Assembly (NCBI GenBank): GCA_964016885.1
Contig: OZ024742.1
Location: 229,400,001-229,464,000, forward strand
Length of the DNA stretch: 64,000 nucleotides
Direction: 5' to 3'
Origin: Eledone cirrhosa
Lineage: Eukaryota
Shown one piece after another: positions 1-64,000 of the stretch; position 1 is the first letter of the stretch; every line of letters starts with the position of its first letter. The translations under genes and the position numbers were made by a program. A model generated the notes under the pieces. That model saw only the letters and a list, made by a program, of their open reading frames with translations. It searched no databases and was not told where the DNA came from.

Positions 1-675
1 TAAGTATTTTGTAATTGTTTTTATTTGCCCGCGGAAAATTAAACATATGTACTGCGGGAATTGCAAATTCGTTACCTCGGATAGAGGAACTTGAACTCGC
101 GGGATTCACCCTTCCAGGTAGCTAACTCCGTCTGAATCGCAGTAAATAGGGAGGCGATTCTGAGATCCAGGATGCCACAAGATTCCACCACGATAGTTTC
201 AAAGATAAGCCTTTAAAAGAACATGACTTACTTCAAAACTTGAGGTCACCAACCTGTCTGGCTATGAGGATTTGGGTTGTCTCTGAATTCACGAAGTAGA
301 AAGTATCGCTACATGTCGGACACCACACAACGGACTAAGCAGCACAGAATTGAACGATTGTACGGAAATATGACCTATTCCCTTCCTCTGATCTAACCAA
401 ACACTGATACAGCTACAATAAAAAAGGCAGCTACCTCCAAGCCGCACGTAACGACATCAGTATGATCGTGGCACGAATGCAACAGGCGTCAGATATACGT
501 GGTCTCAGAGGGCAAATGTTAACACACGCTTCAAATCGTCAACTCATGCCAGGCGACCGGCATAGGGCTAGCTAGACAGCGATATACGCACATATATATA
601 TATATACACACACATACACACACACACAAACACACATTCACACTCAGACACACAAATATATGTGTATATGTATGC

Positions 676-1267
<592 letters not shown>

Positions 1268-1371
1268 AATTGAGGTTGGTAATGGCACATGGAATATATA
1301 AGAGACAGAATACTTTTTTGTGAAAAAACATATAATTTTATAAGGTAAGGAAATAATAAAGGGTATAAAAA

Positions 1372-1413
1372 ATGACCGGTTTCGATGGGCCTGCAAAAGC
1401 CATCTTTTCAAAT
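1372..1413 (-). ncRNA. Minimal hammerhead-like motif (variant core) in left pLTR
   Basis: Minus strand TTGAAAA-GATGGC ttttgcag GCCCATC-GAAA-CCGG-TC, with palindromic CCGG loop III and weak stem I. Confidence 0.55.
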
Positions 1414-1782
1414 GTTGATTAATATTAAGAAAAATTAATAATAAGAAGAGTTAAAATTTGAGATTTGAAAATTCAAGTATAAAATTCATTGTGGGATTTC
1501 ATAGTAGTTTTCATCTTGGTAGCAGCTCGTTGACTGCTGTGTGCCTTTCTGGTAGTGAATGAGATGTTATTTGGGGGTGTGGGTTATTTTATAAAGGTCA
1601 AATTTAGCAATGGCCAGATGGCCAGCTGCTGGTCAGTGAGGGGGTGGAAGCAATATACATACATATATCTTCCTGTGCTCGGTAGGAGAGGGGAGATTTA
1701 TAGAAACGGATTTAGTGCACTTACACCTATATATACACACATACCTTCATCCACACATACATACATATACAGATACATACAC

Positions 1783-1821
<39 letters not shown>

Positions 1822-1950
1822 CACACATACATACACACACACATACATATACATACACACATACACACACACATATATGTACATACACACACATATATAC
1901 ACACACACACATATATATACATACACATACATCCAGATGCACACATACAT

Positions 1951-1982
<32 letters not shown>

Positions 1983-2044
1983 GTGTACATACACATATAT
2001 ACACACATATACATACACATATATATACACACACCCACACACAC

Positions 2045-3126
2045 CTCAAAGCCAATTGGAAAAGATATCTAGACGACTGCTTTATCCTATGGCAAGAAGA
2101 CATGAACTCACTTACTATGTTTAAAAACATGATAAACAACATAGATAATAACATACAATTCACAATGGAATCCAATCCCAAGGAATTAGCCTTCTTGGAT
2201 ATTCTCATCTCTGTAATAGACGGGAAATTAGATACAGATATATTCTATAAACCCACAGATTCCAAGCAATACCTCTTTTTCACATCAAGTCACCCAAAAC
2301 ATACAAAACTTAACATTCCTTACAATTTGGCCAAACGTATATGTACCATAGTATCAGATCCACCTAAACGGGAGCAAAGACTAAAGGAACTAAAAGACAC
2401 CCTAATCTTAAGAGCCTTTCCACTTGAAATAATCAACAATGGAATAGACAGGGCAAAACACCTAAATCCCCATCAACTTAACAATCCAAAACAGAAAACC
2501 ACACTCAACACCCTGCCATATGTATCCACTTTCAACCCCAGAAATACCGAAATGTTTGATCACCTACACAAAAACTCCCCATCCTACTTAAAGATGTAAA
2601 AATGAAGTCTATTCTTGAAACACACAAGATCCTTAAAAGTAAAAGACAACCCAAATCACTAAAACGCATTCTCACTGGACCAAATATACCCAAACCGATC
2701 CTCAACCCTACAGTTACTAAATGTGGTAGAACAAACTGTGGAACGTGCCTCTACCTCACTGAAGGACACAAATTTACATTTAAAGATGGCCAAACATTTA
2801 GAGTAAAAAACAATTTCACCTGCAACTCGGAGAACTTGATTTACGTAATAACTTGCGGTGGGTGCAAACACAACTACATAGGACAGACGGGCACCTCATT
2901 ACGCAAAAGAATGACCATCCACCGCCAACAAATCCGGGACGCTAGCACAAGAAAAATCCCCTTGAGCAGCCATATTGCGAACTGCGCAGGAATGACACTA
3001 CCCAACTTTAAAATCTTCCCCTTCTAAAAGTGCTCAGATTCGTTCACACAGCAACAAAGAATAAACAAAGAAAATCTATTCCTTAACAAATTTAAACCAA
3101 AACTAAACGGGTTATCACCCCAATAG
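2045..3126 (+). pseudogene. PLE RT C-terminus/thumb + Cys linker + GIY-YIG endonuclease (frameshift ~2597, in-frame stop 3025-3027)
   Basis: WKRYLDDCF, FLDI, YKPTDSKQYLFFTSSHPKH; CGRTNCGTC linker; LIYVITCGGCKHNYIGQT..LRKRMTIHR. Frame continues past the stop as KCSDSFTQQQRINKENLFLNKFKPKLN. Confidence 0.9.
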
Positions 3127-3566
3127 AATTGTCATAAAATATAAACACACATACGCACGGAGTGACAGATATATGTGTTTGTATGTGTGCATGTATATAA
3201 TTATCACTACTATTAAAGACCAGAGACCAATTCTGTAGAATCAGGTTTATTCGTTGACAGACCATGCCTTTGTGTGACCAACACATCCATGTTAAACCCT
3301 GCACGTGCACACACATATATCTATATATATATGCGCACACAGAATTCACCACTGTCGGTTGCGGGACCCAATCTACATGAAGAACTCAATGTGATCAGAA
3401 TGACTTGTATTTTAATTTCACTGCCCTAACTTCTTATATTATAGAAAAAATATATGTGTATGTATGTATATATATATATTTGGAGGCCATTTCTCTGTGT
3501 GTGGGTGTATGTATGTGTATATATGTGTGTGTGTGTGTATGTGTGTGCATGTGGATGTATGTATTG

Positions 3567-3604
<38 letters not shown>

Positions 3605-3626
3605 TATCTGGATGTATGCGTATGTG

Positions 3627-3667
<41 letters not shown>

Positions 3668-4180
3668 GTGTATCTGGATGTATGTGTATGTATATATATG
3701 TGTGTGTGTGTATATATATATATATGTGTGTATGTGCATATATGTGTGTGTGTATGTGTGTATGTATATGTATGTGTGTGTGTATGTATGTGTGTGTATA
3801 TGTATATATATATATATGTGTATGTATATGTATGTATGTGTGGATGAAGGTATGTGTGTATATATAGGTGTAAGTGCACTAAATCCCTTTCTATCAATCT
3901 CCCCTCTCCTACCGAGCACAGGAAGATATATGTATGTATATTGCTTCCACCCCCTCACTGACCAGCAGCTGGCCATCTGGCCATTGCTAAATTTGACCTT
4001 TATAAAATAACCCACACCCCCAAATAACTTCTCATTCACTACCAGAAAGGCACACATCAGTCAACGAGCTGCTACCAAGATGAAAACTACTATGAAATCC
4101 CACAATGAATTTTATACTCGAATTTTCAAATCTCAAATTTTAACTCTTCTTATTACTAATTTTTCTTAATATTAATCAAC

Positions 4181-4222
4181 ATTTGAAAAGATGGCTTTTG
4201 CAGACCCAGCGAAACCGGTCAT
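4181..4222 (+). ncRNA. Minimal hammerhead-like motif (variant core) in right pLTR
   Basis: ATTTGAAAAGATGGCTTTTGCAGACCCAGCGAAACCGGTCAT; mirror of 1372-1413 with two stem II mutations. Confidence 0.45.
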
Positions 4223-4572
4223 TTTTTATACCCTTTATTATTTCCTTACCTTATAAAATTATATGTTTTTTCACAAAAAAGTATTCTGTCTCTTATATAT
4301 TCCATGTGCCATTACCAACCTCAATTTTCTCTATAACCTTCGTTTTGTGTAGTAAATTACACTTTTCATATATATATATATATATATACATATATATATA
4401 CACACATATATATATATATAATATAATATATGTAGTAATAAACACAGTAAATCATGTGTCTAAAATTACGAGGGTTGAAATACCACATTTGTTTGAGAGA
4501 TTTAACCAGAAGCAAACTGAATATACATAAAATAAAATAAAATATATACAGACCGCTTAAATAACTATTACA

Positions 4573-4658
4573 TCTCCCGGACAGATTAGGGATTTAATCT
4601 GTTTCGCCCTGAGAATTGTGTTTGTCACAGATAATCCGTGGCCATCATCAGCGAGAGA
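4573..4658 (-). ncRNA. Type I hammerhead ribozyme with long stem III
   Basis: Minus: TCTCTCG-CTGATGA-(tg)GCC..CACGGAT/ATCTGTG..GGC-GAAA-CAGATTA aatccc TAATCTG-TC-CGGGAGA. Stem I 7 bp, GUC site. Confidence 0.8.
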
Positions 4659-4903
4659 ATTAGATTACATGTAACAAACACCTAAAGCTAATAGACACAC
4701 TAATGAATATTTCACCTCGTGCGCTAGAAGTCAAAAGTCGTGTGAGTGGATCGGCTAGAAACAATAGCCTTAATATACCCAACTTATAAGCTCACCTCGT
4801 TAGGGAGCCGAAATACAAATAAAAGGCAGAGTTAATAATTAATACTGATACCCTGTAATTAATAAGCTCAAAGTATAAATACTGAGCATTATAATAATAT
4901 ATG

Positions 4904-5087
4904 GGCGGTGGATTGGCAGTATCGGTAGAGGGTCGGACGCCATGCTTTCCAGCATAGTTACGTCCCTTTACGATCTGAGTTCAAATCCCGCCGAGGTTGA
5001 CTTTGCCTTTCATCCTTACGGGGTCGATAAAATAAAGTACCAGTAATGCACTGGGTAATTGCTGGCCTTGTGCTTAATGTAGAAACA
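4904..5087 (+). mobile_element. tRNA-derived SINE (octopus-type family) with 16-bp TSD
   Basis: A-box TGGCAGTATCGG, B-box GAGTTCAAATCC, conserved GGGGTCGATAAAATAAAGTACCAGT. TSD ATTATAATAATATATG at 4888-4903 and 5088-5103. Confidence 0.85.
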
Positions 5088-5451
5088 ATTATAATAATAT
5101 ATGTAGTAATAAACACAGTAAATCATGTGTCTAAAATTACGAGGCTTGAAATATCACATTTGTTTGAGCGATTTAACCAGAAGCAATCTGAATATACATA
5201 AAATAAAATAATATATATATATATATATATATATATTTATTAGGAGTCTAATGTTGTCATCAATAGGATATATCTAGAATGATTCAATCAATATTCAATG
5301 ACAATCGGAATGAATTCATTGTCTAAGATCAGAAACAATTAATTAGGTCTTGAAAGGGGTGTGTGAAAAAATACAATGTGTGGAGATCGAACAGAAAAGA
5401 AAAAAAAAACTAATATTCTGTTTATTGTTTATTCTGGAATCATTAATTTAC

Positions 5452-5499
<48 letters not shown>

Positions 5500-6204
5500 T
5501 ATATATATCATATATATCATATCATATTAATCATATATGTATTAAATATTTAATAATTTAACTCGACCATTATCTACTCATCTTTACTTCTAATTTTTCT
5601 TTTTCATCGAAGGGCTCCACTGCTGCCGACGCCGGGGGGAGGACAACAACCAACACCAGCACCGGCAAAACCACCAGCAACAACACCAATAGAGAGACCA
5701 CCACCAACATTGACCACCCAGTGGGGAAACAAGGAAAGTTGTCACCCCCCCCCCCCAAAAAAAAAAAATACAGACGTCAATAAAAACATAATCACACACT
5801 CAGACACACTTACACTTACAGACACAGATCCCTCATCTACCAGTAGTGAATATGAGGGAAAACCAAAATTCCCCAAAATACAAAAAAGGAAACACAAAAA
5901 GAAAAAAAAAACTCAACAAAGCACAAAATCACCCACAGCAAAAAAGCAGACACCACCCACGCAAACATCTCCCCAATAACACCAACATCAACACCACCAT
6001 CACCATCACCATCACCAGAATCCCCCAAACGCAAACAACCTAAACAGACGCAAGAACAAATATACACACAAACATCTGAAACCACAGACACCGCACTCAC
6101 AACGAACACAGACACAACCGAAACAACACCATCTAAACCATCACCACCACAGCCACGCAAACAAATAGAATCACACCAATAAAATCACACCAATAAAACA
6201 TACA

Positions 6205-8572
6205 CAACCTCGTGCTCGTCAGGAGGGCCAACAAGGAACTGATGGCCCTCGTAGCACGAAGTGAAGATATACAAAAAGATGGGGACATTTTTAAATCGAG
6301 CACATTTCGCGTGCCGGAAGGTTTGGTTCTGGTGCGAATGTCGCTCGATTTATACAAAGAAATACGAGACAGCTTTCCTCGGGACGTGGGAACCCCGAAC
6401 GTAAAACCCACTTCAAGACTTTTAAAGGGGTTCCCAAAAGAAACCCCACCAACTATTGAGGTCGAACAACCCGACCTTCACAAGATCCCGGAAGGTAAGT
6501 AAACCTTTCCTCTGATTCTTTTAACCTGCCAACTGGCCGTATTAAGAGTAGGAAGTTTAAATGTTCGAGGCCTGGGATCGTTCTGGAAGCAGGGTCCCCT
6601 GCTCAACGAACTCGGGTCTCCAGAAATGGATGTAATTGCAGTCAGCGAGACTAGGGTTTTCCGACACGCGCGCACTAGCCCCCATTTTCGACGACTATCA
6701 GATCTTTGCATCTGTTAGCCGGCCGGGAATGGGAGGCGGGGTGGCAGTGCTGTTTAGGAAAGGCCTGGATCTCGAGGTAAGGTCGATCTTCCGGGACCCG
6801 GACGGGAAGTTGGTGGTCCTGGACGTGAATAATAACGAAGGTGGTGCCTTTAGAATGGTGGCCGTCTATGCCCCTACTGGGGCAGGACGGCCTGACTTCT
6901 TTAGACGCCTGGAAGCCTTTCTGGGTACGTCTCGCCCTTTACTGTTAGCGGGGGACTGGAACGGCATCTTAGACGCACGCTGGGACGCACGCTGTCTGAC
7001 AGGTACCGACTAGATTTCCCTAATGCGTCAGTGTGGACCTGGACCAACCGCATAGGGTCATCTAGATCGTATATAGACAGGATATTCATTAGGAAAATAG
7101 ACAGAAATAGTGTAGGCTGTCCACGTTTTAAAACGATCGCCTATTCAGATCACAAGTTTGTGATCTGTATGGGCGACCTAGATAAGATGCGTAGGTTAGG
7201 ACCTGGTTACTAGAAGCTAAACATGTCATTTCCGGCACGTAAGGCTTACAGGGACCAGGTCAACAATTTAGTTAAGAAAAAGTTGACAGGGGTAGTCGTC
7301 AACAATAGATGGTGGGGGGCTCTCAAAAGAGAGATTAGAGTAATGTCGATAGAGTTTAGCAAAGAAGTACCATTAGAGAAAAATAGAAAGGAGGTGGAGT
7401 TGGTAGATAAGTTAGACGAGGCTATTGGTAGTGGCATTGCAACTGATATGGTAGTGGCGAGAATGGCATTAGACGATTTCTTCAATGCGAAACACGAAGG
7501 TTGCATTGTCAGTGTTAAGGCCCGTGCTCTGAGCAACGAGGGACCCAAAGCTGTTCGATGGGCCCGCATGGCAGAGGCGCAGCTTGGTAATAAAACCACG
7601 ATTCGGTCTTTGACGGACGAAGACGGACACGAGCTGAGCGATTCCAAGCTGATGTGTGAGGCCTTTCGCCAATATTTTGCTCCGTTGTTCGGGGTAAGTG
7701 GCGGGGCGGAGACGGTGGCGGACTTCAGTCCCTACCTCGATGGCTTGCCGCAACTCTCGACAGCTGACGCTGGGCGCTGCGAAAGGCCAATTACTTCAGC
7801 CGAGATTCAGGATGCCCTTGTCGGCTGCATGAGGCGCAAGTCACCCGGTTTGGATGGTCTGCCCTACGAGCTTTACGTAAATATGCCAGACTTGTTCTAC
7901 AATCTCCTCGAAGCCCTCTACTGCAACTGGCAGCAAAACGGGAGTATTCCCAGTTCTGCGAGCCGGGGCGTAGTGACGCTGATAAGGAAAGACGAGAATA
8001 AGAGGGACATATTAGACAATTTCAGGCCCATAACTCTGCTCAACACAGAGTTTCAGATTTTGGCCAGGATGTAAGCGAAGAGGTTGGCGCTTGTCGTCGG
8101 GCATTTGGTTGGGGAGGCGCAAACTTGCGCAATCCCAACCAGGTCCATACACGACAACCTCCACCTAATGCGATACATCATAGAGAGGGTAGGGTGTAAA
8201 CCTGGCTTCGGTGGGGCTCTGATCAATTTAGATCAATCGAAAGCATTCGATAGGATCGACCATCGGTACCTGGAGGCTGTCTTCAAGGCGGCTGGCTTCG
8301 GCCCTGTCTTCAGAAGCTGGATCGCTGCAATGCGATGGTCGTCAAAATGTATGGCCACCTCTCGGAACCGTTTCAGATCTCCCGATCGGTCCGACAAGTG
8401 TCCGTCTCTCTTCTCTTATGTACGTATTGACTCTCGAGCCTTTACTGCGGAAGCTGGAGCTGTTGCAGGGCATTCCGCTCGAACCGGGACGCGGAAACGC
8501 TGTGTCGCCTTATGCGGACGACATCACCGTCTATTGTCCTCTATATGTCGGCCCTTGTGGCCAATAAATGAA

Positions 8573-8575
<3 letters not shown>
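6205..8575 (+). mobile_element. Degenerate Tx1/L1-clade non-LTR retrotransposon (possible ORF1 piece, APE endonuclease, RT; internally deleted)
   Basis: RVGSLNVRGL, VAVYAP, LLAGDWN, SYIDRIF, YSDHK (APE); KSPGLDGLPYELY, NFRPITLLN, LDQSKAFDRI (RT); stops and frameshifts; 3' end GTGGCCAATAAATGAA(ATT)n. Clearly homologous to 33497-35686. Confidence 0.88.
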
Positions 8576-8607
<32 letters not shown>

Positions 8608-9873
8608 TTATATATATATATATATGCATAGATATTTACGCATGTATACATGTATGATAACACACACACACACAAACATTCTACCTTCGTCGTATCCTTC
8701 TTTTTTCATCTCACATACCTAGACGTAACACATCACTTCTCGTACAGTCAACTTATCCATACACTCATAACATGCATGATATATATATATATACTGTTCT
8801 TTTTCTCTCTATATTTCTCATGACCCGCACTTTCTCTACCCATACATAATGTAGGAATACAGTTTCCATTCCACGTTTCAATACTATCATCTGGAACTAA
8901 TTTTCGCATTTAATGTTTCTAATATAGACCGTAAGTTAATATAATGTCCGATAATAAACGTATATAAAAATATTTCCTACTCTAATAAAAGTAAAGTTCA
9001 AAATGGCGCACTGATTATTTGGCTTGTGTAGGAAATAGGAATAAAAAGTAAAAGGTAGAAGCATTATATTCCTCCTTTACAATTTACTAGTTATTTGAAA
9101 ATTAGCTGTCAGCTGTCATGGAGAGTGAAAACACTGCCAGTAAGAGAAAGCAAAGCAAAACAACAACAACTAAGTAAATAAAGCAGAAAAAAATGATAGA
9201 TTTAACAATAAAGGACCAATCAGTGTTGTAGGTGTTGATCTTTGGGTTTAGCTTGAAGGCTTAATAAAATTCCTATTTGAATATAAATTATATGTTACCA
9301 GCTGCCAACTAATAACATAGAAAATAAGAATATTGGTATTTGTTGTACAAATCTTGGTATCGTGTTTAGAATAAAAGAATAGAGACTCCATCACCTAGTT
9401 TCGATTTCCTGTCAGGAGTTACTTTATATACTTAAAGAATTGCTCTTTGAAAAAGCATGAACGTTACAATTTCCCATTATTTAATTTCTCAATAAATATG
9501 TTTCTTTTAGAATCTAATGATTCGGGTGTCTATACAATGATGCATCTCTGATTACATTTGTGCGCAGTGGAGCGGATTGCTTAGAAGCATATAAATAAAA
9601 TTTGGGTCAATTTTCATGAACAATGTTTAGACATTTTGGTAGTGAAAACAGAAAATTTGTTTAAAATTTTACCAAAATTATTTAATTTGTAGTAAAATAA
9701 CAGAGACGTTACACACCAGAGTCTTTGTCAGTATTTGTTACAGATATCTGTTCACTATGTTCAAAACCAGCCATGGTCAAATATGCCCTTCATTCATTCG
9801 GGGTTAAGAAGTAATGAAACCTGTTTACGTGTGGCGGATGGGTTCGCTTCGCGATCCAGTATAATGTCGTACG

Positions 9874-9911
<38 letters not shown>

Positions 9912-9945
9912 CGTACGACATACATACATAAACACACACACACAC

Positions 9946-9976
<31 letters not shown>

Positions 9977-9978
9977 CA

Positions 9979-10120
<142 letters not shown>

Positions 10121-10274
10121 TAAGATGTATGGTAGGTCGTATGTGAATCGCGATGATCACGTCTGACTTACCAAATATGTGACGGTAGCTAGTTAAGCTC
10201 TATGCGTATACGCAGAGCAGAAATATTAGTGAAAAAGAACAAAGGAACTATTATGACATTATAACAAGTTTATT

Positions 10275-10319
10275 GCCGACAGCCGTTTCGTCCGACCCCA
10301 TGGTGGGACTTATCAAGGC
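10275..10319 (-). ncRNA. Minimal type I hammerhead (variant core UUGAUAA)
   Basis: GCC-TTGATAA-GTCC caccatggggtc GGAC-GAAAC ggct GTC-GGC, then AATAAA. Confidence 0.75.
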
Positions 10320-12690
10320 ATATAACATGTGATTGCAAGATCATTGTTTACATCAACGTATCACTCAAGGCTAGCAGTTTGAAATTGTTGTATACATCAG
10401 CAACTCCGCTTTAAGGGGGGCTCTTTTATATTAGTTGTCGGGGTCAGGGATTGAAGTTTAAAAATTAGACAAAAATATATAATTCACGCATCAACATTAA
10501 ACCAAAAGACTTGGGGTCCCGTAGAAGCACCTCAGAAAATCCCTCAATGAGTGCATAAAGCTTACAGGCTCCAATACACCTATTAGTCTAGAAGAAAATT
10601 AAGAGGCTAATAAAATAAGAAAATAAAAATATAAAGTTTCCCTAAAAAATATATAGAGTTCCTATGAAATTTCTTCTAGAGAAAAAAAATTTTTTCCGAA
10701 AGAAAAAAACCTTCTTCCCCCGAGATCACGTTTACAAAATTCAGAAAACTGAATTGAAAACTAGGTTGAAAGAAACTAATCAATTAGAGGTTAATTCAGA
10801 GAGCCTTCCATAAATCTCTCAGAAAAGGCCCCTTTACTATTTCCAATAGGAACTTCTTCCGAGAGACCCTTCGAAGAATTAAAATTTTAGAGAGCCTTTG
10901 AGGATAAATATAAAAACGAATTGAGGAAAATTATACATTAAAAGTTAAAAATTAAAAATTACGGTATTTGGGATATCCGAGGAATTTCCAAAGGGCTGCT
11001 TCAACAGATACAACTTAGGCATAATAGGTACAATAATCTAAGCAATTTAAGCAATTTAATTAGGGAGCAATTCAAGGAGTTTATCAAGTTGGGCAAGATT
11101 AAAGAAAGTGGTAACTAAGAAAATACATAAGCAAAAAGACAATAATCATAAAATGTATCTTTAAGAAGGTACAAGGTAGCTTCAGTGATCTAACCCTGTA
11201 TTATCACAAAAAAAAACATTCTAAAATTATTGATACAGGATTAAAAATTATTACAAAATCATTACAAAATTACCACAAAATCATTACAAAATTATCAAAT
11301 TATCATAAAATTATCGCAAAATTATTACAAAATTATCATAAAATTATTACAAAAATATAACAGGATGAACATTACTGGTGACCGTGTGGGCGCGATATCC
11401 ATTCTGCCTATGCAGTCCCCTGCACAGCTCCAGGCACGATATCCACTAGGCGTAAGCAGTCATCTGCATAGCTCCAGGCACAGCTGGTCTTGTTTAAACG
11501 TTCATAGATCACCTGGGGTTCACTATTATCTGCGTGGACTCTCTGGGAGATGTACCTGTGGATCTAATAGCCAGTGGTTGCCGGATGTGGTCCGTTCGAT
11601 GCTTTAGTTTCAGGGGTTGAACGCTTTCGCGATAGACGAGCCTGCTGGTTCTAAGTCCAAGGTTTCGCCACGCATGATGTATTGGTCCACATGCTATATT
11701 GTTAAAAAACCAGTGTGGATTTGACTGGGGTGGTATATTACGAACTCCAAGTCCACACGCGACTGGTCAAAAGCGAAGGGCTGTCCTCTCTTTGTTTGCT
11801 GTATGGGTCGTTCTCAGCTTAGGTAGTGGTCGTGTTATCCATATTCCGTCAGCTCTGTATATTCAAGACAGATCAGGGTATGTATTTGCGGGTATGGTCC
11901 TGCGTCTACGTTATCCAGAGGGTCTCGCTTGTGGTATTTTCAAGTTCGCATGTCATCTCCCGGTTAAGACTGCGCATGCTTCGGTGAATCTCAAGCATGG
12001 AATCTTAGGGTATCATATTACACGGGGTGACCAGCAGAAAATATACATTCTATGCTATCGCGCACGCGCTGGCCTGTGGCTACGACCGTGTCCAGTCTCG
12101 GGTAGTAGCAGACAGCAGGTAGACCAGCTATACACACCCCTGATCAAGGGGCACAACCCCTAACTTATCGAGTGGTCAGACTTCAAGGGAGTCAACTCTC
12201 CAAGCCCATTATGTCGACCGTGGTGAAATACAAAAAAAATTCCTATTAGTAAAGAACTAATCACTGATAATAAAGAACCAGCTCAAAAGAATGGGGGGGG
12301 GCATCTATTTGGGCGGGGGTTTACTAGGGGAGGGGGTGGGGGTGAGTGGCTATAGGCAGGGAGCGGCCGCCATATTGGGTGTTTTGTTACTGTTTCCCTA
12401 GGCAGTTCTCGAGTTTGTTAACATACATCTCCGACGGCACCCTCTCAGATTAGTCAACGTGGTTCCAGGCCCTCACGATGTCCTGCATCGCAGGCATCAG
12501 CTGCCCCCAGGTTGCCCAGCAACAGTGTTGCCACCAATCCCAGGTTGGCAATTGGGACACAGGGTCGTCTGTTCCTCACCAGAGTCCCCATCGCCAATCG
12601 GGGAGCCGAGGCATCCATGTGGCCGGGGTTACCACAGAGCACCCTGTACGCCAGCGGGGCCGCCACGTGCAGGACTGGGTGGTGTCATGG

Positions 12691-13735
12691 CTATGTGTCC
12701 GGTCTGAAGAAAAGGAAAGAGCTAAGTATGGTATGGGGGCAGGACGAGAAGATTTCTGATCTCCTGTTGAGCAAGTTGAGCCCTGAGAATACTATGGCAT
12801 GAGATTCAGATAGGCACAGGCTACAACACCTGCTCAACGAGCTATATGGAGGAGCCTTAGTAAGGCATCTCCAGCTGAGTGTGTAGGGTTTTTTGTTTGT
12901 TTTAAGCTATGTATATGCCCCGCTAATGACGTGGTATTTTTAAGCTTCTCATACCGGAAGCTATGCTGGTGGGCGTTGAACCTCGTCTTGAACTCATTAG
13001 CGGTTGATCCTACGTACGTCTTAGTATACGTGCCTGTGGTTACGTTACAAGCATATACCACGTTCCCGATAAGGCAGTGTCCAGCTAGTGGGCATTTGTC
13101 CTTCCTTCTGCAATTACACTCTTTAGTAGGGACATGCCCCTCAATCCGGGGTGCATGTCCCTCCAAGCGCCGCGGGGCTGCCTAGTGGGACCGGTTCTAT
13201 TGCCTAATATCCCCCTGGGTCTTTCACTCAGTGGGTTGGTCCCGTGTTGTCGTGTGTGCTGGCGTGGTTCACTATTTCGGATGGCCTTAAGTCCCTCTTT
13301 GATCTTACTCTTATTGGTCTTAGCTAGGTGTGAGGCCAGATTAGGGGTTGTAGAGTACGATAGCTTGACAGTATTCTTATTGATGACACTACCGTACCTA
13401 CTACCGGGAGGGAAGTTCTTATCTATTAAAGAGAAAAAAGATTTGGGGAGGTCTGTAGTAACATTAGAGTTGAAGGGCGGGTTAAAGAAGGTACTATCAC
13501 GTCTTCTATTCCTTCCACTGCATTTCCTATCCCCTATGCAGTTTGCCCTCTCTTCGTCTATATTATTACTGGTTCCACCAGGTGTGGTTGCTGTACACCC
13601 AGTGGTATGTGCGTTGGTCTCAAGTCTCCTAGGCCTCTGTCCCCCGTTTTCACTGTTGGACTTGCTCGGGGCGGCATAGCGCTTACCAGGCGTGCGGGCC
13701 CTGTCCGTGTCTGCGTTGCGAGTGTTACTGTTCTT
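12691..13735 (-). pseudogene. Naiad-like PLE linker + GIY-YIG endonuclease (2 frameshifts)
   Basis: FFNPPFN, NKNTVKLSYSTTPNL, CNCRRKDKCPLAGHCL, VVYACNV..YVGST..FKTRFNAH, then CSLCLSE..LLNRRSEIFSSCPH. Confidence 0.88.
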
Positions 13736-13751
13736 ATATATACATATATAT

Positions 13752-13819
<68 letters not shown>

Positions 13820-14215
13820 GCCTTCGATTTGTATCATGCTGTGTTAATTCAATACCTAATTAAGTATTAATTAGCAACAATTCTATCGGCAGCTGTTTCA
13901 TCAGAGTTCTCCCCACTCAATAATTAAGAGAAAATTCAAATGTAATAATATATAGATTATTGGTAACCTGAATAAAGGTCGAAGTTTTCAAGCTACAAAC
14001 ATTAGAATTTCACGCACTTGCAAACCAAACACTTTATCAGAATGCCAATCTGTGCCAATTTAGATAACATTTTTAAGCCCTTGTTTTCTTTGTCTATGGC
14101 AAAGAGAGTAGACTAATGAAACCCATCATGAAATATATGTTTGTGAGTTTAAAGTTCGCTCCAAAATACACGCAAACATGGAAGCATATATACTACACAA
14201 AAGCAGCGCCCCACC

Positions 14216-14387
<172 letters not shown>

Positions 14388-14390
14388 GTA

Positions 14391-14502
<112 letters not shown>

Positions 14503-14505
14503 TAC

Positions 14506-14549
<44 letters not shown>

Positions 14550-14608
14550 TCTTTTTCTTCATTTACAAGAGTGAACCTAATAATCATTTGTCTGGTTTAT
14601 TCTTGAAT

Positions 14609-15647
14609 TATTGGGTTGGACATAAATTTCCTGCGCCTATATACGGAATAACCTATGTATGCATAATGTGTAACGGGAAGCAACGTGGATCTATCGAAAT
14701 CGTTTATTGTTTGTGGTTTATTTTATAACTTCAAATCTTGCCTAAGTGCAGCAGCATTGTGTCATCGTATTATCAATGTATTTGGGTCACATACCATGTT
14801 TCAACTCAGTGACAGGGACTGGTTCGCATGCTACCTTTCCGGTGATTAACAGCCTGGTAGATCGACCTTGCACAGTACGTCGAGCCGACTTCAATGATGA
14901 GCAAATGCATGAGATGGTGGAAGCTAATCCATGCTAGACATCACGTCATCTCTCCGTCATGCTCGGTACATCGAAAACAACCATCCCCAATCACATGCAT
15001 GCAATAGGGAAGTTGTCCAAGCTGGACATGTGTGTGCACTCCGATCTGAATATGGGGTAGTAACTGCGAACTCTCTGCTTTCCTACCATCGAACAGCCAA
15101 CTGGTTAGAGAGAGGGCGCCACAACAGCAAGCAAAAGATGGTTTCCTCCAACACAAGGCCCTACTTAGAATTTGATGGAACTGGAAAGGTGTCATCCCCT
15201 ACGAAATGCTCCTACCGAACACCTGCATAACCTCTGAATTTTATTGCCCAAAACTTGACAGACTGGCGGCGATAATCACGAAAATGCGCCCATACCATGG
15301 TCGACTCCGTCATTATAAGGCTCGGGTGCATACATCAAGAGCTACCAATGAGAAGCTGCTGGAGCTAGATTGGGAGGTTCTGAACCACCTCTGGTATTCA
15401 CCCGATCTCGTGCTTTCAGACTGTCACATTTCCCTCTCAATGAGAAATGCAATGGAGTCAAAGACATTCGCGAATGAAGACCAGTTAAAACAGTGGCTGA
15501 CGGAATTCTTTGCATCGAAGCTAAAAGAATTCTACAGGGATGGGATCATGTGACTTTCTACATAATAGTAGACGGTAATCGCAAATGATGGCGATTACTT
15601 TGACTTATAAAATAGAAATGTGAAAGATGGCAGGAACTTTCTGTTCA

Positions 15648-15650
<3 letters not shown>
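14609..15650 (+). mobile_element. Degenerate mariner (Tc1/mariner) DNA transposon
   Basis: WEVLNHLWYSPDLVLSD matches the YSPDLAPSD motif; HYKARVH resembles HDNARPH; imperfect TIRs TATTGGGTTGGACATAAATTTCCTGC / GCAGGAACTTTCTGTTCAATA. Confidence 0.8.
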
Positions 15651-15727
<77 letters not shown>

Positions 15728-15733
<6 letters not shown>

Positions 15734-16225
15734 TATTAAAAAAATAATGAATAAACAAAGAAACAGTTCCTTATATTAAACAAAAAAAGTTCATTATTTT
15801 ACGATCGTTTCTAGGACATATATGTGTTAGAATTGGTATGCATATTCAAAAGATCTATGTACAATATTATACAAACTATCAGAGGGAATATACATACCTT
15901 CACATATATATGCTGTCTTCAAAGGTATGTATATTCCCTCTGATAGTTTGTATAATATTGTACATAGATCTTTTGAATATGCATACCAATTCTAACACAT
16001 ATATGTCCTAGAAACGATCGTAAAATAATAAACTTTTTTTGTTTATTTTAAGGAACTGTTTCTTTGTTTATTCATTATTTTTTTAATAATTTATCTTGAC
16101 TCTGTTTTCCGTTTATCTTTCACCGAAAGTAGTTTTTGAATGCATCTCTTCTTTTCATGATATCCGGATTACATTGAGTTCTTCATACGGATTCGACACT
16201 ACCGTAAACTTTTGGTAGATTTATC

Positions 16226-16228
<3 letters not shown>
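15728..16228. mobile_element. Miniature inverted pLTR insertion of the 17036-24895 Naiad family (arms 15728-~15900 / ~15922-16094, tail 16095-16228)
   Basis: Near-perfect ~170-bp inverted repeat. Arm and tail are homologous to 24587-24895, and the junction falls at the HHR core. Confidence 0.85.
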
Positions 16229-16267
<39 letters not shown>

Positions 16268-16542
16268 AACGGTGTACGGGAATCCTTCCGTCATTACGCT
16301 AACAGAGGTCTGATGAGCTTTTGATTCCAGAGTCGGGCTCGATCGATAAGGTTCGAACCTTGACCTGAACATTCGTGAAACGTGCATATATATAGTTAAA
16401 TATTAGACAGGAACAAAAAAAGAGAATCAGTACAAATGGTAGTTTATTAGGTTCACGCTTTTGAGAGTGTGGGGTGGGGGACCACGGTTCGGGCATGAGC
16501 TCTTTTTAACGATACTAAAATATTCTATATATATATATATAT

Positions 16543-16757
<215 letters not shown>

Positions 16758-16934
16758 TTTAGTATCGTGAGAGAGTAGAGGTTTAAAGGGATAAGCGATA
16801 CATATAGTTAGTTGCCATAAGCTGGTGCATTTGTGCTCAATAATTGTGCCTACAGGGTTAAATATCGGATATAAATATATATAGTATATATATTGTATAT
16901 ATATTGTATATATATTGTATATATATTGTATATA

Positions 16935-17043
<109 letters not shown>

Positions 17044-17088
17044 TAAACAAATAATGAACAAACAATTCCTTATATTAAACAAAAAAAG

Positions 17089-17243
17089 TTCACTATTTAA
17101 CGATCGTTTCTAGGGCATATATGTGTTATAATTGGTATGCATATTTAACAGATCTATGTACAAAATTATACAAAATTATACAAATTATCAAGATTAAATA
17201 TACATACCTAACTCATATATACGCCGTCTTCAGAAATAATGAA
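17089..17243 (-). ncRNA. Type I hammerhead with greatly extended stem II (left arm)
   Basis: Mirror of 24553-24707. Confidence 0.7.
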
Positions 17244-18012
17244 GTATATTTATTGATAATAACAACAATTCAAAATATCAGTTCAAAATTGACCAATGAA
17301 AACACAAAGGGTTAAAAAGCAGTTTGGTGTGTGTATATACATGTAAAAACCTTACACATATTTTACAATAATGTGTGTATAATTTGTATGTGCATACTAA
17401 AAAGATGGATGCAAATACAAAATTTCAAGGTTAATATCTCTGTAAGCTTAATGCGCTGATAAGATACGCAATGATACTTATGGAGTCAAGCATATAAATA
17501 TATTTTTTTCATACTCACACATATCAGTATAATCACACATACATGTGCGTATATGTATAAATATACACATAACCACGAACATACAAACACACACACTCCC
17601 CCACTCACATTTATATATGTGGATATAAAATCATAAGCAAATAGAAATTAAGTCACTCACATAAAAACACTGGTACACACATTTCAAGATCAAGATACAG
17701 AAATTAGGTGGGAGGGGGGGGGAGGGGTCAGTATTAGATTGTCAGACCAGACAGCCTAATATAAATGTATCTATAAATAAAGAAAAATAAAAAAATAAAA
17801 ACAATAAAATATAATACATATAATATAATATACATACGCATACATATATACATACACATACATACATGTACGCGCACATAGAGATATCTACACATACATA
17901 CATACACACATACCTATACTGTCATACACACACATACATTTACACGAACATACACATACACATATAAAAAGATATAAATACACACACACACACGCGCAAC
18001 ACATACACACAT

Positions 18013-18053
<41 letters not shown>

Positions 18054-18407
18054 TATACACACACACATAGACTCATATATATATATACATACACATACAT
18101 ACACATATACAAACATATATATCCCCACACTCATACCACCATAAAAACACATACAAACACCCAGATGTATATATATATATATATATATACATATATCAAC
18201 ATACACACACGTACACATATATGTATATATACATACATATATACACACATACACATATATATATACACACACACATAAAATACAGACATGCACATATATA
18301 TATATATATATATATTTCATTACTCTTATATATACACATAGTATATATACATACACAACCTCACTTATACACATATACACATAAGTTATATTACAATAAT
18401 AATAAAG

Positions 18408-18462
<55 letters not shown>

Positions 18463-18581
18463 TACATACATATATATACATACACATACATACATACACA
18501 TACATACATACACCTAAATATATACATATATAAATACACACATACGAATAAAGACATATATTCACACATAGACACCTATAT

Positions 18582-18613
<32 letters not shown>

Positions 18614-20433
18614 CTATATACACACACATACACATATGTACACACATATATATATACACATACACACACACACACACACACAGACACACATACACACTCA
18701 CATATATATATATATATATATGTGTATGTGAGTGTGCGCAAATACATATATATATACACACACACATACAAACACACACAAACACATACATATGCATACG
18801 TGCACACACACACACATATATCACATAGATACGAAGATAAACATATAAATAGAGAGACATACAAATATATACAGAACCCATATACACATACATACAAACA
18901 CGCATATACATATATATACATATATACACACATATATATTCCTATATACAAGCATACACATACACACACATATATACATATACATACACATATACATACC
19001 ACACATTCACATACACATACATATATAATACATATATATACATATATATACATACATATGTATGTACAATCATATATACACACTCAATCTTACATTCATA
19101 TTTACATGCTCATATATGTATTTTTATATTTAGAAATAAATACCAAAACCTATATAGACACCCATCTACACATATATTCATACATATACGCTTACAAAAA
19201 CAGATGATAATAGTATGGGGGAAAGGGGGGGTTTGGAGAAGGGGATCAAAGTAAATATATGTTTCAAGAAACATATAATATTTTCCATATCTTAATTCAA
19301 TGTATGTTCTTACATATTTTCAGTGCTAGGAAATACGAAATCTATGCATCACAAAATAAAAAAGTATACCATTAATCATATGTTAACTAAACCAAAGATA
19401 GTCAACATATTGATTTCCAAGGTGTAAATTAGTTAGGTTTATAATATTTGAAGCAGAATTATGAAGTCAAACAGTAGTAGATTATTAATTACATTATAAC
19501 TAAATTAAAGTTAATAACGTTATGGTATCAATATTAGGAGATGAATTTAGTAATAGGGAAAAGAAACCCAAATAAAAATAAAATAAAGTATTACATCGGT
19601 AGTAGCATATAAATTATATGTTAACTAAATTAAAAATTATATATTTATTTCAATAGTATACGTTAATTAGTATATGTTAATTAGGTATACAATACATAAA
19701 ACAGATATTGTATTTCATCAATAGCATAATATAATTATATGCAAATAAAAATCAAAATTAATACGCATACATATACATATACATACACATACACATATAT
19801 ATACATATACATACATATATATATATATATATATACACATATATACACATACATACATATATAGTCACATAAATATACATACAGATACACATACAACACA
19901 CACATATACATATACATATAGATATACATATCTTTTTCAAAAAATTGCACAGAATATATTAACTAGGTATATATCCAAAACACCTCCCATTCTATGATTA
20001 CATGACATTCTGCAATTCGTCTGTACAAGGATACTAATTTTAAGCAAATTAAAATTAAAGTTTTAGGTTGATTAAAACTAAAACCAAATAATAAATATAT
20101 TTCCAAAATGTATATTAATTAGGTCTATAATACTAAAAATTCTTTCTCCGTCATAGGATACATGATATTATTTTGTTATATTTTATCTGTAAAAGAATTA
20201 TAATAAAAAAAATTATAATAAAAGGTTAAACTAAATTAAAAAATTATAATAAAAGGTTAAAATAAGTTAAAATTAATCTATAAATTAAATTACTGAATAT
20301 ATATTAGTAATATTTAAAGGTTTTTCAAAATTTATGATTACATAATATTTTCTCATCTGTAATAAAATATTAATTAAATTAAATTTATAGGTTAACTAAC
20401 ATTTAAATTAAATTAAATTCTAGAATAATGTTA

Positions 20434-22119
20434 TTAATTAGGTTTATAATATTTAAATGTTTTTTTTAGTTTATGATTACACGATATAATTAATTCCTGT
20501 CTTTTATTTAATAAGATATCCCTAGACTTCATTATTTCAAATAGTTCTTGGGAACATAATCTACATTCCTTTCTATTATTTTGATAAGGGGTGGCTCTTT
20601 TGAGCACACTCCAGGTCAAATCATATTTTATATTTTTATTTTTATAACTATTGATTTTTTCTGCTAGAGATGTTGTATTAGCCAGTGCGGCATTTTTAAA
20701 GCTATGTTTGTGGGTATTATACCTTGTCTTAAAATTGTTAGAGGTAGCTCCTATATATGAGCAAATAGAATCTTTAGTTTTAACATTACATTTATAGACT
20801 ATGTTGTTAACAAGACAATTCCCTTTTAATGGGCAGTTTGTTTTGTTTCTACAGTTACATCCTTTCGTTAATTCTGTATTTGAGGAGATATTATTGTTAA
20901 TTTGATGTACTGGTGGTATACTTATGGTTTTCTTACATTTATATGCATTATATGCACTTATATTTTGTTTTATGTTATTTGTTGTAGAGTATGAGAATTT
21001 AACTGTAGACCTATTTAAGATTTGATGGTATTTGTGGTTTGGCGGGAAGTTTTTCTCAAGGATATAAAAAAATTTTTTAGCAATATTATCCTTAACTTGT
21101 ACATTAAAAGGAGCATTATACCAAGTAACTCGTCTATTACGGTTTCTATGTTGTTTATTATTTTTATTATTTTTATATGTTGTATCATGATTTTTACTAG
21201 GAGGATTAATGTTAATGATCTCACCACAACTATTTTTAGTTATATTTGTAGATTTAGGTGTTTTATCTTTTTTATTAGGAGTTTTATTATTAATATTTAT
21301 TATAGTCGTATGATGAGTAGTTTTTTGAGGGTTACTATACTTTATATTAGAAGATTTAGTATTTTGGGGTATACTGTGGGTGGCATTTAGGTGTGTACTT
21401 TTCATTTGGTGTTTGTTGGTAATATTATGCTGTATGCTTTCAGTATTTTTAGTAGAAGGTATATACTCTAATCTATTTTTGTGGCCACTTCTATCTAGAG
21501 CTTCATTATAAAAGGTCGCATTTTTATCAAATACATCTTGGTTAGAAGAAAGGTTAGAAATTCTAAGTGATATATTATATGCAAGGTTTTTAAGGATAGA
21601 TTTAGGGTGATTAGATTGTGAGTGTATGTAATGTAAGTTTTGGTTAGGTTTATGGTAAGGTTGGTATATACCCGTAGCTAAATCTAAAGTTATATCTAGG
21701 AAATTTACTACTTTACTTGTTTTTTCAAAAGTAATATTAAGATTATAATAGTCTTTAAGGAAAGTTCTAATATGCTTTTTGTTTTTTTCGATTTCTGAAA
21801 GGCTAAGGTTGTTAGAAAGAAGAAGACAGTCATCACGATATAAACCACCTTTGAGGTGGGGAAAAGAGGCATTTATGTTGAAAAGGAGAAAGAGGCCCAC
21901 AAGATCAGTAATTTGGGCAGAATCGCTTGAACCCATAGTAATATCAAAAAGATTACTGTAAGTGTTTCTGGTCCAGTATTCATTCTGAAATTCAATAAGT
22001 GTTTGTCTAGCATGTGTAATAATGTTAATGTCATCCGAAGTTAAATTAGATCTATTTTTAGCAAATATTAATGCTTTGTTCAGGAGTATGGGTGATATAG
22101 AAGAATAGTAATTATCTAT
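20434..22119 (-). CDS. 5'-truncated but uninterrupted Naiad-type PLE RT + GIY-YIG ORF
   Basis: Frame is open upstream of the called Met: IDNYYSSIS (motif A), FDITMGSSDSAQITDLVGL, GLYRDD, NFLDITLDL, SNHP, CNCRNKTNCPLKGNCL, IVYKC..YIGAT..FKTRYNTH, CRLC, LLNKRQELIISCNH. Confidence 0.92.
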   Translation of the reverse strand: MDNYYSSISPILLNKALIFAKNRSNLTSDDINIITHARQTLIEFQNEYWTRNTYSNLFDITMGSSDSAQITDLVGLFLLFNINASFPHLKGGLYRDDCLLLSNNLSLSEIEKNKKHIRTFLKDYYNLNITFEKTSKVVNFLDITLDLATGIYQPYHKPNQNLHYIHSQSNHPKSILKNLAYNISLRISNLSSNQDVFDKNATFYNEALDRSGHKNRLEYIPSTKNTESIQHNITNKHQMKSTHLNATHSIPQNTKSSNIKYSNPQKTTHHTTIININNKTPNKKDKTPKSTNITKNSCGEIININPPSKNHDTTYKNNKNNKQHRNRNRRVTWYNAPFNVQVKDNIAKKFFYILEKNFPPNHKYHQILNRSTVKFSYSTTNNIKQNISAYNAYKCKKTISIPPVHQINNNISSNTELTKGCNCRNKTNCPLKGNCLVNNIVYKCNVKTKDSICSYIGATSNNFKTRYNTHKHSFKNAALANTTSLAEKINSYKNKNIKYDLTWSVLKRATPYQNNRKECRLCSQELFEIMKSRDILLNKRQELIISCNHKLKKTFKYYKPN

Positions 22120-23183
22120 ACATATACTAATTAACGTATACTATTGAAATAAATATATAATTTTTAATTTAGTTAACATATAATTTATATGCTACTACCG
22201 ATGTAATACTTTATTTTATTTTTATTTGGGTTTCTATTCCCTATTACTAAATTCATCTCCTAATATTGATACCATAACGTTATTAACTTTAATTTAGTTA
22301 TAATGTAATTAATAATCTACTACTGTTTGACTTCATAATTCTGCTTCAAATATTATAAACCTAACTAATTTACACCTTGGAAATCAATATGTTGACTATC
22401 TTTGGTTTAGTTAACATATGATTAATGGTATACTTTTTTATTTTGTGATGCATAGATTTCGTATTTCCTAGCACTGAAAATATGTAAGAACATACATTGA
22501 ATTAAGATATGGAAAATATTATATGTTTCTTGAAACATATATTTACTTTGATCCCCTTCTCCAAACCCCCCCTTTCCCCCATACTATTATCATCTGTTTT
22601 TGTAAGCGTATATGTATGAATATATGTGTAGATGGGTGTCTATATAGGTTTTGGTATTTATTTCTAAATATAAAAATACATATATGAGCATGTAAATATG
22701 AATGTAAGATTGAGTGTGTATATATGATTGTACATACATATGTATGTATATATATGTATATATATGTATTATATATGTATGTGTATGTGAATGTGTGGTA
22801 TGTATATGTGTATGTATATGTATATATGTGTGTGTATGTGTATGCTTGTATATAGGAATATATATGTGTGTATATATGTATATATATGTATATGCGTGTT
22901 TGTATGTATGTGTATATGGGTTCTGTATATATTTGTATGTCTCTCTATTTATATGTTTATCTTCGTATCTATGTGATATATGTGTGTGTGTGTGCACGTA
23001 TGCATATGTATGTGTTTGTGTGTGTTTGTATGTGTGTGTGTATATATATATGTATTTGCGCACACTCACATACACATATATATATATATATATATGTGAG
23101 TGTGTATGTGTGTCTGTGTGTGTGTGTGTGTGTGTATGTGTATATATATATGTGTGTACATATGTGTATGTGTGTGTATATAG

Positions 23184-23215
<32 letters not shown>

Positions 23216-23334
23216 ATATAGGTGTCTATGTGTGAATATATGTCTTTATTCGTATGTGTGTATTTATATATGTATATATTTAGGTGTATGTATGTATGTG
23301 TATGTATGTATGTGTATGTATATATATGTATGTA

Positions 23335-23389
<55 letters not shown>

Positions 23390-23743
23390 CTTTATTATTA
23401 TTGTAATATAACTTATGTGTATATGTGTATAAGTGAGGTTGTGTATGTATATATACTATGTGTATATATAAGAGTAATGAAATATATATATATATATATA
23501 TATGTGCATGTCTGTATTTTATGTGTGTGTGTATATATATATGTGTATGTGTGTATATATGTATGTATATATACATATATGTGTACGTGTGTGTATGTTG
23601 ATATATGTATATATATATATATATATATACATCTGGGTGTTTGTATGTGTTTTTATGGTGGTATGAGTGTGGGGATATATATGTTTGTATATGTGTATGT
23701 ATGTGTATGTATATATATATATGAGTCTATGTGTGTGTGTATA

Positions 23744-23784
<41 letters not shown>

Positions 23785-24552
23785 ATGTGTGTATGTGTTG
23801 CGCGTGTGTGTGTGTGTATTTATATCTTTTTATATGTGTATGTGTATGTTCGTGTAAATGTATGTGTGTGTATGACAGTATAGGTATGTGTGTATGTATG
23901 TATGTGTAGATATCTCTATGTGCGCGTACATGTATGTATGTGTATGTATATATGTATGCGTATGTATATTATATTATATGTATTATATTTTATTGTTTTT
24001 ATTTTTTTATTTTTCTTTATTTATAGATACATTTATATTAGGCTGTCTGGTCTGACAATCTAATACTGACCCCTCCCCCCCCTCCCACCTAATTTCTGTA
24101 TCTTGATCTTGAAATGTGTGTACCAGTGTTTTTATGTGAGTGACTTAATTTCTATTTGCTTATGATTTTATATCCACATATATAAATGTGAGTGGGGGAG
24201 TGTGTGTGTTTGTATGTTCGTGGTTATGTGTATATTTATACATATACGCACATGTATGTGTGATTATACTGATATGTGTGAGTATGAAAAAAATATATTT
24301 ATATGCTTGACTCCATAAGTATCATTGCGTATCTTATCAGCGCATTAAGCTTACAGAGATATTAACCTTGAAATTTTGTATTTGCATCCATCTTTTTAGT
24401 ATGCACATACAAATTATACACACATTATTGTAAAATATGTGTAAGGTTTTTACATGTATATACACACACCAAACTGCTTTTTAACCCTTTGTGTTTTCAT
24501 TGGTCAATTTTGAACTGATATTTTGAATTGTTGTTATTATCAATAAATATAC

Positions 24553-24707
24553 TTCATTATTTCTGAAGACGGCGTATATATGAGTTAGGTATGTATATTT
24601 AATCTTGATAATTTGTATAATTTTGTATAATTTTGTACATAGATCTGTTAAATATGCATACCAATTATAACACATATATGCCCTAGAAACGATCGTTAAA
24701 TAGTGAA
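24553..24707 (+). ncRNA. Type I hammerhead with ~116-nt stem II domain (right arm)
   Basis: TTCATTATTT-CTGAAGA-cGGCGTATAT...ATATATGCCcta-GAAAC GATC GTT-AAATAGTGAA. Stem I 10 bp, palindromic GATC loop. Confidence 0.7.
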
Positions 24708-24892
24708 CTTTTTTTGTTTAATATAAGGAATTGTTTGTTCATTATTTGTTTAATATTTTATCTTGACTCTGTATACCGTTTATCTTTCACCGAAATTGGA
24801 TTTTCATTACATCTCTTCTTTCCATGATATCCGGAATATATTGAGTTCTTCATACGGATTGGACACTACCGTAAACTCTTGGTAGATTTATC

Positions 24893-24936
<44 letters not shown>

Positions 24937-25190
24937 CTTAGGTTAATAGGAGTTAGGTATTGTATACCCGTGTCCCATTAAGGTATTGGCAGCATAATAA
25001 TTAGCTCTATGCTTTGGAGCAGAGCCGTATATATGTGGGTCTTTGTTTACTAGTAAACAAGGACCCACACCCCACCCTCCCGCACCAAAATTAGACTTAT
25101 CGCCCCTACTTTTGCTCTTTACTCTCTTTACTCTTTGTTCTTGAATGTTTTGTTGGTAGAGTCCATAACACCAATCAAACCCCCTTTATA

Positions 25191-25235
25191 GCTCTGACGA
25201 ATCTTACGGTTACGTAAGGAAGAAACATTGTAAGC
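25191..25235 (+). ncRNA. Minimal type I hammerhead in solo pLTR-like insert (24931-25280)
   Basis: GCT-CTGACGA-aTCTTACG gtta CGTAAGGaa-GAAAC att GTA-AGC, then CAATAAA. Internal palindrome GTGGGTCTTTGTTTACTAGTAAACAAGGACCCAC near 25035-25068. Confidence 0.7.
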
Positions 25236-25521
25236 CAATAAAAGTCTTTTGATGTTGTAGACGCTCTTGTGTTCTTTTTCATATATATATATATATTATA
25301 TATATATATATATTGTATATCTATATATATATATATTGTATATATATATATATATTGTATATATATATATATATTGTATATATATATATATTGTATATAT
25401 ATATATATTGTATATATATATATATATTGTATATACATATATATATATATATATATTGTATATATATATATATTGTTTATATATGTATATATAAATATAT
25501 ATATACAATATATATATATAT

Positions 25522-25552
<31 letters not shown>

Positions 25553-25626
25553 AACAATATATAGTATATATAGTATATATATATATATATAGTATATATA
25601 TATATATATAGTATATATAAATATAG

Positions 25627-25703
<77 letters not shown>

Positions 25704-25744
25704 TATATATATATATATAATATATATTATATAGATATATATAT

Positions 25745-25775
<31 letters not shown>

Positions 25776-25801
25776 TGTATATATATATATATATATATAT
25801 A

Positions 25802-25842
<41 letters not shown>

Positions 25843-25931
25843 ACATATATATATATAGTATATATATATATATATTGTATATATATATATATATTCTATA
25901 TATATATATATATATAGTATATATATATATA

Positions 25932-26004
<73 letters not shown>

Positions 26005-26358
26005 ATATATATATATATTGTATATATATATATATTGTATATATATATATATATTGTATATATATATATATTGTATATATATAAATATATCTATATTGTA
26101 TATATAAATGAGAGGTATAGAGATTGTTTTAGCAAGAAGCTAACGGCATTCTATAACATATATGCGACTATAACGTCAAGATGGGAAAAGTAGTTAACGA
26201 AAGATTTAGGAAAAATAACTCAAACTCATCTCAAAAGAGAATCAGGATATAAATTCATCCACAGAATTTAGTAAAATCCAGGGAAAATCTATAGACCTTT
26301 AACTCATGATAAAATAAAGTTTGAAACACTTATCCTTCAATTTGGAATAACATCAAAT

Positions 26359-26440
26359 GCTCTGTATAGTCTTAAAAGACTATTTCATGAAAACTTTCAG
26401 TGGAGATGGTCACGGTTGGAATTTCAATCATCAGCAGAGC
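26359..26440 (-). ncRNA. Type I hammerhead ribozyme, unit 1
   Basis: GCTCTG-CTGATGA-tTGAAA..TTTCAt-GAAA-TAGTCT ttta AGACTA-TA-CAGAGC. Canonical core, stable stems I and III, AUA site. Confidence 0.88.
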
Positions 26441-26988
26441 TCAACAGAAAACCAGGGCTCTCACAGTAATATAATCCGAAAAAGGGAATTCTAAAACTGG
26501 CTAGTTCGCCTTCATGTGTATTTATGAAAAAGCACATGAGGAAAAAACGGGTCTAGTGACGTCAGGATGGAAGTGAATGTTTATTTACAAGAAATAGCAG
26601 TCAAATACATTCTGAAAAAAGACTCTACAAAGGAGTTCAGCAAAATAGCAATAATTATCACAGTTTTTATGAAAAAACCCGGGATTAGTCACAGATAGTT
26701 TAAGCACTCTAGGAAAAGAATCCGAGTATAAATATAAATGAGAGGTATAGAGATTGTTTTAGCAAGAAGCTAACGGCATTCTATAACATATATGCGACTA
26801 TAACGTCAAGATGGGAAAAGCAGTTAACGAAAGATTTAGGAAAAATAACTCAAACTCATCTCAAAAGAGAATCAGGATATAAATTCATCCACAGAATTTA
26901 GTAAAATCCAGGGAAAATCTATAGACCTTTAACTCATGATAAAATAAAGTTTGAAACACTTATCCTTCAATTTGGAATAACATCAAAT

Positions 26989-27070
26989 GCTCTGTATAGT
27001 CTTAAAAGACTATTTCATGAAAACTTTCAGTGGAGATGGTCACGGTTGGAATTTCAATCATCAGCAGAGC
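26989..27070 (-). ncRNA. Type I hammerhead ribozyme, unit 2
   Basis: Same sequence as 26359-26440. Confidence 0.88.
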
Positions 27071-27618
27071 TCAACAGAAAACCAGGGCTCTCACAGTAAT
27101 ATAATCCGAAAAAGGGAATTCTAAAACTGGCTAGTTCGCCTTCATGTGTATTTATGAAAAAGCACATGAGGAAAAAACGGGGCTAGTGACGTCAGGATGG
27201 AAGTGAATGTTTATTTACAAGAAATAGCAGTCAAATACATTCTGAAAAAAAACTCTACAAAGGAGTTCAGCAAAATAGCAATAATTATCACAGTTTTTAT
27301 GAAAAAAACCGGGATTAGTCACAGATAGTTTAAACACTCTAGGAAAAGAATCCGAGTATAAATATAAATGAGAGGTATAGAGATTGTTTTAGCAAGAAGC
27401 TAACGGCATTCTATAACATATATGCGACTATAACGTCAAGATGGGAAAAGTAGTTAACGAAAGATTTAGGAAAAATAACTCAAACTCATCTCAAAAGAGA
27501 ATCAGGATATAAATTCATCCACAGAATTTAGTAAAATCCAGGGAAAATCTATAGACCTTTAACTCATGATAAAATAAAGTTTGAAACACTTATCCTTCAA
27601 TTTGGAATAACATCAAAT

Positions 27619-27700
27619 GCTCTGTATAGTCTTAAAAGACTATTTCATGAAAACTTTCAGTGGAGATGGTCACGGTTGGAATTTCAATCATCAGCAGAGC
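27619..27700 (-). ncRNA. Type I hammerhead ribozyme, unit 3
   Basis: Same sequence as 26359-26440. Confidence 0.88.
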
Positions 27701-28249
27701 TCAACAGAAAACCAGGGCTCTCACAGTAATATAATCCGAAAAAGGGAATTCTAAAACTGGCTAGTTCGCCTTCATGTGTATTTATGAAAAAGCACATGAG
27801 GAAAAAACGGGGCTAGTGACGTCAGGATGGAAGTGAATGTTTATTTACAAGAAATAGCAGTCAAATACATTCTGAAAAAAAAACTCTACAAAGGAGTTCA
27901 GCAAAATAGAAATAATTATCACAGTTTTTATGAAAAAAACCGGGATTAGTCACAGATAGTTTAAGCACTCTAGGAAAAGAATCCGAGTATAAATATAAAT
28001 GAGAGGTATAGAGATTGTTTTAGCAAGAAGCTAACGGCATTCTATAACATATATGCGACTATAACGTCAAGATGGGAAAAGTAGTTAACGAAAGATTTAG
28101 GAAAAATAACTCAAACTCATCTCAAAAGAGAATCAGGATATAAATTCATCCACAGAATTTAGTAAAATCCAGGGAAAATCTATAGACCTTTAACTCATGA
28201 TAAAATAAAGTTTGAAACACTTATCCTTCAATTTGGAATAACATCAAAT

Positions 28250-28331
28250 GCTCTGTATAGTCTTAAAAGACTATTTCATGAAAACTTTCAGTGGAGATGG
28301 TCACGGTTGGAATTTCAATCATCAGCAGAGC
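28250..28331 (-). ncRNA. Type I hammerhead ribozyme, unit 4
   Basis: Same sequence as 26359-26440; the array ends 19 bp beyond it. Confidence 0.88.
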
Positions 28332-28348
28332 TCAACAGAAAACCAGGG

Positions 28349-28440
<92 letters not shown>

Positions 28441-28612
28441 ATATATATATATATTGTATATATATATTGTATATATATATATATATTGTATATATATATA
28501 TATATATATTGTATATATATATATATATATTGTATATATATATATATATATTGTATATAAATATATATATATATACAATATATATATATATATATTGTAT
28601 ATATATATATAT

Positions 28613-28778
<166 letters not shown>

Positions 28779-29045
28779 ATATCTGCGTGTTTACAGATTG
28801 ACTTTGTTAGTTTCAGAAGATCCCGTTAAGGGTGAAAGCAGCGATTCTTTGCTTAAACTTTAATCTATTATTTTAATAAATATATATATATATATTATAT
28901 ATATATTATATATATATTATATATATATATATATAATATATATATATGTATTATATAAATATTATATATATATATAATATATATATATTATCTATAATAA
29001 AATAAAATAAATAAGTCAAATGTTTAAAGTTTGGCTTCGTTTATT

Positions 29046-29100
29046 ACTGCTCTATATATTTCGGTGACAGCCATCTTTGGCTGTGACCTCTTCAGGCAGT
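29046..29100 (-). ncRNA. Type I hammerhead (left arm; cleavage-site U mutated)
   Basis: ACTGC-CTGAAGA-GGTcACAGCC aaagat GGCTGTcACC-GAAA TATATA GA-GCAGT. Confidence 0.65.
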
Positions 29101-30513
29101 CCGAATTAGTGTGGTAGAGACGAGTACACATAATCAGGAAAGTACCACCCGATAAAGGGGGATCTTGCATATGCAAACTATGTCTGAACGAGACCCTCGA
29201 GATAATAAGAGGTGGAAGCGGGCTGATAAACCTCAGAACCGACTTCTTCGGGAGATGCAGACACCCCCGGGCCGGGACCATCATCAATATATATGGACAG
29301 TAGCAACACAATAAGATGTGAACTCCCCTCAAGCTATAGGGACTTCTACAGAACATGTAGACACCTCGCGGCCAAACCTTTATAATTTGGCCAACATCTT
29401 TATAACACATACATATTTTAATTTACCTGATTTTTGATTTTTCAATTTTGATTTCTCATTATTCATTTGCTATTTGCTTTCTGTTTTCTTCACTTTATCC
29501 CCTTATATTTATATTTAAGTTGAGATTGGTTATAACACACACACATTTTATTTGATTATCCTATTTCGTTTTATTCTTTTACCATCTTGTTTCTGATCTT
29601 GAGATTGGTTGTAGCACACACACATTTTATCTTATTTTATTCGAATCTTCATTTTATTTTTCACTTTTCATTTTCATTTTTCATTTTCCTTATTCACTTT
29701 TCATTACTTTTTCATTACCTTTTCATTAATTTTTCATTTATTCTCTATCTATTATTTATTTTCTGTTTACTTCATTTTATTCCCTTCTATTTCTTCATAT
29801 ATCTGGCAGAACCCCACCCCCACCCCCACCTCCACCACCAGCAACACCACGGGAGATGGTGGCAGGAGGGGTGAAGACACACAGATAGAGATATTTCTAA
29901 ATTGTCAGCAGCAGCAAGACATAAGCTGACCACAACACCAACAACACTACCAAAATAAGGGTAGAGGTCTGATGTACTTAACAATAGCAAAGACAAACAC
30001 TACAGGGAGCCTCACCCCAGAAAGAATTTCTATAGACTTTGGACTGAGGAATGTTCTCTAAACTGACCAATGGGAAGTTTGACCTTACAAATCTTTATAA
30101 CATCGAGATGGGTATAACACACACACATTTTATTCGATTATTTTATTTTATTTTGTTCCTTTACCATCTTATTCCTTCTACCTCTTTATCACATTTTTTT
30201 TAGCTGACTCCAACAATAACACCACTACCAACACAAGAATAGAGGTCAGATGTACCTAACAATAACAAGAAAGACAACTACACATTGGCTTGCCTCAGAA
30301 CGAATTTCTATAGACTTTTGACTGAGGAATGTTCTAACAACTGACCAATGAGAGGAGAAGAGGGCTTTTGACGCTGAAATTCTTTTGTTTGATTTCATAT
30401 GATTCCAGTTCCTCAGTGAAATAACAACCCAACCAGGAACTGGGCATATCGGGGTATTGACAAAGTTATACACCTCAACAACATGTGTACTCGTCGCTAC
30501 CACACTAATTCGG

Positions 30514-30568
30514 ACTGCCTGAAGAGGTCACAGCCAAAGATGGCTGTCACCGAAATATATATAACAGT
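30514..30568 (+). ncRNA. Type I hammerhead (right arm)
   Basis: ACTGC-CTGAAGA-GGTcACAGCC aaagat GGCTGTcACC-GAAA TATATA TA-aCAGT. Confidence 0.75.
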
Positions 30569-30731
30569 AATAAACGAAGCCAAATTTTAAACATTTGACT
30601 TATTTATTTTATTTTATTTTACATTACTCCGGGGTAACCAAACCAACCTGCGCACATCGTCCAGTGCTCCAATCTGCATACTGATGTGTTGGTATACAAC
30701 CAACATATACTCAAAATTTATATATTATATA

Positions 30732-30789
<58 letters not shown>

Positions 30790-30812
30790 ATATTATATAT
30801 ATATATATATGT

Positions 30813-30845
<33 letters not shown>

Positions 30846-30847
30846 AA

Positions 30848-30931
<84 letters not shown>

Positions 30932-30933
30932 AA

Positions 30934-30971
<38 letters not shown>

Positions 30972-31053
30972 AATATATATTATATATATATATATATATA
31001 TAAATTTGCTGGAGTGATGTATATGTAGACATATATTTATATATATAACATAT

Positions 31054-31165
<112 letters not shown>

Positions 31166-31570
31166 ATATGTTATATATATAAATATATGTCTACATATAC
31201 ATCACTCCAGCAAATTTCAATAGAGGTGAAATCATTCACCACAATGTGCAACAATGTGCATTATAAACGCCATACAAAAATCGTTGTGATACGAGATGTG
31301 AAACCAGGGAAATTATAATGCAAAGAACAAGAAAATGTCCTCCCTGCAGCGTCATATTATTAAAGCCACTCTATTGTATGTCAACGACCACTAGCTTATT
31401 AGATGGGAACCGATTTATTAATACTACACAATTTTTAATGATGTATATTGTCACACACACACACACACACACACACAGAAACACATACACAAACACACAC
31501 ACATAGACACACACACATACACATATATATATACACACATATATATATATATATATATACACATACATAC

Positions 31571-31629
<59 letters not shown>

Positions 31630-31675
31630 CATATATATATTTATAAATATATATATATATATATATATATCTATC

Positions 31676-31853
31676 TAAGGCGGGTAAAATTCCCGAGATC
31701 CATGGAGGAGTTCTCTCCAGCGGTCTCTGTCCCTCATTATCGCTGCCATATCCTGCATCTCCAACAGACCAGTGCTGCTGTATGGGTCTGAGACTTGGAC
31801 ACTGACCAAGAGACTCACTCAGATGGTGGATGGGTGCTACACGAGAATGCTGA

Positions 31854-31856
<3 letters not shown>
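31676..31856 (-). mobile_element. 3' fragment of RTE-like LINE
   Basis: Homologous to 46761-46860, whose minus-strand translation is [23 protein letters not shown], typical of an RTE C-terminus. Confidence 0.55.
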
Positions 31857-31939
<83 letters not shown>

Positions 31940-32555
31940 GTGTGTATATATATACATATATGTGTGTGTGTGAGTGTGTGGGTGTGTATGTATGTATATG
32001 TGTGTGTGCATGGTGAGTTTTGTTTGTGTTGCTCGAAAATCAGACCAACTCTTACTTCTTCCAGTCATTCTTTCTATTCTCTTGTCCTTCATTCTTTTTG
32101 TTACCTTTTCTGTTATTGTTAATTTGTTTATTACTCACTTTTCTGTTTATTTCCGATAGTTCCTTCTTTCTCTTTTTTCTTCTATCTTTCTTTTCTCTCT
32201 TTCTTTTCTGTCTTTCTTTTCTCTCTTTCTTTCTTTTCTTTCTTATTTCCTTCACTTCCTTTTTTTTCCTTTTCCCTCAGCCTTATATTTATAATCTAAT
32301 CCCTTGTCTTTCGCTCTTAATTTTTGTGTATCAAATCTCTGATATAGGTATGGATATGTATATATATATATATATGTATAAAATATATATATATATATAT
32401 ATTTATGTATGTATGTGTGTATATGTCTTTAATTATATCTCTTTCTTATTACACACGCATATATCCGCATGCATTTACAACTATCATTGTATATATTTAT
32501 GCCTTCATCTATCGCTCTCTTTATATATATATATATACATACATATACACACACG

Positions 32556-32609
<54 letters not shown>

Positions 32610-32612
<3 letters not shown>

Positions 32613-32794
32613 TGAGATTCTACAGGACTAGAACGGTTTCATTCTTTAGAAATCATCAGGAATCTCTGATGATTTCTAAAGTATGAAACAGTTCTATTCC
32701 TCTAGAGTCTCATCTATATTAAAACTGTTATACTCTGCTATGTATTGAGTACCTTACTTACTGTGGTTACCTCCGATTCAACCCGGAATAACTT

Positions 32795-32797
<3 letters not shown>
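32610..32797. mobile_element. Mini inverted HHR element (arms 32610-32659 / 32666-32715, tail to 32797)
   Basis: Back-to-back CTGATGA..GAAA motifs. Minus HHR 32616-32664: GATTC-CTGATGA-tTTC taaa GAAt-GAAA..CTG-TA-GAATC. Same family as 59266-59381. Confidence 0.75.
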
Positions 32798-32836
<39 letters not shown>

Positions 32837-32839
32837 ATA

Positions 32840-32870
<31 letters not shown>

Positions 32871-32942
32871 ATATATATGTGTGTGTATGGATATATATAT
32901 ATGATGTATGTATGTATATGTATATATATATATGTATATGCG

Positions 32943-32983
<41 letters not shown>

Positions 32984-33002
32984 GTATATTTATATATGTA
33001 TG

Positions 33003-33034
<32 letters not shown>

Positions 33035-33201
33035 CGTGTGTGTATGTATATGTATATATATGTATGTGTATATATATACACATGCATACAACTGTAATTT
33101 TCCTCCTATTATTAATAATTTATTTCTCTCCCTTTCACCAATTATTCTCTCTCTCACTCTCTCTCTCTCTCTGTATCTGCTTGTCTGCCCGCTCCGCTCC
33201 C

Positions 33202-33278
<77 letters not shown>

Positions 33279-33310
33279 AGAGAGAGAGAGAGAGAGAGAT
33301 AGATAGATAG

Positions 33311-33449
33311 ATTTCTTTATTAGCCACAAGGGCGCAACAAGAAAGGGGACAATACAAAGACATGCCGGGGATTTTACATACAGTCGTGTAAAAAATATAA
33401 AAACAAACAATTTCAACAATCGAAATCCCCAATAGGGGGGAGGCGCCAC
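33311..33449 (-). mobile_element. Short 3'-end fragment of Tx1-like LINE in (GATA)n
   Basis: Begins TTTCTTTATTAGCCACA like the 3' end of the adjacent element; flanked by (GATA)n. Confidence 0.7.
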
Positions 33450-33494
<45 letters not shown>

Positions 33495-33496
33495 TA

Positions 33497-35686
33497 TTTC
33501 TTTATTAGCCACAGGGGCACAAAAGAAGGGGACAAATACAAAGGGGGAAGTTTACATACAATAAAAACGTGTAAAATGTTATCACAGATGGAATTTAAAA
33601 GTTAGTCGATTTTCCCCAATAGAGGGAGACAGTTTATATGGGTAACACAGACCCCCGAAAAAAATGTGCAACCCTCATCTCCAGGAGTACGAAGAGCTTG
33701 TACTCCTTTCCTCTCCTCCTCCTTTTCCTCAACCTACAGGCTGATATAGAGAGAAGGCCCATTCACTCGGGCCATTCTCGCCACTTTCACCCACCTTTCA
33801 TAAAACTTGCTGGGGTACAGCACCTCTCTCTCCATCCTGATTCTTCTTCCAAAGTGGTATTTGAAAAAAAGAATCAGTTGTTGGCCGGAGAGAAAGGTGT
33901 CTGACCTCAGCCCTTTCAACCTTGTCCACCATACAACCTCTTTCGCCATAGCTATCACACAAAGGAAAACCGCCTCTCCTTCGTTTTTGAAGGAGGGTGG
34001 CGGTTTGATCATGACAATGGACTCGGTGGTCAACTGGATTGGTCCCACCCGCGACAATAGTCGTTCCACATAGCCCCACAGGTCAGTGACGCCCGGGCAG
34101 TGTATGAATGCGTGCGCGACGGTTTCTTCGTCTCGCACGCACCTCGGACAGATCTTTTTTGCAGGGTCCCTGCCCGGGCGCCCATGTCTGTAGAGCTTGT
34201 CTCGAACTGGTAGAGCTCCTCGGTAGCACTGCCAGGCCAGGGACTTTTGGAAGTTGTCCATCGGTCCCGGGCGGAAGGTCCTACCGAACAGACTGGCCAG
34301 TTCATCTTCCTCCACGCCTAGAGTTTCACCGAGCGCGTCGTCGCACTTGCTGCGGACCAACCCTCTATAGAATGACGAAGTGGAGTCTCCACTGATCGCC
34401 GGGTCCGCCTGCCAGAGGGCTGTGAGCGCCTGAGCACATTCGATGTGCCAGTCGCCCATTTTCCTCGGTCTCTGCTTGACCCAGGACTGCAGCTCGGTCA
34501 GCGAGACGAGTCGTGGGAAGGCTCGCCTCACGAACGGGGCCCACACCGGTTGTCCGGTGAGGAATACGTAGAGATGCCGCAGCCTGAGCGCGTGTTTGCG
34601 CATCGTCAACCACGGCATCCCCAGCCCTCCGTTAGAAGGGTGTTGGCAGCAGATGGATCTTCTTACCAAAGGAGCCCGCCTCTTCCAAAGGAATCGGAAG
34701 AGGGCGCGCTCCATTTTGGCGAGCGTTTTGGCTGGACAAGGCACGACGGTCAAGCGGTAGTAGATGGCGGACGCTATAAAAGTGTTCGCCACCTCCGCTC
34801 GACCTTTCAAGGATAGTTTGCACTCGGCCCACTTCTGGGTGAGTGCAAACACCTTGGCCGTCACTTCGTTCCAGTTCTTCTCCACCTGGAGGTCCGGACC
34901 AAACCAGACCCCGAGCAGCTTTACCGGTCCTTCCGTCCAGCGTCCGACGACGCCATCGGAAGGCATCGGTCTGCCTCTCCACGATCCGAGTTGCAAACCG
35001 ATGGACTTGTCCCGGTTCAGCTTCGCTCCTGTGAGACTTTCGTATTCCTTTAGTAAGGTGCCGACTTCCTCGATTTGCGAGGCGCTCGACACCATTACTG
35101 TCACGTCGTCGGCGTAGGCCGACGCCGCTTTCCGCAGTCCCGGTTCCAGAGGGATGCCCTGCAATAGCTCCAGCTTCCGCAGTAGTGGCTCGAGAGTCAG
35201 TACGTACAGAAGGGAGGAGAGAGGGCATCCCTGTCGAATGGATCGCGTAATATGGAACGGCTCCGAGAGGTAACCGTTCACCTTGACCCTTGAGCAGATG
35301 TTGCTGTTGTGCATTGCAGCAATCCAGCCCCTGAACACGGGTCCGAAGCCTGCCGCCTCGAGCACCGCATCCAGGTAACGATGGTCAACCCTATCGAAAG
35401 CCTTAGACTGATCCAAGTTGATCAGGGCCCCACCGAAGCCGGGTTTACACCCTACCCTCTCTATGATGTATCGCATGAGGTGGAGGTTGTCGTGTATGGA
35501 CCTGGTCGGGATCGCGCATGTCTGCGCTTCTCCCACCAGGTTCTCGACGACAAGCGCCAGCCTCTTTGCCAACACCTTGGCCAAAATCTGTAACTCTGTG
35601 TTTAGCAGAGTTATGGGCCGGAAGTTGCCTATGTCATCCCCCTTATTCTCGTCCTTCCTGATTAGTGTGACCACGCCCCCGGTTAC
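33497..35686 (-). mobile_element. 5'-truncated Tx1/L1-clade LINE inserted in (GATA)n
   Basis: Open RT ORF, 3' UTR with AATAAA, (GATA)n on both sides. Confidence 0.92.
33734..35680 (-). CDS. Tx1-like ORF2: RT and C-terminal CCHC zinc finger (5'-truncated, uninterrupted)
   Basis: NFRPITLLN, LDQSKAFDRV, RSIRQGCPLS, AYADDVT, GGLGMP, CPRC..ETVAHAFIHC. Confidence 0.93.
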   Translation of the reverse strand, partial: GGVVTLIRKDENKGDDIGNFRPITLLNTELQILAKVLAKRLALVVENLVGEAQTCAIPTRSIHDNLHLMRYIIERVGCKPGFGGALINLDQSKAFDRVDHRYLDAVLEAAGFGPVFRGWIAAMHNSNICSRVKVNGYLSEPFHITRSIRQGCPLSSLLYVLTLEPLLRKLELLQGIPLEPGLRKAASAYADDVTVMVSSASQIEEVGTLLKEYESLTGAKLNRDKSIGLQLGSWRGRPMPSDGVVGRWTEGPVKLLGVWFGPDLQVEKNWNEVTAKVFALTQKWAECKLSLKGRAEVANTFIASAIYYRLTVVPCPAKTLAKMERALFRFLWKRRAPLVRRSICCQHPSNGGLGMPWLTMRKHALRLRHLYVFLTGQPVWAPFVRRAFPRLVSLTELQSWVKQRPRKMGDWHIECAQALTALWQADPAISGDSTSSFYRGLVRSKCDDALGETLGVEEDELASLFGRTFRPGPMDNFQKSLAWQCYRGALPVRDKLYRHGRPGRDPAKKICPRCVRDEETVAHAFIHCPGVTDLWGYVERLLSRVGPIQLTTESIVMIKPPPSFKNEGEAVFLCVIAMAKEVVWWTRLKGLRSDTFLSGQQLILFFKYHFGRRIRMEREVLYPSKFYERWVKVARMARVNGPSLYISL

Positions 35687-35741
<55 letters not shown>

Positions 35742-35929
35742 CAATAGGAAATTTAAAAGAAATCAATTTAAATGGGTCCTATATTTTCTCCGTACTCATC
35801 CCTGTATTCCATCCAATAATTCATATGAATAATTTTCACGTTTCCTTTGTAATTAACTTCCCAGTTAATTGCTTTCTGCTACAACAAGCTCAAGGAACAC
35901 ATCAACACCTCTTAATGCTATAAACGCAA

Positions 35930-38900
35930 GCGCCATCACCGCCATCACCACCATCAACGCCATCGCAGTCATCACCGCCTTCACCACCACCATCACCACC
36001 ATCACCACCATCACCACCATCACCACCATCACCACCATCACCGCCATCGCCACCATCACCGCCATCGCCACCATCTCAGTCATCACCGCCTTCACCACCA
36101 CCACCATCACCGCCATCACCGCAATCACCACCATCGCCACCATCACCACCATCACCGCCATCACCACCATCACCACCATCAACGCCTTCACCGCCATCAC
36201 CACCATCGCAGTCATCACCACCATCGCAGTCATCACCGCCTCCACCACCATCACCACCATCAACGCCATCGCCACCATCACCACCATCACCGCCATCACC
36301 ACCATCACCACCACCACCGCCTTCACCGCCACCACCACCATCAACGCCATCACCGCCATCACCGCCATCACCGCCATCACCGCCATCACCGCCATCGCCA
36401 CCATCACCACCATCACCGCCATCGCCACCATCACCGCCATCGCCACCATCACCGCCATCAACACCATCACCACCATCACCACCATCACCACCATCACCAC
36501 CATCACCGCCATCGCCACCATCACCACCATCACCACCATCACCGCCATCACCACCATCACCGCCATCGCCACCATCACCACCATCACCGCCATCGCCACC
36601 ATCACCACCATCACCGCCATCACCACCATCACCGCCATCGCCACCATCACCACCATCACCGCCATCGCCACCATCACCGCCATCGCCACCATCACCGCCA
36701 TCAACGCCATCACCGCCATCACCGCCATCACCGCCATCGCCACCATCAGCGCCATCACCACCATCACCGCCATCGCCACCATCACCACCATCACCGCCAT
36801 CGCCACCATCACCGCCATCGCCACCATCACCGCCATCAACGCCATCACCGCCATCACCGCCATCACCGCCATCGCCACCATCACCGCCATCACCGCCATC
36901 ACCGCCATCACCGCCATCGCCACCATCAGCGCCATCACCACCATCACCGCCACCACCGCCATCGCCATCATCACCACCATCACCACCATCACCAGCATCA
37001 CCACCATCACCACCATCACCACCATCAACGCCATCACCGCCATCACCGCCATCGCCACCATCACCACCATCACCGCCATCACCGCCATCAACGCCATCAC
37101 CGCCATCACCGCCATCACCGCCATCACCACCATCACCGCCATCGCCACCATCACCACCATCACCGCCATCACCGCCATCACCACCATCACCGCCATCGCC
37201 ACCATCACCGCCATCACCACCATCACCGCCATCGCCACCATCACCACCATCACCACCATCACCGCCATCGCCACCATCACCGCCATCAACGCCATTACCG
37301 CCATCGCCACCATCACCGCCATCAACGCCATTACCGCCATCATCGCCATCAACGCCATTACCGCCATCATCGCCATCACCACCATCACCGCCATCAACGC
37401 CATCGCCACCATCACCACCATCGCCACCATCACCACCATCACCACCATCACCGCCATCGCCACCATCACCGCCATCAACGCCATTACCGCCATCATCGCC
37501 ATCAACGCCATTACCGCCATCATCGCCATCACCACCATCACCGCCATAAACGCCATCGCCACCATCACCGCCATCAACGCCATTACCGCCATCATCGCCA
37601 TCACCACCATCACCGCCATCAACGCCATCACCGCCATCACCACCATCACCACCATCACCGCCATCAACACCATCACCACCATCACCACCATCACCACCAT
37701 CACCACCATCACCACCATCACCGCCATCGCCAGCATCACCGCCATCAACGCCATCACCGCCATCACCACCATCACCACCATCACCGCCATCAACACCATC
37801 ACCACCATCACCACCATCACCACCATCACCACCATCACCACCATCACCGCCATCGCCACCATCACCGCCATCAACGCCATTACCGCCATCACCGCCATCA
37901 CCACCATCACCGCCATCGCCACCATCACCGCCATCACCACCATCACCGCCTCCACCGCCATCGCCATCATCACCACCATCACCAGCATCAACGCCATCAC
38001 CGCCATCACCGCCATCGCCACCATCACCACCATCACCGCCATCACCGCCATCACCGCCATCACCGCCATCACCACCATCACCGCCATCGCCACCATCACC
38101 ACCATCACCGCCATCACCGCCATCACCACCATCACCGCCATCGCCACCATCACCGCCATCGCCACCATCACCACCATCACCACCATCACCGCCATCGCCA
38201 CCATCACCACCATCACCACCATCAACGCCATCACCGCCATCACCGCCATCACCGCCATCACCACCATCACCGCCATCGCCACCATCACCGCCATCGCCAC
38301 CATCACCACCATCACCACCATCACCGCCATCGCCACCATCACCGCCATCAACGCCATTACCGCCATCATCGCCATCACCACCATCACCGCCATCAACGCC
38401 ATCACCGCCATCACCACCATCACCGCCATCACCGCCATCACCACCATCACCGCCATCGCCACCATCACCGCCATCGCCACCATCACCACCATCACCACCA
38501 TCACCGCCATCGCCACCATCACCGCCATCAACGCCATTACCGCCATCATCGCCATCACCACCATCACCGCCATCACCGCCATCACCACCATCACCACCAT
38601 CACCGCCATCGCCACCATCACCGCCATCAACGCCATCACCGCCATCACCACCATCACCACCATCACCGCCATCACCACCATCACCACCATCACCACCATC
38701 ACCGCCATCGCCACCATCACCGCCATCAACGCCATCACCGCCATCACCGCCATCACCACCATCACCACCACCACCGCCATCACCAACATCACCACCACCA
38801 CCGCCATCACCAACATCACCACCATCAACGCCATTACCGCCATCATCGCCATCACCACCATCACCGCCATCAACGCCATCACCGCCATCACCACCATCAC

Positions 38901-39610
38901 CACCATCACCGCCATCAACACCATCACCACCATCACCACCATCACCACCATCACCACCATCACCACCATCACCGCCATCGCCACCATCACCGCCATCACC
39001 GCCACCACGGCCATCACCACCATCACCTCCATCACCGCCATCACCACCATCACCGCCATCGCCACCATCACCGCCATCAACGCCATCACCGCCATCACCG
39101 CCATCACCACCATCACCACCACCACCGCCATCACCAACATCACCACCACCACCGCCATCACCAACATCACCACCATCAACGCCATCACCGCCATCACCAC
39201 CATCTCCGCCATCACCGCCATCACCACCATCTCCACCATCACCGCCATCACCACCATCACCAACATCACCACCACCACCGCCATCACCAACATCACCACC
39301 ATCAACGCCATCACCGCCATCACCGCCATCACCACCATCTCCACCATCACCGCCATCACCACCATCACCGCCATCGCCACCATCACCACCATCACCACCA
39401 TCACCGCCATCGCCACCATCACCGCCATCAACGCCATTACCGCCATCATCGCCATCACCACCATCACCAACATCACCACCATCAACGCCATCACCGCCAT
39501 CACCGCCATCACCATCATCTCCACCATCACCACCATCACCACCATCACCACCATCACCGCCATCACCACCACCACCACCGCCACTACCACCTCCTCCATC
39601 GCCACCGCCG
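35930..39610. repeat. 3.7-kb 9-bp-period satellite (ACC/GCC ACC/GCC ATC)n
   Basis: Direct reading; triplet phase is kept throughout. Confidence 0.95.
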
Positions 39611-39786
39611 CAAGCGCCCAACCAATGCCACCACATCCACGAATACAATACATTACTACTAATACTCTTACTCACCCTCCCCATCCTCCTCCTGTCCTCA
39701 ACCCCTCCTCCACATCTCCTCCTCTCCCGCCCCTCTACTCCTCATGCTCCCTCCTGCCCGTCACCCCACCCTCCTCCTCATCCTCC

Positions 39787-40345
39787 TACTACTACTACTA
39801 CTACTACTACCACTAACACCACCACTACTACTACAACTACTACTACTACTACTACCACTACCACTACTACTGCTGCTGCTACTACTACTACCACTACCAC
39901 CACTACTGCTACTACTACTACTACTACCGCTGCTACTACTACTACCACTACCACCACTACTGCTACTACTACTACTACTACCGCTGCTACTACTACTACT
40001 ACCACTACCACCACTACTGCTACTACTACTACTACTACCGCTGCTACTACTACTACCACTACCACCACTACTGCTGCTGCTACTACTACTACCGCTGCTA
40101 CTACTACTACCACTACCACCACTACTGCTGCTGCTACTACTACTACCGCTGCTACTACTACTACCACTACCACCACTACTGCTGCTGCTACTACTACTAC
40201 CGCTGCTACTACTACTACCACTACCACCACTACTGCTGCTGCTACTACTACTACCGCTGCTACTACTACTACCACTACCACCACTACTGCTGCTGCTACT
40301 ACTACTACCGCTGCTACTACTACTACCACTACCACCACTGCTGCT
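39787..40345. repeat. CTA/CCA/CTG triplet satellite with 54-bp higher-order unit
   Basis: CCGCTG marker recurs every 54 bp (e.g. 40146, 40200, 40254). Confidence 0.9.
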
Positions 40346-40659
40346 GGTGCTGTTACTATCACCACAATCAGCTCCACTACCACAAGTATTAACATAATCA
40401 ACAATAAGCAACACTATTAGCCTCCACTATCATTTGCACGACTACTATTACCCTCCACAACGATTACCCTCCACAAATATTACCCACCACTACGATTGCT
40501 CTCCTACAACAACCATTACCCCCCCCCCCCCCACTATCATTACCATTACTCCCTTCTACCATCAGCCCGCTCCCCTACCCCCACAACCATTACCCACTAC
40601 CATTACCATTCTCTACGATAACCCTCCAGACACATTACTCACCACTACCATTACCACAA

Positions 40660-41830
40660 TCATTACCCCCTTCTACCATTACCCTGGTAACATTACTCCG
40701 TCTACCATTATCATTACCCCCTTCTACCATTACCCTGGTAACATTACTCCGTCTACCACTATCATTACCCCCTTCTACCATTACCCTGGTAACATTACTC
40801 CGTCTACCACTATCATTATCCCCTTCTACCATTAGCCTGCTAACATTACTCCCTCTACCACTATCACTACCCCGTCTACCATTACCCTGGTAACATTACT
40901 CCCTCTACCACTCTCATTATCCCCTTCTACCATTACCCTGGTAACATTACTCCGTCTACCATTATCATTACCCCCTTCTACCATTACCCTGGTAACATTA
41001 CTCTGTCTACCACTATCATTACCCCCTTCTACCATTACCCTGGTAACATTACTCCGTCTACCATTATCATTACCCCCTTCTACCATTACCCTGGTAACAT
41101 TACTCCGTCTACCACTATCATTATCCCCTTCTACCATTAGCCTGCTAACATTACTCCCTCTACCACTATCACTACCCCGTCTACCATTACCCTGGTAACA
41201 TTACTCCCTCTACCACTCTCATTATCCCCTTCTACCATTACCCTGGTAACATTACTCTGTCTACCACTATCATTACCCCCTTCTACCATTACCCTGGTAA
41301 CATTACTCCGTCTACCATTATCATTACCCCCTTCTACCATTACCCTGGTAACATTACTCCGTCTACCATTATCATTACCCCCTTCTACCATTACCCTGGT
41401 AACATTACTCCGTCTACCACTATCATTACCCCTCTACCATTAGCCTGCTACCATTACTCCCTTTACCATTATCATTACCCAACTAACATTACTCCCTCTA
41501 CCATTATCATTACCCCCTACTACCATTAGCCTGCTACCATTACTCCCTCTACCATTACCATTATCCCCTTCTACCATGAGCCTACTACCATTACTATCTC
41601 TACTATTACCATTATCCCCTTCTACAATTAGCCTGTTACCATTACTCCCTCTACCATTATCATTACCCCCTTCTACCATTAGCCTGCTACCATTACTCAC
41701 CACTACCATTACCATTATGCCCTTCTACCATTAGCCTGTTACCATTACTCACCACTACCATTACCACCCACTATCATTACCACAGTCATTATCCCCTTCC
41801 ACCATTAGCCTGTTACCATTACTCTCACTA
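40660..41830. repeat. 51-bp minisatellite with ~305-bp higher-order duplication, decaying rightwards
   Basis: ACCCTGGTAACATTACTCC at 40681, 40732, 40783 and onwards; variant TAGCCTGCTAAC units 305 bp apart. Confidence 0.9.
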
Positions 41831-41885
41831 CCATTACCCTGACTACTATTACCTCAACCACTAAACACAATTGATGACATTACTA

Positions 41886-42062
41886 TTGGCAGTATCGGTA
41901 GAGGGTCGGATGCCATGTTTTAACGCATAGAGTTATGGCCCTTGCCATTCTGAGTTCAAATCCCGCCGAGGTTAACTTCGCCTTTCATCGTTACGGGGTC
42001 GATAAAATAAAGTACCAGTAATACATTGTGTATTTGCTGGCCTTGTGCTAAAAGTGGAAATA
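41886..42062 (+). mobile_element. tRNA-derived SINE copy
   Basis: Homologous to 4904-5087. Confidence 0.85.
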
Positions 42063-42383
42063 ATTACTATGAGGACTATAATTTGTACAGCCTAACCAAC
42101 AACGTCCATTGAAATCACCACCATTTCTATCACCGATATAACTGCTGTAGGTTTGTAAAATGCGGTGCGGTAAATAAATATATACATATACACTAGCTCC
42201 GAACACAAACGAAGCAAACTGCCACTGTTACTGCCCCCGTCTCACTCACTCTACCATCTGTCACTATTATGAGAAAATGGGGGCTCACGCGCTCGTCGCC
42301 CTGCGGTCCCAGCGGACAGAATAGAGATGTTTCCCCGGAGGAACATCGTTAGCTACACTCATTCTACTATCACACCTGCACCA

Positions 42384-42439
<56 letters not shown>

Positions 42440-43014
42440 TAAGACTGATTCACCATCACATTTACCACCAATAAAATAACGAGCACAGCCTTCATCACAT
42501 TCAGTAAACACCACAACTATCAACCCCCGCCAAGAACACCACAAATAAATACAGTGCCAATAATACTGTACACTCTAGCATTGCTAGAATAAACCAATTC
42601 TTACCAGCAAAAACTGCAGCTACCTAAAAGACCACCACCAACATCAGCATCATCAGCAACAGTTACAATACTGACATAAAAAAAAACAATAGCAAACACA
42701 ATATCAACAACATCATCAACAAAACACTAAAATCACTAAGATTAACTCAATCTTAGCACTAAGCGAGATTCTCCATCAACTAAACCAGACTATTAACCAA
42801 ACCATCTATCAGTCTGTCTAGTCAGTGGTGTCAAAAGGATAGATTTAACAGCGAAGAAGTTCCCATTAATTATTCAAAATTAGATGAGTTCTACAAGAGA
42901 ATGGGTCGCAGGTGGCGGATAGCGATACAGTCACCGGATATAATGGTTACTTGCGTACTTGCATTCAGGAATTTGTCAGGGTTTCATCTCTCTACTGAAA
43001 CGGTTATCCTCTCA

Positions 43015-43660
43015 AGTTTGAGGGAATACTTTGCTGATCTCCTAAACTCGATCACAACAGCATCTTCTGTTGTACAGGAGGTGCATCAGGGAGGCTAAAG
43101 TCACAAAATCAATTAAAGAGCTCAATTGTGACAAGGCCGCTAGGGAGGATGACATTCTGCCAAAGCTGTTAAAAGCCTTAAATAGAGAAGGTATTTTCTG
43201 GCTGGCTCGTGTGAACGTGTTGGCCTTCGTCTATTGAAAGGCACCTACTTTTAAAACCGCTCTAATAAAGTCTATGCTAAGTGTTTGGGAAAGGGATGTA
43301 CGGAGATTGTCGAGTACAAGCTAGCTGATGAACAGTTATTTTTGCTTCGGACGCAGAACAGCCTACGAAATATTGACAACACGGTAGGTCTTTGAAAACG
43401 CATGCACATACTGCCAAGAATTTTTGCTTTGTTGACTCGAAAAGCATACAACAGCGTTCGCGGGACCTTCTGTGTAATGTTTTGCAAAAGTGTGGGATCG
43501 ATGGACAGCTACTAGTTGCCCTGAGGTTTCTATATGAATGCTCGAGTATTTGTGTTCGGGTATAGAGTGCAAAAATTAAACTATTCAATGTGGTATGCGG
43601 ACTCGCCAAGGATCCGTACTGACACATCTCCTGTTCATAATCTTCATTAATAGGATTGAC
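43015..43660 (+). pseudogene. Highly degenerate RTE-clade RT fragment
   Basis: REYFADLLN; KAAREDDILPKLLKAL; RQGSVL..LLFIIF, across stops and frameshifts. Confidence 0.65.
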
Positions 43661-44923
43661 AAGTAAAACCAGTTTGGTAAAAAAAAGGTTCGTGAGTAAA
43701 AGGGTATAACGTTACTCCAGAAATCACCCGAGGGGTTTCTGGAGTAACGTTACACGGTAAAGTGCGTAGCTCGGAGATCGGAGAGTAGCTACTTTTTTGA
43801 TCGACCATGTATTTATGCATACATACATACATGGTGGCTGCCAACTCGTTTTCGAGTACGGCCACTACTTTATATCCATGTAGGAGAACCCCTACCGATG
43901 CGCTGAACGAGTGTGACTTTTTAGTCCAGCCAGCGACTTGAAAACTCTGGTACAAACACTACACCTGTGACAATTATTGACACATAGTGCTGGGCCCATG
44001 GTACCATGTGAGGACAAGTGCAGAGAGATCTCCAGATATAAAGCAATGCCTGTGCCGTGAAGCTTTTATAGTGAGCAAAGGCACTGCACAAAGCCAGTTC
44101 CACTCTCTTAACCAAGATGATATTTACCAAAAAGAAGAACAAGTCAACATCATTGGATACCATCGGGGTTGCAGGTGTTATATCAGAGTTTTCCTTCTCC
44201 TAGAATTCTGCCTTGACAAAGGCTAAGGGGTCATACATACATACATAAATACATACATACATGATGACTACAAACTCTGCTAAGAGTATTGCAATCGCTT
44301 CTCAGATTATAGAAACTGGTGAACTTTTAGGCCTCGGACAACCACACGAACCTGTAACATGCCTGTGCTTTGAAAGTGTTTTAAGTGGGGAAAGGCCTTG
44401 CACTTGACCAATCCCCCTCTCTGGGCATCGAAAACATGACATATATACATACATAGATACATACATATGTAGCTCTGTGTGGTTTCATCGTCTAAAAGAA
44501 AGAATGATAAAAGAAAGAATGATAACTATTGTTTCTTTGACTAAGAATCCGTCGTAGTTTGTTAAATAAGAGAAATATTTCTAAGTTATATAGATTTGTG
44601 AATAGGTTTGGTTAATGAGGGAGTGATAGTCATTTGCTAGAGTGGGGTTGTTTCAGTTGGCTGGTTTCCAATATTCAGATTTTTGGAATAAGAAACTAAT
44701 ATATACGGCACACACGTATGTATGTATGTATGTATGTATGTATGTATGTATGTATGTATGTATGTATGTATGTATGTATGTATGTATGTATGTATGTATG
44801 TATGTATGTATGTACGTGTGTGTGTCTGTTTGTATGTATATATGTATGAATTTATGCATGTATGTGTGTATATATGCCTGTGTGTGCATGTAAACTGTAT
44901 ATATATGTATAAATACATATAGG

Positions 44924-44984
<61 letters not shown>

Positions 44985-45100
44985 GTGTCTGTGGTTGGGT
45001 GTATATACATATCTATATATTTATATGTATATATCACGCATATATCTATAGTCACAGATTCTGAACACACACCACATATCACACATAACACCTACGGCCC

Positions 45101-45135
<35 letters not shown>

Positions 45136-45139
<4 letters not shown>

Positions 45140-45548
45140 GGAGGTGAGTTTTATTGTAGTACAATAAAGCAATGCAGATATCGTATAAGAAGCACTCTAC
45201 AGTTTGTAGGACTGGAGTATACATAATATAAGATCAAAAGATGGTTAAAGGAGTTCCATGTATTTTATTATGCGCATTTCAAAAACAAACATCATCATGC
45301 AATAATATTTGTGTTTTCATCAGATAAAACAGGAGAACATGATATGAAGGCTAGAAAACACCTGTGGACAGTGCAGTTTTAAATCAACATATGTTGATTT
45401 AAAACTGCACTGTCCACAGGTGTTTTCTAGCCTTCATATCATGTTCTCCTGTTTTATCTGATGAAAACACAAATATTATTGCATGATGATGTTTGTTTTT
45501 GAAATGCGCATAATAAAATACATGGAACTCCTTTAACCATCTTTTGAT

Positions 45549-45555
<7 letters not shown>
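45136..45555. mobile_element. Perfect 330-bp spacer-less palindrome (45226-45555) with two HHRs plus a 90-bp tail on the left, in (TA)n
   Basis: Centre AACAT|ATGTT at 45390/45391; the arms read as exact reverse complements. Confidence 0.9.
45452..45518 (+). ncRNA. Type I hammerhead (mirror copy 45263-45329 on minus)
   Basis: TTTTAT-CTGATGA-AAAcACAAATATTATT gca TGATGATGTTTGTTTTT-GAAAT GCGC ATA-ATAAAA, with palindromic loop III. Confidence 0.85.
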
Positions 45556-45625
<70 letters not shown>

Positions 45626-45731
45626 TAAAACCTACATAATTTTGTGGAAGCCTCCCACACATACATAAACACATAATAATATCTAAGAATCAAAACAACA
45701 CGTACATTATATATATATATATACACACATA

Positions 45732-45762
<31 letters not shown>

Positions 45763-45813
45763 ATATGTATATATATATATCTATATATCTATATGTATAT
45801 ATGTATATATGTA

Positions 45814-45847
<34 letters not shown>

Positions 45848-45927
45848 TATATATATATATATGTGCTTGTACATACAATGTACGTGTTGTTTTGATTCTT
45901 AGATATTATTATGTGTTTGTGTATGTG

Positions 45928-45971
<44 letters not shown>

Positions 45972-46155
45972 TAGATAGATAGATAGATGTATATAGATGT
46001 ATATAAGCGACAGGCTTTCTACGAAGACAGTCATTTCGATTGGATGCATCCTGTTTAATGAGGCTGATCCTGGCAGGTCAGAGCAAATGTTGGGAAAGTA
46101 GGTTTTATATGTCTAGACAGTAAATGTGCTTTCCTTTCCTAATTGATTATTAAAG

Positions 46156-46188
<33 letters not shown>

Positions 46189-46189
46189 A

Positions 46190-46222
<33 letters not shown>

Positions 46223-46324
46223 ACAATGTATATATGTATACGTACATATGTTTGCGTGTATTTATGTATGTATCTTTCTATATACACACATATATATATA
46301 TGCATACGTACACATGTTTGTACG

Positions 46325-46371
<47 letters not shown>

Positions 46372-46388
46372 GTGTGTGTGTGTCTGTA

Positions 46389-46529
<141 letters not shown>

Positions 46530-46760
46530 TTACCTATCGAAATATGGACAGTCTCGAATATACAACTACTCAACTAGATACATAAATGTACGTATAAATT
46601 TTGAATATATCAACACGGACAATAATTTTAATACATGTATATATATATCCAACTACTTATATTTAGGTACATATAGACGCACTCAGGTACAACCACAACT
46701 ATACACATGCACACACGTATACACACACAGTCACACGCACATACATACATATATACATAT

Positions 46761-46860
46761 CTAGGGCGGGTAAAATTACCGAGATCCACGGACGAGTTCT
46801 CTCCAGCGGTCTCTGTCCCTCATTATCGCTGCCATGTCCTGCGTCTCGAACAGACCAGTG
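46761..46860 (-). mobile_element. 3' fragment of RTE-like LINE
   Basis: [20 protein letters not shown]; same family as 31676-31856. Confidence 0.55.
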
Positions 46861-46871
46861 TATATATATAT

Positions 46872-47085
46872 ATACGAGGTAATCCCAAAAGTATGGTCTC
46901 CAAAGCTATGGGGACGCAGAGAAACTGTTCGTACGGCTGTTGGCAACACTGTTGTGATTGGTGCTTCCTTCACTCCCAAACAAGCATGCGCGCGCTTCGC
47001 TGGGATGCTCACTCTTGGCTTGGCAGCCGTTGAGAATGGAGCTCCCGTTGAACGCTACCGCCAAGTGCGAATTTCGCGCTGTTAT
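46872..47085 (+). mobile_element. 5' fragment of mariner-like transposon
   Basis: Starts TACGAGG (mariner TIR-like) and encodes [17 protein letters not shown], resembling mariner transposase N-termini (CEVRAVIRFL). Confidence 0.5.
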
Positions 47086-47170
47086 TATATATATATACAT
47101 TTATGCATATATGGGGTGTGTCCGTGTAAGTCGAAACGGCTTGAGCTCTGCCGTCGGTGTTAAACATTTT

Positions 47171-47251
<81 letters not shown>

Positions 47252-48057
47252 GTGGTTACACAGAAGTTAGTTCACCATATCGAGAACAATTGTTTCACCT
47301 TAGCGGATCCTCAGCACGTAATGGACATTGTTATAAGGAACATGAAGTACAACCGTACAAACGCGCATACGCAGAAACGATCACTTCACACAGGCAATAC
47401 TAAAATGCGTGCGAGAGGTGTAAGGGAGATAACTGCGAAAGTCCGAAAAGTTTCTAGTTGAAAAGAAAATTAGTATGTTGTTGTAATTCAATCCGGAGCT
47501 TTGTAGTTATGTAAGAGGTGTTTCCAGACGTGTGGACAACGTGTGAAGAATTTATTTCTCGTGTTTAGGCAATCACTATTGCATCATCTCTTTAGAATAT
47601 TTATTCGTTCATCAATACATAGTCCACACGACGGATTGCCCCTTGCGTATGGCTTGGACTTAGTGAAGTCTTTCCATTGAATGGAGTAGTCTATACTTGA
47701 GTCCTTGAGGGACCATACGTGGCTCGCGAGTTTCGTGGATGAACGTCTGTCCGGGTACCTAAAGGTCGACTGGTGGTTCAGGAAGCGTCCCTTAAATCGG
47801 CCCTCCGCCATACTCACATAAGATTTGACCTCCTGTGGTTGATTTGGTCGGTTGGAAGTGACCACAGACGCATGCGCGTTCGTACGGTTGTCCTTCCTGT
47901 TCCGTATAACCATGTCCATTACGAGCTGAGGATCCGCTAAGGTGAAACAATTGTTCTCGGTATAGTGAACTAACTGTTGTGTAACCACGTCTACCTAACT
48001 CGTCTCATGGACTGAGTGCTCAACCACTACGGATATTACCTTCCAGTGTTCTACCAC
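47252..48057 (-). mobile_element. Short Naiad-like PLE: GIY-YIG fragment (47488-47867) between inverted pLTRs (47252-47370 / 47869-47988), tail to 48057
   Basis: YVSMAEGRFKGRFLNHQSTF..TKLASHVWSLK..CGLC..LNTRNKFFTRCPH; ~120-bp inverted arms with HHRs. Confidence 0.85.
47922..47959 (+). ncRNA. Minimal type I hammerhead (mirror 47281-47318 on minus)
   Basis: CGAG-CTGAGGA-tCC gctaa GGt-GAAAC AATT GTT-CTCG. Confidence 0.8.
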
Positions 48058-48089
48058 TATATATATATATATTTATATATATATATATA

Positions 48090-48680
48090 TTGAGTTAGAA
48101 ACTTATTAAGGGCCCTTACAATTAAAATTAGTTTAAGGAAAACAATTTCCGGACCTATAATTCAATATAAAGACAGAAAAACACAGATATATAATCTGTA
48201 TTCAGATTATAAGGGACCAGAAATCGTTAAGTTGAAAAGTATACTAACTATAAACAAAACGGTCTGCAAGACACAATTAAAAGAAAAATTTAAGAAAAAA
48301 CGAACCGTTTGCGATAACCATCGAACTTCCAGACAGACTTTGGTAAACTGTTTCGCATCAAATGAAGTGAATTAAAATTCTTCTGCTCTTCAGTGGCTGT
48401 AAAGAATTAGTAAATTCTTCAGTACTAGGTATCCTAGAAGACTAAATGAAACGTGCATTTAGAATGACGCACGTGGTATCCTGAGCCCAGCGTGTCTCGT
48501 AAAAAGCTATACTGCTAAAAATAGCAGCTTGGTTCACGGGAAGATTATTTACATCTACAAAATATAAGGAGCCATATATCAAAATATATATTGGGTTTGA
48601 AACTCATTAAGGTCCCTTACAATTAAAATTAGCTCAAGGAAAAAATTTACGTGCGTCATTCTAAATACACTTTTCATTAA
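48090..48680 (-). mobile_element. Retrozyme-like partial tandem repeat (~501-bp unit, ~1.1 copies)
   Basis: GAAACT(T/C)ATTAAGG(G/T)CCCTTACAATTAAAATTAG at 48098 and 48599; HHR inside; ends with a short inverted copy of ~48445-48472. Confidence 0.6.
48329..48396 (-). ncRNA. Type I hammerhead
   Basis: CCA-CTGAAGA-GCA..TGC-GAAA-CAGttt accaa agtCTG-TC-TGG; GUC site. Confidence 0.7.
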
Positions 48681-49662
48681 TAAATACCGAAGCATTTAAC
48701 CATCTAACGATTCATTTTATTTGACGCTTTGGGAGGAGATATGTTGAAGATATATTGAAAGAAGGAAATTACAAAAGTGGCCGAAACTACAAAATTGACT
48801 TCTTTTAACGTCACATGCAGGTAACTTATTGTTTGAATTTCATCCAATTTGGTGAAGAGTGATTCACAAAACAACAGTAGTTTAGTTTGTCTGTTTTCCT
48901 ATCCGGATCAACAGTGTAAAATTTTACCAGATTGTCCATGGGCCCATAACTCTTACTGGGATCATAAGGGCGCAATAGTGATATGCGGTGGGTTTTGGGC
49001 ATTTAAACTAGCAGAACCCATCTCTTACGGATCAGAACATAGCGAACTTTGCTGAGAGAAAGCAGAAATGTGTAGATAGAAGACAAATATATAAAGGAAG
49101 AATCGACCACATTGCTAGTCTTATACTTTATTTAACAATCACAAAACATTGAGAGACAATGTTGAACCTGGCGCGATTTGAGATCAGAGTGTAAACAGCT
49201 GGAACGCATACCACAATGCATTCTATCCAGTTCTAAAGCCTGCCAATTTGCCGCCTTTGTATCAGATTGTGATCAGATAAAATTAATATTGGTCCTCGGG
49301 CTAATGTTTTCAGTTCTTCACTACATGAATATTTAAAATTTTTATTAATTTTAACTTCAGAGGTGTCGCCACAATGTTTTTACCAGATTTGATTAGTATT
49401 ATTATTAAACCTTTCATTCACCCCACACCCCGTCACTAGCCTCCTCACTGAATTTTTGTTTCTCTCACTCCATTAAGTGTGCGAACTCTCACGTGGATAA
49501 GATATATTTGTACCGTCTATCGCAAGTTTGCATTCTTGTGGAGATTTTGTATTTGTGTTTGTTCTAGTTATATTGGAGTCGATAAAATAAAGTACCAGTA
49601 ATACACTGGTATAATTGCGAGCCTTGTGCCAAAAGTAGAAAATTACTTTGTAACTTCTCTAA

Positions 49663-49875
49663 GGGCGGAGGATTGGCAGTATCGGTAGAGCCGGACACCA
49701 TGCTTTGCAGCATGGAGTTACGGTCCTTTACGTTCTGAGTTCAAATCCCGCCGAGGTTAACTTTGCCTTTCATCCTTACGGGGTCGATAAAATAAAGTAC
49801 CAGTCACACACTGGGGTCGATTTAATCGACTTCCCCTCCCCCAACATTGCTGGCCTTGTGCCTATATAAGAAACT
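49663..49875 (+). mobile_element. tRNA-derived SINE copy (partial older copy at ~49575-49625)
   Basis: Homologous to 4904-5087. Confidence 0.85.
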
Positions 49876-50158
49876 TTTATTTTGTAACTTCCTGCCCGGG
49901 AGAGAGAGGGGGGGGGGAGAGGGAGGGAGAGAGAGAGAGCCGGTTTCTAGGTTTCTATCACAGACAGGGCACTTTCATTGGAAGTTAGACAACGTCAACT
50001 AGGTATATATCTGTGTTTGTATTTGTGTGTTTATGCAGGTATAGATGATATTGGATGACTGGATGAGTATGTTTTGAGTTATATGAACAAAAATATATAC
50101 ATTTTTATATATGCAAAAGAAACCAACGAATGCTTACATACTCAAACAGTCTTTATTC

Positions 50159-50203
50159 ACTAACAAGGTTTCATCCTCACCTTTAGGTAGGAATCATCAG
50201 AGC
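50159..50203 (-). ncRNA. Minimal hammerhead followed by AATAAA (probable PLE pLTR)
   Basis: GCT-CTGATGA-tTCCT ACCT aa AGGT g AGGAt-GAAAC ctt GTT-AGT gAATAAA. Confidence 0.65.
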
Positions 50204-50743
50204 TCAACAAATACCGTATTGAGTATAAGCTCCACAATAACTTAGTCACACGAACAATCAGAAAAAACAGAAAAAATAATAGGGGGATTGGAGATAGCTA
50301 AGAATTAGGTTCATGCTGGGGTTACTAAGCATCACTGCAAAATACCAAGGTACACTTGGATTCAATAAGATGAAGACACAGTAGATGGCACTCAAAAATG
50401 TAGAATTTAAAATCTAAAAGTGTGAAAGCATTAAAACGTACATAAATAAATACATAAAAATGCATAAAAATACTTAAGAAATACATAAAAAATACATAAA
50501 AATATATAAAAAGTACATAAGGAAATACAGGCAAATGTTAAAACATAATATAAATTATATTAAAGTAATAAAAAATAATAAAGAATATAAAAATAAAGAT
50601 AAATATAATAATAGTAGAGATAATATAATAAAATGAAATGAAAAAAATAAAATGAAATAAAGTAAAAAATAATTAAATAAAAATATATACTAAAGATAAA
50701 TTAAAATACAATAAATTAATATAAAAAAGTATAATAAAATAAT

Positions 50744-50928
50744 TGTTTCTACTTTAGGCACAGGGCCAGCAATTACTCAGTGCATTACTGGTACTTTATT
50801 TTATCGACCCCGTAAGGATGAAAGGCAAAGTCAACCTCGGCGGGATTTGAACTCAGATCGTAAAGGGACGTAACTATGCTGGAAAGCTTGGCGTCCGACC
50901 CTCTACCGATACTGCCAATCCACCGCCC
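50744..50928 (-). mobile_element. tRNA-derived SINE copy with TSD
   Basis: Reverse complement of the family sequence; AGTATAATAAAATAAT on both sides. Confidence 0.85.
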
Positions 50929-51502
50929 TTAGTATAATAAAATAATAATAAATGATAATAAAATTAAAAATATATATATATATAATAATAAGATAAAATT
51001 AAATTAAAAAAGATTAAAAATATTTAATAAATTGAGAAAAAGTTATATGTTATGAGTCCTTAGAGAAGCAAGTTATTACAAGCGCAGTTCCTAGCAACAC
51101 AAGCGAGTATAATGTCAGTTGACCATATACAGGAGTGAATAGATCATTTTGGTACATCACAAAGGATCACGGAAATTCGAATGACCATCATACTATACAC
51201 ACACAAGGTATGTCAGTAGGTACCCGAACTAGGTGTTCACAAGTATATAGAAAGGTATCACAAAGGCACAGGCCTCACTCAAGTACATGTGGTTAATATA
51301 TGGTATTGCTGAGTGAAACAAGTAAATACATTTAAGGCATGAAAAGAAGCCATGCATAAGCAGGTTTAGGTTAGTGTGTGATAGAATTTAAGCAGTCACG
51401 ATATATTAGTTGTTATAAAAGTTGTTATAAAGTAATTGGCAAAGTTATTATTCATGCATAATTAGCAATAGAAGCAGGAATAATTGTTTACATTTTCAAC
51501 AT

Positions 51503-51686
51503 GGATTGGCAGTATTGGTAGAGGGTCGGACGCCATGCTTTGACGCATAGAGTTACGGCCCTTGCCATTCTGAGTTCAAATCCCGCTGAGGTTAACTTTG
51601 CCTTTCATCTTTACGGGGTCGATAAAATAAAGTACCAGTAATACACTGGCTAATTGCCCTGCCTTGTGCCTAACGTAGAAACAATT
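51503..51686 (+). mobile_element. tRNA-derived SINE copy
   Basis: Homologous to 4904-5087. Confidence 0.85.
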
Positions 51687-51742
51687 ATATATATATAACG
51701 GCTCTGTCTATGTACATTGAGCTAACACAATACTGCAATAAT

Positions 51743-51857
51743 TGTTTCTACTTTAGGCACAAGGCCAGCAAATTACCCAGTGCATTACTGGTACTTTATT
51801 TTATCGACCCCGTAAGGATGAAAGGCAAAGTCAACCTTGGTGGGATTTGAACTCAGA
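51743..51857 (-). mobile_element. 5'-truncated SINE copy with 16-bp TSD
   Basis: TSD ACAATACTGCAATAAT on both sides. Confidence 0.8.
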
Positions 51858-51934
51858 ACAATACTGCAATAATGCAGTACGGTGAGTAGGTGTTTATGTA
51901 CATACGCTCCGAACTTTACGTAAATAAATACATT

Positions 51935-52035
<101 letters not shown>

Positions 52036-52608
52036 GTGTTTATATATATATATACGTGTTTATATGCAATTATTAGATGCAAAATTACTGAAATGAAATT
52101 GTTGCGTTTCAACCTTCCTGTATCGACAAATAAATTACTTGACCAGCAAAGCAATGGATTTTTGGAATTATCAAAGAGTCAGCCTGGAATGTTTGTATTG
52201 ATAGTCCCGGCTCTTTGTGTCCTGAATTTAAATCCCGGTTCTTGTTACCAGAAAAGCAAATATATTTGTGCCAGACATATAGTATTAGCAACGTAAAGAT
52301 CAATAAAAGCTAGTTCATTTATTCTAGCAATCAACTCATTCTATTTCTATGGTATATTCTTCTTATTCATCAGCTATATTAGTATCATATATTAACAGGA
52401 ATAGCTTCAATGAGAATCGAAACCGGATAGTGGGCTCGGACAAAAAAATAAAATGACTATTAAAATGGGACCTATGAATGGAAACGGACATCCTCAACGA
52501 AATTATTAATTTAATACGGTGGACTATGTATGTATGTAAAATTTCTCTTTCTCTTAAATCGGAATTTATATTTGACCGGACACACGCACACACACGCATA
52601 CCCGACCA

Positions 52609-52657
<49 letters not shown>

Positions 52658-52778
52658 TATATATATATATATTATATATATATATATGTATATTATATAT
52701 ATGTATATTATATATATGTATATTATATTATATATATGTATATTATATTATATATATGTATATTATATATATGTATAT

Positions 52779-52809
<31 letters not shown>

Positions 52810-52997
52810 TATATATACAAACACAGAAAATTCTATATTAAGCTAGCTTAATTGCATAGTGTTAAACATTCAAAAGGGAGAATAAATGACCAAAGCACAA
52901 GAAAGAAATGTTAAAGAAAATTTAATAAGTGTCGAAAGTTATTAAACTAAAAGGAATTCATAAAAAAAGGAAGTTATGATATGATTATCGATAAGAC

Positions 52998-53045
<48 letters not shown>

Positions 53046-53204
53046 TAAATATACACGGGTGTGTATGATTGTGTATAGAAGATTATATTAATAAGAGGAA
53101 TTCCAACTTTCTCTGATTTACTCGTTTGATTTACAATACTTTAAAATTTATAATGGTATTATAACGAAATAGTATGATAGAATATAAAATTCTAAGTGTT
53201 AATT

Positions 53205-53241
53205 GAACAAGTACTTTCATGCTTTCGCAATCTTCAGGTTC
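53205..53241 (-). ncRNA. Ultra-minimal type I hammerhead in solo insert (~53043-53281)
   Basis: GAAC-CTGAAGA-tTGC gaaa GCAt-GAAA GTAC TT-GTTC, with palindromic GTAC loop. Confidence 0.75.
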
Positions 53242-53277
53242 ATAATATGTGGTGACAGTCAAGTTTGCAATTTTCAA

Positions 53278-53337
<60 letters not shown>

Positions 53338-53495
53338 CTTGCTCTACGGTTCTTATATATTTGATATATATTTATACTTATCGAGCCCTCTTTGAAATTT
53401 AGTCTTCAAATTTATTATTATTACTATATTTATATATATCTATATATATCTATATCTATGTATATATATATATGTATATATCTATATATATATAC

Positions 53496-53594
<99 letters not shown>

Positions 53595-53638
53595 TATGTG
53601 TGTATATATATATATATATGTGTGTGTATATATATATA

Positions 53639-53674
<36 letters not shown>

Positions 53675-53696
53675 AATATATATATATGTATATATA

Positions 53697-53748
<52 letters not shown>

Positions 53749-53755
53749 GTGTATA

Positions 53756-53786
<31 letters not shown>

Positions 53787-53846
53787 GTGTATATATATAT
53801 ATATAATGTGTATATATATATGTGTGTATATATATATATATATGTG

Positions 53847-53922
<76 letters not shown>

Positions 53923-53940
53923 GGTATATATATATATATA

Positions 53941-54247
53941 TTTCAAATCCACTCGCTGTTTCGAAAATATTCTTACTTGACATTAGAGTCGCTAAGTTTA
54001 TAGCTTCTAATTTGAATAGAAAAAGACGAGTGATGTGTTGGTGTAAATGGTAGCACAGTGGTCCGGTTAACCAAAGATGTGGGTTCGACTGCCATGTACG
54101 TCAATACTCATCTTTTTCCATTTCTCCGAGGATTCTTAACCCCACTATCAGGCTAAATAATTTCTTTAATTTTTTTAGTCAAAATACGGCGATAGCTAAC
54201 ATTTCTAATAATTTCAAATCCACTCGCTGTTTCGAAAATATTCTTAC
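53941..54247 (+). mobile_element. tRNA-containing structured element, direct partial tandem (271-bp unit)
   Basis: TTTCAAATCCACTCGCTGTTTCGAAAATATTCTTAC at 53941 and 54212; internal A box TGGTGTAAATGG and B box GGTTCGACT; (TA)n flanks. Confidence 0.75.
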
Positions 54248-54268
54248 ATATATGTATATATATATATG

Positions 54269-54301
<33 letters not shown>

Positions 54302-54808
54302 GTATATATATATATATGCATTGTGTCCCAAAAGAACTATACACACATTGATTACTTGTACAGGCAATATTTTTTAGAATGTTGTTGAAGTGTTTATACA
54401 TTTTTTGGGACACCCTATATACATATATACAGAACTTTGACGAAAGTTGGAAGAATGACGAAATATACAGATTGGAAGATCAAAACTGTAAGAATATGGT
54501 CAATGTCACATAACAACAATAAATTAATAACGTTTGTTATTGCAAATATGTGCTCAGTACCACTAAAACTTAGAAGGTATTTTAAGCTAATAAACCTCGA
54601 ATCACAAATTGCTAACCTTCAAATGGCTGATCCTGTTGAGCCCTGCACATATTCTCAGAAAAGTACTGCCTGCTATGGTGCATGTTGAGACACAACAAAC
54701 ACTGAAAGATATAATAATCAAGATATCTACTCTGTAGGGGCTCCTCCCAAAGTTTGAAGCCACCTATTCATAACGTGATATATTTATATATACTGTATAT
54801 ATATATAG

Positions 54809-55243
54809 AAAGAAATTTCTAGCCTGATAGTGGGGTTTATAACCCTCGGAGAAATGGAAAAAGATGAGTGTTGCAGTACATGGGAGTCGAACCCACATCT
54901 TTGGTTATCCAGACCACTGTGCTACCATTACACCAATACACATCCCGTCTCCTTCCATTGGAATTAGAAGCTATGAACTTAGCAAGTGAATGATAAACAA
55001 GCAAATTATAAATTGGTGTAATAGTACCACAGTGGTCTGGATAACCAAGGATGTGGGTTCGACTCCCATGTACTGCAACACTCATCTTTTTCCATTTCTC
55101 CGAGGGTTATAAACCCCACTATCAGGCTAGAAATTTCTTTAGTCTAAAATACGGTGAAAGCTTATAATTTCTAATTTCTAATTTTCAAACTCGCGCACCG
55201 TTTCAAAAACATACTTACATGTTTACATTTATAATTTGCTTGT
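54809..55243. mobile_element. Same tRNA-containing element as head-to-head inverted pair with ~100-bp tail
   Basis: 54809-54936 is mirrored by 55012-55140; A/B boxes in both arms; tail 55141-55243. Confidence 0.8.
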
Positions 55244-55264
55244 ATATATATATATATATATATA

Positions 55265-56495
55265 CGTGGGAAAGTAAAAAATCGGAGAATAGACCGTTAA
55301 AACATGTTTATTTAAAATATCACCTACGTACGTTTCGCCCAGTTGGGCTTCTCAAGGGCATAAATAATCACAACTGTTCCTTATATTCCTCGGAAAGAGT
55401 TTTTGGGTTAAATCCACATCAAGGTTCATTGCTCGCAAAAATATCTTGTTTTGATTTTGCAGCAGGTCAAGGGAGGTAACTCTGGCCGGTGTTAGGGCAG
55501 TCTTTCCCGGACAAATTTTTTTCTTTTTTTTTTTTGCCGCATCCGTTTGTCTGAGGCTGGGTCTGGTATGCAAGGATTGTTTACTGGGTGTTATTTTGCA
55601 GCGCCTGCCCGCCGGGGTGTTAAGACTTGTTGCAGGGAGATCCAGTGTACTATTTCACTCTTCATCCTTAACCCATCTGAAGAAGGATATTTTTAAGCGA
55701 TGTGTACAACTTATCGCTGTTTCAGCTCTGCTGTTGATGAGCTCGTGGGGTGCAGTTATGATGTGGTAGAGCTCCATGAGGCAAAGATCGCATTTCCTCT
55801 TGAAGTTGTACGGTGTAGCCCTGCCGACAATCTCCCAGTGCGTGGAGAAGCTGATGTTTAAGTCCTTTAGTGATGTGATGTAGTCCGCGAGCGAAGTGGA
55901 GTGCCTAAGTTTTCTATTTGTGAAAGAGTGGAGATGTGTTCGAAACCTAATTTTGAACGGGCCGGAGGTGGCCCCTATATAATGTTTAACGCTATTGTGG
56001 CTAGTAATAGTGCATCTATATATAACCCTATCAGTCAAGCAGTATCCTCTAAGGGGGCAGCGTCCTCTGTCGTGGCAGTTGCAATTTCTGTCGCGGTTCC
56101 GTCTATTTCCCACGGTAAGGCTATCATTGTTGCTGCGTACGTTGTTACCTACGCTACCGCAGCTGTCGTTAGCACAATTACAACCCACAGCACGCGGGGT
56201 GGTGCGATTGTTATTCCGCACGTCATGTCCTGCATGTTCCCCAGTCATTTCGCGGTCATTCTGGTTGCGTCTGCGGATGCCGTTGCCAACACTATTGGAT
56301 GCTGCCAGGGAGTTGTTAAGGCCGATATAGTTATTGTCAGGTGTAGGTGCGTCTGTGTCGAGGTGCTGTGTCTTGGTGATCTTACTGTGGTTCGTTGTTC
56401 CTATGATGTCTGCTAGGTTAGGAGTAGTAGAGAAGGATATTTTTATATTGTTCCTATTAAGAATTTTTCTATACCTATGGTTGGGCGGGAAGTTA
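55265..56495 (-). mobile_element. Naiad-like PLE, 5'-truncated; open linker + GIY-YIG frame 55655-56495
   Basis: [79 protein letters not shown]. Confidence 0.88.
55322..55359 (-). ncRNA. Minimal hammerhead (variant core UUGAGAA)
   Basis: CC-TTGAGAA-GCCC aact GGGC-GAAAC GTAC GTA-GG. Confidence 0.7.
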
Positions 56496-56666
56496 TATAT
56501 ATATATACACTCATACATACACACACATATATACACATATATATGTATATATATATACACATATACACATACATATACACATACATTCATACGCACATAA
56601 ATATCAACATATCCATACATACACATACATATATACAACCACACACACACATATACACACATATGT

Positions 56667-56705
<39 letters not shown>

Positions 56706-56708
56706 AAT

Positions 56709-56783
<75 letters not shown>

Positions 56784-57362
56784 TATGCATACACATACAC
56801 ATACATAGCCATACACACATACATATACATACATACAAACACACAATCATACCTATATACACACGTACATACATACACATACATAAATGCATACATATGC
56901 ATGTACAAAAATAGAAAAATTTACACACATCTCTACATATTCACACACGCAAATAAATATAAGAAAAAATATATATAAAAAAATATATATAAAAAATAAA
57001 ATAATAAAATAATATATACATATGTGTGTATATGTGTGTATGTGGTTGTATATATGTATGTGTATGTATGGATGTGTTGATATTTATGTGCGTATGTATG
57101 TGTATATGTATGTGTATGTGTATTTATATACACATATATATGTGTATATGTGTGTGTGTATGTATGAGTGTATGTATATATATATATATATATATATTTG
57201 TGTGTGTATGCATGCTTGTTTGGGTGTGTGTGTGTGTGTGTGTGTGTTTGCATGTGTGTTTTTATTTTATTTTTCCTTTCCTTCTTCTTTCTCCAACCTC
57301 ACTTTCATATAGATTGCATTTTTGTTTTTAAAATCCAAATTCAATAAACAGACCAGGATTTT

Positions 57363-57420
57363 TTCATTCTGATGATTGAAAGCAACATTTTTTGCTTTTA
57401 AGAAACCACTGGTAAATGGA
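57363..57420 (+). ncRNA. Type I hammerhead in microsatellite-rich pLTR-like segment (~56500-57508, which has an internal inverted repeat)
   Basis: TTCATT-CTGATGA-TTGAAAGCAA..TTGCTTTTAA-GAAACC act GGTA-AATGGA. Confidence 0.8.
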
Positions 57421-57513
57421 ATAATTGCCTTATGTTGTTTATTACATAACTATTAAGCTCTGTTACTTACATAGAGCACTCTTTTTTCCTGGACCTTTCC
57501 GACGGAATTACTT

Positions 57514-57551
<38 letters not shown>

Positions 57552-57630
57552 CACACACACACACACACACAGATATATATATATACACATATGTATATAC
57601 ACATATATATATATACACATATATATATAT

Positions 57631-58177
57631 AATATATTAACAAATGGAAACTATATTTATAAAACCATATTTATTTTATTATACAGATTTCAAGGGCCAC
57701 CAAGGCAAATTATGGTGCGCTTTCATCAGATAAAATACATTTCATCAGATAGAATACATTTTTTTCTTTCTTTTTTCACTCTCTCTCACATATCACCTTC
57801 TTCCAACAGTTTAATTTAAATAAACCGTTATCTTTTCAACATTTCGGACACTCATTTGCATACTCAATCATGATTTTCTATCAGCCTCAATAAATGTAAT
57901 ATATCCAGGAAGCTCCAACCGTTAAGGTTGTCTTTTTTTCAGGGTATGTCAATATTTATTAATAAAACAAATCTGCATTGCATTTTATCTGATGAAAGCG
58001 CACCATAATTTGCCTTGGTGGCCCTTGAAATATGTATAATAAAATAAATATGGTTTTATAAGTATAGTTTCCATTTGTTAATATATTGTATATTTACTCC
58101 ACTAAATTGTTGAGTGCTTTATATCAGTTATAAAAATGTTTAAGCTTGTTGAATCCCAACAAATTAAATATAACCTC

Positions 58178-58180
<3 letters not shown>
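57631..58180. mobile_element. Inverted HHR element (arms 57631-57740 / 57980-58087, tail to 58180)
   Basis: HHR 57983-58044(+) TTTTAT-CTGATGA-AAGcGCACCA..TGGTGgCCCTT-GAAAT atgt ATA-ATAAAA and mirror 57674-57735(-). Confidence 0.85.
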
Positions 58181-58236
<56 letters not shown>

Positions 58237-58441
58237 GTGTATATATATATGTGTATATATATATATGTGTGTATATATATATATGTGTATATATATATAT
58301 GTGTATATATATATATATGTGTATATATATATGTGTATATATATATATATGTGTATATATATATGTGTATATATATGTGTATATATATATGTTTATATGT
58401 ATATATATGTGTATATGTATATATATATATGTATATATGTA

Positions 58442-58540
<99 letters not shown>

Positions 58541-58582
58541 ATATATATGTATATATGTATATATATATATATGTATATGTAT

Positions 58583-58626
<44 letters not shown>

Positions 58627-58656
58627 GTATATGTATATATATATAGTTATATATGT

Positions 58657-58739
<83 letters not shown>

Positions 58740-58759
58740 CGTGTGTGTGTCAGCTCAAC

Positions 58760-59035
58760 TGAGCTCCTGAAAAAACTTCTGATCAACGACCTCGAATATG
58801 TGCTTCACACGAGACGCATGCACTGGTAAGGCCATATCGAGCGCAGTGAGTGCTAGATCAGCAGAGTGGTGAAAGTCGATCCAGGAGGCAGTAGAGGCCC
58901 AGTAAGACCAAAAAGTACTTTCATGGAGGACGTCCGTTAGGATCGAGCTAGGCTTGGGCTAGCCCAAGTGGGACCGTTGGAGAGAAACGCATGAAACAGG
59001 ACGTTGCGAAGCGCTGTCAGCCAAGACCCACTCTT
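58760..59035 (+). mobile_element. Degenerate RTE-like LINE C-terminal fragment
   Basis: RRMHW*GHIER..GSRGPVRPKST resembles RRLRWxGHVxR..GxRxxGRPK. Confidence 0.55.
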
Positions 59036-59200
59036 ACTTAAGGAATAATTGTGTCCTGCATAATAAAAAGCTGGATGATGATGATATAAATATATATATA
59101 TATATATAGTAATAATAATAAAATTGAAGACTAAAATCCAAAGAGGGCTCGATAAGGGTGAAACCAGCGATTCTTTGCTTAAACTTTAATCTGTTATTTA

Positions 59201-59265
<65 letters not shown>

Positions 59266-59377
59266 CGTAGGTCCCGGGTTGAGTCGGGGATAACCACAGT
59301 AAGTAAGGTACTCAGTAAGTAAGGTGCTTCCTGAAGATTTCATCTGAATGAAACAGTACTAGTCCTGTAGAAGCTCC

Positions 59378-59381
<4 letters not shown>
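59266..59381. mobile_element. Mini HHR element: inverted tail joined to forward HHR (59326-59374)
   Basis: GCTTC-CTGAAGA-tTTC atct GAAt-GAAA CAG tactagtc CTG TA-GAAGC; the left part is the reverse complement of the 32746-32786 tail. Confidence 0.8.
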
Positions 59382-59455
<74 letters not shown>

Positions 59456-59883
59456 TCCCATGTGTGCCTGTGTGGATTTATGTATGTGTATGTGTGCGTG
59501 AGTTTCAGTGTGAATCCGTCTGTGTATATGTTTGTGTATACACAATGTAATTCACTCATCTATTTAATTATATGTTTTCTAGATATAACGATAACTATCA
59601 AACATTATCCGAGCTACAATTTCTTAAAGATTATAATATATTAAACATTCAGTTATTAACGTTAAATCTTATTATTGGAAGCTTCTGATAAGGACTCAAT
59701 TATGATGTGGAAGCAATGTGTTTGAATCGGGAAACAATAACTGAATTGATATCAATGTAGATTTCCATTATTTCTTTACAATAAAGCACCAATAACGTAC
59801 TGGGGTCGATTGATTCCACTCACCCCCCCAAAAAAATTACTGGCCTTGTGCCTCTACTAGAAATCATTATTTCTTTACAGGCA

Positions 59884-60083
59884 TGGGCGGTGGATTGGCA
59901 GACATAAAGCGTTGCAGCATAAAATTTCGGTCCTTTACGTTCTGAGTTCAAATCCCGCCGAGGTTAACTTTGCCTTTCATCCTTTCAGGGTCGATAAAAT
60001 AAAGCACCAGTAACGCACTGGGGTCGATTTAATCGAGTTTCCCCTCCCCCCAAATTACTGGCCTTGTGCCTATAGTAGAAATA
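59884..60083 (+). mobile_element. tRNA-derived SINE copy with TSD (older 3' fragment at ~59780-59865)
   Basis: Family homology; ATTATTTCTTTACAGGCA on both sides. Confidence 0.8.
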
Positions 60084-60113
60084 ATTATTTCTTTACAGGC
60101 AACCAAAGAAGAA

Positions 60114-60225
60114 TGAACGGTAAACCACTGCTCGCAACAGAGTTCATTAGTTGAACGGTAAACCACTGCTCGCAACAGAGTTTATGTGTTGAACGGTAAA
60201 CCACTGCTCGCAACAGAGTCTATGA
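60114..60225. repeat. Three ~38-bp tandem units
   Basis: TGAACGGTAAACCACTGCTCGCAACAGAGT x3. Confidence 0.85.
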
Positions 60226-60624
60226 GTTGTATGAAATGGAAATGGAAATTGCCTAGTTAACACCTTCATGGACCTTCCGGTATCAACTTTGGTGCTGTCT
60301 GCGAAGTGTCTCTGTATATATGCCTACGCATGTCTCTTTGTGAATGTGTCTGTGTGTGTGTGTGTATATATATAATGTCTATGAGATTAGTATTGGCGTT
60401 CACGAGAATAAGTACCTAATACCGATGTAGAGATTAATATTTACTTTATTAAGTTTCTTGCCTGATGATCTTGTCAGTACTCAGAAACACTCAGAGTAAC
60501 ATGTCTCATTGAAGATATCTAGAGAATACTCATTTTACAGAAACACAGTAGCTATGTTGTAAGAAAATGAATGTATCAATATATTTTCATGTAATCAATT
60601 CAGTTTTATTATTAGGGTCGTGGA

Positions 60625-61060
60625 GGGCGGTGGGTTTGGCAGTATCGGTAGAGGGTCGGACGCCATGCTTTTCAGCATAGAGTTACGGCCCTTTATGATC
60701 TGAGTTCAGATTCCGCTGAGGTAATCTTTGCCTTTCATCCTTACGGGGTCGATAAAATAAAGTACCAGTCACGCACTGAGGTCGATTTTAATCGGCTTTC
60801 CCCTCCGCCAGAATTGTTGGCCTATATAAGAAACCATTATTAGGGTCGTGGATTGACAGTGTCAGTAGAACGTCGGACACTATGCTTCGCGACAAGGAGT
60901 TACGACCATTTACGGTCTGAGTTCAAATACCCGCGAGGTTAGCTTTGCCTTTTCTCCTTACGGAGTCGATAAATAAAGCAGCAGTAAACACTGGGTCAAT
61001 TTAATCGACCCCCCCCCCCCCCCCTTCAAATTACTGGCTTGTGCCTATAGTAGAAACAAT
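60625..61060 (+). mobile_element. Two nested/tandem SINE copies (60625-60835 inserted at the head of ~60848-61060)
   Basis: TSD ATTATTAGGGTCGTGGA flanks the first copy; both carry the B box and GTCGATAAA core. Confidence 0.8.
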
Positions 61061-62604
61061 TATTAGTTAAATATCTTATCACATCAAAATTTAGTTATTC
61101 AATTGTCAAAGATCCTTCGTCACACATTTTTTTATCCTCTCAATGTCTTTTCTTTCTCCTATCTTTCCTCTTCGATTTCATATTGTTCTACGTACTGGAT
61201 AGAGAAATGGATTGGTTATCTAACTAAAATAAAGCTGAAGTAAAACTCATCTGCAGCGTGCTTATTTACAGACAGCAGAGTCCACCCAATTTATAACAAT
61301 ACCTGTTTCAACTCCCGATTCCATGTGAAGAATCTTCTGATACTCACACAAAAACAAACTATCTATCTATCATCTCTCTCTGTCTCTCTCTCTCCCTCCC
61401 CCTCTCTCTCTCCCTCTTTCTCTCATATATATATAAATATATATGGAGGATGTTTTTCCGCGTCTGTGTTTACGTTTGCTGTGTGTGTCTGTAATATAGT
61501 GGGCCGATAAGTCAAGACACGCACCAGATTTTATTTTCTAAAATAAATTTGCCTGCGTCGAAATGATCTCCCGAAATTAATGCCCCAACATAGCCGCACT
61601 CTTATTATAATCACGGAAACTAACAAAATAATAAAATAAAATAATTTTTTTTCAGAATTGATGGATAATAGCGTCGTTAGTTCAGATTTCCGACGGGACA
61701 CTCATTGGTTCACTGCCAGATTTGGGGAGATTAATTTCATTGAGAATTCACAACATCATCAATCTAAATTGAACATCTCTTATGAAGCTAAGCCGTCAAG
61801 TCTGCTAAATAGAAATCAATATTAAGGTTAATAACAGTAATGTAAGTAACACGTACATATCCAATATCCACCAGAAGTCAATTCAACTTTTGTTCTAAAA
61901 CAATGAAACATCTTGTTACTTGGCTTTTTAATATTTGAAATCAATATATTATTGCTGTAAGTGTTTAGGACAGCACAAGCCAACAGACAGTACTGGAATT
62001 GACTTTCGTCGGTTTCGACGAAGAGTGTTCCTGCTGTTCTATCAACAGAACTGCCTTCTCGTAAACTTAACAAGCAAGTGCTTAATTGAACATTCCACAG
62101 ACATACAGACACTTAATATAATTCTTAATTATTAAAGTTCTAGGTGTTTCATCAACGGAATTAGCTGATCGTGATCCTAACCTGAAAAGGGTTGGTCGAA
62201 CATTCCACACACAGATATACTCTTACTATAATTTTCAGCGACATTCCAGGGTGGACTGAGATAACATAATAAATCTTGCTCAACCAGGAATACCCTAACC
62301 ACGAAGTTACACGCCACGACGTCTATTTCGTAATTTGAAAATTATTAACTATCTCTGTCTTGAGTTCAAACCGTGGGGCAGCCAAATGTCATAGATCTGA
62401 AATTGACGGAATAAATATAGTTTGGAGTGGAAGAGGTTTTTTTAACCTGAAAGATCTGTCTCCAGAGACTGGTGATATTTTGCCAGACTTAGAAATCTAT
62501 ATTGGTTTAATCTGAAGATGTTGCTATATACATACATACATACGTGCATACATCAATATTCCCAAACATATATGTAGGTATATATAGTATATATAGATAC
62601 ATAC

Positions 62605-62646
<42 letters not shown>

Positions 62647-63599
62647 TGTCCTGCACTACATAGGTAAATAGCACTTTTTGCCGATTTGAGACGCCAAGTC
62701 CATTTAATATATCTAGTTATTTTGAATGGCACTTCCATTACAATTGAATTAAAAAGTTTTAGCATGAGTTCAAGAGGTGAAAGCTAGCAACTCAACTACG
62801 TCTGAAAATTACTTTCTGCCCTGGGGTGAAATGTCTTAATATTTACGTTATTCAACTTCTTCATCATATGTTTATATGACCCAATCTGTTGAGGAAGAGA
62901 GAGGGAGAGTGTGTGTAAGTGTTTGTGTGTGAGAGAGAGAGTGTGTGTGTGTGACAGAGACAGAAAAGGGAACCATAGTAGTGGCCTGGTACTTTATTTG
63001 TCGACATCGAAAAGATGGAAAGCAAATTTGAATTCAGAGTACTGTGTTTCTAAATAAATACTGAGCCATTTTAAATCCGCAGCCCCAACGACTCAGTCAA
63101 TTCTTCGCCTTCGTTTATGCCTAGAAAACACCAAGCCCACTACATTGACTAAGTTAAGACTAGTTATTACCAACCTGGTTATATATTACATCCCTCCTGT
63201 TATCTCAAGGTTATGGCAATCTTGGCACTCGTTCTGGTGACAGTTTGATTGTAAGGTCTAGTGACATTGGACTAGTCGTAGAGGAACAATAATAAGATCA
63301 TCAAAAGAGGTATGACTGTGGCCCAGAGATAAAGCCCCCCAGCCATGTTTCACTGGTGATAAACTCGAGGAATTAGCCAGGCTCAATTGTACTATGCAAA
63401 TACATACACAATTGCATACATATTAATATATATTTATACCTGTTGATTACACTCATATTAACATACTATGGAAATTTGCCTACATGAAAACACACAAACC
63501 CTCATTGTACCTCTGTCTATATAAGATAATCTGTGTATAAAAATGCATAACTATAACTACATTATTAATTATTGAAAATATTATTAATCAGGCCAACTG

Positions 63600-64000
63600 C
63601 TAAGGTAATCTGCAGGTCCATCACGCCTGAACTATTCGAGGGGCTCAGCCCGGTGCAACTAGGGGTCAGTGTGTCCAGTTAGTCTGAGGGGGCCGCTCGT
63701 GCAGCTAGACAGTTCTTCAACAGCTGCCCACTGGAACCGCCACGCGGGACGCCAGACACCTCATTGCCAAGCTTGACATGAAGAATGCCATGAAGTACCG
63801 ACGGCCTGACCTGCCTCGGGAGAGTCCCCGCTGTCTACCCGCTGGTCTACCTGTGGTATGGAGCTCTGAGCATGCTTCTTGCTGACACAGTCCTACCATC
63901 AGCCACTGGTGTTCAACAGAGTGACCCTTCTCTTTGCTCTCAGGATAGATCACATTTCTAGAAGCATCATGACCCCTTTCAGCGTTAGTTACCTGGATGA
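63600..64000 (+). pseudogene. Degenerate CRE-clade non-LTR RT fragment (runs off the window)
   Basis: PVQLGVSV..EGAARAARQF..IAKLDMKNA; TGVQQSDP; YLD at the window end. Confidence 0.65.

Follow-up and report, generated by a model that had tools for sequence, protein, structure and literature searches.

Animal retrozymes, as presented in the accessible portions of PMC7229834 and bioRxiv 10.64898/2026.07.22.740005, are non-coding, low-GC tandem units of 150-450 nt that occur as anything from dimers to arrays and have been proposed to derive from PLEs; the circles they form are described in the former source as closed by RtcB. The schistosome element Sm-alpha (PMC2770079 and PMC6765202, in excerpt) is derived from tRNA-Gln, is arranged in tandem, and combines an active hammerhead with an internal Pol III promoter from which the following unit is transcribed. 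The insertion signature of the PLEs themselves is set out in sections 6 and 15 of PMC8557442, and the excerpted text of PMC11167929 defines the PLE tail by two internal RT start sites. The splicing of tRNAs is also relevant here. An archaeal enzyme cut a tandem tRNA transcript in vitro (PMC3978253, accessible portion), and the metazoan TSEN rules given in the accessible part of PMC6614914 call for a C-G proximal pair, a 3-nt bulge and 6 nt to the end of the 5' exon, with a middle G-U tolerated and splicing lowered by a fully paired helix; the intron is closed by RtcB (same source), and animal TSEN also requires the tRNA body (PMC10485636, in excerpt).

The window copies and their family

The window analysed here, a 64,000-nucleotide stretch of Eledone cirrhosa DNA, contains two copies of a tRNA-bearing repeat, each adjoining TA runs. 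The first, of subfamily A (53941-54247, + strand), is a 271-nt monomer plus 36 nt, a 1.13-mer flanked by TA runs, the last 36 nt of which (54212-54247, +) directly repeat 53941-53976 and cover the interval from proximal to distal 3' end that constitutes the PLE "tail". Along the + strand of this copy lie hairpin H4 (53991-54004), with a GCTA/TAGC stem that is identical in A, B, C, E and O and loops that vary; the 5' strand of a long stem, P0, that prolongs the acceptor stem (54019-54031); a tRNA-Gln-derived cloverleaf including A and B boxes (54032-54103); and the 3' strand of P0 (54106-54118), containing a Pol III terminator-like T5 run at 54113-54117. The anticodon loop of the cloverleaf (54063-54069, +) carries the self-complementary CCGG at positions 32-35, followed by positions 36-38, and would make up one half of the bulge-helix-bulge predicted for a tandem dimer. 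Beyond P0, on the same strand, come hairpins H1 (54128-54143), H2 (GGCTA/TAGTC, 54151-54180) and H3 (ACGGCG/CGCTGT, 54186-54230); the proximal 3' ends fall in the loop of H3 and the distal ones, in family A, 10-25 nt downstream of this hairpin.

The second copy belongs to subfamily B, with a unit of 291 nt, and is an inverted pair. Its inverted arm (54809-55011, - strand) includes the entire tRNA module, with the anticodon loop at 54906-54912, and its direct arm (55012-55243, +) begins at about tRNA +6, has its anticodon loop at 55037-55043 and H3 at 55151-55201, and runs through its distal 3' end into (TA)n; a 16-nt wrap motif occurs at 54997 (-) and 55228 (+). The two copies are 79-87% identical and are separate insertions from two subfamilies, with unrelated DNA between them. 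All of the features that the original prediction had placed in the window (the 1.13-mer, the inverted pair, the wrap motif, the long stem and the two hairpins) were confirmed there; the compensatory C-G to T-A change that it had seen in H3 is likewise real, with CpG-type transitions on both sides. Rfam gives tRNA matches of 38 bits (54876-54939, -) and 33.8 bits (54032-54103, +), the gathering score being 29, and ARAGORN calls one tRNA in the window copies. The folding z-score of copy A alone against shuffles is -0.52, null on both strands, so the case for structure is carried by covariation. Between the copies, at 54323-54413, lies a short element of very high contig depth with 11-nt terminal inverted repeats, which we take to be MITE-like.

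Elsewhere in the window are LINE-like frames with RT motifs recognised by eye, at 33734-35752 (-), open for 672 codons, and 6636-8722 (+). A long GC-rich tandem repeat of 18/27 nt (35931-39611) and a 51-nt repeat (40652-41780) contain frames of more than 900 codons, in several frames, rich in Pro/Ser, Thr or His, possibly a repetitive exon.

The family is large. An exact 16-mer has 4,831 matches in genome G000 (3.0 Gb) and a degenerate motif at least 7,347, with none for the controls of either search. Subfamilies A, B, C, C2, D and E and an older group O were recovered, all with low-GC, non-coding, tandem monomers of 259-293 nt and a common order of H4, P0, tRNA, P0 partner with its T run, H1-H3 and an AT-rich end; the hairpins are conserved between families. 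ORFs are absent, and every monomer is too short for an RT to fit. Tandem arrangements include dimers, trimers (L005 and L024) and runs of up to 25 units, the longest being a head-to-tail array of family C at G000:C1:131458900-131465830 (L370, L371), preceded on the 5' side by an inverted 1.5-mer and closed by a distal 3' end of the normal kind. A 25-round rolling-circle product was considered as the source of this array and rejected, the units being 15% apart and sharing variants out of order; the array expanded after insertion, and its existence means that circles are unnecessary for multimeric templates. Haplotypes are nevertheless shared among units of one insertion, in 35 of 54 minor-allele comparisons in A against a proportion of 0.14 between loci, in 6 of 14 in C and weakly in B (8 of 34); this fits the copying of one circle, and a young homogeneous array would give the same.

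The tRNA module and its anticodon loop

The internal tRNA-Gln-like module that had been predicted is borne out by the Rfam scores and by 38 columns that are invariant between it and two genomic tRNA-Gln genes (tRNA-Gln being the isotype compared). Pairing holds in 99 of the 105 stem cells of the five family consensuses, and 17 of 20 two-sided changes, with the Gln gene included, preserve pairing. Among 30 real copies, chosen from a set of 47 and related to one another, 84.3% of 899 cells are paired, against 79.0% when shuffled and 26-56% when slid, and cells changed on both sides number 63 against 24.9 in shuffles (0/500 as high); measures based on pair counts or pair types, for the cloverleaf and the loop, did not rise above shuffles (65/500, 177/500, 63/500 and 55/500). 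The stems thus covary, on the 99 of 105 cells and the 63 against 24.9, as the original prediction had asked of them, and the tRNA fold is almost certainly under selection. The anticodon letters vary among copies, so the module is not a decoding tRNA. Both A and B boxes are intact in the consensuses of A, B, C and O, and family E is without the B-box A58; unconstrained folds of the monomers are not clean cloverleaves. Two observations on tRNA-like sequences elsewhere may be added: a tRNA-Gln motif cluster at G000:C1:168211721-168275594 has 19 matches, many about 1.4-2.5 kb apart, of 49 genome-wide, and ARAGORN finds a tRNA with a CTA anticodon in L219.

Of particular interest is the anticodon loop, where positions 32-35 remain self-complementary as the letters change and are followed by three unpaired bases, a feature new to this analysis. 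The letters are CCGG in 44 of 51 for A, CTGG in 43 and CCGG in 9 of 57 for B, CATG in 14 of 19 for E, and CTGG in 7 of 19 rows for C (rows that include pattern noise); group O has CGCG or CCGG with CpG decay. The loop of the parent tRNA-Gln is not self-complementary, and U33 has been lost in three different ways. Treated as two pairs in the 30 copies, positions 32-35 have 90% of 60 cells paired, compared with 66.7% after shuffling and no more than 43% after sliding. Attention fell on the palindrome post hoc, and a genome-wide search with a pattern requiring non-G at position 34 followed the formation of the idea; it returned 376 matches, and among the first 100 listed 71 are CGCG and 83 are self-complementary (hand count), with no non-pairing 4-mer at 32-35 above 3 copies in those 100 arms. 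In a tree of the 47 copies, built with the loop left out, the CGCG copies branch from within CTGG lineages, with moderate branch support, which implies that a double transversion founded a subfamily with the palindrome kept. Of the 16 possible inner dinucleotides 6 can pair, and the four observed all belong to these 6 (p about 0.008, post hoc); CATG and CTGG are the weaker evidence, because CpG decay can produce both.

Ends of the insertions

For the anatomy of the insertions, 130 motif-picked stretches of contig C1 were mapped (30 loci from the 16-mer search and 100 fetched stretches, 40 of them selected in the main as variants other than A/B and in part as inverted pairs), and removal of 8 overlapping and 1 matchless left 121 loci; with that choice, and with two probable segmental duplicates kept in the set, the fractions are approximate. 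Arm counts omit L155 and arms with a 3' end before position 130, which leaves 194 arms in 119 loci. Head-to-head pairs make up 71 of the 121 loci, in a sample partly picked for inverted pairs, and 60 of the 71 have one proximal and one distal 3' end, the two classes lying about 40-65 nt apart (161-183 and 206-223 in A, 154-180 and 197-217 in C, 160-180 and 227-244 in B). An arm exceeds one monomer in 16 of 121 loci, giving a partial head-to-tail tandem or pseudo-LTR, and (TA)3 directly follows 159 of 194 3' ends. The family thus shows the partial tandems, the 5' truncation with an inverted arm and the two-class tail of a PLE, as well as an AT-rich or microsatellite target, by the (TA)3 count, and no TSD visible on inspection. 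The two classes of 3' end match the RT start sites in the excerpted text of PMC11167929, which makes the tRNA-sense strand the likely template. PLE-type mobilisation of a non-autonomous element is highly probable, and the anatomy of the 121 loci upholds the earlier claim of a non-autonomous, PLE-like insertion.

The 5' ends were counted in 160 arms reaching position 105 or beyond, with tRNA +1 as position 1. By far the most frequent stop lies in the T arm, at 53-69 (83 of 134 arms at risk), and it recurs in single-arm loci (22 of 41); such stops are expected with a folded template, and part of the effect may come from structure, from microhomology or from a modification of A58. Short palindromes and AT at 62-69 favour junctions around this stop. 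A further 13 of 158 arms end at 86-97. Close to the tRNA start, 9 of 37 arms end at -2 to +11 (p about 0.002 against a background of 0.006 per nt) and four more at -7 to -10, which suggests some linear templates with tRNA-like 5' ends; 28 of the 37 arms reaching +11 continue upstream. A start at the tRNA 5' end in just 9 of 160 arms agrees with the original prediction that this is not an ordinary SINE.

Around the anticodon loop, none of the 51 arms at risk ends at 35-40, so a linear excised monomer is not a main template. Ends at 41-42 were considered and set aside as mostly alignment artefacts of fold-back junctions, and junctions near 39-42 number two (L067 and L228), too few to count. At one internal junction, in L222:1034-1242, one segment terminates precisely at position 37 of the tRNA, where TSEN is predicted to cut, a single case. 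In contigs of runs X1-X3, from one sample that may have supplied the assembly, depth falls upstream of the T arm, but the profile is too smoothed for a step at position 38 and was set aside as evidence.

Candidate processing routes

We favour the reading, at a probability slightly above one half (roughly 0.52), that this is a non-coding repeat of PLE anatomy with a conserved tRNA cloverleaf, probably moved in trans by a PLE, whose dimer is predicted to be cut by TSEN and closed by RtcB into a template circle. On the modelled dimer it would be a ribozyme-free, retrozyme-like circular-RNA element that hijacks host tRNA splicing, the intron being the element itself and the circle being copied in rolling-circle fashion by a PLE RT, a description to which we give even odds. 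The TSEN/RtcB circle, as a step by itself, we regard as a toss-up. The original prediction had allowed for processing by tRNA enzymes, and the specific candidate would be TSEN acting on the bulge-helix-bulge of the dimer.

A tandem locus would be transcribed from about tRNA +1 of one unit to the T run after the tRNA of the next, by Pol III if it passes the first T run, or else through Pol II read-through. The two units would then swap anticodon stems, which would leave a 4-bp helix (32-35) flanked by two 3-nt bulges (36-38); this arrangement is predicted to match the bulge-helix-bulge of tRNA splicing exactly, at the canonical 37/38 site, with an intact tRNA body and one monomer as intron. TSEN would cut after both positions 37, and RtcB would join the ends into a seamless circle, as in tricRNAs. 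The PLE protein would nick (TA)n on both strands and its RT would start in the H3 loop and just after H3, where the 3' ends lie. Judging by the end statistics, the cDNAs would mostly stop at the T arm, with those that pass it running round to yield 1.x- to 3-mers, and two would join head to head.

The geometry given in the accessible part of PMC6614914 is found in the modelled dimer: C32 pairs with the third-last intron base, the bulge is 3 nt and there are 6 nt to the 5' cut; the required tRNA body (acceptor, D, anticodon and T stems) is supplied by the module. The ends that TSEN produces are those of hammerhead cleavage. In five of six monomers the exchanged fold is the more stable by 0.9-7.7 kcal/mol, but a Gln-loop control is favoured as much (by 3.8-5.5), so the energies single out the palindrome clearly in A alone; the helices of A and C2 consist of four G-C pairs, although a fully paired helix lowered splicing in PMC6614914. 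A T5-T6 run stands 8-12 nt downstream of the tRNA in all six monomers, with a second T5 in E, and it would lie between the two loops of the dimer, so that Pol III should often stop inside the "intron" and must read through once. The earlier description of the element as Pol III-driven is accordingly uncertain, being favoured by the 5' ends at +1 and near -8 but not by the T5-T6 run in each unit or by family E, which is without A58.

The palindrome might instead serve as a kissing loop that dimerises two uncut RNAs of a PLE-type parasite for a dimeric PLE protein, with multimers arising by read-through of tandem loci, a possibility that we consider doubtful. The palindrome alone would suffice for it, two arms are seen in 71 of 121 loci, and the PLE protein is a predicted dimer that worked mainly on uncut RNA in vitro (PMC11167929, in excerpt). 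Long arrays exist, as this explanation supposes, and the arms of L014 differ in private variants. Kissing loops usually use the loop centre, however, and neither the exact placement at 32-35 with three leftover bases nor the covarying of the whole tRNA body is explained, while the helix is just 4 bp. It is rather doubtful, too, that the module is simply an internal Pol III promoter with an RNase P-type signal, the palindrome being due to chance and CpG decay and the multimers to tandem sources. Helenus and Cassandra provide a precedent (PMC10886601, accessible portion), the 5' ends cluster at -2 to +11 with four at -7 to -10, the boxes are intact in A, B, C and O, and the folding energies lend the palindrome little support. 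Yet a promoter has no need of a covarying anticodon stem, and E was amplified without A58; the CTGG to CGCG double transversion founded a large subfamily, no non-pairing subfamily was seen, and the inner dinucleotides all pair (p about 0.008, post hoc).

That the cluster of hairpins H1-H4 is an undescribed or decayed self-cleaving ribozyme which processes the tandem RNA is very unlikely. These hairpins are conserved across families, and a sense GAAA-GCUU stretch resembles minimal hammerheads elsewhere in the genome, but GAAA is GAUA in A and GGAA in E, the first hammerhead core is absent in A, E and O with isolated look-alikes in B and C, and an antisense look-alike is lost in family O; Rfam has no ribozyme match at gathering in the window and none up to E=5 in 7 loci. 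Least probable of all, to the point of being barely tenable, is an ordinary tRNA SINE with a preference for (TA)n. The element is tRNA-derived, has A and B boxes, and in 9 arms begins near +1, but 28 of 37 arms at +11 continue upstream, 71 of 121 loci are head to head, the 3' ends fall in two fixed classes and tandems reach 25 units; by these end statistics an ordinary SINE is excluded, unless the contig C1 sample is unrepresentative.

With no Rfam ribozyme match and no conserved hammerhead core, the earlier statement that the element has no canonical HHR stands, and its suggestion of a different ribozyme is left without support. An antisense hammerhead (look-alikes of CUGAUAG, GAAAC and GUA) was considered and rejected, as its stem I starts off the cut site, family O is without the motifs and G-U pairs favour the sense strand; a sense hammerhead relic was rejected as unconserved between families. 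When a donor hammerhead carrying the tail of the element was sought, 142 matches were obtained against 24 in the control, but the 30 loci read contained no intact hammerhead with that tail, and L289 and L293 proved to be chance junctions. The same pattern brought up a number of repeat families whose minimal hammerhead-like cores end in GAAAGCUU (L286, L298, L290, L294 and L308).

An autonomous partner PLE sharing the 3' sequence of the element was not found by the short-motif and donor searches. The short-motif search of the PMC8557442 supplement, in which line wraps and shortened runs can hide matches, returned chance matches alone, and a metagenome scan gave 5 matches, with further similarity absent by eye. 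PLE-like frames are common near copies of the element. In the window, 20434-22140 (-) holds a 568-codon frame with a PLE-like RT and GIY-YIG, and around it the same translated stretches occur twice, at about 17800-19250 and, on the opposite strand, at about 22540-24000, as a large inverted duplication. A separate 5'-truncated, PLE-like fragment at 55267-56494 (-) ends in (TA)n and has a frame that is GIY-YIG-like by eye and 33% identical to the one at 20434-22140; Pfam finds no family in the two neighbouring PLE-like frames. Within this fragment, at about 55321-55358, there is a minimal hammerhead in which U3-A8 replaces C3-G8 and stem III is palindromic.

Comparison with known systems

If TSEN does cut the dimer, the circular intermediate of this mobile element would be produced, ribozyme-free, by the host tRNA-splicing machinery, and the element would be of a categorically new kind; animal TSEN would then have a natural substrate other than a tRNA, and the formation of multimers in ribozyme-free PLE parasites might be accounted for. 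The literature searched, with repeat databases and subscription papers outside its scope, contained neither this family nor a mobile element processed by TSEN, and neither was found in the accessible portions of PMC13247085, PMC3978253, PMC10886601, PMC13282606 and PMC4758252. Even without TSEN, the repeat is a tRNA-containing, non-autonomous family of PLE type, likely filed as a SINE by repeat pipelines, and its many ends record where PLE copying starts and stops in nature.

Among described elements, the TRIMp3 group (Helenus, Ajax and Cassandra; PMC10886601, accessible portion) is likewise non-autonomous with an internal promoter derived from a small RNA, but is of LTR type, with a PBS, a PPT and a 4-5 bp TSD not seen in the Eledone element (PBS and PPT judged by eye), which has variable 5' ends, inverted arms and no fixed LTR pair. 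Schistosome Sm-alpha shares the tRNA-Gln origin and the tandem units; its hammerhead is active, whereas the Eledone element has none, and the excerpted accounts describe no role for its anticodon loop. The PLEs, notably the HHR-less Naiad/Chlamys clade and non-autonomous copies of MRC1 type (PMC8557442 and PMC11167929, in part), resemble the element in 5' truncation, partial tandems, an inverted arm, a 30-40 nt tail, a (TA)n target and the lack of a visible TSD, and differ in that the Eledone element has no ORF and an internal tRNA; a short-motif search found no sequence shared with the Naiad, Chlamys or Hydra consensuses in the accessible published material.

The animal non-LTR retrozymes, as far as the accessible descriptions go, are similar in their tandem, non-coding, low-GC units, in their range from dimers to long arrays and in their proposed non-autonomous derivation from PLEs. 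They have a type I hammerhead in every unit, however, and the Eledone element has none, its cut being proposed to come from TSEN; it would work in a retrozyme-like manner but, lacking the hammerhead, is not classed as a retrozyme. The tricRNAs and permuted tRNA genes (PMC6614914, PMC10485636 and PMC3978253, in excerpt) have the bulge-helix-bulge at 37/38, the TSEN cut and the circle closed by RtcB that are predicted here. Those, in contrast, are host genes with a tRNA as product, while here the "intron" would be a whole mobile unit with a cloverleaf of its own.
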